NCBI GenBank assembly: GCA_951406725.2
Contig: OX597830.1
Location: 78,616,001 to 78,680,000 of the forward strand
From: Octopus vulgaris
Lineage: Eukaryota
Direction of reading: 5' to 3'
Length of the DNA stretch: 64,000 bases
Of this stretch, positions 1 through 64,000 are shown in pieces. Numbering within the stretch: position 1 is the first letter of the stretch; every line of letters begins with the position of its first letter. The translations under genes and the position numbers were made by a program. Under the pieces are notes generated by a model that saw only the letters and a list, made by a program, of their open reading frames with translations, did not search any database and was not told where the DNA came from.

Positions 1-13
1 TCTGCGTTGAACT

Positions 14-535
14 TCAACAACTACTACCACTACTACCACTACTACCGCTACTACAACCAGTACCACTACCACCACCACCACCATTACTACTACCAAAACT
101 ACTGCCGCCACCACCAACACTACTGCCGAAAGTACTGCCGTCATCACAACTATCAACATTAACAGAACCATCACAAACATCACCATCACAACCACCACCA
201 CCACAACCACTTCCATCACAACCACCACCACCACCACCGTACGCTACAACTAGAACCATCATCTTCACAACATGCATCAACATCATCGATTCCATTGCCA
301 CCACCAACTATTATCACAGCATCACCACTAACGCAACCATCTCCACTACCACTACGACAATTCTCGTAGATACACTATCACCGAAACCAACATCGACCTC
401 TACAAGCATCAACACCATTACCATCACCATTGGCATCATCTCCGTCTCCACCGTCGGCACCACCACCAACGTCACTACCACAACTACCACCACCACCACC
501 ACCAGCTATTAGCACTACGCCGCCACTACATCAAC
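14..535. repeat. Degenerate (ACC/ACT/CAT)n trinucleotide low-complexity tract
   Basis: Runs of accaccacc, actactacc and catcacc. The Gly/Ser and Val/Met ORFs here follow from the triplet periodicity. Confidence 0.9.
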
Positions 536-644
536 CCTAGCCCAACAATATGGAGTAACCCAATACTTGACTATCAGACGCACTACCCACCCCCACAACA
601 ACCCTCACCATTCTACTATCAGCACCATTATCACTAACATCAAA

Positions 645-653
645 TTTCACACT

Positions 654-743
<90 letters not shown>

Positions 744-939
744 ACACACATACATACATATACATATGTATGTATATATAAATATACATACACACACACA
801 CACATATACATATATATACATACATACGTACAAATATATATATATATATATACACATATATATATATACATATATATATAAATACATATATATATACATG
901 CATACATGTGTATATATATATATATATACATACATATAC

Positions 940-983
<44 letters not shown>

Positions 984-1133
984 GCACGCACACACACATA
1001 CACACACACATATATATATATACACATATATATACATACATACATATAAATATACATATATATATATATATACATGTATATATATATACATATATATATA
1101 AATACATATATATACATATATGCATACATGTGT

Positions 1134-1199
<66 letters not shown>

Positions 1200-1462
1200 G
1201 CACACACTCACACATATGCATACAAATATACATATAAATACACATGCATACAGATGTACTCACACACACCCATATGTATGTATGTAAATATACGTGTTAT
1301 TATTACACACACGTCGAGATAAACAGGCATATAAAACCCTACCCGTCGAAACAGTCGTTGTGTATACATCTAGGCTGTATATGTATATGTATTATATATG
1401 CATATATATATATACCTATATATACACATATATATATATATACATATATATACACACACACA
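645..1462. repeat. Compound (TACA)n/(CA)n/(TA)n microsatellite
   Basis: Directly visible tandem di- and tetranucleotide runs. Confidence 0.95.
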
Positions 1463-1777
1463 CTAAACCGTCTATACATTAGGTATGTATTACAAAGTCA
1501 AACAGTTTATTGTGGACATTGTTTAAACTGTTTACCCAACTCATCGCCCTCCAAACCCAACCACTCTTTATTCACACTGCTCACACAGATACACACACAC
1601 GTACCCACGGGGTAACACGCACGCGCGCGCACATTTATGACCGTCGTATCTTCTGGCTTCCTCTTTCTATGTCTCATCATATTTACATCCCTTTTTTAAA
1701 GACTTCTTTTTCATTTTTCGCTCCTATTATCATTATTATTCATTATTATTATTATTATTATTATTATCATTACAATT

Positions 1778-1948
1778 ATGCTTAGCGATATTTCGTCTGT
1801 CTTTACGTTCTGAGTTCGAATTCCGCCGAGGTCGACTTTGCTTTCATCCTTCCGGGATCAATAAATTAAGTACCAGTTGCATACTGGGGTCGATCTAATC
1901 TACTGGCCTCCTCCCCAAAATTTTGGGCCTGTGCCTAGAGTAGAAGAG
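1778..1948 (+). mobile_element. SINE family A, 5'-truncated, tail type B
   Basis: B box GAGTTCGAATTCC, body ccgaggtcgactttgc...gtaccagttgcatactggggtcgat, tail cctccccaaaattttgggcctgtgcctagagtaga running into (TTA)n. Matches many other copies in the window. Confidence 0.85.
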
Positions 1949-2590
<642 letters not shown>

Positions 2591-3149
2591 TGAGATCCTT
2601 CATCGTCGTCGTCATTTCCATCCTCATCGTAATCGTTAACGACACTTTAATCTTTTAGCTGATTCCGTCGTGATTCCGTACGCGCAGTATTTCATCCAAT
2701 CTTGCCTGTTTATCAATAAAATGTAATGTAATGTGTGTGTGTATGTGTGTGTGTGTGTGTGAATCTATCTCACCCCGATCTCATTCTCTTTACTTATCTT
2801 TCTTTCTTCCTCTTTCTCCCTCTCCTTCTCTGTCTTTATGCCTCTGTCTATCATTTTCTTCTTTACAATCCCTCCACTCTTCAACTAAGCCTCTACTCTT
2901 ACCGCAGCCCTAATAGCAAACCAACCTACCAGAGAGACTCGAATAAAGCCAGTATCTTTCTCACGCACGGATCGTTAAGCCAATAAGGGAGTAGCTATAG
3001 GATCACTAGACCTGCTATAGGATCACTAGACCAGCTATGCTTCCCTTTCAAACTACACCTTTACATCTTTAATGAAGGAAAAAGATGATGAATAAAACGG
3101 TAAAGACACCCTTCCGTCATGAAGGGTCGTGGGATTGCGCCCACCAAGG

Positions 3150-3382
3150 CACAAGCCCAGGTAATGTTGTTTATGGAAGACCAACAGTCGCTCATGCATA
3201 CAAGCTTCCCTTCTCTACGCCACCAATGTTATCCAAGGGGAGGGTAAAGGCTGATTCAGTTTGGCACCAGCGACGTTGCAACTCATTTCTACAGCCGAGT
3301 GAACTGGAACAACGTGAAATAAAGTCCGAGAATCGAACTCAATACCTCATGATTGTGAGCCCGGCGCTCTAACCACTGAGCC
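3150..3382 (-). mobile_element. tRNA-derived SINE (family D), internally deleted
   Basis: Minus strand begins tggctcagtggttagagcgccggg...gagttcgattc (A and B boxes). Body shared with 9704-9935. Confidence 0.7.
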
Positions 3383-3909
3383 ATATAGTTCTAGATATAA
3401 TACAATTTCTAATAAAAACAAATACGTGAATTGGTCGTGACCGGAATTCCTTTGATTAACGGTTTTAATTTATTGGGTTTGACTCGCGGTTAAACAAGAA
3501 CGACAACAACAACAACAGCAATAAAATACCACAAAGAACATCACAGTTGCCTGCAAGGTCTGAATCTATCGCTATGTCTGAAACAATTCCGTATCATCAG
3601 CAGGTATTTCAGAGTTACGAGTGGTTTGAATCCGAGAAGTGCAGAGAGGTTCTGAATGAGTCTTTACCTGCAGAAAGGTTCCACCTGCGGTCTTTTGTCA
3701 ATCAAACCCACCTTGAGCTGGTTTTGGCTGCCATATCTATTTCTTTAGTGGCTTTCTTTTTTTTTTTTTTTTTTTTTTGGTTGGCTGGTGCCAAGACAAA
3801 ATCAGAGAGAAATCGCAAAAAAATTACCCTAGTTACGATTTAAAACATACAAAAACCCATTATTTAATTCTCTCTTTCTTTCTTCCTCTCTTTTCACTCC
3901 CTCTCTCCA

Positions 3910-3959
<50 letters not shown>

Positions 3960-4435
3960 ATGTGCAATACCTAGAAGCATCAATAATCATGGAGCTCTTT
4001 GCCAAACTCTGAAGATTCAGGATTGTTCTGGTGAAAAATATACAGCAACGGTTGCCTTCTGCTGGTTTATTTACAGCTCATTCTGCTAATTTCCTACTCT
4101 CCTGAGTTTATTCTTGAAGCAAAGAGCCGATATAATCCTTATGAAAACGGAATGGTTTACGTAACATGAGGTCATGACTGGATAGAATGAGCCAGGGACC
4201 CAAACCAATTTTTCATTTTGTTTTTTATGCCATAAGAAAAACCTTAACAGGTACTAACTCCCAGGACCAGATTGAATTTTGAAATAATTGTAACCTAGGA
4301 GTGACTCCAGTGCAAGTTGGAAAGGGTTAACGGATATAAACAAATTAAACATGGAATACTTCAATTCAGTCATAGAGACCAGAATCATCGTAGTTGAATT
4401 CAAAGTCACATACGCTGTGGAATGTACAACGTCTC

Positions 4436-4670
4436 TTAATCCGTTTGTCTGTCCTTGTTTGTTTCCTCTGTGTTTAGCCCCTTGTGGGTAGTAAAGAAAT
4501 AGGTATTTCGTCTGTCTTTACGTTCTGAGTTCAAATTCCGCCGAGGTCGACTTTGCCTTTCATCCTTTCGAGGTCGATAAATTAAGTACCAGTTGCGTAT
4601 TGGGATCGATCTAATTGACTGAGCCCCTCTCCCAAAATTTCGGGCCCTGTGCCTAGAGTACAAAAGAATA
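4436..4670 (+). mobile_element. SINE family A partial dimer (tail A | body + tail B)
   Basis: Junction aagaaatag|gtatttcgtctg near 4500, B box gagttcaaattcc. Confidence 0.85.
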
Positions 4671-4757
4671 AAGGTATACGTTGTATGTGTGTGTCTGCAT
4701 ATATATATATGCAACACACACACACACACGCACACACATACAGACACGCACACACAA

Positions 4758-4836
<79 letters not shown>

Positions 4837-4946
4837 TATGCACCTACATATATACATACCTTATATAGGTCACATATACGGCGAAATTTCGAAGAGTCTG
4901 TCAATGAAATTATAATATATGTGTGTATATGTGATTTGTACATGCA

Positions 4947-5012
<66 letters not shown>

Positions 5013-6176
5013 CGTGTGTGTGTGTGTACACATTTCTGTGTGAGTACATGTATTTTCTCCCAATCTCTCCCTTTACTGTAATTGTCTATTGTTTTTTTGT
5101 TTGTTGTTCTTTTACTCTGGCTGTTTGCTTTTGGAGACACCAAAACCGCTTTCTATTTGCGCGGGCACACATACACACACACACACACATACACATACAT
5201 ATATACATATATACATATACATACCCACACTTACATTCACACAGCTATTAATTTCTTTTCACTTCTTATTTTCTTCTTATTTTCTCCTTTTTTTTTTCTA
5301 TTTTTCTTTGCTCCTTCTGTACAAAAGTCAAACGCAGTGTTCAGCCCACTTTAACTTTATATATTTATTTATATATTTGATATCCCATTATCCTTTGCCC
5401 TCCTCTAGCCCCGCTATCATTATCCTTTGCGTCCCTTTTCTTAGTTCTTCCAGCTCCCCTTGGCTTCTTACTCTCTGCCTTCCTGCCTCTTCTTTTCTTT
5501 TCTCTGTTTATCTAACTACTTACCTATCGCCCTGTGTTCCCACTATGAGAACCCTCACCCTAACACTTTCTCCCTCCTCCCTTATCATTCCTCCTCCGCT
5601 CTCTTCCTCTCATTTCTTTCTACCTTTCTGTCTTTCTCTCTTTCTCTCCTCACTTTTTCTCCTTGCTTTTCTCTCTGCTGGCTTACCCATCTCTCTGCTT
5701 ATTCCCACTCTTCAATTCCCGCCCTGTACGTACGTATGTATGTATGTATGTATGTATGTATGCCTATATGTATGTATGTATGTATTATATATGTATATAT
5801 ATATATGTTTATCTATCTATTTATCTTTTTTGTCACCGTCTGTTTATATGTCTATGTATCTAACACTCTACATATCTAGCTAACAATTATATATATATAT
5901 ATATACAGTCACACACGTATATTCATGTATATACATATATACATACGTACTTATATATGTATGCAGTCATATATGCATGTATGTATGTATGTATGCATGC
6001 ATGTATGTATGTATGTATGTATGTATATATGTATGTATGTATATATGTATGTATGCATGTATGTATGTATATGTATGTATATATGTATGTATGTATATAT
6101 GCATGTATGTATGTATGTATGTATGTATGTTTGTGTGTGTGTATACAACATACAAACACGCTCACGTATTTACATA

Positions 6177-6418
6177 AATTACTGAAGCATTAACAAGGTT
6201 TTCCCTGCCATGATATACTACAAAATACACGTATGGATTTCAGTCAGCACTACGAGTGTAAATTTATTTAATTAATTAAAAACTCCAGACCGCCATAAAC
6301 AACTGTAATTAATTGAAGTTAATTTATTTTACACGCCCATTGTCAGCTTGAAATTTATACATTTATTCCGTAGAATATCACAGCTTAATAAACCACCCCT
6401 GCTAATGCGTCAGTAATT
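6177..6418. repeat. Imperfect long inverted repeat (~240-nt hairpin)
   Basis: Nested complementary blocks: aattactga.gcatta/taatgc.tcagtaatt, tgatat/atatca, ctac/gtag, atttca/tgaaat, gtgtaaa/tttacac, aattaatta/taattaatt. Confidence 0.65.
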
Positions 6419-6855
6419 CATTAATAGTATTAACAGCCCAGGATGCGCCTATTATGCAAATCTGTATATCTGGTTTAATGAAACCCTTAATAATGTTGGC
6501 CATCCATATACACAAAGCAACAAACTGGCATAATTGTTAGAATGTTGAATAGAATGCCTCGCAGTATTTCTTCCAATTCTCTGAAGCCTGAGTCCAAAAT
6601 CCACCGAAGCCGACATTACCTTTTAGCCTTTTAGGATTAATAAAACAAAGTATAGTCCAAGAGCGGCAAATTGGTGGAATTAATATTATTGTCATACACT
6701 AGACAGTCGTAGTGCGTATAATTTTGTATGTATATAGGAAATATCTTAAGTGCGTTTGTACGTATATGTATGTATATATGATTGAGTGTTCGTGTGTATG
6801 TGAGTGTATATGTGCATGTACATGAGTATTTCAGTATGTATGTATATATATATAT

Positions 6856-6892
<37 letters not shown>

Positions 6893-7236
6893 TGTATGTA
6901 TGTATACATGTGTATGGATATGCATGAGTTTTTCGGAGTGTATGTACGTGTGCGAATGGGATGCCTTGTGGCAGTATGTTTCGGGTTTTTATATCCTGAA
7001 TTCAAATCCAGGCCGCGTCAACGAAAAACAATGACACTTCTGTCAGGAGTTTCGACCGACACATAGTACCAGCGATTTGAAAACCCAATGGAAACAGCAT
7101 CTTTGCAATAATGTATCTATTTATTCTTAATAATTTCAGGCAAATCCGAGCGCGAATATTTTTTCTCATCGCAACACCCCTCTTCTCTTTAGATGATGTA
7201 TGCTCATAACACACACGATTCGCCAGTGTGAGGTTA

Positions 7237-7287
7237 CTTTGAGATCACTCAACGTTTCGACCTTATTGTGTGTCTCCTCAGCCAAAG
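7237..7287 (-). ncRNA. Hammerhead ribozyme-like motif (perfect core, displaced stem I)
   Basis: Minus strand reads ctttgg CTGAGGA gac-acacaataag-gtc GAAA cg TT gagtgatc tcaaag. Stem I can only pair across an 8-nt insertion. Confidence 0.5.
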
Positions 7288-9703
7288 CTACCCCCACTGG
7301 ACCGATGAATCTAACAAGAGCACAGGATCTTATTTATAGAACCCAGGAAACAAATTATTTGCTGATGCATGCTGGTGTCTATCAAACATATAACAATTCA
7401 TGAAGTACACGTAGAACATTGAGAATCTAACGTATTTATTCATTCTCAATGCACTCTAGCAGTTTCGACTGGGGTCGATGTAATCGATTTGCTTCCCCTA
7501 GCAAATTTCAGACCTTGTGCTTATTGTTGAAAGGATTATGTATCACGTCGATTTGTATGCCGCAAAATACTGTAGGCTATGATGCGATTTCAACCCAGAA
7601 TGCCAAGAGGTGGGATAAATACCAAAAGGTATTCGGTTCGCCAGTCTAGCGTCTCTGATTATTACATTTCTTTTTATCGACCGCGAAAGGATGAAAGGCT
7701 AAGTTAAACTCGGTTTGATTTGAACTCAGAGTGTTGAAGTCGGAGGAAATAATGGTTTCAAATTTTGGTACAAGGCACAAATCGACCTCGGCAGAATTTG
7801 AATTCAGAACGTAAAAACTGCTGAAATACCGCTAAGCATTTTCCCCATGTGTGCTAACAATTCTGCCGGCTCGTGGCCTTATATATATCAAGTAATGAAG
7901 GTTTCGAATTTTGGCACAAGGCCAGCAATTTTAGGGGAAAGGAAAGACGATTACACAGACCCCAGTACTCAACTGGTATTTATTTTATCGACCCTGAAAA
8001 GACGAAAGGTAAATCGACCTCGGAGGAAATTGAACTCAGAACGTAAAGACGGACGAAAGCTGCCCAGCGTACAAACGATTCTACCAGCTCGCCATTTTGA
8101 TGTCGGAGGAAATAATGTGAAGCATTCCTTGAAAGCGATAATTAGCCAAAATGCTAATTAATCTAATTAATATTAATGAGACGCACTGGACAGTCGCAGT
8201 ATATATAGTTTTGTGTGTATATATAAAGTATATGAATTATACGTGTATAAATAAAGTATATTAATTATGTGTGCATAAATGTATATATGAGTGTTTGTGT
8301 CTATGCATGTACATGTGTTAGTGTATGTATGTTCATGAGTATTTCGGTGTGTGTGTGTGTGTACATGTGTGTGTATGTGTGCATATACGTGAATGTTTCG
8401 GTGCGCGTACATATGCATGTATATGTTTATGTACATGTGCGTACATGTGCATGCATGCGTCTATGTACGTGAGTGTATGTGCGTGTATATGTGTATAAAT
8501 GTATGTGTGTGCGTATGAGTCTGTGTGCGCATGGGTGTGTATATACGTGTATGCATTTGGATGTGTATATGAGTGTGAATGCTTCGGTTTGCAAATGTGC
8601 GCACATGTATGCGTATGTGTGTATGTGCATGGTGTTTTAGTGGATGTGTGTGTGCACATATACGTTTGTGTGTGTTTGTGTATGTATGTGTGTATGTACG
8701 CCCGCACACATTTGTGTATATGTGTATGTGTGTATGTGTGTGTGCGATTGTGCGTGTGTGTGTGTAACGGTGAGTTATCTAATATACATATCAATGAAAA
8801 CATCCTTTCAAATATTTCGTGATACCCCAAGACACTGTATTATTTGATACATCAACACTACTAGGGGTGGGTCACATTTTGCTATGACACGCCAGTGGCC
8901 AATGATATGCCATTGACCGTTACCGCTGCTGAAATCTCAGTCCATCCCTGATACCCGCAGACCTCGTGGTATCCTGCTGTTTCCTCCACGACTGTATTGG
9001 TTTCCAAAACAGCTCATCCCATTGGTGTTTCCCTATTAAACGTATCATTGTTCGTTGCTGTGATTGTTGGTGAAAGCCAGGCGCAGCCATGATGGTGCAG
9101 ATGTCTTGTGAAGTCTGGAGCTTTCTTCAGATTCGAAATAGGTTTCATTTACTAAAACCATCACTCTATAGACAAACGCATGTAATCTTACCCTTCATTT
9201 TGTTCTTACTCATCGGTCTATCCGTTACTTTTCTCTTTTCTTTCTTTCCTTCTTTCTCTCCTTCTTTTTTCTTTCTTTCTTTCATTCTTTCTTTCTTCCT
9301 TTTCAACTTCTCATCGTCTCCCCCTGTCTCTCTCTCTCCCTCTCTAACTATTTTGCTATATAATTTTCTCTCTCTTTCTCATTCCCTCTCAATCTCTCAC
9401 AGCCGAAATGACATATTTCTATTCTTTCCCGCGCACGTGTACATATGTGTGAGCGCGCACACGTATATATATACGCTGATGATAACAATGATGAGGACGA
9501 CAAGGATGTTGATGCTGATGATGCTGATGACGACAACGACGATGATAACGATGACGATGATCTCAATCATGATCATGATTGTGATGGAGTTGGTGGTGGT
9601 TGTGGTAGTGGTGGTAATGTTGGTAGTGGTGTCGATGTGGTATCTTATATCATAAATATATATATGATATATATTTATAAATTCAGTGAATTTATAAATT
9701 ATA

Positions 9704-9935
9704 ACTCAGTGGTTAGAGCGTCGAGCTTACGATCGTGAGGTTGTGAGTTCAATTCCCGGACCATGCTGAATGTTGTATTCCTGAGCAAGACACTTTATTT
9801 CACGTTGCTCCAGTTCACTCAGCTGTAGAAATGAGTTGCAACATCATTGGTGCTAAGCTGTATCAGCCCCTTTGCCTTTCCCTTAGATAGCATCGGTGGC
9901 ATGGAGAGTGTAGGCTGGTATGCATGGGAGACTGT
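9704..9935 (+). mobile_element. tRNA-derived SINE (family D)
   Basis: ctcagtggttagagcg (A box) and gagttcaattccc (B box), followed by a ctgagcaagacactttatttcacgttgctccag body. Confidence 0.75.
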
Positions 9936-10121
9936 TAGATAGAGAGAGAGAAAGAGAGAGAGGGATCGATAGATAGGTAGGTAGGTAGGTAGGTAGGGAG
10001 GGAGGTAGATAGGTAATTAGGTAGGTAGGTAGGTAGGTAGGTTGGTAGGTAGGTGGGTGGGTAGGTATGTAGGTAGGTAGGTAGGTAGGTAAGTAGGTAG
10101 GTAGGTAGGTAGGTATGTAGG

Positions 10122-10156
<35 letters not shown>

Positions 10157-11337
10157 GTTTCTTTATTGGCCACACAGGGCTGCACACAGATGGGACAAGT
10201 AACAAGGTAGAGCTTTTCTTTTGGGGGATGAAGAGAACAAAAAACAAAAGAAAAAAAAGGGGGGTGGCGTAGGTTTTCGATCAAGAGGGATCGTAAAAGG
10301 GAAGAAAAGAACAAAAACAGAAAAAAAAATTGAATAAAATAAAAAGAATAAAAAGAACAAAAAAGAAAAGGAAAAGGAACAAAAGGAAAGAGAAATGAAA
10401 AAAGAAGAAAAATGGGGGAAAAAAAGGGGGAAGAGGAAAAAACAGAACGATCAATAGGGATCGTGTATCACAGTGTTATGATATATGGTGTAAAGGGGAG
10501 AGCAAGTAAGGTTTATCCGTGGGAAGAAAAGCCTACGAAAAAGACCACGGTAACCTTGGTCAATATTGTTATATGTTACCACATTTGTTTGCAAGTGTGT
10601 AACCCTCTGTTTTCAATTTCTGGGTTCATAGGATTATGCTCAAGGTGGCTTCGTCATTCATACGTGCCATCCTTGCTACATTCACCCATCTTTTTTTAAA
10701 ACATTCGCTAGACAAAACTTGCCTCTCTACTCTCACTTTCCTTTTCAAGTGGTACTTGAAGAAGTTGATGAGAGATTGACCAGAGAGGAAAGTGTTTGTC
10801 TCCAATCCTTTCAGACGCGTCCACCAGATACATTCTTTCGCCATAGCCACAAGTATGATGAAAATAGCTCTTCCTTCCCGTTTGAAGGAAGGAGGCGTGA
10901 CAATATTGACGATAGACTCAGCTGATAAACCGACCCGTCCCACACGTGACAGCAGTTGTTCGACATAAGCCCACAGGTCGGAAATTGTTGGACACTGCAC
11001 GAGTGCGTGCAGAACGGTTTCGTCGCTCTGACCGCATCTCGGGCAGGTCGGCCCCGTGTTTCTCGAGCCGTGTCTGTAGAGCTTATCCCGAACGGGTAGC
11101 GCTTCTCGGTAGCACTGCCAGGCCAGGGATCTCTGGAAGTTGTCCATGGGCCCTGGCCCGAAAGTCGTCCTGAACAGACGGGTCAGGTACTCCTCGTCAA
11201 CGTCCAGGTTCGCCCCGAGCTCGTCGTCGTACCTCCCCTCCACTAATCCCCTATAGAATGCTTTGGTTGTGTTGAAGTCACTCAAGGTCGACCCGGGACG
11301 GCAGAGTTGCTTGAGAGCAACGCGACACTCGCGGTGC
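10157..11337 (-). mobile_element. 5'-truncated L1/Tx1-group LINE (ORF2 C-terminus + 3' UTR) embedded in (GATA)n
   Basis: The frame at 10626-11337 encodes a zf-RVT-like region with the CCHC knuckle CPRCGQSDETVLHALVQC. The 3' end is ...ccctgtgtggccaataaagaaac followed by (TATC)n. Confidence 0.85.
10626..11337 (-). pseudogene. LINE ORF2 C-terminal fragment (zinc knuckle)
   Basis: This is the non-repetitive part of track ORF 10626..11480. The YLSI repeats at that ORF's N-terminus are microsatellite and not part of the element. Confidence 0.8.
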
Positions 11338-11343
11338 AGATAT

Positions 11344-11430
<87 letters not shown>

Positions 11431-11431
11431 T

Positions 11432-11779
11432 GTTTCTTTATTAGCCACACAGGGCTGAAAACATAGGGGACAAATGACAAAGCAGGGCTTTTCTTTTCTG
11501 CGAGAAAAAAAAGGTGGGTAGGCTTTCTATCAAAAGGGATCGTAAAAAAACGACCAATAGGGATCGTGTATCACGGAATGTCATGATGTAAAGTGTAAAG
11601 GGGGAAACAGATAAGGTTTATCCGTGGAAAGAAGAGCCTATGGAAAAGACCACGGTAAACTCGGTCAATAATGTCACATGTTAACACATATATTTGCAAG
11701 AAAGTAACTCTCTGTTTTAAATTTTTCCGGGTTCATAGAATTATGCTCAAGGTGGCTTCATACGTGCCATCCTTGCAAC

Positions 11780-11780
<1 letters not shown>
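11432..11780 (-). mobile_element. Second, shorter 3' fragment of the same L1/Tx1-type LINE family
   Basis: Aligns by eye to 10157-10680 (gggatcgtgtatcac, aaaagaccacggtaa, ttatgctcaaggtggcttc). (GATA)n on both sides. Confidence 0.85.
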
Positions 11781-11851
<71 letters not shown>

Positions 11852-12226
11852 GGAGGGAGAGGGAGAGAGAGATGGATGGGTAGATTGGTTGATTGATTGA
11901 TTGATTGGTTTAAGCAAAATGAGCATGACGCTTACGATAAAGAAGTAAACGATGTTGATGACGACGATGAAGATGATGACGATGACAAAGACAATGACGG
12001 AGACGATGACGATGAGATGATGACAACGATGAGGACAACAACGGCGACGCTGATGATAACAATGATGAGGACGACAAGGATGTTGATGATGGTGATGATG
12101 CTGATGACGACAACGACGACGACGACGATGATGATAACGATGACGATGATCTCGATCATGATCATGATTGTGATGGAGTTGGTGGTGGTAGTGGTGGTAG
12201 TGTTGGTAGTGGTGTCGATGTGGTAT

Positions 12227-12790
12227 CTTATTTCTTTATTGCCCACAAGGGACCAAACACAGAGAGGACAAACAAGGACAGACAAAGGGGCTAAGTCGAT
12301 TACATCGACCCCAGTACGTAACTGGTACTTAATTTATCGACCCCGAAAGGATGAAAGGCAAAGTCAACCTCGTTGAAATTTGAACTCAGGACGTAACAGC
12401 AGACGAAATACCTATTTCTTTACTACCCACAAGGGGCTAAACACAGACAAACGGATTAAGTCGATTATATCGACCCCAGTGCGTAACTGATACTTATTTA
12501 ATCGACCCCGAAAGGATGAAAGGCAAAGTCGACCTCGGTGAAATTTGAACTCAGAACGTAACAGCAGACGAAATACCTATTTCTTTACTACCCACAAGGG
12601 GCTAAACACAGACAAACGGATTAAGTCGATTATATCGACCCCAGTGCGTAACTGATACTTATTTAATCGACCCCGAAAGGATGAAAGGCAAAGTCGACCT
12701 CGGCGCAATTTGAACTCAGAACATAACGGCAGACGAAATAGCGCTAAGCATTTCGCCCGGCGTGCTAACGTTTCTGCCACCTCGCCGCCT
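12227..12790 (-). mobile_element. SINE family A trimer (one head, three body + tail A units, ~164-nt period)
   Basis: Head ggcggcgaggtggcagaaacgttagc, repeated junction aagaaatag|gtatttcgtctg, flanked by an atgtg(g/a)tatct TSD-like pair. Confidence 0.9.
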
Positions 12791-13348
12791 TATGTGATAT
12801 CTATTTCAGTGAGGGTGACATTGTTGGTGACGAGGGGCGGGGCAATAATGGAGACTGAAATTACTGTATTTACCAAAGAACGAACAAGCAACGAACAATA
12901 AAAAAAGCGAGAAAGTAAGAAATTACATTAACAACCAATACAACAATGATAACAACGAAGCAACAACTGTATGGACAACAACAACAAAAACAACAACATC
13001 ATCAACAACAACAACAACAACAACAACAGCAACAACAACACCCACGACGACCATGACGGCTATGGTGGCCATAATCGCGACAACAAAAAGTCCATCGAAA
13101 GCTGCGACCCAACCAACCCCAGATGAGCTCCTTTTGTATGGCTCAACCGGAAAGTTCGAGCTGTTGACATTGGTTTTAATAACAGCAACCAAAGTGTCCA
13201 ATGAAAATCCGTCTTAAGATATACACGTCAGTCACGTGTCCTACCTACCCCTATAATTTTCTACACGTTTATATCTGTTTATATATTTAGTTATTGTCTT
13301 TGTTTTGTCTCCTCCTCTCTTTCGCCCTGGTAGGAAAAAAAAAAAGGA

Positions 13349-13399
<51 letters not shown>

Positions 13400-13496
13400 T
13401 TCTCAGCGTCTTGGACCCTTGTGGCCAATATAAGAAATCATTATTGCTATTGTTATTATTGTCGTTGTTATTGTTGTCGGTGTTATAATCATTAAT

Positions 13497-13552
<56 letters not shown>

Positions 13553-14023
13553 TATTCTTCTTCATATTATTATTATTATTATTATTGTTATTATTATCAT
13601 TATAATTGTTATTGTTATTATTATTATTATCCTTGTCATCATTGTCGTCGGCATCGGCCACGTCGTCATCATCATTATCATCGTCGTCGTCGTCGCTTCT
13701 TTGTTTGACTTGTTCCCGATTTTAATCTGTCAACGTTACTGGACCACTGGCTGACATGTTAGCTTGTTCTGTTGTCTCAAAACATCTGCAGATTTCAGCA
13801 GATCCTTTCTCTCTCTCTCTCTCTAACTCTTTCACTGTCTGGAAAATTGGCTGCCACTTGCATTCATTGGTCAATGTAGAGTGACCGTTGTCCAATCAGA
13901 ATGACACATCGTCTGATGTGTAATTCTATAACCATTTGTATGTATGTATGTATGTATGTATGTATGTATGTATGTATGTATGTATGTATGTATGCATGCA
14001 TGCATGCATGTATGTATCTATGT

Positions 14024-14085
<62 letters not shown>

Positions 14086-14284
14086 TAATATAGGATAAAA
14101 TTTTTTCGGGGAAAAAAATTTTATCAATGGCCAGCATATCAAAAAATGCCTTTAAAAGTAAAATTTATACATAATTTACAAGATAAGGGCAGAAGAAAAA
14201 TTCTAATGCCAAATATGCCGAAACAAAAAAATTGGTGCTTGCTTTTTCCGTGGGTATGAGTAAATATTTCATTTATATCTCGCG

Positions 14285-14348
14285 TATTTGCTGCTGAAGA
14301 GGGGAAAATTTCTTATGAATTAACCCCGAAATTGGATCAATACGGTAA
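14285..14348 (+). ncRNA. Type I minimal hammerhead ribozyme, copy 1
   Basis: ttgctg CTGAAGA gggg...cccc GAAA ttg-gat-caa TA cggtaa. Stems I, II and III can all be paired. Confidence 0.8.
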
Positions 14349-14749
14349 TAACGAATTTTTTAGAGATTTCTATCGGTTTGTTTCGAGACGCATAAATTAT
14401 AATGGTTATCAACAATTTTTTGTTTCGGCATATTTGGCATTAGAATTTTTCTTCTGCCCTTATCTTGTAAATTATGTATAAATTTTACCTTTAAAGGCAT
14501 TTTTTGATATGCTGGCCATTGACAAAATTTTTTTCCCGAAAAATTTTTTATCCTATATTAATTATAAATAGATTAGTGTTCACTTCCGGAATCTATCACT
14601 CTGTGAAAGTTTCTAGTTCGAATCACACGAGTCTCGAGGTGCGCCGAAGATTTTTCTATTTTGGATATATTTGGGGTACTTAAGTCAGCTCGGGACTTGG
14701 TGCTTGCTTTTTCCGTGGGTATGAGTAAGTATTTCATTTATATCTCGCG

Positions 14750-14815
14750 TATTTGCCGCTGAAGAGGGGAAAATTTCTTATGAATTAACCCCGAAATTGG
14801 GCCAATACGGTAATA
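14750..14815 (+). ncRNA. Type I minimal hammerhead ribozyme, copy 2
   Basis: ttgccg CTGAAGA gggg...cccc GAAA ttgg-g-ccaa TA cggtaa. Predicted cleavage after AUA at 14807. Confidence 0.85.
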
Positions 14816-14982
14816 ACGAATTTTTAGAGATTTCTATCGGTTTGTTTCGAGACGCATAAATTATAATGGTTGTCAACAATTTTTTGTTTCGGCGTATCTG
14901 GCATTAGAATTTTTCTTCTGCCCTTATCTTGTATATACGGTTGTCAAGCAGTAGTAGGAACAAACACGTACACAAAAATACG

Positions 14983-15021
<39 letters not shown>

Positions 15022-15048
15022 TTATATATATATATCCACACACATCAT

Positions 15049-15414
15049 AATTAATCAAAGGACATACTAAGTATATCTACCTGCTGGAAATAACAGTCAA
15101 AACTCTGACTTAAATCGCCAAAATACACTGATAATAAGTACAGAAATCTACCGTCCGAAAGCAGACGGGTTGAGACAATCTCCCAACGTACATTCAAGTA
15201 TTTGAACTCACGTGGTAAAATAGCCTCAGCTCGCCAGTGCAGAAACTGGCCCACGCGAGCCCAAATACTAGAATGTACGTCGGGAAATTGCCTCAGCCCG
15301 TTTGCCTTCGGACGGTTGATTTCTGAAGTTATTATCAGTGTATAGTGGCGATTTAGATAAGAGTTTTGACTATTTGCAGCAGGTAGACATATGTAGTATT
15401 TCCTTTGATTAATT
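15049..15414. repeat. Long imperfect inverted repeat (~165-bp arms) with a small hairpin in the loop
   Basis: Arms 15049-15215 and 15251-15414 are complementary throughout, with scattered mismatches. The loop contains gccagt-gcagaa-actggc. Confidence 0.9.
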
Positions 15415-15589
15415 TTAATCCTTCAGCCATTTAATGCTTTTTGGATGGCCTGCAATCGCCTATATTATTGATTCTGTTAGTATCATTTTTAAATTGTTGC
15501 TCTAGAGTCAACGATATCTTTGCAAATTATTTTTTCGGGAAATATTTGCTCCATATTGAAATTATATGTGTGCGTGTGTGCGTGTGTGT

Positions 15590-15630
<41 letters not shown>

Positions 15631-15733
15631 TGTGTGTGTACGTGTATGTGTGTGTGTGTGTATACAAGAGTTGTGCTTCAATAAACCACTATTGTTCCTG
15701 AAACTTATTTTTATATTCACTGCGGAATCTAAT

Positions 15734-15777
<44 letters not shown>

Positions 15778-15827
15778 GATGGATGGATAGATGGATGAAT
15801 GTATGTATATATATATATATATATATG

Positions 15828-15897
<70 letters not shown>

Positions 15898-15914
15898 GTA
15901 TGTATATATATATA

Positions 15915-16146
15915 TCCCCTTTTACCTAGCTCTCCTGTGTGACCCTTCTGTCCGGCATTCGCCGTGATAGATCGCTAGCCACTACACATTCTTTATTTTC
16001 TTTCATTGTTTCTTTCTGTGTTCCTTTTTGTGGAAGAGCGTAGGCTCGAAACGTAAAAGACTTTTTCACTTCCCGAGAGTTATACTAATACATCTGTTTG
16101 TTGTCTACACCACCAGTCTTCGTCTTTTGTTTGTTTGTGAATTCTG

Positions 16147-16150
<4 letters not shown>
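15915..16150 (+). mobile_element. Short (TA)n-flanked element with a degenerate minimal hammerhead-like motif (16024-16059)
   Basis: cttt TTGTGGAA gagc-gtag-gctc GAAA cg TA aaag. The stems pair but the 5' core is not CUGANGA. Confidence 0.5.
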
Positions 16151-16242
<92 letters not shown>

Positions 16243-18017
16243 GGTGCAATGGGTCACCATTTTCTAATTCAACTAGAACCTAACATCGAGTGTTATACCT
16301 AGTACCCGAACTGAACGCCATTATATTGATCCACAAATGTTTTTTTGTCTATGTCTCTGTAGTGTAGCGGTTCGACAAAACAGTCCCATAGATTAAGTAC
16401 CAAGCTTTAAAAAATACTTCGATTGACAAAAATTCATCAAACTGTGCCCCAGGGTGGCCGCAATCTGAATGACTGAAATAAGTAAAAGATAATAGCTATA
16501 CGTACATACATGCATATACATCTGCGTGTAGATAAGTGTGTATTCACACACACACACATACACATATAGTGCATATATACAGATACATATATGCGTATAT
16601 ACATACAGACATATATGCATTTGTGTGTATATGCATGTATATAGAGATATTGCACATTAATGTGCGTACATATATATTTTTCATATATATATATATATAT
16701 ATATGCATACACATGGAGTGTATTATGTATACATTCATACACACACACACACACATACAAACACACAAACACACATACACACACAAACACACACGTCTAT
16801 ATCTCGTGACACGTAATATAGTGCAGACGTGTTCATTCAGTGAACCGTGTCTCTCGTGGCTCCGGAATCAGTTCGCAGCTGAGTTTTTTCACTCCGTTCC
16901 ACTCCACTGCACTTATATCTCATTTCTTACGTTGCACGTGTTCTTAGGGAAATGCCATCAGCGTCACAGCATCCTATTATTTTTTCCTTCCTCAAAATGA
17001 AAAAAAAATATTTAGAAATATAAGTCTAAAATTATGAACTCTATCTAACCAATCCATATTCAAAAGAATGTACATATTGATTTTAAATGTTGGCACAAAG
17101 CCAGCATTTTCAGAGGAGGTGTAAGTCGATCACATCGACCCCAGTGTTCAACTGGTACTTACTTTATTGACCCCACTAAAAGGATCAAAGGGAAGTCGAC
17201 CCTGACGTCATTAAAACCCAGAACATAAAGACGGACGAAATACCGCTTAGCCTTTCGTCCGTGCTTTTTTTTCTGTATATCCGTGTTTTATGACCCGTCG
17301 TAACGTTTCTATTTAGACTAAAATTTATATTTTCCTTGAAACTGGAACATCATTAATCAGAGTTCGATTTCTCCTGGTGGAGCTCAACAACTACAATAAC
17401 AACAAGAGCAGCTGCAGCAACAAAGATCGCATTCCTCTCGCCACAGCGAGAAGTTGCCTCTATAGTCGCGTGATCTGCTATAAATAGCTGTTAAATAGCC
17501 TTCGGATCAAACCTCACCGTTTTTACAGCATAGATAATGTATCCCTCGCACGAAATTTCTTTTAGATATGAAATCTATAAGGTAACTGACGTGTTAGAAA
17601 ATACACATTGTCTCTGATGGTTAGTCACGGTTGGATTATATTTGATCAAAACTAGGAGCTTCACAATAACAACTAAACGATTTTTTTTTATTAATCAAGC
17701 CAAGTAACTAAAGACAGGAAATTCATGAGATACGAGTTACGTTTTAGGTAAAAACAACGATAAGCATCAGAAATGTGTTACTTTATATGAGAGATGGCCA
17801 TGGTTGGAAGAAGTTTGACCATTGTTTCAGTTAGAATAGGACAAACATTGAGGATTATACAACAACAAACAGCAACAAAGGCCTATCTCACATTCCAGGA
17901 TCATTACTTCTATGCTTCAGATAAAAAACTCATTTTTGAACATGCTCTCATATAACGCTTTTCATTGAGCATTTTGCCATAATGTATGTAGATCGATAGA
18001 TAGATAGATAGACAGAC

Positions 18018-18090
<73 letters not shown>

Positions 18091-18119
18091 TAGTATGTGT
18101 GTATATACATGCATATTTA

Positions 18120-18169
<50 letters not shown>

Positions 18170-18363
18170 GCACAGCAATGTAACTACATAGCTGCTGTTG
18201 GTAAATTTGTTCCGTCTTTCGACTTTTCGTTTTTTCTTTTCGACGAAGAACTATGCTTAAAACAACCAAAAATTTTCTTTTTTTACAGAGCGCCATACTA
18301 ATACATTCCTCGTGCGCGTCGTCTTGTTGTTTGGTATTGTAAATTTCATTTTTCGCTTATTTG

Positions 18364-18401
<38 letters not shown>

Positions 18402-18973
18402 TCCGTTCTTGTTACCACTTTCCCCCTCCTCAAAAAATCCCAAATTTTCTTTAATTTGCTTTGTGGGAAGGACTGTTTCAACGAAGTCGCATATTGTCCT
18501 TGCCTTCATAAAGCGGAGTAAATAAAACAGGGACAACTGAAGAAGGGGGATATTCTTTATGTTGTATGTCTCGTTTCTCCGTTTTTTTTTTTCGTTGTTC
18601 GAAAAAAGTTCGTTTTTTATGTTTTCGTTTCTCGATGTGTTCAACGATTTTTTTTATGTCCTGTACCCATATATGCATGTATATATACATATATGTAGGC
18701 ATGTACATATATGTATATAACAAAATGTCTAATGAATGAAACAAGTAAAAGATAAACTATATATATATGTACACACACACACACACAAACACACGTGCTT
18801 GCATACACACACAAATATACGCATAACTATTATATCTATTAACATTTCTGACATATTTATATCATCTCTAGTCTTGCTCTTTAAACTTGTTTTTTTTTCC
18901 TTTGCTTATTTTTTGTCTTTTTACATTCTTTCAAATTGCATTCCTCCGTTTTTTATTTATATATATGTATACA

Positions 18974-19044
<71 letters not shown>

Positions 19045-19054
19045 TATGTATAGT

Positions 19055-19451
19055 AGTGGCAGTGTGGTAAGTAGCTTGCTTACCAACCACATGGTTCCGG
19101 GTTCAGTCCCACAGCGTGGCACCTTGGGCAAGTGTCTTCTAGTATAGCCCCGGGCCGACCAAAGCCTTGTGGGTGGATTTGATGGACGGAAACTGAAAAG
19201 AACCCCGTCGTATATATTTATATGTATATGTATGTGTGTGTGTTTGTGTGCCTGTGTTTGTCCCCCCAACATCGCTTGTCAACCGATGCTGGTGTGTTTA
19301 CGTACCCGTAACTTAGCGGTTCGGCAAAAGAGACCGATAGAATAAGTACTAAGCTTGCAAAGAATAAGTCCTGGGGTCGATTTGCTCGACTAAAGGTGGT
19401 GCTGCAGCATGGCCACAGTAAAATGACTGAAATAAGTAAAAGAGTAAAAGA

Positions 19452-19453
<2 letters not shown>
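19055..19453 (+). mobile_element. tRNA-derived SINE family B, near full length, with internal TA/TG tract
   Basis: Head gtggcagtgtggtaag...gggttcagtccc, ttgggcaagtgtcttct body, 3' tail gtaaaagagtaaaagag. Confidence 0.9.
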
Positions 19454-19502
<49 letters not shown>

Positions 19503-19805
19503 AATATACATATATGTATATGTATATATTTATGCACAGAATGTATATAGCAATAAGTAGATTCTTTTATTCTTTTATCCCTTTCTTTCTTTCAGTCAGA
19601 TGACTGTGGGTATGCTGGAGCAAAACCTTTTAGTAACATTAGTCACTTCTAGAAATCGACCCCAGGACTTATTCTTTGTAAGCCTGGTACTTATTCTATC
19701 GGTATCTTCTGACGAACCGCTGCTTTACTTGGGACATTAAACTCACCAAGATCGGTTGTCAAGCCATGAGGGAGGGTACAAACAGACACAAAGGCATACA
19801 TATAA

Positions 19806-19841
<36 letters not shown>

Positions 19842-20003
19842 CAGGCATTTTTCGTCTCACAAGGCTTTAATCAGCCCGAGGCCTATAGAAGACACTTGCC
19901 CAAGTTGCTACTATAAATATATACATATATATATATATACATAAATGTGTGTGTGTGTGTGTGTGTGTGTCTGTGTATTTATATATATATATAATCAGCA
20001 CAG

Positions 20004-20055
<52 letters not shown>

Positions 20056-21022
20056 GAGTGTTTATATAAATATATATAAATGTTTATGCTTGTATGTACG
20101 TATATGTATGTATATGTGCGCATGCGTGCGCGTGTGCCTGCTTCTGTATCTCTGCGTGTGTGTATGTCACTATGTGTGTGTTTGTGTGTGTATGTATGTG
20201 TGTGTGTGTATGCGCGCGTGTGTGTGAGTATATCTGTGCGTGCGATTGTGCGGTTACGTACTTATATCACGCCAATAACCATCAGACGACGGACTGACAG
20301 AAACACTCGGACACATAGAAAACATCTTCATCAACGCCAGAAGTTACAAGTTGATGGCTTCAAATATTCCTTCGTGGAATGTTACGGTATAATGTGTAAG
20401 AGATATTTATACATATAACATATACAACTAGCGCCTGCAGGTGTTGCTGGTCTCGTTTTCATCACGGGAATGCAGGCGGGATGATATCTTCTTCAGGGAT
20501 TTTTTTGTTTCCCTTTTCCCCCTTTTTTTTCTCTGGTTCTGATTTCTCTCATATTTGAATTTGACTTACGCGTGATGTATGTATACACATACATAATCTC
20601 TTGTATAAGTGAATACACACATATACATATACATACATGCATGCATACATACATACATATATGTATACATGATCGTATATTTATATTTATAAATGCATAT
20701 ATATATGTATTGCATTGTGTATATTCATAGGGCGGGGTGCTTGAAAAAATTTCACAATAATGCGAACATATGTCTGTTACAGATACACAGGCACAACTTT
20801 CGGTTGAATGTGGGTGAAACTGAATATAGGTGGGTTTATGTTTGTGTTTATCTATCCATCCATCCATCCATCCGTCTATCTTTCTATTTATGTACCCATC
20901 TGCATACACTCTTATATACGTATACATAGAAATATGCACACATGCACATATATATATATATATATACGAGGTTTTTCACGCTGACTACTGATAATTTCTT
21001 TTAAAGATTTTATCCTCAATTG

Positions 21023-21164
<142 letters not shown>

Positions 21165-21177
21165 ATTGTATATATAT

Positions 21178-21305
21178 AAAATACAAAATGGGACAATAAC
21201 GCAAAACATCCAGAAGACGATACAAAAAACACGGACGGGTCATTCGAAGTTTTAATCTTCGGTCAAGAACCGGATCATCCTCGCAATTCCGGCTGATGAA
21301 TCTTG
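21178..21305 (-). repeat. (TA)n-anchored interspersed repeat, homologous to 35145-35320
   Basis: Shared blocks gcgaggat.atc.ggttcttg and ctggatgttttgcgtt.ttgtcccattttg. Both copies end at (TA)n. Confidence 0.7.
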
Positions 21306-21328
21306 TAATTATATATATATATATATAG

Positions 21329-21428
<100 letters not shown>

Positions 21429-21465
21429 AATAAATATATATATATATAGAGATTATATATATAGA

Positions 21466-22979
21466 TTCCCCGCTAGTCTCCTGAAGGAATGTAGACACCA
21501 ACTTGCTGTCCCTCTGACCAACCTCTGGAGAAATTTGTTAGACGCAGGTTATATACCGAAACAGTTTCTATCCCAGTTAGTCATCCCGGTTTTCAAACAG
21601 GGAAACAGATCCCTCGCAGTCAACTATCGCCCAATCTCACTCACCTCCCTCATCATTAAAGTGTTTGAAAGAGTGTTAAGATCAAAGATAGCTGACTTCC
21701 TGGAGACCCACAAACTCCTAAATGCAAATCAGCATGGCTTTCGCTGCGGCAGGGACTGTCTAACACAGCTCTTACACCACATTGAAGATATACTCAAAGC
21801 CTTGGGAACAGGTTGGAACTCTGATGTCATATATCTTGACTTCAGTAAAGCGTTCGACAGGACAGACCATAATATCCTACTCTCAAAATTGGCAAATGTT
21901 GGAATCCGTGGAAAAGTTCTACACTGGATTAAGTATTTCCTGGCGAATAGAACACATGTTGTAGTTGATGGAGTCCACTCAAGCCCAGCAAAAGTCACCA
22001 GCGGTGTCCCCCAGGGGACTGTCTTGGGCCCGCTACTCTTCATAATTTACATAAACGACCTTTCCAGTGTCGTACATTACTGCAAAGTGAAAGTATTTGC
22101 TGATGACACTAAGCTCCAGCAAATCGTCAATGAAGAAGCAGACCGAACTCAACTCCAGTCTGTTCTATATGCTGTGAGTCAATGGGCAGACAGAAACAAA
22201 ATGCAATTGAACGAGGGAAAATTTGAGCTGATGCATTTTGGAAGAAATTCCTCACTAAAACAGCCATACTCTCTTCCTTCAGGGGAACCGCTCACAGCCT
22301 CTAACAATATCAGAGACCTGGGTGTAATTGTTGATGACGATCTCAGTTGGAGTGCACACATCAACAATAAGGTCGATATAGCTCATAGGATGAGTTCCTG
22401 GATCTTAAGAATTTTCCGGTCCAGAGAACAAGGTATCATCATATCACTTTTCTCCTCCTTTGTACGGCCACACCTCGAATACTGCTGCCCACTGTGGTCT
22501 CCCTATACAAGACAAAACATCTCGAGGATTGAATCACCCCAGAGGGCACTCACTAAGCGAATTGAAGGCATGGCTGCTCTCGATTATTGGAATCGCCTTA
22601 AAGCCTTGAAACTCTACTCTCTCCAGCATCGCCTGAGCGGTACGTCATTTGTACGATGTGGAGAATATACCGCCAACTTTGCCCAAACGACCTGAACATT
22701 AGCTTCAAGGTCCATCCAAGACTGGGACCACGGGCCATACGTCCCCTGCCCAATTCAAGATCACAGCATACATGTACACTGCAACATAATTTCTTTTCCT
22801 CAACAGGCCCCGCCTTATTTAACATTGTCCCGAAAGAGATCAAAGAGGAAAAGGATCCCATCAACTTTAAACGGAGTCTGGATAGATTCCTTCAAGGAAT
22901 ACCAGATAAGCCACCTATAATTGGATACAACTCACCCAACAAAAACTCACTACTTGAATGGACCATAAACAAATCTTGA
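21466..22979 (+). pseudogene. LINE reverse transcriptase, N-terminally truncated, one frameshift near 22633
   Basis: The frame is open from 21466 (FPASLLKEC...). Track ORFs 21535..22695 and 22656..22979 join as ...YSLQHR[R]ERYVICTMWRI if one base is restored. Confidence 0.88.
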
Positions 22980-23053
22980 CTTAAACAGGATTCAAATAAT
23001 CCTATCAGGTGGTGCTATTAAGTTAGACATGGCCTTGACCAATCTTTGGTCGA

Positions 23054-23056
<3 letters not shown>
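21466..23056 (+). mobile_element. 5'-truncated CR1/L2-group LINE inserted in (TA)n
   Basis: RT motifs YRPISLTS, QHGFR, YLDFSKAFD, SGVPQGTVLGPLLF and FADD. Short 3' UTR ends in the hairpin gaccaa-tct-ttggtc followed by gaaac(at)n. Confidence 0.92.
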
Positions 23057-23115
<59 letters not shown>

Positions 23116-23274
23116 AAGACATTATAATAATATAACAATATATTGAGATATATTACATACATTATAATATAATTAGCAAATAAAACCAAAGAGGTGAAAT
23201 TAATAAATGAGGGTCAAAATAGCACGGGCAATTGCTAGAAATGAGAGTCAAATTTTACTCGAATAGCCACATAA

Positions 23275-23515
23275 AACCCTGCTGTGCTTTTTCACCACAA
23301 CTTTCTCTCACTCTTTCTTCCTGTTTCTGTTTTACCTGTATTTCTAAGGGCCAGCCTTGTCACATTCTGTATTACGCTGAATCTACCCCCGAAAACTACG
23401 TTAAGGGTACACATGTCTGTGGATGCTCAGCCATTTGCACGTTAATTTTACGAGCAGGCTGTTCCGTTCATCGGATCAACTGGAACCCTCGTCGTTGTGA
23501 CCTACGGAGTGCCAC
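23275..23515 (+). mobile_element. SINE family C 3' portion
   Basis: gggccagccttgtcaca...gctgttccgtt.atcggatcaactggaaccctcgtcg...cggagtgcca, shared with 30610-30920 and 32478-32660. Confidence 0.7.
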
Positions 23516-23516
23516 G

Positions 23517-23560
<44 letters not shown>

Positions 23561-23592
23561 AAATGTAGATATATACATACATATATATGTAT

Positions 23593-23822
23593 CCCAGTAG
23601 TTATAGGTGCATTAGGAACTATTCCTAAAGATTTGAACAGTTGGATAGAGGATATTAATTATAAAACCCAATTTAGTACAACTCCAGACAAGAGTCCTAT
23701 GAAGGACAACTAAGATCCTTAGGAGGGTTCTTGGCATCCAAGTTTACGAGTAGCCCGATGTTAGGAATTTTTTCTTTTCCAAAAGTCTAATCTGTTGTGT
23801 ATATATGAAAAAAAAAAAAAAA
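23593..23822 (+). mobile_element. Degraded 3' end of an R4/Dong-like RLE LINE, followed by (TAA)n
   Basis: Translates PVVIGALGTIPKDL...KILRRVLG, the same C-terminal motif as 43339-43805. Confidence 0.65.
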
Positions 23823-23881
23823 AAATAATAATAATAATAATAATAATGATAATAATAATGATAATAATAATGATGATGATA

Positions 23882-23926
<45 letters not shown>

Positions 23927-23969
23927 GTGATGCTGATGGTGGTGGTGATGGTGATGGTGATGCTGATGG

Positions 23970-24030
<61 letters not shown>

Positions 24031-24046
24031 AATAATAATAATAATG

Positions 24047-24084
<38 letters not shown>

Positions 24085-24600
24085 TGCTCTGATGCAGTCC
24101 AGGCAGCGGCTCTCATGGCTTCACATCTTAATTGATTGGAAGTGTTATCATGTAACTTGTTTTGTCTTGGTATAAAAGATGGGCTACTGCAAATATTCTG
24201 CTCAATACCACAGATTTGCTTGTCAGTTGTTTGACATTAACCAGTTGAGCATGTACCTTAGTGGCTGACGATATGTGCATCTCTCATCTCGAGCAGAAGT
24301 AGTGGGGGAGCATCATAGCCATGTGTTGAGAGGGATTCTTTGGGGTTTGGATAATTCACCTTTGGAAATATAGATGTTTCGTTCAACATCCTTAAACAAC
24401 CCTTATTCAGCGACTTTTTGAACAGGATGGACTACTCGATATGAAGAAAATTCTAACTGGTCCCCAATTGCAAGGCCATGCACTGTTTATCTTGATATAA
24501 GATCGCCATGTCCTGCACATATGGTTGTGATGCACGTGCCTTATGTACCCTTATCAGACCGATAATCCTGATGGTTATGCTGGGCTTCGTGTATTTTACC
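24085..24600. repeat. Unclassified interspersed repeat, second fragment at 39743-39906
   Basis: Shared aaatattctgctc.ataccacagatt...tagtggctgac...atgtgttgagagggattctttggggtttg. Confidence 0.7.
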
Positions 24601-24741
24601 TCTGGTATGATGGACCAGAGTTTAATTCTTCGTTTTTTATGTAAGATTGCCAGAAGAGATGGACATTATATTTCGTCGAGGCGATGAATATTCTTCAATA
24701 TTGCTTCGTGAATTGCAGGTGTTGTGAACATCGTTACGGCG

Positions 24742-24808
<67 letters not shown>

Positions 24809-24844
24809 CGAGCCTCAGCGACAAAGCCTCGTAGTCGTCGTCGT

Positions 24845-25550
24845 CATTATGATCATCATGATCACGATCATCTTCATCATCATTCTCGTCATCATCATCA
24901 TCCTCATCATCGTTATCACTTTCATCATTACCATCATTATCATCATCGTCGGCACCAACGTTATCATGATCATCTTCATCATCATCCTCATCATCGTTAT
25001 CACTTTTATCATTACCATCATTAACATCATCGTCGTCACCAACGTTATCATAATCATCTTCATCATCATTCTCGTCATCTTCATCATCCTCATCATCGTT
25101 ATCACTTTCATCATTACCATCATTATCATCATCGTCGTCACCAACGTTATCATGATCATCTTCATCATCATTCTCGTCATCATCATCACCATCCTCATCA
25201 TCGTTATCACTTTCATCATTATCATCATTATCATCATCGTCGGCACCAACGTTATCATGATCATCTTCATCATCATCCTCATCATCATTATCATCATCAT
25301 CATCATCATCATCATTATCATCATCGTCGTCACCAACGTTATCATAATCATCTTCATCATCATTCTCGTCATCCTCATCATCCTCATCATCGTTATCACT
25401 TTCATCATTACCATCATTATCATCATCGTCGTCACCAACGTTATCATGATCATCTTCATCATCATTCTCGTCATAATCATCATCCTCATCATCGTTATCA
25501 CTTTCATCATTATCATCATCGTTGTCACCAACGTTATCATTATCATCACC
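24845..25550. repeat. Composite (CAT)n-derived minisatellite, ~84-105-nt higher-order unit
   Basis: The landmark accaacgttatc recurs seven times between ~24954 and ~25527. Confidence 0.9.
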
Positions 25551-25641
25551 ATCATCGTCACGGTCATGGACATCGTCGATTTTGTCATCAATGTGATTGG
25601 CGTTGCTTTCTTCACTTTATTACTCCGGACATAATCGCAGC

Positions 25642-26160
<519 letters not shown>

Positions 26161-26194
26161 ACCATTGCTCATCATTGCTTTAATTATTTTTATT

Positions 26195-26225
<31 letters not shown>

Positions 26226-26465
26226 ACATCGTTACTCTATTGGTCGATGTTGTTGCTGTTGTTGCTGTTGTTGTTGCTGTTGTTGCTAATCCTATGCTAA
26301 CACGATATTATTTATCCGTTTGGCCTTTTTACACCTGTCCAGTGTCATCAGCATATCGGCTGGGCTGACGATGGCAACAATAACGACAGAGCAACAACAA
26401 CAGCAGCAGCAGCCACAAAAACAACAACAATAACAACAACAACAACAACAATAATAATAATGATG

Positions 26466-26555
<90 letters not shown>

Positions 26556-27165
26556 GAAAGAGAGGAGAAAGGATATGAGGAAGTGGCGAACCATGATAAT
26601 GATGATGACGGTGGTGGTGGTGGTGGTGGTGGTGGTGGTCGTCGTCGTCGTCATCGTCGCTGTCGTCTTGGTCGTTGTGGTGGTGATGATCATGACAATG
26701 ATCCTGGCGATGATGATGATGATGATGTCCGTGATATGACGATGACGATGATAAAGATGATGATGATGACGATGAGGATGAGGATTGTCAATATCATCAT
26801 CTTGATGGTGATGAGGATACTTCCAAAGAACAACAAATAAGGCGCTAGCAATAATTGATAACGATACTGATAATGCGTTAAGAGTGAACCTGATGACTAT
26901 GATGATGATGATGATAATAATGATGATGATGAGGGGAGGAGGAGGGGAGAAGAAGAAGAAGAAGAAGAAGAAAAGTGTTATTCTCAAAGGATGGTGAGTG
27001 TTGTTTTCTTTCCTTTCTTTCTAAACAACGAAACAACAGTCACAAACACAAACAACAACAACAATAACAATAACAACATCATAACTACATATATATATAT
27101 AAAAAAAAATAATTACATACATTACAAAAATATTTCCAAATAAAAAAAAAAGTAGTAGTAGCAGC

Positions 27166-27209
<44 letters not shown>

Positions 27210-27361
27210 CAGCAGCAGCTAGAAGCTGTCATTTGATGGGCATGAAACAAAATGTGACAAGCGTATGTAGGGGACAACGACTCGCACAAACCCTTTCCAA
27301 ACCAGCCCAGAACACGGCGAATCTAAGCGACAAATACGCATGCACGAACGCGTACTCATGT

Positions 27362-27441
<80 letters not shown>

Positions 27442-27543
27442 GGTGTGTATATGTATATATGTGTATCTAATACATACATTGTATATAGTATGCGCGCACT
27501 TACACAAACATACACATCCACAATAATATACACACACGCACAA

Positions 27544-27577
<34 letters not shown>

Positions 27578-28018
27578 ATTTATATACATATATATACACA
27601 CGCTCAAAATGTTTAAAGAAATTATTTACACAAAATTACATTGTCATTCGTAAAAAAACACGCACACTCACATACATACATACATACATACATACATACA
27701 TACATGCATGCATATATGCGTACATACATACATACATACATACATACATACATACATACATACATAAAGATGGATGGATGAATGAAGGGAGGGAGATAGA
27801 GAGGGAGAGTTAGATGTAGATAGAATGTCTGCATGTAGTAGTAATGGTACTAGTAGTTGTTGTTGTTGTGGTAGTAGTAATAGGAGCAGCAGCAGCAGCA
27901 ACAGTGGTAAAGAATGAATAGGAATACGTTATAGATATACTATATACGTAAACTTATAATCACAACGTATGCACACACAGACACTCACACAAGCGTGTGC
28001 GCGTGTGCATATATATAC

Positions 28019-28077
<59 letters not shown>

Positions 28078-28079
28078 GA

Positions 28080-28150
<71 letters not shown>

Positions 28151-28273
28151 ATATAAATATGGACAGAAATAGAAAAATAATGACGCATTTAAAGAAAAAT
28201 CATACACACCAGCAGTACCACCACCGCCGCCACCACCACTAACAACAACAACAACAACAACCACAACAACCAC

Positions 28274-28332
<59 letters not shown>

Positions 28333-28969
28333 TAATAATGATAATAATAATATCTGAAACCAAATAAAATTGGTTTCTCTTACCGCTCCCTCTCTCTCTC
28401 TCTCTCTCTCTCTTTGTACACACATATATGCAAATACACATACTTATATACATGCATACACCCTTTTTAAAATACATCCTCATCCTCTTATTACACCACC
28501 CCCGCCGTCACTACCACCACCACCACCACCAGTAACAACAACATCAGCAACAGCAATGACAAGCAACTACACCACAATCAACAACAAATGGGTAAAAATA
28601 ATAAAAAAATAAAAATAAAATAAGCATATTAAAAATAAAATAAAATAGAACTAAATAAAATATATATTAAAACTAAGAGAGAAAAAAAAAACATATAAAG
28701 ATGAGGAAAAATAAAACAGCGAAGGATCTTGTGAAATTCGAACCGATCAACTTCTATTTGAACAGATGTAATAGGTGATCAATCATAAACAGAAGGCAGG
28801 AGGTCGATTGGATGACAAAGCCACCTTCCGCCTAAACGGCATCGGCTGAAAGCGTTTTTCTGTCCTCCTCCACCCCGCCCTCTATCCTTCACCTCACACA
28901 CTTTTGTGTTTCACCCACCCTCCACACACACACACACCTTTTTTTCCGATGGAACTTGTATTTCTGTGT

Positions 28970-29436
28970 ACGTTAGCCATCATGGCGGCTTGTGTTAGTC
29001 TATGTATGTTGGCCATTATTACCGCGTGTGTTATTTTTTCTGTGTGAGGTAGCGAAGATGGTAGCTTTATGTTGCTGTGTATCTCAGCCATCATGGCGAC
29101 TTATTTTACTGTATGTGTGTTGGCTGCTATGGCAGCTTATATTTTCTCTTCGATAGCCATGATGGCGGCTTCTGTTAGTCTAGTTATGTAGGCCGTTATA
29201 CGCTTGTATTTTTTCTGTGTGAGGTAACCCTGATGGTGGTTTATACTGCAGTGTATCTCAGCCAACACGGCGACTTAGTTCACTCTATGTATGTTGGCCC
29301 TTAAATCGCCAATATGGTGGCGTCTATGTATATTGGCCATTATTACCGCTTGTTTTATTTTTTGCGTGTGAGGTAACCAAAATGGTAGCTTACATTGCTT
29401 TTGTATATCCGCTATTATGGAGACTTATTTTACTAT
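28970..29436. repeat. Diverged minisatellite, ~35-nt monomer within a ~150-180-nt higher-order repeat
   Basis: gtgtgaggta recurs near 29042, 29217 and 29365. gccat.atggcg palindromes repeat. Confidence 0.75.
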
Positions 29437-29449
29437 ATACATATATACA

Positions 29450-29606
29450 ACGGCTTCTTTCAGTTTCCATCTACCAAATCCACTTACAAGGCTTTCGTCG
29501 GCCCGGGGCTGTAGTGGAGGACACTTGCCCAAGGTGCCACGCACTGGGACTGAATCCGGAACTATGTGGTTCGTAAAGCTACTTACCAGACAGTCACTCC
29601 TGCGCC
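29450..29606 (-). mobile_element. SINE family B 5' half
   Basis: cggcttctttcagtttcc...acacttgcccaaggtgccacgc...ctcctgcgcc. Confidence 0.85.
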
Positions 29607-30296
29607 TGTGTATATGTTTATATGTATATATATATATATAATGAAAATATCAGGTACAGTTGAACCATTTTTAAGAAGGGCAGTACAACACATGAACGGT
29701 CCTTTTTTGTTGTTTTGGTGGGGGGTGGGCAGAAAGATCATCACAATGGCCTACGTCCAGCAAGCACATTGCTACATGTTAGCATTATCTCCCTTCTGAA
29801 ATCCTGCGTTTGACCATCGGAAATGGTCAATGCAAGAATTTAAACAGACTAAATATAAGAACTCGAGGATTGAAAATTTCATAATGAACGAATTTCGTAT
29901 CGAAGTTATTTCCTACAAAAGAAAATTAATCTTAGTCTTAATTTGTATAAATATCATAGAAGACGAAGTGTTATGCCCAAGAATACCACGCGTCGTCTGG
30001 TCCAGGAATCGAAACCCTTAATCAAGAGATCTTGAGTGCAACATCCTAACCACTAGGCCACGTTCTCTCACCTTCTGAGATATATAATATATGGGACGAG
30101 GTTTGCATTTTCAGTAATCCCCACTCACACTTTTTTTAAGAAACCTGAAAGAGTATATGGTTGATTTACAAGAAGACAGAAATAACAACACGCAACCTAG
30201 ATTCTTAGTGGACATTTTGAATACATTTACAAAAATAACAATTGATTATATGAAGAAGAGCTTTAGACTGGTTAGGACGCTTCTATAGGGTATAAA

Positions 30297-30528
30297 GGCG
30301 GTGAGCTGGCAGAATCGTTAGCACGCCGAGCGAAATGCCTAGCGGTATTTCGTCTGCAGCTACGTTCTGAGTTCAAATTCCGCCGAGGTCGACTTTGCCT
30401 TTCATCCTTTCGGGGTCGATTAAATAAGTGCCAGTTACGTACTGGGGTCGATGTAATCGACTTAATCCGTTTGTCTGTCCTTGTTTGTCCTCTCTGTGTT
30501 TAGCCCCTTGTGGGTAGTAAAGAAATAT
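30297..30528 (+). mobile_element. SINE family A, full-length monomer, tail A
   Basis: A box tggcagaatcgtt, B box gagttcaaattcc, TSD-like gtataaagg on both sides. Confidence 0.92.
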
Positions 30529-30609
30529 GTATAAAGGTGGAATTTGGTCACGCTAAATATTTCTGATTCATTGTAAAACTAAGGAAAACTACAAGCAAGT
30601 TCTGCTCCA

Positions 30610-30920
30610 AATTCAACTCCAGTTTCAGTTGATCCGATCAACGGAACAGCCCGCTTGTGAAACTGGCATGCATGTGGCTGGGCACCCTACCCGTGTGCAC
30701 GTGTACTGTTAACGTAGTTCTCAGAGAGATTCAGCGAGACACAGGGTGTAACAAGGCTCGCCCCTTTGAAATACAGGTACTACTCATTTTTGGCAGCCGA
30801 GTAGATTGGAGCAACTTGAAATAAAGTGTCTTGCTCAAGGACACAACGCGTCGTCGGTAACTGAACTCACGACCCTACGATCATGAGCCGAACACTACAA
30901 CCACTAAGCCACGGACCTTC
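30610..30920 (-). mobile_element. tRNA-derived SINE (D-type head, C-type 3' part)
   Basis: Minus-strand head tggcttagtggtt...gagttcagttacc and ccttgagcaagacactttattt. A 50-nt local tandem duplication lies at ~30883-30984. Confidence 0.7.
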
Positions 30921-31097
30921 ACGATGGTCAAACTGAGCCGAACACTATAACCAAGAAACCATGGGCCTTCACGATGGCCAAACTGTTTCACCAATATCTG
31001 ACTATTTCATCAATATCCTTTCTACTGGAAGCTAGGGATGAATTAAAAATATATTCAGGTGAAAAATGCATCGAGGCACGCTAAACCATGGAATATT

Positions 31098-31539
31098 CTT
31101 TTCTATTCTAGGCACAAGGCCGGAAATTTGGGGGAAGGGGCCAATCGATTAGATCGACCTCAGTACACAACTGGTAGTTAATTTATCGATTCCGAAAGGA
31201 TGAAAGGCAAAGTCGACCGCGGCAGAATTTGAACTCAGAACGTAGCGGCAAACGAAATACCTATTTCTTTAGTACCCACAAGGGGCTAAACACAGAGGGG
31301 ACAAACAAGGACAGACAAACGGATTAAGTTGATTACATCGACCCCAGTGCGTAACTGGTACTTAATTTATCGACCCCGAAAGGATGAAAGGCAAAGTCGG
31401 CCTCGGCGGAATTTGAACTCAGAACCGTAGCGGCAGACGAAATACCGCTAAGCATTTGGCCCGGCGTGCTAAACGTTTCTTATTTCTTTATTGCCCACAA
31501 GGGGCTAAACATGCTAACGTTTCTGCCAGCTCGCCGCCT
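31098..31539 (-). mobile_element. SINE family A dimer with 16-bp TSD and a nested tail fragment
   Basis: TSD taaaccatggaatatt at 31082-31097 and 31541-31556. Structure is head, body + tail A, body + tail B. Confidence 0.92.
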
Positions 31540-31756
31540 TTAAACCATGGAATATTACATTGGGATGAAAACAAATTTTGTCTGGTTGAATAGGCCGCCA
31601 GACATAACTAAAAGTCCCGGATAACATGAATTTCCTTATATATAGGGAGTATTACATTGCTGAAGGATGGAGAGGGGAGTTGCAGCCCAATCCTAGTGCG
31701 GCACTTCCCCCTCCAGGTGTCTCTTTCATTCTTTTGTTGTCTTACCATTACTATTA

Positions 31757-31892
<136 letters not shown>

Positions 31893-31919
31893 GTATATAT
31901 ATATATGTACATTTATATA

Positions 31920-31982
<63 letters not shown>

Positions 31983-32433
31983 TGCGTCCCAGAAGTCGCG
32001 CACCATTCTGGTTTGCATTAAAAATTATTAAAGCAATTTATTCTATTATATTTATTTCGGCATGTTTTATTGTAGAGGGCGCTCAATTTGAGCATTTGTT
32101 ATGATTGATTTCAATAACGTGTTTTTGAAATCAGTAAGGGTGTATTCTTTTAAAAAAAAAGCAGGGTTATTCTACAATTTATATAAGTTATTATTATTTT
32201 TTTGCAATTTACTTAATCTTTGACATTTTATTGTTATTTTAATGTTAATATTTATATTATATGTAATTTTCTGGATGGTGTAATTTAACTGTTCCTTTTG
32301 AATTGATAAAAAGTGGTTTTATTATAATTTGATATATATATATATATGAGAACATAATCTTTTGTGGAGAATGACGATTTGACGTCTATATCTAGCATGT
32401 TGACTGTCCACTTTTCGTGTTCAGTCCTTAATT

Positions 32434-32479
<46 letters not shown>

Positions 32480-32686
32480 TGGCACTCCGTCGGTTACGAC
32501 GACGAAGGTTCCAGTTGATCCGATCGACGGAACAGCCTGACCGTGATATTAACGGGCTGAGCACACCACAAACGTGTATACTCTTGATGTAGTTCTCAGA
32601 AAGATTCAGCGTAACACAGAGTCTGACAAGGCTGGCTCTTTGAAATACAGATACTATTCATGTGTGTGTGTATGTGTGTGCGTGTG

Positions 32687-32729
<43 letters not shown>

Positions 32730-33295
32730 TGCCTAATCCAATTCCTCCGTAAGAATTAATGGGCGGGTTTCCCAGTTTCTCTGGCATATATATATTTTCC
32801 TGGATAGGACGCCAGTCTGTCGCAGGATAACTCACTTTTACCAGCTGAATGGACTGAAGCAACATGAAATGAAGTGTTTTGCTCAAGAACAAAACCCATC
32901 GCCCGGTCGAGGAATCGAAATCACAATCTTACGATCATGAGTCCACATATATATATGAATGCATATATACATACGTATAAACATAAATACAATGTATGTA
33001 TGTATGTATGTATGTATGTATGTATGTATGTATGTATGTACGTATGTACATATGTATGTATGTATGAATATTTGTATGTATGTATGTATGTATGTATGTA
33101 TGTATGTATGTATGAATGTATGTATGTATGTATGTATGTATATATGTATGTATGTATGTATGCATGAATGTATGTATGTTTGTATACACATATACAGACA
33201 TACATGAAAATTAGCATACACACTGGCATACATACTGACAGGTGTACAAATATATAGACAGACAGATTGATTTGCCTATATACATTCAAACAGAG

Positions 33296-33464
33296 ATGTC
33301 TGCCGTTACGTTGTGAGTTCAAATTTCGCCGAGGTCGACTTTGCCTTTCATCCTTTCGGGGTGGATAAATTAGGTACAAGTTACGCACTGGGGTCGATGT
33401 AATCGACTTAATACCTATGTCTGTCCTTGTTTGTCCCCTTTAGCCTCTTGTGGGCAATAAAGAA

Positions 33465-33466
<2 letters not shown>
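33296..33466 (+). mobile_element. SINE family A, 5'-truncated
   Basis: Body plus tail A ending gtgggcaataaagaaata. Confidence 0.85.
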
Positions 33467-33497
<31 letters not shown>

Positions 33498-33859
33498 TAT
33501 GCATGCATGTGACAGATATGCTAACATACAGGCATACATGCATACGCATACATACATACATACATGCATACATACATACGTACATACATACATACATACA
33601 TACATACATACATACATACATACATACATACATACATACATACATACATACATACATACATACATACACACATACATACAAACCACAACACATGTGCAAA
33701 ATGGAAGCAAGTTGAGAGCTTGCCTTATGACATCATCGATGTCAGTGTCTATCTAACTCCCGAAGACAACGTACGAGGATTTGTAGAATGCTTGTGTCAC
33801 AGCATTGCGTGTTAATGTGTGACACTGGGTAACGGGCTCGCTCGCAAAATATAATATTA

Positions 33860-33918
<59 letters not shown>

Positions 33919-35320
33919 TCGGTAAGGGTCCTTAGTGTGTATACAAGCCTCAAGAACACTGCTCTTTTTCGGGCAGAGGTGATAAGAGGCGGCAGATGCT
34001 CTGTTTTACAGAAATCCCAAAGAACTAACACCTTTCTCCCTTCTGTAGCTTGAAATAATTGTTTGTAACAAGCCAAGCACCGACATTACCAAGGTCTGTA
34101 TAAATATATGGTAGGACGGTTTTGGCTGTATGGTTGTTGTTGTTGTTGTGGTGGTGGTGGTGGTGGTGGCGGTGATGGTGGTGGTGATGGTAGTTATGGT
34201 GGTGGTGTTGGTAATGGTGATTGCGATGGTGGTAGTGGCAACAAAGGTAGTAGTTTTGGCTGTGGTGATGGTGGTAGTGGTGATGATAATAGTAGAAATA
34301 ATGGTGGTGGTAAAGCTGGCGATGGTGATGGTGATATTATCGTTAGTGATGGAGGTGGTGGTAGCGATGGTTTTGTTGGTGATGTTGTTACTGCTGATGG
34401 TGAAAGTGTTAATTTGTTAAGTGATATGATTGGGGTGCGTGTTTAAGTTCAAAAAACGAAAAAAAGATTAAAGTTACTTCCTGAGCTATAATCTCATAAG
34501 GCTGGTTGCTGTATATATACCCCTATCCAACCTCTAGATGGAACGCCAGTCCTTCGTAGGATTACTCATTTTTTGTCAGCAGAATGGACAGGAACAACGA
34601 GAAATGAAGTGTTTTGCTCGGAAACACAATGCATCAACCGGTTTAGGAATAAAAACCATATGATTGCGACCATATGTGCTACACCCTATCCACGTCCCTG
34701 TAACCTAGCTGTTCGGCAAAAGAAACCGATAAAATAAGTACCAGGCTTTAAAAAAAGTTCTGGGATCGGTTTATTCGAGCTAAAAGTTACACAAGACGCT
34801 GCTCCAGCATTGCCGCACGTAAAAGATAGAAGATAGAAGATAAGTGCACCACCACTCCCTAGTCAGAGCGTCGCGCGCCTTAATAATATTAAAGGATGAA
34901 CTAGAACACCGTAAGGCATTTTGTCTGCCCCTTAAACTCATCCCATCTACAATTGCCCCATGGAGGGAAACAAATTATTACAAAGATTTCTAATTGGTAG
35001 TGTGGTCTAGCACATTTTCAGGGAGGAGGAGGAGGAGGCGAAGGAGAAGGGAGGAGGAGGAGGAGGAGGAGGAGGATGCTTTCTTCCAAGGAATCTAATG
35101 CTCTTAGCTTAGTTTTTCCTTGGGGCTGGCCATATTGGAGCAATCTCAAGATTGATCAGGCCGAAATAGCGAGGATAATCTGGTTCTTGGCTGAGGATAG
35201 AAAGCTTCGAATAACCCTTCCATGTTTTATTGTTTTTTTGTATCCGTCTATCTGGATGTTTTGTTGTCCCTTTTTGTATCACCTAGTTGTCTGGATGTTT
35301 TGCGTTCTTGTCCCATTTTG

Positions 35321-35425
<105 letters not shown>

Positions 35426-35610
35426 TAAACATATATATATATATATATATATAAACAAGGAAAAGGAAAGATCCCAAGAAGGGAAGACAGAAGAAAAAAT
35501 TTTTTGGTGGTGGTGCTCAAAGATTATATATATGCGAAGCATGTTGGAAGAAATAGTATTCGAATACTTAAAGTAGAGTAATATGCTCTTATTAAAAAGC
35601 CTTCATCACA

Positions 35611-35650
35611 GCTGTCCGACGAACGGCAACGTGAAACTCTGAGTAACAGT
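35611..35650 (+). ncRNA. 40-nt minimal type I hammerhead motif (U4C core variant)
   Basis: gctgt CCGACGA acg-GCAA-cgt GAAA ctc-t-gag TA acagt. All three stems pair and stem II has a GNRA loop. Confidence 0.7.
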
Positions 35651-35688
35651 TTGCGTGGAGTTTGCAATTTTAATAAAAGTATGAATAT

Positions 35689-36058
35689 AGGAGTGGCTGT
35701 GTGGTATGAAGCTTGCTTTCCAACCACATGATTCCGAGTCCAGTCTTACTGTGTGACACCTTGAGCAAGTGTCATCTACTATAGCCGACCAGGACCTTGT
35801 GAGTGGATTTGGTAGATGGAAACTGAAAGAAGCCCGTCGTATATATGCATAAGTTTGTGTGTCCGAGCTTGTCCCCCACCACCATCGCTTGACAACCGAT
35901 GTTGGCGTGTTTATGTCCCAGTAAATCAGCAGTTCGACAAAAGAGGCCAGTAGAATATAAGTACTGAGCTTACAAAGAATAAGTCCTGGGTTCGATTTGT
36001 TCGACTAAAAGTGGTGCTCCGGCATGGCCACAGTCAAATGACTGAAGCAAGTAAAAGA
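35689..36058 (+). mobile_element. SINE family B
   Basis: Head aggagtggctgtgtggta through tail gactgaagcaagtaaaag. Confidence 0.85.
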
Positions 36059-36068
36059 AAAACACAAT

Positions 36069-36109
<41 letters not shown>

Positions 36110-37190
36110 ATATATACACACACACATATATATATATAAACACGTACAAATATGCATCAATTAATTGTGTAACTGTGTGCGTACGTGTGTGCGTGTTTGT
36201 GTGTGCGCGCACGCTTTTGTATGTATGTATGTATGTATGTATGTTTGTATGTATGTATTCATTACATATACAACTTTAAACCAGAAACCAAACCTGATGA
36301 GAACAAAAAAACACAAAAATCCCTAAATACAACATAGGTACCATCCAGCAACATCCATCCGTCCCTTATTTAGTTTTCAAAACCTATTACCAGGCAACCT
36401 CAACATGTTCGCCATTTCAAGAACACGCCGATTCTCTGACCTTCTTGATATTTACACTTTAAGGTGGGTTGAGTTCAATTTGGCCAGATGGTATGCGGGG
36501 TGAGAGTTCGAACGCATATAAAAACGGATGAATGAAAGAAACGAATTTCATAATGGTTTCACATTTGAATTTTTTTTAATTAAAAAGAATTTTGCGTTGC
36601 TTTTTTTTTTTTGCAAATTTTTAAATATATTTTTTTATTTCCTCATTTTTCTGTTGAGAGGGAAATTATAATAGTTTAGTAAATAATGTTGTTCCATTTG
36701 TCGATTTGTTGTTAAGGTTTTGTTCGAGGAGTACGTATATACATACATGCATACGCGCGCGCGTGTATGTGCGCGCGTGTGTGTGGGAGCGTGCGTGCGT
36801 GTATGTGTGTGACTGTGTGTGTACTTCGTTTTTTGTATTTGGTTTGCAAGATTCTTGATGTGAATTCGTGTGTCGAAACAAACTTTGCTGATTCAATAAT
36901 AATAAACACACGCACTGGTTGAATTCCACTTCTGTATCATTAGCCAACTGATTGAATATCTAACCAACTAACTAAACTGCTGAAAAAGTAGCGAGGTACG
37001 ACGAAAGAATTTTTACTTACAAACAACCGATTGATTGCTTAACCAGCATATTATACATTATTTACATTATTTACATTATTTACAACTGACGGATAATTGT
37101 CCTCATCTTATATATATATATATACACACACAAACACATACATGCATACATACATACATGCATACATACATACATACATACATACATACA

Positions 37191-37223
<33 letters not shown>

Positions 37224-37236
37224 GTATGTATATATA

Positions 37237-37392
37237 GGCGTGGCTGTGTGGTAAGAAGCTTGCTTCCCAACTACATGATTCCGGGTTCAGTCCCACTGCG
37301 TGGCACCTCGGGCAAATGTCTTCTCCTATAGCCTCGGGCCAACCAAACCCTTGTGAGTGGATTTAGTAGACGGAAACTGAAAGACGTCCTTC

Positions 37393-37395
<3 letters not shown>
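37237..37395 (+). mobile_element. SINE family B 5' half
   Basis: ggcgtggctgtgtggtaag...gggttcagtcccactgcg. Confidence 0.85.
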
Positions 37396-37430
<35 letters not shown>

Positions 37431-37751
37431 TTTTACTCACTCCCCTTGCTTAGTGGTCATTCAAATAGCTCTTTTGCCTTAATAACGGTCAATCACACAG
37501 TAATTTCCCTTTGTATAACGGTCATTTTTCATTGTATTTTCCCGATGGCCGGATAACTTAAGAGATGGTGAAGGGGATTTCCACCTCGGCATCCGAAACT
37601 CGGAGTTTTTTCATGGCTTCCGAATAATTGTCACATATTACATTTACAGATAAATTCCTCTATTGACATAATACCGAGGTCTCTTTCTTTCTTTTGTTGT
37701 CCTACCATTTTTGTCAGTAACATATATATATATATGTTACTGACATATATA

Positions 37752-38160
37752 GCAGGAGTGGCTATGTGGTAAGTAGCTTGCTAACCAACCACATAGTTCC
37801 GGGTTCAGTCCCACAGCGTGGCATCTTGGGCAAGTGTCTTCTGCTGTAGCCTCGGGCCGACCAAAGCCTTGTGAGTGGATTTGGTAGACGGAAACTAAAA
37901 GAAGCCTGTCGTATATATGTATATATATATGTATGTGTGTGTATATGTTTGTGTGTCTGTGTCTGTCCCTCTAGCATTGCTTGACAACCGATGCTGGTGT
38001 GTTTACGTCCCCGTCACTTAGCGGTTCGGCAAAAGAGACCGATAGAATAAGTACTGGGCTTACAAAGAATAAGTCCCGGGGTCGATTTGCTCGACTAAAG
38101 GTGGTGCTCCAGCATGGCCGCAGTCAAATGACTGAAACAAGTAAAAGAGAAAAGAGAAAG
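37752..38160 (+). mobile_element. SINE family B, full length
   Basis: Complete head, body, internal microsatellite and gtaaaagagaaaagag tail. Confidence 0.92.
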
Positions 38161-38194
38161 ATATATATATATATATATATACATATATATCAAA

Positions 38195-38560
38195 GGTACA
38201 TAGATTTCCATTAATTAATATATAACAAATGCACAAACAAATGGAAACAGGCACAGAATGTCACCAATTCCTCATCAGTTGACGGCCAGAAGGTCAAACG
38301 CAATTCCGCCGTAATATTCAACTGTTACGATCCAGTCTAAGAAATTGTTCGTTTGGATTCGATCTGATTTCCAGGATACAAAGTAATTCACTTTGTTCTT
38401 TCTTGCAAAACACCAGTATTCGTAATCTTTTTCTTTTTTAAGGAAATCTTTTGTTACTTAAAATTGTAAAAGACATAACTGACATTAAACCGCTCGAGTA
38501 GTCTTCATTGACATTAATTCACTACAAGTATTCTGTCCCTTCTCGCTCACTACCACCAAT
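38195..38560 (-). mobile_element. Possible highly degraded PLE 3' remnant
   Basis: Broken minus-strand frames give RLLERFN...EYW...ITLYPGN, resembling a GIY-YIG C-terminus. These are followed by a hairpin + CTGATGA and an AT-rich end at (TA)n. Confidence 0.35.
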
Positions 38561-39244
38561 TTTCAACTAGGCATTCAAATCCGCTGGTCTGCAACATTCG
38601 ATGGTCTGCCACAATGCATGACTTTTACAGAAATATTGAAATTATTTCATCGCGGAGTCCAACTGATTCTCGACTTTTCTCAGAAACAATTTCAGCGTCA
38701 TTCATAAGCTGTAAACTGTTAATAACCGTCTTCAATGCTAATGTTTTCAGCTGTTATTCTGAAAGGCAAAATACGGTTCATCTAGATTTAAACCTTAGCC
38801 AAAACTGGGAAGCGCAAGACTGACGATCAATAAGCCCAGGATTACACATCTTTCCTCATATTGACATTACCAAAGCTCTCTCTTATTCTCTTTCTCTTTC
38901 TTCCTTCCTCTCTCAATCTCTTTCTCCTTGCCTTTCTTTCTGTTTCTTTCTCTGTGTCTTTCTCCCCTACTCTCTATTTCTCTCCATCTCTCTTCATTTC
39001 TTCCTCTTTTTCTCTCATTTCTTTCCTTCTTTCTTTCTTTCTTACTTTCTTTCTTTCTTCTTTCCTTCCTTCTTTCCTTCCTTCTTTCCTTCCTTCCTTC
39101 CTTCCATTGTTCCTTACTTTGTAAGATATATATTTAGGTTTTCCAGGTCATTCAGATACTAGAATCTATACTTTGATGTTGTTTGCCTTTAAAAGCCAGC
39201 AGAATGGCAGAAACAGTAGATTATATGTCTTGCACTGGACATTC

Positions 39245-39293
<49 letters not shown>

Positions 39294-40041
39294 TCTGTAG
39301 ACATGACTGCAATCCAATGAATGAAACCGGTGAAAAAGTACCCATTCCTTTCACCTTTTGCCTTTTACTTCTGTCAGGTCATTAGACTGCGGCCATGCTG
39401 GGACACACACACACACAGACTATAGTTCTACTATAGTCTATACCCGAGACTATAGTAGAAGACACTTGCCTAAGGTGCATCGCAGTGGGACTGAACCCGG
39501 AACCATGTGGTTCGTAAGCAAGCTGCTTACCACAAACCCACTCCTAAATTTTTTATTTTATTTTATTTTACTCTATTTTTGTCATTGGTCAGTAAGCGTT
39601 ATTCCCTATTTACTTCTATCTAGAAATCAAAGGAATTCAAACTTTGTTTTTGCGACCTGTAAAACGGTTTTTTGAAACTGACCCATTTTCCATTACATTT
39701 CAGACAGATTCAGAGTTGCAGAAAGAGGAAATACCATTATAGTAAATATTCTGCTCTATACCACAGATTCGCTGATCAGTTGCTTGACCTCAACTACTTG
39801 GGCATGACCGCTAGTGGCTGACAATACGTGTATCTCTGATCATGAGCACGAGTATTGGCGGAAGCATCGTAGCGATGTGTTGAGAGGGATTCTTTGGGGT
39901 TTGAATAAATGTAACAAAAGTAAAGTTTGAAGGAAATATTAGCCGTTTTTCATACTTTCTAAGGATAAGCAAATATGAAATAACAGTTGATGTCGAAGGG
40001 GGAAAATAAAGCTACACAGCGTTATTCAATAAGCTTTCTAT

Positions 40042-40620
40042 GGCGGCGAGCTGGCACAATCGTTAGCACGTCGGGCAAAATGCTTAGCGGTATTTCGTCT
40101 GCCGTTACGTTCTTAGTTCAAATTCCGCCGAGGTTGACTTTGCCTTTCATCCTTTCGGAGTCGATAAATTAAGTACCATTTACGCACTGGGGTCGATGTA
40201 ATCAACTTAATCCGTTTTGTCTGTCCTTGTTTGTCCTCTCTGTGTGTAGCTCCTTGTGGGTAGTAAAGAAATAGAAATAGGTATTTCGTCTGCCGTTAAG
40301 TTCTGAGTTCAAATTCCGCCGAGGTCGACTTTGCCTTTCATCCTTTCGGGGTCGATTAAATAAGTACCAGTTACGCACTGGGGTCGACTTAATCCGTTTG
40401 TCTGTCCTTGTTTGTCCTCTCCGTGTTTAGCCCCTTCTGGGTAGTAATGAAATAGGTATTTCGTCTGTCTTTATGTTCTGAGTTCAAATTCTGCCGAGTT
40501 TGACTTTGCGTTTCATCTTTTCGGGGTCGATAAATCAAGTACCAATTGCATACTGGGGTCGATCTAATCGACTGGCCCTCTCCCCCAAAATGTCGGGCCT
40601 TGTGCCTAGATCAGAAATGA
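40042..40620 (+). mobile_element. SINE family A trimer (tail A, tail A, tail B) with 16-bp TSD
   Basis: TSD aataagctttctatgg at 40028-40043 and 40620-40635. Two gaaatag|gtatttcgtctg junctions. Confidence 0.92.
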
Positions 40621-41421
40621 ATAAGCTTTCTATGGTATTCTGAAACGTATACGACGTTGAACAGAATGAACAATAAAGATGTGTTTTGTTCATCTAATAC
40701 ACAAAGCGACGAACGGCTCAATGAGCCAATCAAGGATCTTGTACGTGCTCACTAGCTTTGCAGGAAATAGCAGCTAAATCTGCTTCAAACCACACTCTGT
40801 CGTTAAAAAAAAAGGTGGGGAAAATATATTGAATAAGTAGAGTCCTCGATACATTCTGAATGGAAAATGCAAAAAGAAATGTCTGGACGGGCATGAATGG
40901 AATGTCTTTGACCATGGATCATCTATTCGATTACAACTGACTTAGAGTCTAAAGTACAACAACAACAACAATAATTACAGCTGTTCTGCCTTTAAATGAC
41001 ACGGCAGTGAAATTGCGAAGCCTTCCTCCATATTTTCGAGATACGTGTACATATTTTACATATTTTTTCAGGGAGGGAAGACAATACGGAAAAAGGAACA
41101 AAAAGGGGAAGAAAAAAGGGAAAACACTGAACAAAAGTTTCCTAAAACAAGGGCCTGTAGAAAAGGGGATTCAGGAGTTATCATTTCTATTGCATTTTGA
41201 TGCCTTTTGATGGATCTTCCAAGTATAATGTCGTTCCATTATGGATTTTCCAGTCAGATTTGTTCTGGCTATTATTAAGGATTACGTCTAATTGCACACC
41301 AAGCTTTTTCATGACAACTTGACAGTTTCTTTATCCCCGTCGTTTCACTCGCCATTTTTTTCTCGCTTTCTTCTTCTTCTTGATAAATTTTTACGTCTGC
41401 TTTGTAATATATGTGTATGTT

Positions 41422-41475
<54 letters not shown>

Positions 41476-41548
41476 TGTATGTATGTATGTATGTATGAAC
41501 GTATGTATATATATATATATATATATACTTATAGACATATATATACGT

Positions 41549-41583
<35 letters not shown>

Positions 41584-41603
41584 CATATATATATCTGTGT
41601 ATG

Positions 41604-41667
<64 letters not shown>

Positions 41668-42444
41668 AGTAAACATATGTGTGGAAGTGTATACATACAT
41701 TTATATGTGTGTACATTTATGTATTTATAAGTATGTGTATATATATACACACACATACATATATACATACATACGTTCATACATACATTCGTACATACAT
41801 TCATATATACATACATGCGTCCACATATGTATGTATATGCATATACAAATATATCCATACTTGTATGTCTGTGTATGTTTGTGTATGTATATGAATATAT
41901 ATATATATACACATACATATACATACACATATTCCCAGTTTGTTATAATTATAAATACCGTTGTTCTTTTCGTAACTCATTTCTGATTTCACTAATAATA
42001 TTAAGAAAAATCACACTTCAACGCACGAACATCGTGATGTCCAAGCATGGTCGCCTAATCTAATAAAAAATAATTTATCCATATAACTGTCTAAGAACCG
42101 ATTACATTTCCTGAAGTTTGTTTTGCTGACGAGGTCATAATAGAACTAAAATATCTTCTCAATTATCTCCCTTAACGACAAAACGATTAACATTAGATTA
42201 GGTAATCATATCTGTGGCAGGTGTTTCCCTCAATACATCATTCGAGCTGGCAGGACCGTTAGCACGCTAGGCAAAATGCTTAGCGGCATTTCGTTCGTCT
42301 TTACGTTCTGAGTTCAAATTCCATCGAGGTCGACTTTGCCTTTCATCCTTTCAGGATAGATGAATTAAGCACCAGAGAACCACTGGGATCGATTTAATTG
42401 ACTAGTACCCTCCTCCAAAATGTCAGGCCTTGTGTCGATAGTAG

Positions 42445-42760
42445 ATTGCTTCCAAAGCTTTCTCTTTTCGTTCCGGATCACTTTGTGCCAACTCGCCTGA
42501 CTCGGAACTCACAACGTTTTTGTCCAAATGCTGTTCTCCTTCCACGAATAAGGAAGTCTTTCTACCGTCGTAGCTTTTTTTCTTTGAACAACCAGAATTT
42601 GGAACTCTCTTGTTTTACCTCACTTCTTATGACCTGAACTCTTTCAATTCTAAAGTAAATTCATTCTTTTCATTTTAATTTCTCCTTCTACATAGCCCCC
42701 TACACTAAGCAGCTTCATGCCCCGTTTGGGACATTCTCATAAATAAAATGAATAAATAAG
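42445..42760 (+). mobile_element. Degraded 3' end of a CR1/Jockey-group LINE
   Basis: Broken translation ...TRLTR...FYRRSFF..TTRIWNSL...YDLNSFNSKVN followed by an A-rich tail. Confidence 0.55.
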
Positions 42761-43338
42761 AGCTAGATACTATTAACTAGAGTAAACAGCTACCATCCTT
42801 CAAAATATTTCATTTTGCAACATTTGGCCGAATCGCCTAAACTTAAAAAAAAAAGAAAAGCAAAACATGATGACCTTGGATCAATGTAAACATCAGTAGC
42901 AGCAACAGCATCCTCCTCCTCCTCATCATCATCATTATTATTTTCATTATCATAAACGTGGCGACCTGCCAGAGTCGTTAAGCACACCGGGCACAATGTT
43001 GAGCGGCATTTCGTCCGTATTGACGTGCTGAGTTCAAATTCCGCCGATATCGAATTACCTTTCATTCTTTCAGGGCCGATACATGAAGTACCAGTTGAAC
43101 ACTTGGGTCGATGTAACCGACTTGCCCTCTTCCCCGAGGTTGCTGACCTGGTCCCAAAATTTGAAACCATCATTATTACTATTATCGTTTTATTTCTCAG
43201 AACGTTTGGTCTTGTTTGCTTTGGTAGATTCTATGAGAACAGACAGCAGACTGCTCTCAGAGGCCTCACAGGGTCTCTTTCTGCACATTATAAGCTTTGA
43301 TATTTCGTTTTAAATTATTGTGGGAGACATTCAACATC

Positions 43339-43805
43339 CAAGTACCAATCTCAAAATCCTAACTGTCCCCAGCAGAGCAGTTTTTGGGGCTCGCTCTGCT
43401 CTCATGTCAATTCCGATTTCTTCGACAAATTATTCGAACTTGATTGTTAGTGTTCCGAGTGCCCCAACAACCTCTCTCCTCATAGTCCACATTCTTGCAA
43501 TTTCGTCTTTTAGTAGTCTGTACTTTTCGATATTTTCTAATTTTTTATCACTTATGTGTGCATCTCTAGGTATTGTAATATCTATGATCTTGGTTTCCTT
43601 TTCCCCTTTATCTACCACAACAATATCTGGTCTCTGAGCCTCGATTAGGGAGTCACCTTGGATTGTAAAATCCCACAGTATCTTATGTTCCTTGTTCTCG
43701 GTCACTCCTTCTGGTTCCTGTTCGTACCATTTTGGTGCTGTGTTCAGGCCGTACTTTTCACATAGCCTCCAGTGGACGAACTTAGCCACATTATCGTGCC
43801 TCTAT
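43339..43805 (-). mobile_element. R4/Dong-like non-LTR retrotransposon fragment (restriction-like endonuclease domain)
   Basis: RHDNVAKFVHW..C, ILWDFTIQ, RPDIVVVD...IDITIP, EKY..L and VVGALG motifs. Confidence 0.85.
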
Positions 43806-44465
43806 TATTATCAGTATAATTGGCAATTTCCTCGCCTTTTGACAAATTTGGCAGAATTCTATGACGAATAAATCTTTTTACTGCATCTTAAGAAACATAT
43901 ATACAAACACACACGCACATGTGCACGCAGGCAAACACACTCGTATAGACACGAACACACATTGACAAAATTACGCATACACGCACAAATATATATATAT
44001 ATATATATATATATCCATTCACGATCCCATAAATGCACACACACACGTATACATACATATATAAATGCATACAAACATGCATACATATATACAAACATAC
44101 ATAATTCATACATACATACATATTTACATGCATACATATTGTCACAGTGACACATTTCACTGATGTATCAAATGATGTAAAGTTTCGTGTCTTAAATGAT
44201 CGATGACTTTGTGTGTGTGCGTGTGTGTGTATGTGTGTGTGTGTGTGTGTGTGTGTTTGTATGCGTGCGTGCGTATGTGTGTGCGTGTTTATATGTGTGG
44301 TTGGAAGGAAAGAGATTGACGTTTGTTGTTGCAGAGAGGGTCACATGACCACATGAGGCAAAAAGAAAAATAACGAAAAGAAGAGAAATTAAAAAGGAAA
44401 GGTAGAGAAGCAAGGGAGACACAAAAAAGTAAAGGTAAAAATGACAGACAGACAGAAAGACAGTC

Positions 44466-44527
<62 letters not shown>

Positions 44528-44592
44528 ATAGATAGGTTGATAGATAGATAGATAGATACATACATACATACATACATACATACATACATACA

Positions 44593-44623
<31 letters not shown>

Positions 44624-45510
44624 GAAACTAAACCGTAAACTGAGGGAAAAGTAATCCTAACACCACCCTAGAATTTAATAACAAGAAAAGAAACGAATCA
44701 AAATGAAAGAATAAATGTAAGAAAAATTATGGCAAGAAAGAAAAAAGAAAAGAAATTGAAGAATTATTTTCATTCTAAAATACATGTATATATAAGTGTG
44801 TGTGTTTCTGTGTGTGTGTACACGCACATTCGTGTGATCACGTATGTGTACAAGTGAATGCAAATAAAAAGTGCCGGCCATAAAGTTTCCTTAAAAGAAA
44901 CTATTATATAACTTATATAATATTTTGGTCATAAAGCTCCTATTCACGAACAAAAAAAAGATGATATGGAGTGCAGATGTAGGAGTGGTATTGTATTTGC
45001 GTTTGGCCACGTCTTGTATCGGTGTTTCGGGGGAATTCACTTTTATTGCCTTGCGGTTTATATAATCATGTTGACCTCCTGCTTCATGGATCAGAATAAA
45101 CGCTCACCACAGTTTATAATACTGTTTTTTTTTTAGGTAAAATAACCTGTCCGATGGTTTATTTTTAACTGGGTCCGTGTTAGTTTTAGAAACGAAATCG
45201 TTTTATCGTTGCCATTGTCGTCGCCGTTGTTATTGTTATGGGTCGTGCATGATCCAGCAGACCTAAGACTACATTAGTCCTAACCGTGTCCATCCGTCTT
45301 CTTTTCAGGAATAGTGTATCTTAGATTACGTTAACCAATGTACTCTTCCGATATTTAAGACAGTGAGTAGGTTGTGGTTTGAGTCAATCATTCGCAGGAC
45401 GATCCATCAATAAGTGGCTCAATACATTATTCAAGATAATTATATGATTGCGGTTTGAATATCGCGAAAATTTGGCTATTCTTTCTAGCCCGACGAGTCA
45501 TCATATAGAC

Positions 45511-45860
45511 CAGGGGTTCTGAGCAATTTTTTGTCTATGGACCCCTTTGATTACTATTTTATTCTGGTGGACCTCCAAAGCCATTCAATGTCTAAAAACT
45601 AATTTTATAGAAACTTTTCTCGAAATTCTTATTTTGTTTTTCACACATTCACTTGTGTAGGTTGAGCTATGTAAAATGTTAGCGAAAAAATCCGAGCTGC
45701 TTCTTGCGATACTTACCAGCACATAATCTAAAGCAAGGTTTTTTTCAGGGGCCATTAAAATACTATTGTGGATCCCCAATTTGCTATTTGGTTGCGTGGA
45801 CCGCCCAAAATTTTATATGGATCCTCAAGAACCATATAAACCGTGGTTGAATAGACGCTC
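45511..45860. mobile_element. Old hAT-like MITE
   Basis: Starts caggggttct after atatagac, has repeated subterminal tgga(c/t)cc motifs, and a degenerate right end ggttga. Confidence 0.45.
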
Positions 45861-46169
45861 AACCGTTTCCACAATTTTCTGTTATTAAGCTTGGTGAAGT
45901 GACGTAATCGATAGAAGATTAAATTAAAATTTTTGAGTGTTAAAATATCTGCATTCTCAATTTAGATTTTTCTGATTACTAAGCATTCTAGCGACTATTT
46001 GAAATATTTTTTTCGTATGACCTGAAGTCAACCTGAAAAATGAAATCCTATTGATTTTTTTTTTTTTCGTTTTTCTTTTTTCATATTTCTTTAGGTGTTC
46101 TTCACTGATATATTCTGGGTTTTTTTTTATTTTATAGGCCTTTGCATCCGGATGTCATATGTCTTGAAA

Positions 46170-46390
46170 TAACGACAGATACAACACTAACAATAATAGC
46201 AGCGATAACAACTCTAGCAACATATTCAACACTTGCAATAGTAGCAACAATACCAACAATAGCAACAGACACAACACCGGTAATGATAGCAACAATAACA
46301 ACAATAGTAACAGATACAGCACTGGCATTGATAGCAACAGAGACAATAATAGCAACAGAAACAACACTCACAATAATAGCAACAGCATAT
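46170..46390. repeat. ~27-nt minisatellite (aacagatacaacactaacaataatagc-like)
   Basis: Eight or so diverged units, which explain the Thr/Ile/Ala-rich ORF. Confidence 0.8.
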
Positions 46391-46687
46391 TCTCAAATGA
46401 CAGACCTAAGAGGAAGACATTTGCACATCAGCCAATGATAGGGTCCACGGTATAATCAGCCAAATCACGCGCTATTGTCACAAAGAAGAATAGATCGAGT
46501 GGCCAAAGGTACACTCTCTTTACTCTTTACTCTTTTACTTGTTTCAGTCATTTGACTGCGGCCATGCTGGAGCATCGCCTTTAATCGAACAACTCGACCC
46601 CGGGACTTATTCTTTTGTAAGCCCAGTACTTATTCTATCGGTCTCTTTTGCCGAACCGCTAAGTAACGGGGACATAAACACACCAGC

Positions 46688-46720
<33 letters not shown>

Positions 46721-47027
46721 TATACATATATATATATATATATAATTAATTAATAAGGGTGAGAGAATTAGATACTAATTTAATAGTATATTTATTCCAC
46801 ACCAAGTGGCCTAGTGCTACGAGAAACCTGGATTATTATAATATTTTATAACATATTATAATATTTTCACAAAATAAATATAAGAGAGTGTTCACTATAT
46901 TGATCACTCTAGCACCAGTTAATCCAAGAGGTTTCAACCACGAAAAATACATGTTTCCCATGAAAGCCGGTACGACTGTTAGCTCACACGGACAGGGCAA
47001 ATAAAAAATAACAAAAATACAGATTAT

Positions 47028-47105
47028 CTTGGGACAATTGTTTCGCTATTAATGAATTAAATGTAATATTACTTACAGTAATCCATTTGTAGCTCTTCAG
47101 CCAAG
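47028..47105 (-). ncRNA. Type I hammerhead ribozyme
   Basis: cttgg CTGAAGA gcta...tagc GAAA caattg TC ccaag on the minus strand. Confidence 0.9.
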
Positions 47106-47992
47106 GCTATCTTGATGAAATCCACTCAATCACACGCCAGATTTTACCATAACGATAATTACGCGTGCGGTTCAATTGATTACATCGGACGTTATAATTC
47201 AAATGCCCCAACCAACAGCGCGCCAAACTCTCACGGAAAACAAAATACAGCATTTAGAAATAAATGCAGCATAATTATAATTAATTAATAAGGGTGAGAG
47301 AATTAGATACTAATTTAATAGTATATTTATTCCACACCAAGTGGCCTAGTGCTACGAGAAACCTGGATTATTATAATATTTTATAACATATTATAATATT
47401 TTCACAAAATAAATATAAGAGAGTGTTCACTATATTGATCACTCTAGCACCAGTTAATCCAAGAGGTTTCAACTGTAAGTATTACTGTAAGTAATATTAC
47501 ATTTAATTCATTAATAGCGAAACAATTGTCCCAAGATAATCTGTATTTTTGTTATTTTTTATTTGCCCTGTCCGTGTGAGCTAACAGTCGTACCGGCTTT
47601 CATGGGAAACATGTATTTTTCGTGGTTGAAACCTCTTGGATTAACTGGTGCTAGAGTGATCAATATAGTGAACACTCTCTTATATTTATTTTGTGAAAAT
47701 ATTATAATATGTTATAAAATATTATAATAATCCAGGTTTCTCGTAGCACTAGGCCACTTGGTGTGGAATAAATATACTATTAAATTAGTATCTAATTCTC
47801 TCACCCTTATTAATTAATTATAATTATGCTGCATTTATTTCTAAATGCTGTATTTTGTTTTCCGTGAGAGTTTGGCGCGCTGTTGGTTGGGGCATTTGAA
47901 TTATAACGTCCGATGTAATCAATTGAACCGCACGCGTAATTATCGTTATGGTAAAATCTGGCGTGTGATTGAGTGGATTTCATCAAGATAGC

Positions 47993-48070
47993 CTTGGCTG
48001 AAGAGCTACAAATGGATTACTGTAAGTAATATTACATTTAATTCATTAATAGCGAAACAATTGTCCCAAG
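47993..48070 (+). ncRNA. Type I hammerhead ribozyme
   Basis: cttgg CTGAAGA gcta...tagc GAAA caattg TC ccaag. GUC cleavage triplet ends at 48065. Stem III ACAATTGT is palindromic. Confidence 0.9.
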
Positions 48071-48221
48071 ATAATCTGTATTTTTGTTATTTTTTATTTG
48101 CCCTGTCCGTGTGAGCTAACAGTCGTACCGGCTTTCATGGGAAACATGTATTTTTCGTGGTTGAAACCTCTTGGATTAACTGGTGCTAGAGTGATCAATA
48201 TAGTGAACACTCTCTTATATT

Positions 48222-48274
<53 letters not shown>

Positions 48275-48725
48275 TACTACGGGCTTCTTTCAGTTTCCGT
48301 CTACCAAATCCACTCACACGGCTTTGGTCGGCCCGAGGCTATAGTAGAAGACACTTGCCCAAGGTGCCACGCAGTGGGACTGAACCCAGAACCATGTGGC
48401 TGGTAAACAAGCTACTTACCACACAGCCACTCCTGTGCCAGTTATTTTCGTTGCTTGGCAATTAGTAGGTGCAATCATTTTATGTAACTTTTCAGTGTGA
48501 CGCAAGATAGCGAGCTGGCAGAATTGTAAGCATGCCGGTAAAAATGTTTAGCCGCATCTCGTCCGTCTACAAGGTCTGAGGTCAAAGTGCGCCGTGGTTG
48601 ACTTCGCTTCTTATTATTTTAGCGTTGACAAAATAAGTACCAGCTTAGCACTGGGGCAATGTAATCGGCTACCCTCTCCCATAGTAGAAAGGTTATGATT
48701 ATTATTATTGTTGTTGTTGTTGTTA

Positions 48726-48820
<95 letters not shown>

Positions 48821-48830
48821 GGTAGTAGTG

Positions 48831-48888
<58 letters not shown>

Positions 48889-49913
48889 AAGTAGTAGTGG
48901 TAGTGGTGGTGGTTGTGGTGGTTCACTTTTTCACGAACCGCCACAGTCCACTAAGCCGTAGCAACATTTCGTCGTTGTGTTTAGTGGTGTAAGAGTAATT
49001 CAGTGATAGATCGCTCTCACCGCCACCACCACCACTACCACCACCACCACCAACATATATTGCACTCTTCCTCAAACATTACCACTACCAACACCACCAC
49101 TAATACCAGATCACACTGAGACAGTACCGCATCACAACTACTACAACCACACACACACAAAAATGCTACTTTCAATGTACCATACCACAGCCACCGTCAC
49201 ACTCGCTACTACTGTCACTACCACCATTACCTCCAGTACCACCGCCACCTCTACGATCACCACAAATACCTTCACCCTTACTGCAATAGCTATCATCACG
49301 ACCACCACTACCGGCGCTGCTATTAGTACGAATACCACCACCACCATAATCCCTACCATAATCACCACCACCACTACATCTACCACCATCGACAACAACA
49401 CCATTAAAATCATCTCCACCTCACCACCATTCTCTAGTGTCACTACCACCTCTCCTCCATCACTATAACCATCACAACATGAACCACCACTACCACAACC
49501 AACGCTACCAACAATAACAGCAACACTACCAACCGCATCACCACTGCCACCATCAACACCACCATCACCAATAACACACCAACGCCGCCGCAAACGCCAC
49601 CACCAACACCGACACCTGACTGACCTACTTGACCAGTGGAATGATGAAACTGATTGTCTTCACCACGCATGTTTTCATTGCACGTGACCCTAGCAATCAG
49701 GAGCTTGCTGGTAGTGACACCAACCGGGTAAGACCACGACATCTAACGTCTGTCATGTGACCAGCTCAAACCATACACAGCAATTTACACCTCCCGTCTA
49801 GCGAGCTTTATATTTTCTCTCACGTCTCCTTCACTTCCTCACCACTCATTACTCATGAACATCTGTCTGTCTGTCTATCAGTTTGATCGTCTTTATATAT
49901 TTCTCACATAGAA

Positions 49914-50143
49914 GCGGCGAGCTGGCAGAAACGTTAGCACGCCGGGCGAAATGCGTAGCCGTATTTCGTCTGCCGGTACGTTCTGAGTTCAAATTCCGAC
50001 GAGGTCGACTTTGCCTTTCATCCTTTCGGGGTTGATAAATTAAGTACCAGTTACGCACTGGGGTCGATATAATCGACTTAATCTGTTTGCGTGTCCTTGT
50101 TTGTCCTCTCTGTGTTTAGCCCCTTGTCGATAATAAAGAAATA
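49914..50143 (+). mobile_element. SINE family A monomer, tail A
   Basis: Full head and tail, with TSD-like at(a/g)tttctcaca. Confidence 0.9.
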
Positions 50144-50423
50144 TATGTTTCTCACAATTGGGCAGATGGCAAAACGGTTAGAGCGTCGAACAAAATGCAT
50201 TGTTGTATTTCTTTCAGCATTGTACGTTCTGAGCTCAAATCTCACTGAAGGTATCCCTGCCTTTCGGCACACCCAGTCATGTACTGGAGGGGTTAATGTA
50301 ACTGACTAACCACCTCTCTCAAACTTTTGGTCTTGTGCTCTGCTAGAAACATGTCAGTTCTGTCTGTGTAGCTATCTGTATTTCAGTATTCAGTAAGTTG
50401 CTTTATCTGCCTTTATATTGGTA

Positions 50424-50813
50424 CTAGCAGTATCATCCGGCGTTGCTTGGGTTTGTTTCGACCCTTTAGAATTGGAATTTTTGAAGAGTAAAAATTTTGC
50501 ATCATGTAGCTTGTTATTCTCTTTAAGTGAACATTTTTCTGGTTGAAATACACCGAAAAATGGTGACACAGCAGTCAAAGATCGTAAAAAGTAGGGTTTT
50601 TCATAGAAAAAAAAGCACCCTTTTGATGTAAATAATTTTTGGTGTTAACCTGGTCCGATTTGAATTTTTTGTTCTATGGAAGGAAGAGCAAGCCTTCTTC
50701 TATCAAACTCTCAATTTTGGTCGACTTGCGCCGCAGGATCTCGGAGGAGATAGTGTTAGTTTAAGGCTACCAAACCTGCCGCACACAAACAACTTCAGCT
50801 TTATATATAGAGA
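50424..50813 (-). mobile_element. Non-autonomous Helitron-like element
   Basis: Minus strand starts TCtctatatataaag and ends with the imperfect GC hairpin cccaagcaacgccgga followed by ...CTAG|t. Confidence 0.65.
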
Positions 50814-51156
50814 AATGTGTATTTGTCATTCTGCATCACAGTTTACTGCAAACACCGACTCACCCCCTCTACCCAAAACTTTAAACCAATATGTGTTCAT
50901 AGGAAAGGCGGCGAGATGACAGAGCTGTTAGTGTGTGCCGGACAAAATCTTTAGCGGCATTTAGTTCGTCTTTACACACATAGATCAAATTTCACCGAGG
51001 TCGACATTGCCTATCATCCTTTTAGGTTCGGTAAAATATGTACCAGTTGAGCATTGGGGAGCTGTCATCGACTTACACCGTCTGACTGAAATTGCTGGCC
51101 TTGTGCCAGAATTTGAAACTGATATCTATACATACATGGAGAAATATCTATACATA

Positions 51157-51319
51157 GGCGCAGGCATGGCTGTGTGGTAAGTAGCTTGCTTACCAACAAC
51201 ATGGTTCCAGGTTCAGTCCTACTGCGTGGCACATGGGGCAAGTGTCTTCTATTATAGCCTCGGGCCGACCAAAGCCTTGTGAGTGGATTTGGTAGACGGA
51301 AATTGAATGAAGCTCGTCG

Positions 51320-51374
<55 letters not shown>

Positions 51375-51530
51375 ACCATCGCTTGACAACCCATCTTGGT
51401 GTGTTTACGTCCCCGCAACTTAGCAGTTAAGCAAAAGTGACCGATAAAATAAGTACTAGGCTTACAAACAATAAGTCCTGGGGTTGATTTGTTCGACGAA
51501 AAGCATGGCTGCAGTGAAAAGAATAAAAGA
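51157..51530 (+). mobile_element. SINE family B
   Basis: Head ggcgcaggcatggctgtgtggtaag, typical body, partly deleted tail. Confidence 0.85.
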
Positions 51531-51896
51531 ATGCGTATAGATAAGTTTATACAAGCACACACAAATACACATGCAAACACAAACGTCAATACACACGCAC
51601 ACATACAAGCTTGCACTCACCCGACAGACACACACTACATACACATACTCACAGAGTCACAAATACACACATGTACATATACACAAGCGCATACGCACAC
51701 ACATACACGCACGAATACACAAAATATTTGCATGTCCAGTCTGCACATCAAGGAGTGGAAATTAAAGCCATTAAAAGACCTACAAGTGGAGGACAAGATG
51801 GCTGCTTTGAGATAATTGTAAGGGCAGCCATTAAGCAAGCAGTGAGTGTTTGAGTGTCTATGCCTGTATGATGAGTATGTGTGTGTATGTGTGTGT

Positions 51897-51950
<54 letters not shown>

Positions 51951-52510
51951 ATGTGTGTGTGTGTGTGCGTGTGCCTGTGTGTTCGCGTGCTTGCGTGTTC
52001 TATAACTATGATAGGGAAATATCGCACAGCCGATATCATATAACAGCGTGGTATAAACAAAGTTTGCTGACATTTCATTTCGTGGTATTCTCTCACCCTT
52101 AGCCTCGCCCTCACACTGGCATGACACCACCCCTGTCTCATCCCCACCCTTCACTTCCTAATCATTCCCTCAAGACGAGGTCAGTGTCATGACCTCTGAC
52201 CCAAAGAAATTAATAGCCCCCAATACCTCTTCATAATTTTTTTTATCTTTTCCGCTATTGGACAGTTCCAGCTTCGATTTACAAATTCGTCTTTCCCCCT
52301 TTGGTCATTATAAGTATGTATCTTTGAGAGAGGGGGGTTGGGCAGAGGGGGCCATGGGAATGCAGAGAAAGAGATAGAGAGAGAAAGTTAGTGTACGTAT
52401 GCATACGTATTAAACACTTATTTTTATGTATATATATATATATAAATGTATACTTGTGCACGTGAGTGCATATTCATATATATATATATCCTCCCTTTCT
52501 TACTAACTAT

Positions 52511-52544
<34 letters not shown>

Positions 52545-52773
52545 GCGGCGAGCTGGCAGAAACGTTAGCACGCTGGGCGAAATGCGTAGCTGTATTTCGT
52601 CTGTCGTCACGTTCCGAGTTCAAATTCCGCCGAGGTCGACTTTGCCTTTCATCCTTTCGGGGTCGATAAATTAAGTACCAGTTACACACTGGGCTCGATA
52701 TAATCGACTTAATCCGTTTGTCTATCCTTGTTTGTCCCGTCTGTGTTTAGCCCCTTGTGGGTAGTAAAGAAAT
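52545..52773 (+). mobile_element. SINE family A monomer within (TA)n
   Basis: Full head, B box and tail A. Confidence 0.9.
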
Positions 52774-52806
52774 ATATATATATATTGATATATATATGGA
52801 TGAATG

Positions 52807-52902
<96 letters not shown>

Positions 52903-52965
52903 GTATATATATATATGTATATATATATGTATATATATATATATATGTGTGTATATATATAAATG

Positions 52966-53036
<71 letters not shown>

Positions 53037-53091
53037 GTAACAGAAAAGAGGAATTTCGGTTGTCCCCACGTGGTGGATTGTAATGTATATA

Positions 53092-53378
53092 AGAAAAATA
53101 AAAACGGAAAATACGCACACTTACATGGTTATAGTATAATTTTTAATGTATCGATGGGTTTCGCAATCGCTATTCATGATACAATGTTTATAATGTTTAT
53201 AATGAGATTCACGAGTGAATCTCATTATAAACAACATGGACCCAATTTCTTCTTAAGAAAAATATATTTTCGTATAAATTAAACATTGTATCATGAATAG
53301 CGATTGCGAAACCTGTCGATACATTAAAAATTATACTATAACCATGTAAGTGTGCGTATTTTCCGTTTTTATTTTTCT
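53092..53378. repeat. Near-perfect ~99-bp inverted repeat with an inner 19-bp hairpin, flanked by (TA)n
   Basis: Arms 53092-53190 and 53280-53378. Inner hairpin tgtttataatgagattcac-ga-gtgaatctcattataaaca at 53194-53233. Confidence 0.9.
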
Positions 53379-53381
53379 GAA

Positions 53382-53483
<102 letters not shown>

Positions 53484-54679
53484 CAGTGAGTGTGTCAGTA
53501 TATTTGTCAATCGTTCACTCTTTTGTAAATTTTAATCTTTATTCACATACCGTTATTCACCCACTTCTGTTACTCTCCTCTTTTCCTTCTTTCTTTCTCT
53601 CTCTTCCCCCTCTCTCTCACAACATCTGAGCGCGGTGGATTTGCGTCAGGGCGCATGGTAAAAACAACCGGGTATGTGGGAACCCTAACCGTTAACCCAG
53701 TATCTTTGAAGGAGAAGAACACCCTAGGAGAGCGACACTCTGATGTAAGACCTGCGCTTTCACATCTTTGTCGGTCATCTTGCTTCGGCCAGTCACTAGG
53801 TACTAACCACAGAGACCTGTACTCGTGACGTACAGATGTTTCCTTATGGTGACCTCGTTTGTCATTCCATCTACTGAAAGTCCTATGGCGATGAAAGAGT
53901 GGCAATCTGTTGGAAGCGTACAAGTTACAACTTTCGTCTATGTACTATGCTTCAAAACATAAGACATACAGATCTGCAATGGGACAGAACAGTCATCTGA
54001 GTGATCATGAATGGTAAGTCAGAGACGCTTCTGACAAGGAGGAAAGACAAGGAGACGGCAATCATCCGTGAAGCCTGAGCAATCACCATATACATATGTG
54101 TATGTGTGTGTGTGTGTATGTGTGTATGTGTGTGTGTGTGTGTGTGTCAGTAAGTGTATATTTGTCAATCGTTCACTCTTTTGTAATTTTCATCTTTATT
54201 CACATACCATTAGTCACCCTCTTCTATCACTCTCCTTCTCTCTTTCTTTCTTACTTTCTAAGTCTTCCCCTTCTCTCTCTCTCTTTCTCTCTCTCTCTCA
54301 CTTTCTCTGATTGCTGTTCTTTATAATCAACCCACCTAAACCAACCAACAAACAAGACAACTAGCCAATAACTGCTCCTCTACTCCTCAATACTATCACT
54401 CAAACAACTAAAAAGAAAAAAAAAACTTTCCTTAAATCACTCATGAACGTCTTACAAAACGGAAGGCCAGATACGATAATATGGTCCCAATATAAACTAT
54501 ACCTGAATAAATTACCAGACCAGACGATCACGGTTGGAACGACATTGATTCAAGGACTGCTCGGTCAAGACTGACCATATGTTATTGAACATCAAGAAGA
54601 GCAACAACGAACAAGACACAACCAAGAAGATTCAACCAATGTAACATAAGGTTGCGTGACGGAGACCATTAATGCAATA

Positions 54680-55330
54680 CCATGCTGCTCTCCTTACTCT
54701 CCCACTCTCCTTACTCTCCCTCACTTCGCTCTCTCTCTCTCTCCTTATATACTTATCACTTAACATACCTCTTTTCTGCTCTTCCTCACTTTACTCCCGT
54801 TCTCCTTACCTCTCCCTTTAATCTCCTTCCTAACTTTCTCTCCTTGCTCTCTCTCTCCTTACTCCTTCCTTGCTCTTTCCTTATTCTCTCTCTCTCCATG
54901 CTCTTTCCCTTTGCTATATCTCCTTGTTCTTTCTCTCCTCTTTCTCCTTAGTCTCTCTCTTTCTCTGCTTATTCTCAGACACTTTACTTTTTCCTTCCTT
55001 TCTCTCTCCTTTCTCTCTCCCATACTTTCTCTGTCTTTACTCGCCATCCTCTCTCTCCCCATACTTACACCCCCTTTCTCCTTTCTCTCCATACTTGCTC
55101 TCTACTTACTCTCTTCCTCCTTACTCTCATTCCTTGTTCTCGCTCCTAAAACTTACTCCCGACTTTCTCTTACACTCTATCTCTCAGGCTTTCTCTCCTT
55201 ACTCACTCTCCTTCCCGTCTCTTTCTCCTATCACCCTCTCCTTACTCGCTCCCCTTACTCTCTCTCTCCTTACCCTCACTTTCCTTACTCTCTATCTCTA
55301 TCTCTCTCTTACATTGCTCTCCTTGTGTTT
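54680..55330. repeat. Degenerate pyrimidine-rich (ctctccttact)-like repeat
   Basis: Strong C/T strand bias with recurring ctccttactc. Confidence 0.85.
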
Positions 55331-55623
55331 GTTCCTCATTCCCCAGCCTGTAACTTCTATATTGCCCCTTCATAAAGATGTCATTCACACAGCCACCATA
55401 TAGTCATCATCTCTAACGTCAATGACCAATGACCAACAAAACGGGTTCCATCCAATTCTCAAAATTCCGTGCAGCGGAAACGGAAAATAGCAATAGCAAC
55501 AACGAAAACAACAACAACAACAACAATTACTACAACATCGACAACGAAAGCAAAAGCCGCAACAGCAACTACATGCCAAACATTGGCCAACGTCGTCAGC
55601 GCTTGCAATCACAATTAAGAATC

Positions 55624-55662
<39 letters not shown>

Positions 55663-55856
55663 AAGAAGAAGAAGAAGAAGAAGAAGAAGAAGAAGAAGAA
55701 GAAGAAGAAGAAGAAGAAGAAGGTAAACGACGATGATGAGGTGAAGAATGGATGGTAGTAGTGTTGGGGTAATGGTGGTAGTGTTGGAGTGGTGGTGATT
55801 GCGTTGAGGATAGTTAAGGGTCAACATTTTTCAATGACCAACCAGTGTCTCCGTAC

Positions 55857-55900
<44 letters not shown>

Positions 55901-56689
55901 CTGGTGCAGAGATGCTTGCTTCCCACACATGATCCTAGGTTCGGTCCCACCGTGTGTAATCTTGAGCGAGTGCCTTCTATTATAGCCTCGAACCAACTAA
56001 TACCTTGTTAGTGGATTTGGTGGACGGAAGCACCACGACATTTTGGTTTATTCACGTCCCCGTAACTTAGCGATTCAACTTTAGGGACCAATAGAATAAG
56101 TACATGGCTTTAAAAAAGTAAGTACTGGAGTTTATTCGTTGCACTAAAACCCTTCAGGACAGGGCCTCAGCATCGTCGCAACAATCCAAGACAAACAACT
56201 AATATTTATATAATTAAGAGCGAGCGAAGCAGTATTAATACCTTTCTACTATAGGCACAAGGCCTGAAATTCGGTGTGAGGATATTAGTGCATTACATCG
56301 ACCCCAATACTCAACTGGTATTTAATTTATCGATTCCGAAAGGATGAAAGCAAGGTCGGCTTCGACGAAATTTGAACTCAGAACGTAGCGACGGGCGAAA
56401 TACAGCTAAGCATTTCGTCCATTTATGGGATAATATGATTCTGGTTTGCCATTATATCTAGATGGTCACGGCTGTTATGCTCTTTTGTTTGTTTGTTTTT
56501 TTTCTTAGATATAGGAAATCAAGCGTAACCTGTCTCTAAAACATAATCAGAATTGCAGTAACAAAATTGGGTGACTTGAGCCAACGAGAGTAAATTTCTG
56601 TGGTTGCTTCACTTACGAGAAATAGGAGCCAATTTCTTTTTTCAAATCGGACTTCAGCGTCTTAATAACGAGATGGGGTTTTTTATGCG

Positions 56690-56952
56690 CCCTTTCCAAG
56701 CTTAGCCAGGCTCATGGGCCCGGTTTCCCGGTTTCTGTGGCGTATGTGTTCCCCCCAGCAGAGTTACTCAAGAAACAAGAAAAAAGAATAAGAGAAAGTT
56801 GGGGCGAAAGAGTACAACAGGGGTCGCCACCCCTACCCCCTGTCTGAGCCTCGTGGAGCTTTAGGTGTTTTCGCTCAATAAACACACACAACGCCCGATC
56901 TGGGAACCGAAGCCACGATCCTCCGACCGCGAGTCCGCTGCCCTAACCACGG
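56690..56952 (-). mobile_element. tRNA-derived SINE (family C head)
   Basis: Minus strand gtggttagggcagcggactcgcggtcggaggatcgtggcttcggttcccag is a tRNA-like head. Confidence 0.7.
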
Positions 56953-57536
56953 AATGGTAACTGTGAAAAATGTAACATTGTGGGTGTGGAAAAAAAAATA
57001 AAAGAGACGTAATGGTGTGATGACATTGTCCAATTCCAGGAACATTAGTCTGTTGAATCGGAGCGAACCTGAAGCTGAACAACAAACGCAGGCAACCACA
57101 ATAACATCAACAATAACAACAACAACAACAACAACAACAATAAATGAACAAACAAAGGGAAAAACGAAACGTTTCCAAAGAGTAAAGAAATTATGATTTA
57201 GTTGTGGAATTTCTATTGAAATACATTCTCCATTCTTCTTTTATTCCTGTCAATCAAAGTTTTGGTTCTGCTTCATTGTTGCTGTTCTTCTTCTTGTTGA
57301 TGTTGTTGTTGTTGTTGTTGTTATTTTTTTTAGATGTATTTTTTTTTTTCTTTTTGTTCTTGAAACGAAAACGTCATCATTCTTGCTTTCCTCATGGCAT
57401 CGCATGATGGGCGGAAATGTTCTTCTTCTTCCAGTTGTTTCTTCCTTTTGCTCTAAGAATTCTTCGCTATTTATTTATTTATTTTTTCATTTTCTATTCT
57501 TTTCCTTTATTCCTCGTTTTTAGCATCTATTTTTGC

Positions 57537-57589
<53 letters not shown>

Positions 57590-57781
57590 ACACAAAAACA
57601 CACACACATATATATATATATGTATATATATACATACATACATGTATACAGGCACATATATATCTACACACGCACGCACGCACGTACACGCACACATGTA
57701 TGTACATATACATGAATATGTATATATATAGACAAACATACAGAGAAACATATATAACCATATATGCATATACATAAATTA

Positions 57782-57825
<44 letters not shown>

Positions 57826-57904
57826 GTATATATATATATATGTATACTTATGTATATGTACACATATATATATATGTATGTGTATATGTATATATATATA
57901 TGTA

Positions 57905-57971
<67 letters not shown>

Positions 57972-58371
57972 GATATATACACAAACATATTAATTTACAT
58001 GTCTATAATACATGTACATACACACATGCGCGCACATACACACCCACCAGTTCTTCACACATATGGGAATATGTAACGAAAGAGTAAGATTTCAAATAGC
58101 AGGTGTACGACGGGGGAAAAAACAATGAGAATGTCTGTGATGGGAAAAGAAAGCGATTCTATCCCTTTCGTTACTATCGTCGTATTATCATCCTCGTCGT
58201 CACCACCACCACCACCACCACGATCATCATCATCATCATCATCATCATCATCGTTACTATCACCATCGTCATCATCATCATCATCATCATCGTTAATATC
58301 ACCATCATCATCATCATCATCATCGTTACTATCACCATCATCATCGTCATCATCATCATCGTTACTATCAC

Positions 58372-58402
<31 letters not shown>

Positions 58403-58408
58403 GTTATT

Positions 58409-58456
<48 letters not shown>

Positions 58457-58623
58457 GTTATTATCACCATCATCATCATCGTTACTGTCACCATCATCAT
58501 TATTATCGTCGTCGTTGTCATCACCGTTGTCATCGTCATTATCATCATTATTGTCACTGAGATAGCCGTAGATGCATCTTATATGCATACACGCACACAC
58601 ACACACACACAGAGTATATATAC

Positions 58624-58671
<48 letters not shown>

Positions 58672-58886
58672 GAGCTGGCAGAATCATTAGCATGCTGGGC
58701 AAAATGCTTAAGCAGTATTTTTTCTGTCATTATGTTCTGAGTTCAAATTCTGCCAGGGTTGACTTTGCCTTTCATCCTTTCAGGGGGGGTCGATAAATTA
58801 AGTACCAGTGAAACACTGGGGTCGATGCAATCCATTGGTCCCCTCCCTCTCTCAAAATTTCAGACCTTGTGCCTATAGTAGAAAAG
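58672..58886 (+). mobile_element. SINE family A, tail B
   Basis: gagctggcagaatcattagc...gagttcaaattc...ccttgtgcctatagtagaaaag. Confidence 0.85.
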
Positions 58887-58899
58887 ATATATATACATA

Positions 58900-58994
<95 letters not shown>

Positions 58995-59231
58995 TAGTAT
59001 AGTATATATTATTAATGTGTGTGTGTATATATATATAGATAGATAGATGTGTGTGTATATATATATAGGTGTTTGTGTATACATATACAGAGATGCATAT
59101 TTTCACACACGTGTGTGATTGTATCCGCATTGTATGTGTGGTGTGTGTGGGTGGGGGTATGTTTTGTGTGGTATGTGTGTTCGACTTGTGTGAGATATAT
59201 GTGTATGTACGCACCTGTGTGTGTGTGTGCG

Positions 59232-59283
<52 letters not shown>

Positions 59284-59909
59284 AGGTGTCAATCTCAACA
59301 AATATTTATCATACATGGATTTCTTACCTACAGCAGTATAAAGTCAGGCGGTTTACAATACACGCTGACGTTACTCGACTGACTTCAACCTTCTCTGATG
59401 TTTGCAGATTTTACATTCTGTTATCATCAGCCGCAGCAACAACAACAACAACAATAGTAAAACAACAACACCAATAACAGCAAACAGAGCAAGAATTACA
59501 ACAGTAACGACAGCAATAATAATAATAACAACAACATACTCTACAGCAGAAACCAAATTGGACCTCATATTTTACTATCAACAACTGATTTTCATAATTA
59601 CGGTCTCTTTGTTTGCGACATTGTCTTTTTGTTTGTTTTGTTGTTTTTTTTCTTTCAGAGCCTTTGTTTTTTATTTTTTATATTTTACATTTTGTCTTTC
59701 GTTTTTTCTTTTTCCAGTCCTGATTTCTTTCTCCTCATCTCGCCTGAAGAACGATCGCATGGCTTTTTTAATAAATTTCTTTCAAATACTATAAGCCTAT
59801 ATACATATATAGATGTATGTATGTGTGTGTGTGTATATATATATATATACACACACACACATATATATATACACACACTCACACATACATACACACACAT
59901 ACACACACA

Positions 59910-59951
<42 letters not shown>

Positions 59952-60080
59952 TAAAAAGAATTCCAACCTTGTCTGATTTTCACGTTTTATTTACAATCTT
60001 ATAATGATATATTATAAGATAATATATTATAATTGAATAAAATAAAATGAAATAGTAGAATGTTAAATATTCATTCTGAT

Positions 60081-60125
60081 TGAACTAGTACTTTCATGCA
60101 TTGAATTCTGCAATCTTCGGGTTCA
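60081..60125 (-). ncRNA. Minimal type I hammerhead motif in the PLE 3' terminal region (variant core)
   Basis: tgaac CCGAAGA t-tgca-gaattcaa-tgca-t GAAA gtac TA gttca. Stem III AGTACT is palindromic. Deviations are U4C and a U.U at the base of stem II. Confidence 0.7.
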
Positions 60126-60184
60126 TGTAGTAGTGTTGACAGTCATGCTTCACAATTTTTGACTGTAGCAAGATGAGTGATTCT

Positions 60185-60305
60185 GTGCTATAAATACAGC
60201 TGGGTAGGCTCCAGAGTGCTAGGTTTTGCAAACTGTATTCTGACCAATCAGTGTGTAGTATCACTCAATTACTTAAGCTGATTGGTTGGTTGAGCTGATT
60301 GGTTT
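60185..60305 (-). promoter_or_regulatory. Cluster of CCAAT boxes plus a TATA-like motif upstream of the PLE hammerhead
   Basis: Three ccaatcag motifs (both orientations) and tatttata/tataaata ~65 nt before the ribozyme. Promoter function is inferred only. Confidence 0.35.
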
Positions 60306-60619
60306 AGGCATCACGCTTTGTTGGACAGGTCAAGAGTCCTGTATCTTGACCCTGGCCGAAGCAGCAATTGTTGGGTTATTTTTAGAAATGTTGTAAATAT
60401 CCTTTGTCAGAGATTTTTATATTTTTATATTTCAATTGTCATCATCATCATTGTCAGCACCTTAATTATTGTTGCTAGTGGTGATGGTGGTGGCAATAGA
60501 ACTTTTAACCCTAAATAAGATAATTTTCCTGCTATCTTCCTCTTGATCACCTTTAGTATTGTTGTTGTTGTTAGTGGTCATGGTCGTAGCAGTGGAAGTA
60601 ATACCTCTAAGTATTATTA

Positions 60620-62900
60620 TTATTGCTTATTTAGCTTGGGTTCGAATTTATCAATAAAATTCTTTTCTCTGATTTTCCTCTCGATTTCACTTGGGCTGTG
60701 TAATTTGTAGAATGGAAATATTATATATATATTCTGGGTCTCTAATCTGTTGCCGGTGTACACGTGAGCGTTCTAATAGTGCGTTTCCCGTCTGACCTAC
60801 ATATATTTCTTCACAATTTGGGCATTTGATGCAGTAAATTAAATTTCTGCTTTTGCAGTTCATATTCGCGTTTGTGAATATTTTCCCGGTTTTTGTGTTT
60901 ATATATTGACCGGTATGTATGAATTGGCATGTGCCACATCGGCTATCATTGCATTTAGATACCGTGAATGTTTGGTCTTTGTTGCTGAGGTCAAATTTTG
61001 CCTTTGTTAGTAATGTTTTCAAGTTTTTAGGCTGTCTTTTACTAAGTACCATAGCTCGATCCTTGATTATGTCTTTTAATTCATTACTTTGGGCAATGAT
61101 TGGTAGGTTTGCTTTGGCAATGTTGAAGATATTCTGGTGACATGGGTTGTGTGTCACTATGAATGGTATGACTTGTTCTTGTTTTCCTCTTCCTTGGGTT
61201 GTCCTAAGTTGTTGTATAGGTATTTTTATAGCCCGCTGTATGCCATTTTCTATAAGTAGAGATGGGTATTTTTGTTTGAGCAAAAATTCTCTTAGTTCTA
61301 TTAGGCGTTTGTTCCTGATATTTGCATCTTCTACAATAGTACAAATTCTTCTGGCTAGGCAGTATGGGATGTTACGTTTTGTATGTGGTGGATGGCACGA
61401 CTTAAAATTTAGGTATTGATGTGTGTCTGTGTGTTTATAGTATATATCTGTGGTGATGGTGGTGTCTTTTTTAATTACCATTATATCCAGGAATGGTAAT
61501 TTGGTACTACTCATCTCCTTTGTAAATTTGAGAGATGGGTGTAGGTTGTTCAGGAGGATATTGAACTCTTCCAGAGTATTTAGAGATTCTGTCCAGATTA
61601 TGAAACAGTCGTCTAGGTATCTCTTCCATGCCTTTTCAATATACTTTCTAAATCCAGTGCCATAGTTTACCTCCACCTCTTGGTAGAGTTGTTCTTCTAA
61701 GTATCCCATTACAGAGTTGGCGTAAACGGGAGCAAACCTCGTTCCCATCGCCGTGCCTCTAATTTGGATGTAATTCTTTCCATTGAAGAAGAATGTGTTA
61801 TTTTCTAGAATAAGTTTGACTGTGTCTAATATAAATGGCACTGTGAATCTGCTGGGAATCACTTCTCTATGTTTTTCTAACCAGTATTTAATCGCCTTTA
61901 TTCCTAAATCGTGTGGAATATTGGTGTAGAGGCTTACCACATCAAAACTTAGTAAAACTGAATTTGTTTCTGTTGTTTTGGGAAGATGGGACAGGAAGTC
62001 GATGTCATCCCTGATGAAACTGGGTATGTAAGTACATAATGGTTTCAAAACAATGTCAATAAAATTGCTTAGACGGTGTGTAGGGCATGCTGGACCAGCT
62101 ATAATAGGTCTAAGTTTTAGGTCTTTTGGATGTAATAATTTTATGTACTCACTTTCTTGTTCTTTTACTGCCTGTTGAATGTTTTTTGATTTGTGTATTT
62201 TTGGTAAGCCGTAGAAGTTGCTGGGTTTTGGTTCAAAATTGGTGATGTAGTCTTTTTCATTATCCGTAAGTGAGTTGTGGTGTGTTGAAATCAGGTTGTT
62301 GATCTTTTTCATGATGTGGTGGTCTATATTTGCGGGTATTTCACAATAGAAGGTTGTATCCTTCAGTTGGTCTTCAACCAAATCCTTATAGTATTCGGTA
62401 TCCATAATAACAATTGCACCACCTTTATCTGCTTGTTTAATTATTATTGTTTGATCGTTTTGTATACGTTTACATGCAGACATCTCTGATTTGCTAATGT
62501 TTGGCCTAACATTGGTATTGCGTCTAAGGGGAAATTTAGACAGGATATCAATGTATTGGTCAAGGTAGTTATTTCTTCCTTTTGGTGGGGTGAAATTTGA
62601 TTTATTCCTTACTAGGGATTCATCAATCTCATTACTTTTGTTAGCGAAGAATTCTACAAGTCGTAATTTTCGACAGAATTTTTGGATATCCTCCTTTAAT
62701 TCTTGGTGGTTGGCTGTTGGTGTAGGTGTGAATTTCAGTCCTTTTGACAGAAGTTGGATTTCATCATTGTCAAGATCTCTTTTTGATAAATTAATTATTT
62801 TAGGATCTATACGTTCAGTTGTTTGGGGTATGTTTCCTCTTGGATTTTTTCTTTCTCCGGTGTTTGTTGTCCTGACGTAAAAAAATGGATTTTTTTCTGG
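60620..62900 (-). pseudogene. PLE ORF2: reverse transcriptase + GIY-YIG endonuclease, with internal deletion/frameshift near 60725
   Basis: The frame is stop-free from 62900 and includes the conserved IINLS...E..LLSKGLKFTPTP motif upstream of the first Met (62483). The expected C-terminus IFPFYKL...REKNFIDKFEPKLNKQ* is in another frame ending at 60620. Confidence 0.88.
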
Positions 62901-64000
62901 TTATGATTTATATTCCTGTTGATGTTTGCTTGATGAATTTTGCGTTTTGGTTGTGGTACTTTACTTGGTTTCGTTATGTTTTCTGTCTTGTTTTTGGTAT
63001 TATGTATGCTACTTTTCAATTTCTTGTTAGCATTGTTTTTAACCACCTGGAGAAATGATCTGGGTTTACTTCTAGATCTAGATCGGTTTTTTGTCCAGTT
63101 TCTTGTGGGTAATCTCTGTTGAGGTCTTGAAAATGATCTCCTGTTATTTCTACTGCTAATGGTCTGTTCAAAACAATATCTATTTTGTTTGTGCTTTTTG
63201 TTCATGTTGTGTGCATTAGGGTGTTTGCATACAAAATGGGAAGAGTTCTTACCGTAGTTCGTCTTCGATTCGTGGTGAAACGGGTGTTCATGTTGCCACG
63301 TGTTCTGGTGTATGTTGCGTTGGTGAGGTTGTCCACTTTTAATGCTATTTCTCGGAGTTCTGGTGTCTTTACCGTAATTTGTAGCATATTTGTCGAGAAA
63401 TAATTGTTTCCGCTGCCAAAACTTTCTTGATCTGCTTTCTTCTTTTGAGATATCTCTGATCCATAGTTCTCGCATTTTTTCTGCTATATTGCCGGTCGTT
63501 AGTTTGGATATTTCATCTCTGATTTGATCATCGATAGCTTCGTATTTGGCTTTGTAGCGGGATTGTTTAGACAGGGTAATGGAGATGTCGGTCCTGAATT
63601 TTATCAAACTAAGGTCCCATCGAAGTTTAGTTTCTTCCTCTGGTTCTCCTGCAATTTCTTTAATTAGGTACTTCCGAGGAAGTATGGGTGCCGCTAAAGA
63701 TATCCATTTCGAATGTATTTCAGCATATTTTTCGCATTTATATGCCTTCCAGAAGTTTTGTTTTCTTATGTTAAGGAGTTTTTTCCATGTCTTCTGTATC
63801 TCTTCTCTTTTTCGGTGTGCCTCTTTTTCCAGATTTCTTTCGTTTATTTCTGACATCCAAGGAGGTTGTGGTAGGCTTTCTCTTGTAGATTTTATAATTG
63901 TTGGTATCATTTCAGCTAAATTCTTAATTTCAGAGTTTATGTGTTCATTTCCAAGTTTTCCGTCTGTAGACTGTTTTTCTATTTCCTTTAAAATAGAGGA
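62807..64000 (-). CDS. PLE ORF1: charged helical region followed by a basic, R/S-rich tail; open to the window edge
   Basis: No stop between 64000 and 62807. Non-repetitive, >390 codons, same strand as ORF2 and overlapping it by ~94 nt. Confidence 0.75.
   Translation of the reverse strand, partial: SSILKEIEKQSTDGKLGNEHINSEIKNLAEMIPTIIKSTRESLPQPPWMSEINERNLEKEAHRKREEIQKTWKKLLNIRKQNFWKAYKCEKYAEIHSKWISLAAPILPRKYLIKEIAGEPEEETKLRWDLSLIKFRTDISITLSKQSRYKAKYEAIDDQIRDEISKLTTGNIAEKMRELWIRDISKEESRSRKFWQRKQLFLDKYATNYGKDTRTPRNSIKSGQPHQRNIHQNTWQHEHPFHHESKTNYGKNSSHFVCKHPNAHNMNKKHKQNRYCFEQTISSRNNRRSFSRPQQRLPTRNWTKNRSRSRSKPRSFLQVVKNNANKKLKSSIHNTKNKTENITKPSKVPQPKRKIHQANINRNINHNQKKIHFFTSGQQTPEKEKIQEETYPKQLNV

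What the first reader, a model, noticed from the sequence alone, without database searches (positions are those of the whole stretch)
14079..14933. Second, unrelated hammerhead tandem element with a 465-nt ribozyme-to-ribozyme monomer
Seen: two same-strand hammerheads exactly 465 nt apart (cores at 14294 and 14759), preceded by a ~155-nt inverted copy fused to (TA)n. The copies differ at a few sites yet stems I and III remain pairable (ttgctg versus ttgccg; ttg-gat-caa versus ttgg-g-ccaa). No primary similarity to the 535-nt family is visible beyond the core. Inference: a read-through transcript would excise a unit-length 465-nt RNA between the two AUA sites, which is the retrozyme layout. The differences between copies argue against an assembly artefact.
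Basis: partly seen in the sequence, partly recalled or inferred. Interest (0 to 1): 0.85.

Follow-up and report, generated by a model that had tools for sequence, protein, structure and literature searches.

The report
Penelope-inserted 465-base hammerhead retrozyme
This is one decaying copy of a family of hundreds of protein-less jumping repeats that carry a predicted self-cutting RNA motif, a known kind of element, and the way every two-armed copy ends at one each of two fixed points suggests that a Penelope-type retrotransposon enzyme likely copied it in from both strands of a DNA cut.

Summary
In detail: two same-strand type I hammerheads 465 nt apart and a 152-nt inverted arm fused to (TA)n. 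The locus is one copy of a dispersed family (562 exact core 17-mers). Its insertions have the Penelope-like element (PLE) layout: 5' ends scatter, and 81 of 98 3' ends lie at two fixed sites about 90 nt apart, mostly joined to TA repeats, with none at the ribozyme cut. Two-armed loci with both ends at these sites carry one of each: 27 of 27, then 14 of 14 held-out. Intact Neptune-like PLEs of this genome show the same rule in 3 of 3 cases, but none sampled shares sequence with the unit. 'Retrozyme layout' is therefore right. The differences between the two copies are mostly decay rather than covariation, and cleavage, expression and a circle are untested. Verdict: a new member of a known kind (non-LTR retrozyme, non-autonomous PLE). 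The scan has already reported the same architecture for other families of this genome.

The parts
14040..14083 (.). (TA)n microsatellite, left target of the insertion
   Evidence: most family 3' ends are joined to TA runs
14079..14230 (-). Inverted arm, unit positions 185-336, 3' end at site B pointing outwards into (TA)n; no hammerhead
14232..14936 (+). Direct arm, 1.52 units of the 465-bp repeat, 5'-truncated at the inversion junction, 3' end at site A
14288..14348 (+). Type I hammerhead, copy 1 (core 14294-14300, helix II 14301-14327, GAAA 14328-14331, helix III to 14341, predicted cut after 14342); two private C>T changes in helices I and III
14343..14807 (+). Predicted 465-nt cut-to-cut monomer, 34% GC, 60% paired when folded as a circle
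   Evidence: -108.4 kcal/mol, z -2.7, 1 of 60 shuffles as stable; release not tested
14521..14552 (+). 32-nt hairpin just upstream of site B
14476..14567 (+). About 90-nt 'tail' between site A (unit ~245) and site B (unit ~336), the two fixed 3' ends of the family
14753..14813 (+). Type I hammerhead, copy 2 (core 14759-14765, predicted cut after 14807); one private A>G change in loop III
14932..14937 (.). Short TATATA at the right junction (site A end)

Best explanation
This is one copy of a dispersed, protein-less 465-bp repeat family with a type I hammerhead motif (a non-LTR retrozyme) that is likely copied into TA microsatellites in trans by a Penelope-like retrotransposon protein, probably of the Neptune type. 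Steps: (1) inferred: read-through transcription gives an RNA spanning more than one unit. (2) Predicted, untested: two hammerheads, perhaps as a dimer through the palindromic helix III, cut out a 465-nt monomer that may close into a circle. (3) Inferred from the ends: the PLE protein nicks both strands of a (TA)n target and primes one cDNA at internal site A and the other at internal site B of the same RNA or RNA type. (4) Shown by the copies: copying runs through the ribozyme cut site and stops at scattered points, and the two arms end up joined back to back with both 3' ends facing out. (5) Shown: after insertion the arms accumulate private changes, about 2% per copy. Because copies run across the cut site, the template cannot have been the linear cut monomer. 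It was either a circle or the uncut precursor; I put these at about 45:55.
For: Hammerhead anatomy. Dispersal: 112 matches from 40 of 3057 candidates scored; 562; 316 and 413 exact matches to two variants of the 3' half. Ends: of 98 arms in 56 loci, 37 end at site A, 44 at site B and 17 elsewhere; 0 end within 5 nt of the cut; 5' ends are spread over the unit. A/B rule: 27 AB, 0 AA or BB among 56 loci (11 had one end elsewhere, 1 was not divergent, 17 were single-armed). In 20 further two-armed loci: 14 AB, 0 AA or BB, 6 with an end elsewhere. Arms of a locus share their subfamily haplotype: 73 of 1406 comparisons discordant against 633 expected. They share rare alleles about 9 times more often than arms of different loci (0.59 against 0.063 per 100 sites). 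Intact RT plus GIY-YIG ORFs of 781 aa are abundant, end in (TA)n at two sites about 40 nt apart, and show one of each in L043 and L070. The window's own PLE does too. PMC8557442 (passages) describes partial tandems, an inverted 5'-truncated copy, a tail at one end and (TA)n bias. PMC11167929 (first half) shows nicking and extension of both strands and two internal RT start sites.
Against: No PLE with a terminal repeat homologous to the unit was found in 30 + 13 + 20 fetched loci. The one adjacent case, L042/L061, is the element sitting in that PLE's TA tail. Only 150 of 6136 GIY-YIG candidates were scored. The tail is about 90 nt, against 30-40 bp in the literature and 33-40 in this genome's autonomous families. 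Core conservation is only weakly above background (0.983 against 0.944, P 0.03; against 0.971 without subfamily columns, P 0.08). At sites covered by 3 or more arms, 8 of 94 variable sites have a derived base shared by some arms but not all, which a single uniform circle does not predict. In PMC11167929 ribozyme mutants did not affect insertion in vitro. In the 2026 preprint 8 of 9 tested dimers did not cleave.
Confidence: 0.85

Rival explanations
1. The family is simply a deleted PLE (terminal repeat only) copied from uncut linear read-through transcripts. The hammerhead is a passenger, and no monomer or circle plays a part in spread.
For: No 5' or 3' pile-up at the cut site. Most arms are under 1.8 units and the longest are 2.77 and 2.44. 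Some loci, this one included (unit 199 and 203), show arms differing at subfamily-level alleles. Ribozyme activity was dispensable in vitro in PMC11167929.
Against: None of the 33 subfamily-variable columns falls in the core, and the main helix I variants keep pairing. A strictly linear route can only shorten copies, yet arms of 2.4-2.8 units exist and no long master array was seen among the 40 candidates scored (not exhaustive). This rival differs from the best reading only in step 2 and in the template.
Confidence: 0.4
2. The element is spread by a LINE-type or other non-PLE reverse transcriptase, as a SINE-like passenger.
For: No homologous PLE partner was found. LINE RT fragments are present in the window.
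Against: There is no poly(A) or single 3' end. There are two internal 3' ends, and the inverted arms overlap the direct arm in sequence, which differs from L1 twin priming as I recall it. The autonomous PLEs here follow the same rule. Many runs of 5 or more T on the ribozyme strand argue against a Pol III SINE (inference).
Confidence: 0.07
3. A satellite or DNA-level duplication (unequal crossover, fold-back repair) with a chance hammerhead-like motif.
For: The isolated hammerhead regions do not fold better than shuffles. No two-sided covariation.
Against: Copies are dispersed over many contigs as 0.3-2.8 units with fixed 3' and ragged 5' ends. The complete core and three helices recur. The A/B rule holds in 41 of 41.
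Confidence: 0.03

Closest known systems
Metazoan non-LTR retrozymes (Cervera and de la Pena 2020, PMC7229834, passages and parts 2-3 of 6 read; Li, Clavereau and Pollet 2026, 10.64898/2026.07.22.740005, parts 1-3 of 5 read)
   Same: Non-coding, low-GC repeat unit with one type I hammerhead per unit; self-paired monomer; co-occurs with PLEs; like the mussel ribozymes, loop 2 is not the canonical short loop.
   Different: The unit is 465 bp, slightly above the 150-450 bp of the 2020 paper and within the 51-972 bp of the preprint. It occurs mostly as less than two units with an inverted arm, not as long arrays. Circles and cleavage are not shown. No homologous PLE terminal repeat was found, whereas the preprint found homology for 24 of 57 Xenopus families (21 of the 22 matching elements were PLEs).
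Penelope-like element insertions, Neptune type (Craig et al. 2021, PMC8557442, passages; Frangieh et al. 2024, PMC11167929, parts 1-2 of 4 and passages; Cervera and de la Pena 2014, PMC4209133, parts 1-2 of 4)
   Same: 5' truncation, partial tandem, adjacent inverted copy, hammerhead in the repeat, two internal 3' ends separated by a tail, tail at one end only, (TA)n targets.
   Different: No ORF. The tail is about 90 nt instead of 30-40. Helix III is a full 4-bp near-palindrome, not a minimal one.
Non-autonomous Chlamys elements such as MRC1 (PMC8557442, passage)
   Same: Non-autonomous PLE derivative forming pseudo-LTRs and head-to-tail copies.
   Different: Those generally resemble their autonomous partner at the 3' end and mostly lack hammerheads; here the reverse holds so far.

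Membership tests
Non-LTR retrozyme | Type I hammerhead in each repeat unit | tested here: met
Non-LTR retrozyme | [quoted passage not shown] | tested here: met
   met at this locus; 0 of 25 in the chromosome-1 sample
Non-LTR retrozyme | Short, non-coding, GC below 50% | tested here: met
   34% GC; no stop-to-stop frame of 90 aa inside the direct arm
Non-LTR retrozyme | Self-cleavage in vitro | not testable with these tools
   bench assay needed
Non-LTR retrozyme | Accumulation as unit-length linear and circular RNA | not testable with these tools
   only assembled contigs of runs without library record were offered
Non-autonomous Penelope-like element | 5' truncation, partial tandem, adjacent inverted copy | tested here: met
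Non-autonomous Penelope-like element | Two internal 3' ends, tail at one end | tested here: met
   81 of 98 ends; 41 of 41 AB; tail longer than the usual 30-40 bp
Non-autonomous Penelope-like element | Sequence similarity to the terminal repeat of an autonomous PLE | tested here: inconclusive
   none in the loci sampled; 150 of 6136 candidates scored, about 50 of them fetched
Autonomous Penelope-like element | RT plus GIY-YIG ORF | tested here: not met
   no ORF joined to the unit in the 60 loci; nearby PLE fragments are separate
Plant LTR retrozyme | Type III hammerhead in LTRs with PBS, PPT and 4-bp target duplication | tested here: not met
   type I topology, no LTR layout, ends in TA runs

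The most novel reading that the evidence does not exclude
PLE integration is an asymmetric double priming. One protein dimer bound to one RNA, here a ribozyme-made 465-nt circle with no sequence similarity to the driver's own terminal repeat, always uses site A for one DNA strand and site B for the other. It recognises the sites by shape (a hairpin followed by a U/A-rich stretch), so the spacing can grow from about 35 to 90 nt or more. The partial tandems, inverted arms and one-sided tail of PLEs would then all be products of one reaction.
Probability: 0.3. Interest if true: 0.72.

Novelty: new member of a known kind. Interest (0 to 1): 0.42.

Why it matters
The PLE route for animal retrozymes has been argued from co-occurrence and terminal-repeat homology. 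Here it is read from the insertion footprint itself. [quoted passage not shown] I did not find this rule quantified, or a cephalopod retrozyme described, in the searches run (open-licence papers only; bioRxiv supplements and Repbase/Dfam entries not seen and may hold the family). The locus itself is an ageing copy and has no sign of a host function.

Tried and rejected
Rfam at gathering threshold: no match. Search for the autonomous partner: GIY-YIG search of the genome, then BLAST of the unit against 30, 13 and 20 fetched PLE loci. No homologous terminal repeat was found, and L042/L061 was rejected as a nested insertion. Expression: no RNA holder listed. Laying contigs of three runs guessed to be RNA and one of unknown kind cannot show strand, ends or level and is not used as evidence. 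Conservation of the unit in related species was not obtained and stays open. The first conservation test (P 0.007) was rejected as biased, because about half of the loci had been selected on the core; it was redone on 31 loci not selected that way. The structure string was out of register and was corrected. Target-site duplications could not be read because the ends lie in TA runs. A possible intron (GTAAGT about 30 nt upstream of the core) was set aside: the G is changed in 28 of 82 arms at that column. Circle against linear precursor by shared alleles: 80 sites with one derived arm, 4 with all arms, 8 with some arms, 2 with different bases; not decisive. Look-up of earlier findings by sequence: nothing.

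Full report
Observation. The window holds two same-strand type I hammerhead motifs with cores at 14294 and 14759 and predicted cuts after 14342 and 14807. They lie in a direct repeat, 14232-14472 against 14697-14936, 96.3% alike over 241 columns. An inverted arm at 14079-14230 copies 14416-14567 and runs into (TA)n. Positions below are given in the unit, with u1 = 14232. Rfam has no match at its thresholds, and the two 101-nt regions fold no better than shuffles. The motif call therefore rests on the complete core with three formable helices and on its recurrence in the family.

Family. The genome (2.8 Gb, 227 contigs, rich in microsatellites; probably a cephalopod, which is my inference and the label in earlier notes) gives 112 matches from the 40 of 3057 candidates scored. 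An exact 17-mer over the core occurs 562 times, the reversed control 0 times. Two variants of the 3' half occur 316 and 413 times. I analysed 56 insertions: the 30 best by similarity, 25 distinct ones from the first 30 pattern matches on contig 1 (five duplicates dropped), and L061. They are 80-96% like the unit and fall into several subfamilies. None is joined to an ORF.

Ribozyme. The majority form has helix III TTGGACCAA, a palindrome around one A. It can fold as a 4-bp hairpin (+1.8 kcal/mol alone) or pair between two copies (-8.9), as proposed for dimeric PLE hammerheads in PMC4209133 (results and discussion read). In this locus copy 1 has C>T changes in helices I and III and copy 2 an A>G change in loop III, each seen in 1-3% of arms. 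The mixed dimer helix falls to -6.6. In 20 aligned copies 96.6% of cells pair, with one two-sided change; 27 of 500 shuffles reach the covariation score. On 31 loci not selected on the core, core identity is 0.983 against 0.944 elsewhere (P 0.03) or 0.971 without subfamily columns (P 0.08), and none of 33 subfamily-variable columns is in the core. This is weak support for past selection on the ribozyme and clear evidence of neutral decay afterwards. The cut-to-cut monomer folds as a circle at -108.4 kcal/mol, z -2.7 against 60 shuffles.

Ends. Of 98 arms, 37 end at u235-256 (site A), 44 at u328-346 (site B) and 17 elsewhere, some of these with local deletions next to A or B. Most are joined to TA runs. 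None ends within 5 nt of the cut. 5' ends are spread over the whole unit, 1 within 5 nt of the cut. Arms reach 2.77 units at most. In two-armed loci both 3' ends face outwards. Of the 56 loci, 27 have one A and one B end, none has AA or BB, 11 have one end elsewhere, 1 is not divergent and 17 are single-armed (binomial P 1.5e-8). As a held-out test I fetched 20 more loci, picked by eye as divergent ribozyme pairs from the listed matches: 14 AB, 0 AA or BB, 6 with an end elsewhere (P 1.2e-4). Either site can be on the longer arm. This locus is B on the inverted arm and A on the direct arm.

One template. Arms within a locus differ by 4.2% (tandem, 42 pairs) and 4.8% (inverted, 57 pairs), against 8.1% and 8.7% to other loci. 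They agree at subfamily-variable sites (73 of 1406 discordant, 633 expected). Both arms thus come from one RNA or one kind of RNA. Since arms run straight through the cut site, the template was not the linear cut monomer. Against a uniform circle, 8 of 94 variable sites covered by three or more arms show a derived base in some arms but not all. This locus is one such case: at u199 and u203 the last pass carries the alleles of another subfamily. Gene conversion, CpG recurrence or a mixed linear precursor could each explain this.

Driver. A GIY-YIG search finds 6136 candidates; among the 150 scored are many intact 781-aa frames. These carry RT and GIY-YIG domains and a cysteine-rich linker of the kind that PMC8557442 gives for Neptune and Nematis. 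They have pseudo-LTRs with a hammerhead-like motif whose core reads U3/A8, a variant noted in PMC4209133, and they end in (TA)n at two sites about 40 nt apart. Both two-armed examples seen, L043 and L070, have one of each. A second family sits at the end of this window: 59943-63535 is 99.94% identical over 3594 bp to an inverted arm just beyond the window, and the two arms end at different sites about 33 nt apart. No sampled PLE terminal repeat resembles the unit by BLAST, so the partner is inferred from the footprint and not identified.

Mechanism. PMC11167929 (first half and passages read) shows that a purified PLE protein nicks and extends both strands of AT-rich DNA, starts at two internal RNA sites that bound the genomic tail, is predicted to be a dimer, and does not need ribozyme cleavage in vitro. 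It saw no difference in start site between strands, which fits my finding that either site can be on either arm. The family data add that within one insertion the two strands use different sites. The simplest reading is one protein dimer on one RNA, priming once at A and once at B, with the two truncated cDNAs then joined. This step is inferred.

Comparison and novelty. It works like a non-autonomous PLE and meets the sequence criteria of a non-LTR retrozyme (PMC7229834; 10.64898/2026.07.22.740005). The RNA-level criteria are untested. The architecture is described in PMC8557442. Searches found no cephalopod retrozyme paper and no count of the A/B rule; supplements and repeat databases were not seen. 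Earlier notes of this scan (looked up) report the same two-armed, two-site layout for 360-nt and 485-495-nt families of this genome. They are unchecked AI notes and are not counted as support. They do show that the finding is one of several like it.

Verdict. Real, well explained, a new member of a known kind. Interest 0.42, carried by the A/B rule more than by the locus.

Noticed in passing
window 59943-63535 (-) and L073:201-3793 (+): A very young two-armed Neptune-like PLE insertion straddles the window end: the arms are 99.94% identical over 3594 bp, both carry the same 737-aa frame cut short in the GIY-YIG region, and they end at two different sites in (TA)n. The shared defect points to one defective RNA copied in trans into both arms.
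   Followed up: partly
L064:768-4468, also L062, L065, L067: The abundant intact PLE family has two overlapping frames, 479 aa upstream (no convincing Pfam family) and 781 aa with RT and GIY-YIG, where canonical PLEs have a single ORF. It may be read by frameshifting or splicing.
   Followed up: partly
L064 pseudo-LTR, about 670-690 and 5345-5375: The hammerhead-like motif of that family has the U3/A8 core swap.
   Followed up: no
window 46741-48266: The 535-nt hammerhead family has the same two-armed layout in (TA)n, with arms 95-100% identical, so it is younger. Its two 3' ends are roughly 135 nt apart, read by eye.
   Followed up: partly
L042:2800-3264 (L061): A two-armed copy of the 465 family sits inside the TA tail of an intact Neptune-like PLE.
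   Followed up: yes
L034:633-690 (-) and L039:131-208 (-), 455-532 (+): Further hammerhead families with CUGAUGA cores and long helix II, one as a divergent pair.
   Followed up: no
window 15092-15374: Inverted repeat with 124-nt arms, 85% complementary, just downstream of the element; looks like a MITE or other fold-back element.
   Followed up: no
window 12278-12740: 2.8 tandem copies of a 165-bp unit of a common short interspersed repeat.
   Followed up: no
window 21400-22979 (+) and 10626-11570 (-): LINE-type RT fragment (431-aa frame) and a LINE C-terminal zinc-finger-like fragment, judged from the translations.
   Followed up: no

Follow-up and report, generated by a model that had tools for sequence, protein, structure and literature searches.

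Structure of the insertion

The window, i.e. the complete 64,000-nt stretch of Octopus vulgaris DNA analyzed here (G000:C17:78616001-78680000), harbors a non-coding repeat with a 535-nt unit, whose two inverted arms interrupt a SINE. The following features were located, with unit position 1 defined as the base after the predicted cleavage site.

46517..46690, minus strand: interrupted SINE, 3' half (insertion host)
46688..46740: left (TA)n target tract
46741..47473, minus strand: arm 1, 733 nt or 1.37 units; the ribozyme-sense strand is the minus strand
46741..46873, minus strand: ~130-nt 'tail' between end site A (unit position ~160) and end site B (~292)
47028..47105, minus strand: whole type I hammerhead motif in arm 1, with cleavage predicted to fall between 47033 and 47032
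47474..47480: 7-nt insert where the two 5' ends meet, copied from adjoining arm 2 sequence
47481..48224, plus strand: arm 2, inverted, 744 nt or 1.39 units; the ribozyme-sense strand is the plus strand
47481..47535, plus strand: hammerhead remnant left by the 5' truncation, with the 3' half kept and the CUGAAGA core gone
47993..48070, plus strand: whole type I hammerhead motif in arm 2, with cleavage predicted to fall between 48065 and 48066
48225..48276: right (TA)n target tract
48277..48440, minus strand: interrupted SINE, 5' half, with an A-box/B-box-like head as judged from sequence reading

Arm 1 spans unit position 95 at its inner 5' end to 292 at its outer 3' end, and arm 2 runs from position 486 (inner, 5') to 159 (outer, 3'), which is end site A. 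The arms are positioned head-to-head, with central 5' ends and with 3' ends that touch the (TA)n tracts; the tail is found at the outer end of arm 1 and is absent from that of arm 2. Within the arms the period is 535 nt and no differences occur among units, in agreement with the first-pass annotation, which had described about 1.4 identical units per orientation in tandem and inverted arrangement. Its placement of the insertion inside the (TA)n tract of a SINE was also confirmed, as the two flanks represent the halves of a single SINE family, another copy of which runs contiguously across its internal microsatellite elsewhere in the window. Protein-coding capacity is absent: the longest stop-free frame within the arms comprises 69 amino acids, and no match to a Penelope-like element (PLE) protein was present inside the arrays of 99 loci, so that the element is indeed ORF-less with no reverse transcriptase (RT) between units. 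The GC content is 0.335 over window positions 46001-48000. Two stop-free frames lie elsewhere in the window, one of 431 codons at 21400-22692 (plus strand) and one of ~100 codons at 46140-46439 (plus strand), which is rich in Thr, Ile and Ala, consists of 9-nt repeats and is preceded by a splice-acceptor-like tract.

The hammerhead motif

One complete type I hammerhead motif is present per orientation, as had been annotated before, with the coordinates in arm 1 derived via the inverted-repeat offset. It is composed of a 5-bp stem I, the CUGAAGA core, a 4-bp stem II with a 41-nt extension, GAAA, the palindrome ACAAUUGU and the GUC site. The additional claim of a ribozyme on both strands was rejected for the unit, which carries the motif on one strand only; no hammerhead core was found on its antisense strand, and the motif appears on both strands of the window because the arms are inverted. 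A ribozyme in both unit polarities, as expected for an ambisense viroid-like or delta-like circular RNA, is therefore lacking.

In the local centroid fold of the motif stems I and II form (z -2.5), and the monomer folds far better than shuffled sequences (z -7.1). Stem I has a probability of just 0.07 in the circular fold. Cofolding of two motif copies resulted in an 8-bp intermolecular stem III, similar to the stem III pairing of dimeric hammerheads (PMC4209133). The covariance-model search that had been proposed as a check gave no match to a hammerhead or other ribozyme in Rfam scans of 15 kb and 1.3 kb, probably owing to the 41-nt stem II extension, and the microRNA matches in these scans correspond to microsatellites. 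Between the young family and a ~70% identical sister family, four of the five stem I pairs differ on both sides, which counts as one comparison of two related groups and not as 16, and pairing was kept in 98% of 175 cells. Further versions of stem I occur in other subfamilies, with the ACAAUUGU palindrome kept. The stem I covariation shows that the putative ribozyme is under selection. The motif TTTGGCGCGC at unit position ~340-350 (window 47861-47871, plus strand) is common to the young and sister families and lies in the interval from site B to the hammerhead, the expected place of an internal promoter; it resembles an E2F site.

A young family of dispersed multimers

The genome searched is a 2.8-Gb assembly of 227 contigs. 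A DNA search with the unit yielded at least 244 matches from 40 of 749 candidates, and those listed were 98-100% identical. An exact 23-nt hammerhead pattern matched 537 times at a spacing of ~534 nt, compared with 0 matches of a control pattern; the first 100 of these matches fall into 31 loci, from which roughly 165 loci are estimated. The family is young (~99% identical), and its units form dispersed multimers of up to 12 directly adjoining head-to-tail copies. According to the first-pass annotation, copies that always flank a PLE ORF would be simply solo pseudo-LTRs (pLTRs); this was checked, and no PLE ORF was found in pLTR position among 99 loci.

The element in the window belongs to the known class of non-LTR retrozymes and represents a single insertion of a young and dispersed 535-nt repeat without an ORF. 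It shares with this class a type I hammerhead in each unit, head-to-tail tandems, absence of coding capacity, low GC content, a unit of a few hundred nucleotides and target duplications longer than 4 bp (12-15 bp at informative loci). The ORF with RT and GIY-YIG endonuclease that defines an autonomous PLE is absent from the unit, which shows other PLE features, namely a tail at one end, an inverted 5'-truncated copy and microsatellite targeting.

A looser tail motif matched 3165 times and exposed related subfamilies spaced ~493, 506, 514 and 534 nt. Older subfamilies of the same retrozyme lineage (L101-L115 and L160-L179, ~493-534 nt spacing) have the same two end sites; the tail of the sister family measures 102 nt, and that of the young family contains an additional 22-nt AT hairpin. 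A different short hammerhead-like repeat with the palindrome ACGAUCGU is located in the downstream flank of L114, in head-to-head arms between TA tracts, and also at L088:335 and L089:1433 (both minus strand). Among the young copies, L058 is a whole small contig (C120) that consists almost entirely of a 12-unit array, about one unit of L063 (1430-1960) is full of TA runs and is possibly a sequencing or consensus artefact, and L046 and L047 (G000:C4:160.91-160.93 Mb), which lie 12 kb apart with the same left flank, are likely a duplicate or mis-assembly.

Two fixed ends and duplicated target sites

The anatomy of the insertions was examined at 64 loci, comprising 38 loci from the top DNA matches (the window included) and, as a replication set, the 26 loci that remained among the first 100 exact hammerhead matches on contigs C1 and C2; L157 has a gap at one flank and L143 is partly covered. 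Two arms are present at 42 of the 64 loci and are oriented head-to-head in all 42, which rules out that the inverted duplication is an artefact of the window locus, as the first-pass annotation had considered. The 3' ends of the arms are fixed at site A (unit position ~157-164, two at ~148) or site B (286-292). An A end is paired with a B end in 39 of the 42 two-armed loci (24/27 in the first set and 15/15 in the replication set), and no locus combines A with A or B with B. The first set was selected toward B-ended arms, a bias that would raise and not lower the number of B/B pairs. The three exceptions are L046 and L063, with one end at 189-192, and L064, whose B end is degraded. The 5' ends fall at many positions along the unit, and none is situated at the cleavage site. 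The copies are thus not randomly permuted as the plain circle model behind an earlier proposal predicts, since only their 5' ends vary.

The outer ends are associated with TA repeats: (TA)4 was found within 24 nt of 96 of 106 outer ends, against a window background of 7%. Target duplications in unique sequence measure 13 bp (L156) and 14 bp (L142), and duplications of 12-15 bp occur at interrupted TA sites (L033, L044, L052, L059, L067 and L158); about 8 of the 58 loci screened are informative, the others being pure TA or showing no duplication. At the central junctions (23 loci) the arms overlap by 0-4 nt in 15 cases and are separated by a 2-20-nt insert in 8. Both arms exceed one unit in 14 of 21 loci. 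Arm lengths are uncorrelated (rho -0.02, n=21), and the two 5' ends of a locus are slightly closer in phase than expected by chance (mean 99 nt, permutation p 0.027). In an empty-site search (runs X15, X16 and X19) the joints were mostly SINE, and no usable empty site was recovered.

The head-to-head polarity in 42 of 42 loci is the layout expected if the first-strand cDNA of each arm was primed from its own flank. Outward 3' ends together with a target duplication would be left behind if a staggered cut offered two 3' overhangs and each of them primed one first-strand cDNA. In twin priming of L1 elements, inverted polarity arises from two primers on one RNA, with a random second site and arms that do not overlap. 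The octopus element shows the same inverted polarity, but its two sites have fixed positions and the two arms can each be longer than one unit. L1-like collision was rejected, as no inner end of an arm lies at the start site of the other arm and arm lengths are uncorrelated. Repeated homing into own copies was rejected as well, as duplications between units and mixing of haplotypes are absent.

One haplotype per locus

A set of 195 full units from 63 loci was compared with the unit of the window; L046 was left out of these counts, as its left flank is the same as that of L047. The number of substitutions per pair of full units is 0.69 inside a locus and 6.8 between loci, and 35 haplotypes were distinguished among 49 multi-unit loci. 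Twenty locus-private variants from 11 loci are fixed in every covering unit, in 8 of the 11 across both arms (for example T88C in 10/10, A123G in 7/7 and T342A in 6/6 units), where a variant counts as private if it is absent from the other loci of the 63 sampled out of roughly 165 (~40%), and haplotypes were taken from the assembly, not from raw reads. Another 182 variants are shared and fixed, 82 occur in a single unit, and 25 are present in some units only (6 private and 19 shared, many but not all of the latter at the edge of a homopolymer). L031/32 is a mosaic for A489G (6/15 units), and in L155 and L144 a variant is present in two adjacent units. The cleavage junction is crossed 292 times with 0 indels and 2 substitutions, both in one locus.

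One haplotype per locus in combination with seamless junctions suggests that each insertion passes via one repeatedly read template of monomer length, which seems to serve both arms of a locus. A monomer bottleneck at insertion is very probable, and a covalent RNA circle, as the simplest form of such a template, is probable. We favor, with a probability of about 0.7, a reading in which both ends of a staggered cut prime the copying of a single RNA of monomer length, which is most likely circular, by an RT/GIY-YIG enzyme of a PLE.

Of the other explanations, the best surviving one is nevertheless distinctly unlikely. Here the same PLE and the same two priming sites act on a long uncleaved multimer from a uniform source array, and the hammerhead is a passenger or has another role. 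Unprocessed RNA is used by the anole PLE in vitro and an mRNA of several copies has been proposed (PMC11167929); seamless junctions are equally expected from a multimer, the mosaic of L031/32 is in line with it, and a uniform source array could lie outside the sample because only 63 of ~165 loci were compared. However, in the absence of a bottleneck a new mutation would be confined to one unit and no array could become longer than its parent, whereas private variants are fixed in 5-10 units and 35 haplotypes occur in 49 loci. The stem I covariation, which points to selection on the ribozyme, also argues against a passenger role.

Alternatively, a cleaved linear monomer could serve as template if the RT jumped precisely from the 5' end to the 3' end of the same molecule, thereby mimicking a circle. 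This would account for one haplotype per locus and for the conserved ribozyme without a ligase. Template jumps of R2 and group II intron RTs usually add or lose bases. Given 0 indels in 292 junction crossings and no pile-up of 5' ends at unit position 1, the linear template is very unlikely. Growth in place, by unequal exchange or from a DNA circle after short insertions of about one unit per arm, is highly improbable: local amplification is the scenario put forward for retrozyme satellites in a recent preprint (10.64898/2026.07.22.740005) and the few variants in two adjacent units (L144, L155) agree with it, but most loci are multi-unit despite ~99% family identity, both arms are often multi-unit (14 of 21 loci with both exceeding one unit), and variants in adjacent blocks are rare beside the 82 confined to single units.

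In contigs from sequencing runs guessed to be RNA, tandem and circle junctions look alike. Contigs of run X1 cover the whole unit and little of several single-copy bins, a depth that can neither rank nor prove expression. At L060 (2200-4400), runs X13 and X3 gave low-depth contigs with many differences, those in X13 being rich in A>G (14/27 places); most listed sites are known haplotypes and a few are not, and editing and alleles are not separable.

Resident Penelope-like elements

At least three young PLE families with intact frames for RT and C-terminal GIY-YIG domains are present in the genome (family A, 781 aa; family B, 775 aa; family C, 899 aa), these being the three examined among 6136 GIY-YIG candidates. 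Families A and B contain a CX4CX2C linker as in Neptune and family C a DKT motif as in Hydra elements, both described by Craig et al. (PMC8557442); the labels Neptune-like and Hydra-like rest on these motifs and not on a tree. Pfam searches covered families A and B and a fragment of family C; the fragment gave no match, and family C was identified from its motifs. Family B has more than 130 copies that are identical over the 272 residues searched, and one of them lies inside the window:

59941..64000, minus strand: left arm of a family B copy, an autonomous PLE and candidate mobiliser, separate from the retrozyme
62900-60690, minus strand: RT and GIY-YIG frame of family B, with an upstream ORF present
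60080-60125, minus strand: minimal hammerhead motif with a CCGAAGA core and an AGUACU palindrome

Together with L116/L117 (G000:C17:78674000-78688000) this copy forms a two-armed head-to-head element with its short end on the left and its tailed end on the right. Its upstream ORF of 430 aa overlaps the RT frame, and a frameshift or splice is likely because no Met occurs in the RT frame ahead of residue 140. In family A (L081-L096) a 479-aa frame is located upstream, and a hammerhead scan was negative. Family C (L186-L205) is Hydra-like.

Families B and C share several traits with the retrozyme. Hammerhead motifs lie upstream of their ends, they are inserted in (TA)n, and a short end is paired with a long end in every two-armed locus with both ends seen (9/9 in B and 7/7 in C). 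The tails measure ~31 nt in family B and ~155 nt in family C. Tandem units and arms of family B share private variants (24 fixed, 5 partial and 12 single); in family C 73 variants are fixed, 56 of them from one divergent locus, 3 are partial and 40 single. Their homogeneity within loci resembles that of the retrozyme. No site informative for the length of target duplications was found in either family.

The retrozyme is very probably moved in trans by a PLE. Its partner could not be named by sequence: no blastn match at E<0.01 was obtained between the unit and the termini of families A, B and C, and the one similarity to family B, an 84-nt AT-rich stretch (score 60 vs 35 +- 4.7, 1 of 24 comparisons), is weak and missing from the sister subfamilies. 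A template switch at L168/L203 that seemed to name family C was rejected, as the upstream flank is 98% identical to the intact C copy L193 and the C copy was already there; in comparison with L193, both loci are a duplicated segment in which the C copy is interrupted within its RT and fused to a relative of the retrozyme at a 4-nt microhomology. Family C resembles the unit in tail length and in the shape of the hammerhead (long stem II, 8-nt palindrome), and this Hydra-like family may be the partner at slightly less than even odds. The Neptune-like family B is a tentative candidate, and another PLE is an unlikely one. That the unit itself is the solo pseudo-LTR, i.e. a 5'-truncated end, of an autonomous PLE missed by the searches is barely tenable. 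The tail, the inversion and the TA targeting are PLE traits and only three families were examined, which speaks for it, but against it up to 12 units adjoin each other directly in head-to-tail order, the 99 loci have no PLE ORF in pLTR position, and the termini of families A, B and C lack homology except for the AT-rich stretch.

Proposed mechanism of insertion

Under the favored reading, in which a PLE enzyme copies one monomer-length RNA, tandem copies would be transcribed and neighboring hammerheads would cleave as a dimer via the 8-nt palindrome, after which the monomer would be ligated into a circle; cleavage and ligation are suggested by the conserved structure and by the behavior of other retrozymes. 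A PLE protein, predicted to be a dimer, may then bind the RNA and cut both (TA)n strands 12-15 nt apart. Priming would start at site A (~160) from one 3' end and at site B (~292) from the other; the two sites are AU-rich and lie just 3' of a predicted hairpin. Each RT would roll round the template for 0.2 to ~12 units and stop at a scattered position, and host repair would join the two ends via 0-4-nt microhomology or a short insert. Failure of one end would leave a one-armed copy. The first-pass proposal of a non-autonomous element with a hammerhead that a PLE RT moves, possibly from a circle, is supported by the fixed two-site ends, the (TA)n targets, the duplications of 12-15 bp, the single haplotype of each locus and the lack of PLE ORFs in pLTR position among 99 loci; it is limited by the non-random permutation of the copies, by a unit that is not ambisense and by the class having been described before.

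The anole PLE cuts and extends both strands in vitro, is a predicted dimer and starts reverse transcription at two internal sites that bound the tail; uncleaved linear RNA is used in vitro and the hammerhead is dispensable (PMC11167929). Circles as templates were proposed by Cervera and de la Pena in 2014 and 2020 (PMC4209133, PMC7229834). Animal non-LTR retrozymes and their circles have been described, and copying into tandem cDNA by a PLE RT was proposed (PMC7229834, PMC7761336, PMC4209133). Retrozymes were also tied to PLE pLTRs by phylogeny, with the mechanism left open (Li, Clavereau and Pollet 2026, 10.64898/2026.07.22.740005). The arrays may be genomic footprints of rolling-circle reverse transcription in which a dimeric PLE enzyme primes one ribozyme-made circle at two fixed sites, using the 3' overhangs of a cut staggered by 12-15 nt, and rolls both arms, autonomous 3.6-4.3-kb elements included, a generalization for which the odds are about even. 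It would extend to the autonomous elements because their tandem units and arms share locus-private variants. If true, one mechanism would explain the tandem, inverted, tail and duplication features of PLEs.

Comparison with known elements

The octopus element resembles the published animal retrozymes in its ORF-less, low-GC tandems with one type I hammerhead per unit, in the 2-bp stem III with a palindromic loop, in target duplications of more than 4 bp and in co-occurring PLEs (PMC7229834; 10.64898/2026.07.22.740005). Its unit of 535 nt compares with 150-450 nt given by Cervera and de la Pena in 2020 (PMC7229834) and 51-972 nt in the preprint (10.64898/2026.07.22.740005). Cleavage and circles were demonstrated for published retrozymes, whereas the octopus element is known from its sequence; in contrast to the published elements, no pLTR homology to the resident PLE families A, B and C was found here. 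It shares partial tandems, an inverted 5'-truncated copy and a one-end tail with PLEs (PMC8557442, PMC11167929, PMC4209133), in which one-end tails, inverted 5' copies and a TA bias were reported by Craig et al. in 2021 (PMC8557442). Targeting of (TA)n is shared with Neptune, Naiad and Hydra elements (PMC8557442), and two internal RT start sites downstream of the hammerhead were described by Frangieh et al. in 2024 (PMC11167929). Unlike autonomous PLEs, it lacks RT and endonuclease and forms up to 12 tandem units, and its tail of ~130 nt greatly exceeds the 30-40 bp given for PLEs (PMC8557442). Chlamys PLEs such as MRC1 are similarly non-autonomous, PLE-moved and multi-copy in head-to-tail arrangement; however, they share 3' sequence with an autonomous partner and mostly lack canonical hammerheads (PMC8557442), whereas the octopus element has a hammerhead and no clear end shared with a partner.

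The element as such is ordinary and is useful as evidence, and it is the insertion anatomy that is new. Head-to-head arms, two fixed ends and one haplotype per locus are not reported in the accessible text of PMC7229834, where the word 'inverted' occurs 0 times, or of the preprint (10.64898/2026.07.22.740005), and in the open-access literature, supplements aside, no report of strict A+B pairing or of one haplotype per locus was found. The supplements of PMC7229834 (model in Fig. S9), PMC8557442 and the 2026 preprint may bear on this novelty. The papers cited leave open by which route PLEs produce their tandem and inverted insertions, and also if circles of retrozymes really act as templates in transposition. 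The family makes a direct test possible with a small template, two mapped starts and a predicted stagger on a known target, together with three candidate enzymes that are intact. The haplotype test is applicable to any genome sequenced with long reads. As two-armed copies form almost perfect palindromes that reach several kb, transcripts reading through them would give rise to long double-stranded RNA.

Follow-up and report, generated by a model that had tools for sequence, protein, structure and literature searches.

Two hammerhead retrozyme insertions in (TA)n-rich DNA of Octopus vulgaris and their possible mobilization by Penelope-like elements

Metazoan non-LTR retrozymes have been described as ORF-less, low-GC tandem units that each carry a type I hammerhead ribozyme (PMC7229834; bioRxiv 10.64898/2026.07.22.740005), with lengths of 170 to 400 nt in the 2020 paper (PMC7229834) and of 51 to 972 bp in the 2026 survey (bioRxiv 10.64898/2026.07.22.740005). 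Cervera and de la Peña (2020, PMC7229834) named Penelope-like elements (PLEs) as strong candidates for mobilizing animal retrozymes, and Li, Clavereau, and Pollet (2026, bioRxiv 10.64898/2026.07.22.740005) argued that retrozymes are nonautonomous PLE derivatives. A term search of the 2026 preprint text gave no account of how retrozymes are inserted, be it their junctions, arms in inverted orientation, or (TA)n as a target, and a literature search at the level of listings, mostly outside subscription journals, found no paper on retrozyme insertion anatomy. Searches on octopus hammerheads and on Penelope twin priming likewise returned nothing on the system described here.

On the side of the presumed helpers, PLE insertions have been characterized as a partial tandem with an inverted, 5′-truncated copy, unequal ends, and a (TA)n bias (PMC8557442, PMC3846280), where the bias is tied to a CX2-5CxxC linker in the protein (PMC8557442). 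Neptune elements, which belong to the PLEs with an endonuclease (EN+), combine GxKF and DKG motifs, a reverse transcriptase (RT), this linker, a GIY-YIG domain, a 3′ hammerhead, and a (TA)n target (Craig et al. 2021, PMC8557442). For the green anole Poseidon element PAc, the purified protein was reported to cut and extend both strands at AT-rich DNA, starting at two internal RNA sites, with cleavage of the RNA being dispensable (Frangieh et al. 2024, PMC11167929). In Chlamydomonas, nonautonomous partners of PLEs that target microsatellites have been described (PMC8557442, PMC9977147).

We compared with these systems a stretch of 64,000 nucleotides of the Octopus vulgaris genome (contig OX597830.1, positions 78,616,001 to 78,680,000, forward strand), referred to here as the window, which holds one PLE and two insertions of short units with periods of 465 and 535 nt. 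Like the published retrozymes, these units are ORF-less, low-GC tandem repeats with a type I hammerhead each, with lengths that lie within the range of the 2026 survey (bioRxiv 10.64898/2026.07.22.740005) and above that of the 2020 paper (PMC7229834), but they are dispersed, inverted 1.4- to 1.5-mers, whereas the metazoan retrozymes described so far in these sources form arrays. The PLE of the window shares all of the Neptune features listed above, as well as the separate ORF1 known from Neptune of Fundulus (PMC12602865); unlike in those elements, its endonuclease is damaged and its ribozyme core is altered, and its clade is read from motifs alone. The insertion route that we propose for the short units resembles that of PAc, which works on uncleaved RNA, although the PAc starts are separated by 30 to 40 nt and lie within an AC-rich loop that has no homology to the target (PMC11167929), while the ends of the short insertions are offset by 98 and 132 nt, are AU-rich, and have 2 to 4 nt of TA microhomology. 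The Chlamys elements MRC1 and Chlamys-N4 are similar to the short units in being ORF-less head-to-tail copies with microsatellite targets and, as proposed for the short units, an autonomous PLE partner; as described, however, they generally share 3′ sequence with their helper, target (C)n or (CA)n, and belong to a clade mostly without the canonical hammerheads found here (PMC8557442, PMC9977147).

The window is animal DNA rich in microsatellites, with 130 (TA)n runs covering 5% of its bases and abundant short repeats that look like cephalopod SINEs. A structure-based scan yielded six type I hammerhead motifs, five of which fall within the three elements (−60120 in the PLE, +14294 and +14759 in the 465-nt unit, −47100 and +47998 in the 535-nt unit), compared with a mean of 0.125 matches per 64 kb in 40 shuffled sequences, none of which (0/40) combined a palindromic stem III with a stem I of at least 5 bp. 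The sixth match, a weak and unrelated one at +35616 (35610 to 35651, plus strand), has an altered core and a nonpalindromic stem III and is probably due to chance. Rfam recognized none of the three hammerhead motifs at its gathering score, three local Rfam scans gave no hammerhead, and none was among the matches listed (150 of 290) when weak matches over the whole window were considered, so that the ribozyme calls depend on the motif scan and on covariation. The window also contains fragments of LINE-type RT and zf-RVT at 21400 to 22695 (plus strand) and 10626 to 11570 (minus strand), and a 174-bp tandem unit at 28974 to 29298 (1.8 copies, 82%), in which the scan found no hammerhead.

The PLE occupies 59946 to 64000 and comprises the following features.

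59913 to 59948, no strand: (TA)n run of 36 nt at the PLE 3′ end
59946 to 60085, minus strand: AU-rich PLE 3′ tail of 138 nt, with ttattaat as its last bases before (TA)n
60081 to 60125, minus strand: type I hammerhead (motif scan, covariation), cleavage predicted after 60086
60687 to 62900, minus strand: frame with RT, CX4CxxC linker, and GIY-YIG (ORF translation, profile match)
62813 to 64000, minus strand: upstream ORF1, in a frame separate from RT-EN, extending past the window edge

The main frame matches RVT_1, followed by the CX4CxxC linker and, at the C terminus, by a GIY-YIG motif, which is the order expected of EN+ PLEs, with the endonuclease half-deleted in this copy: in comparison to nine relatives, its second half lacks ∼20 codons and carries a frameshift near 60720. 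A total of 1,263 relatives were found, the best with 65 to 66% identity and the best-scoring named ones from bivalves, and both RVT_1 and GIY-YIG were present in the two relatives tested (up to 66% identity). Several animal PLE sequences appear under the names of bacterial MAGs or symbionts (L081-L083; P0011-P0013, P0084, P0097) and most likely reflect host contamination. Judged by motif criteria alone (GxKF, DKG, and the CX2-5CxxC linker; PMC8557442), the window PLE is of the Neptune type. Hydra, with DKT and CxCX5C, and Penelope/Poseidon, without the linker, are ruled out by these motifs. The upstream ORF1 has at least 396 amino acids, gave no match to Pfam, and is conserved in 22 of the 83 relative loci. 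The 5′ end of the element lies outside the window, so that its own inverted arm is out of view; a tandem arrangement is present in relatives such as locus L017.

As expected of an EN+ PLE, the type I hammerhead lies in the 3′ pseudo-LTR (pLTR). It has a 5-bp stem I (UGAAC/GUUCA), a U·U at the base of stem II, and the palindromic stem III AGUACU. The minimal hammerhead with a palindromic AGTACT that had been proposed from sequence alone is thus present as a motif, but its core reads CCGAAGA, with a C at position 4, where all 14 aligned relatives have U, and the ribozyme of this copy is probably impaired. When the motif was aligned with 14 others from relative loci, 88.8% of the cells were paired, helix III was paired in 15/15 sequences, double-sided changes included, and the covariation score was 0.729 versus at most 0.202 in slid controls (15 motifs), a comparison that is partly circular because the motifs of the relatives were chosen by pattern. 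The closest relative locus, L001, shows the same U·U-based stem II and a 6-nt palindrome. Given the deletion and frameshift in the endonuclease and the substitution in the ribozyme core, the window copy is dead and cannot itself act as a helper.

The insertion of the 465-nt unit is organized as follows.

14040 to 14078, no strand: (TA)n left flank
14079 to 14230, minus strand: inverted arm, 152 nt, without ribozyme, 3′ end attaattataa adjoining (TA)n
14232 to 14933, plus strand: main arm, 1.5 monomers, 3′ end cttgta followed by tatacgg, inner TTG microhomology
14288 to 14348, plus strand: hammerhead of unit 1, cleavage predicted after 14342
14753 to 14813, plus strand: hammerhead of unit 2, cleavage predicted after 14807

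The locus thus reads (TA)n, 152-nt inverted arm, TTG microhomology, 1.5 monomers, tatacgg, and two complete type I hammerheads stand in tandem, one per unit. The right end (14933) adjoins TATA, with no long (TA)n there. In both units, stem III forms an imperfect palindrome of 11 nt, each (14331 to 14341, 14796 to 14806) consisting of a perfect 10-nt palindrome and one extra G; the two are set apart by a double change at the center, AT versus GC, that leaves the palindrome intact, which may be due to chance or to selection on a dimeric helix III. Seven internal differences separate the two units (within 14232 to 14933): unit 1 always has A/T where unit 2 has G/C, and going from the first unit to the second, every substitution is A>G or T>C. 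The inverted arm carries the unit 1 base at each of the two diagnostic sites. The pattern hints at two different units in the template, with change after insertion as an alternative, and its direction could possibly stem from two source variants or from RNA editing. Elsewhere in the window, a stub of 59 nt (20967 to 21025) that is flanked by (TA)n runs on both sides resembles the long end of the 465-nt unit, with a score of 31 that is not above the shuffle 99th percentile of 32. Directly to the right of the locus lies a 366-bp imperfect palindrome (15049 to 15414, 80% arms), possibly a MITE.

The second insertion, that of the 535-nt unit, has two arms that each exceed one monomer.

46688 to 46744, no strand: interrupted (TA)n left flank, within a copy of a common host repeat
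46741 to 47473, minus strand: left arm, 733 nt, 1.37 monomers, 3′ end attaattata adjoining (TA)n
47028 to 47105, minus strand: hammerhead of the left arm, with ACAAUUGU as stem III and a long hairpin as stem II
47472 to 47481, no strand: inner junction, with microhomology of 2 nt and a short repeat templated by the stem II region of the hammerhead
47481 to 48224, plus strand: right arm, 744 nt, 1.39 monomers, 3′ end ctcttatatttat adjoining (TA)n
47993 to 48070, plus strand: hammerhead of the right arm, cleavage predicted after 48065
48227 to 48268, no strand: (TA)n right flank, after which the host repeat continues

Each arm holds one complete type I hammerhead, and the overlaps among arms and units (342, 198, 193, and 209 nt) are identical. 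The 535-nt period is also found outside the window: the monomer is matched by 1,982 contigs of run X1 and 37 of run X2, the tandem joint occurs in seven and one of these, respectively, and the stretch or part of it is present in 20 of the 24 listed runs (8 studies, three organism labels), one of which may be the source of the window. No RNA run is among those listed as containing it, and labels that mark a run as possible RNA are guesses. At several sites the window copy has the minority allele of run X1. No strand-change joints are listed among the X1 and X2 contigs matching the monomer, and the ribozyme pattern was not found in viral contigs. Raw DNA reads matching the monomer (none in X21, 22 in X22) are too few to gauge the copy number; most of the 22 show short tandem jumps of 28 to 71 nt (47817 to 47913), possibly from a minisatellite derived from part of the unit. 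The six loose ends listed for X1, ahead of 57 further rows, resemble what is presumably library adapter rather than flanks of the insertion. One X2 contig stops exactly at 47822, the attaattata terminus; this stop may reflect a branch in the assembly, and we left it out of the count. Among the listed variants, none hits the 36 hammerhead positions under constraint, whereas N7 and the extension of stem II do vary; since 15 variant sites in 535 nt would place only about one on the constrained positions, we do not count this absence as evidence.

Both insertions are head-to-head inverted pairs with their 3′ ends outward and with joints of 2- to 3-nt microhomology. The units are low in GC (0.33), have longest ATG ORFs of 54 and 57 amino acids, and self-pair more strongly than shuffled sequences (z of −5.75 for the 535-nt and −2.83 for the 465-nt unit). 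They contain no PLE protein matches, which in the window are confined to the 60.5- to 62-kb start bins, and show no DNA similarity to the 83 PLE relative loci. Taken together, the 465- and 535-nt units have the makeup of non-LTR retrozymes, i.e., ORF-less type I hammerhead repeats with predicted self-cleavage. The alternative that they are not separate RNAs but 5′-truncated pLTR ends, in partial tandem, of other autonomous PLE families outside the window would fit with the frequent occurrence of hammerhead-bearing truncated PLE ends (PMC4209133) and with the Xenopus retrozymes reported to match pLTRs (bioRxiv 10.64898/2026.07.22.740005); we consider it very unlikely, given that the units keep no coding remnant and that each arm has the same 535-nt joint, which contigs from two studies contain as well.

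The sequence-only reading had the three elements share one ribozyme grammar. This is true at a general level, as all three carry type I hammerheads, but the shapes differ: stem III has 6 nt in the PLE, 8 nt in the 535-nt unit, and an imperfect 11 nt in the 465-nt unit, and stem II of both retrozymes is long and G-C-based, unlike the U·U-based stem II of the PLE. Moreover, most type I hammerheads of animals have a palindromic helix III (PMC4209133), so that the shared grammar does not single out the window PLE as helper.

Four of the five visible outer ends of the PLE and the short insertions adjoin (TA)≥5, and the fifth adjoins TATA. Counted for one insertion per family in this single window, 3/3 insertions touch (TA)n, whereas 6.7% of all positions in the window lie no more than 5 nt from a (TA)≥5 run (p ∼3e-4); against an AT-matched background, where 41% of AT-rich positions are near a TA run, a fraction inflated by the runs themselves, the same 3/3 gives p ∼0.07. 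Target-site duplications are unreadable within (TA)n, and a comparison of the five ends with all (TA)n flanks in the window gave no convincing new match. Within the PLE lineage, (TA)≥5 is found 50 to 190 nt behind the hammerhead in 6 of 24 distinct loci, versus 0/109 and 0/24 control windows; these 24 are what is left of the 34 loci (out of 83) with a hammerhead behind the ORF once five that are too short and five duplicates are removed. Several of the remaining relative loci continue into a tandem copy.

At the insertion of the 535-nt unit, the surrounding host repeat allows a look at the target. Seven of its eight other matches (right half) have a TA-rich run at the same place, the eighth being short and partial, and the (TA)n target therefore probably predated the insertion. 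Around 60 to 80 nt of the host repeat are missing at this site, and the left flank (46690) stops just before the segment that opens the right flank of the 465-nt insertion (14938), i.e., at the same host-repeat point. A DNA-level fold-back inversion of a small satellite, with the (TA)n grown later from AT-rich ends that could seed TA slippage, is highly improbable, since the insertion interrupts a host repeat whose other copies carry TA there and since the arms begin and end at different unit positions rather than forming a symmetric hairpin.

That the PLE ends in ttattaat followed by (at)n had been noted before and is borne out, with the junction at about 59948. For the short units, the corresponding description, in which both end in attaattata followed by (ta)n, captures one end of each (14079 and 46741) but misses the second ends, which are cttgta followed by tatacgg (14933) and ctcttatatttat followed by (ta)n (48224). 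In the 465-nt insertion, moreover, the attaattata end sits on the inverted arm, which has no ribozyme, while the ribozyme-bearing arm ends otherwise. The distance from end to cleavage site is 138 nt in the PLE, 127 and 225 nt for the 465-nt unit, and about 160 and 292 nt for the 535-nt unit. Because the retrozyme ends lie 127 to 292 nt downstream of the predicted cleavage sites and the arms run across these sites, the element ends are internal start sites and not RNA ends, which contradicts the earlier idea that AU-rich RNA ends do the priming. A search for a shared fold at the four retrozyme ends found none.

Hammerheads, tandem periods, outward head-to-head arms in TA-rich DNA, and central microhomologies are all seen in the sequence itself; the enzyme, the form of the template, and the order of steps are what we infer from them. 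In our main reading, to which we assign a probability of roughly 0.7, the two units are non-LTR retrozymes inserted by a (TA)n-targeting PLE RT-endonuclease priming from both strands at internal AU-rich sites, and the element at 59946 to 64000 is a dead copy of one such family, of the Neptune type. The endonuclease would cut both strands within a (TA)n tract, and each DNA 3′ end would serve as primer for reverse transcription that begins within the retrozyme RNA, at an AU-rich site, with start sites that differ between the two strands by 132 and 98 nt. Since the arms run across cleavage sites, the template would have been an uncleaved multimer or a circle, and the two truncated cDNAs would finally join at their far ends through 2- to 3-nt microhomology. 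We favor PLE machinery because the anatomy of both insertions matches the described PLE insertion pattern; the contact of all three insertions with (TA)n, the probable presence of the (TA)n target before the 535-nt insertion, the linker of the PLE, and the (TA)≥5 behind the hammerheads of relatives point the same way. Against it stand the single insertion per family, the p of ∼0.07 under the AT-matched background, the one outer end with only TATA, the end offsets of 98 and 132 nt, which exceed the 30- to 40-nt PLE tail, the lack of strand-change joints among the listed contigs, the Xenopus retrozyme dimers, of which eight out of nine were reported without cleavage in vitro (bioRxiv 10.64898/2026.07.22.740005), and the LINE RT fragments in the window. 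Inversions with microhomology also arise in LINE twin priming, in which the two L1 pieces come from nonoverlapping parts of one RNA. Retrozyme RNAs could hence have been captured at breaks in fragile (TA)n by a LINE RT or by end-joining repair, through twin priming and without any PLE, as the abundance of (TA)n, the LINE fragments, and the microhomology joints would allow. We regard this as clearly unlikely: unlike in L1 twin priming, the arms overlap, in the 535-nt case by more than one monomer, there is no poly(A) or fixed tail, and the same inverted layout is seen in both independent insertions.

A more specific version of the PLE-based route can be drawn for the template. At the 535-nt locus, a dimeric Neptune protein would have been primed by the two strands of a broken (TA)n tract and would have made two rolling-circle copies of one circular retrozyme monomer, while the 465-nt locus would derive from a multimer of two different units; unrelated hammerhead RNAs would have converged on a short AU-rich start signal, TATTAAT-TATA, and borrowed the PLE family of the window without pLTR homology. 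We hold this scenario to be unlikely in its entirety; if true, insertion anatomy would tell which RNA form retrozymes use as template.

The claim of one mobilization system with the PLE as helper is thus supported as far as a (TA)n-targeting PLE machinery is concerned, more by the inverted anatomy, which the sequence-only reading had missed, than by ribozyme grammar, but the PLE copy in the window is defective. Within the main reading, it is possible, albeit rather doubtful, that the Neptune-type family of the window is itself the helper and recognizes a shared cis signal, a TATTAAT[TATA] terminus with an AU-rich hairpin, in which case the 535-nt unit may descend from the pLTR of the PLE. TATTAAT is found at one terminus of the PLE and of each retrozyme, and when the TATA-ending sites of the two monomers are paired (48 pairs), the pair in use, with 10 shared terminal bases, is alone in reaching 8 or more. 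The remaining two retrozyme ends and the termini of nine PLE relatives, however, lack the motif, and the hammerhead shapes differ. As to direct homology between helper and parasites, which the sequence-only reading had not seen, blastn gave no clear match, but there is a weak, AT-rich similarity of 76 nt between the PLE tail and the 535-nt unit. Its score of 42 has p = 0.002 in 1,000 dinucleotide shuffles (one of six tests) and is reached by 0/204 real AT-rich windows (maximum 33) and by 0/25 tails of relatives (maximum 32). The match, on the other hand, consists almost wholly of A/T and in part of a hairpin, a score of 34 is reached with the PLE tail in reverse complement, and the comparisons of the PLE with the 465-nt unit and of the two units with each other gave nothing (p of 0.29 to 0.48), so we take it as a hint. 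In addition, the window copy is dead while the arms of the 535-nt insertion are 100% identical, and their ages may not overlap.

The helper-parasite idea is already in print, and the PLE-type insertion footprint on two retrozymes adds modest new support to it. The published case for PLEs mobilizing animal retrozymes is built, in the sources cited above, on co-occurrence, shared ribozymes, and pLTR similarity, and leaves the mechanism open. With one locus per family, our observations are a lead and not a demonstration, but retrozyme insertions that follow the PLE pattern, with outward inverted arms, two start sites, and (TA)n, are a more direct type of evidence. Any assembled genome lends itself to a tally of such footprints, and arms that exceed one monomer bear on the question of circles or uncleaved multimers as the template.
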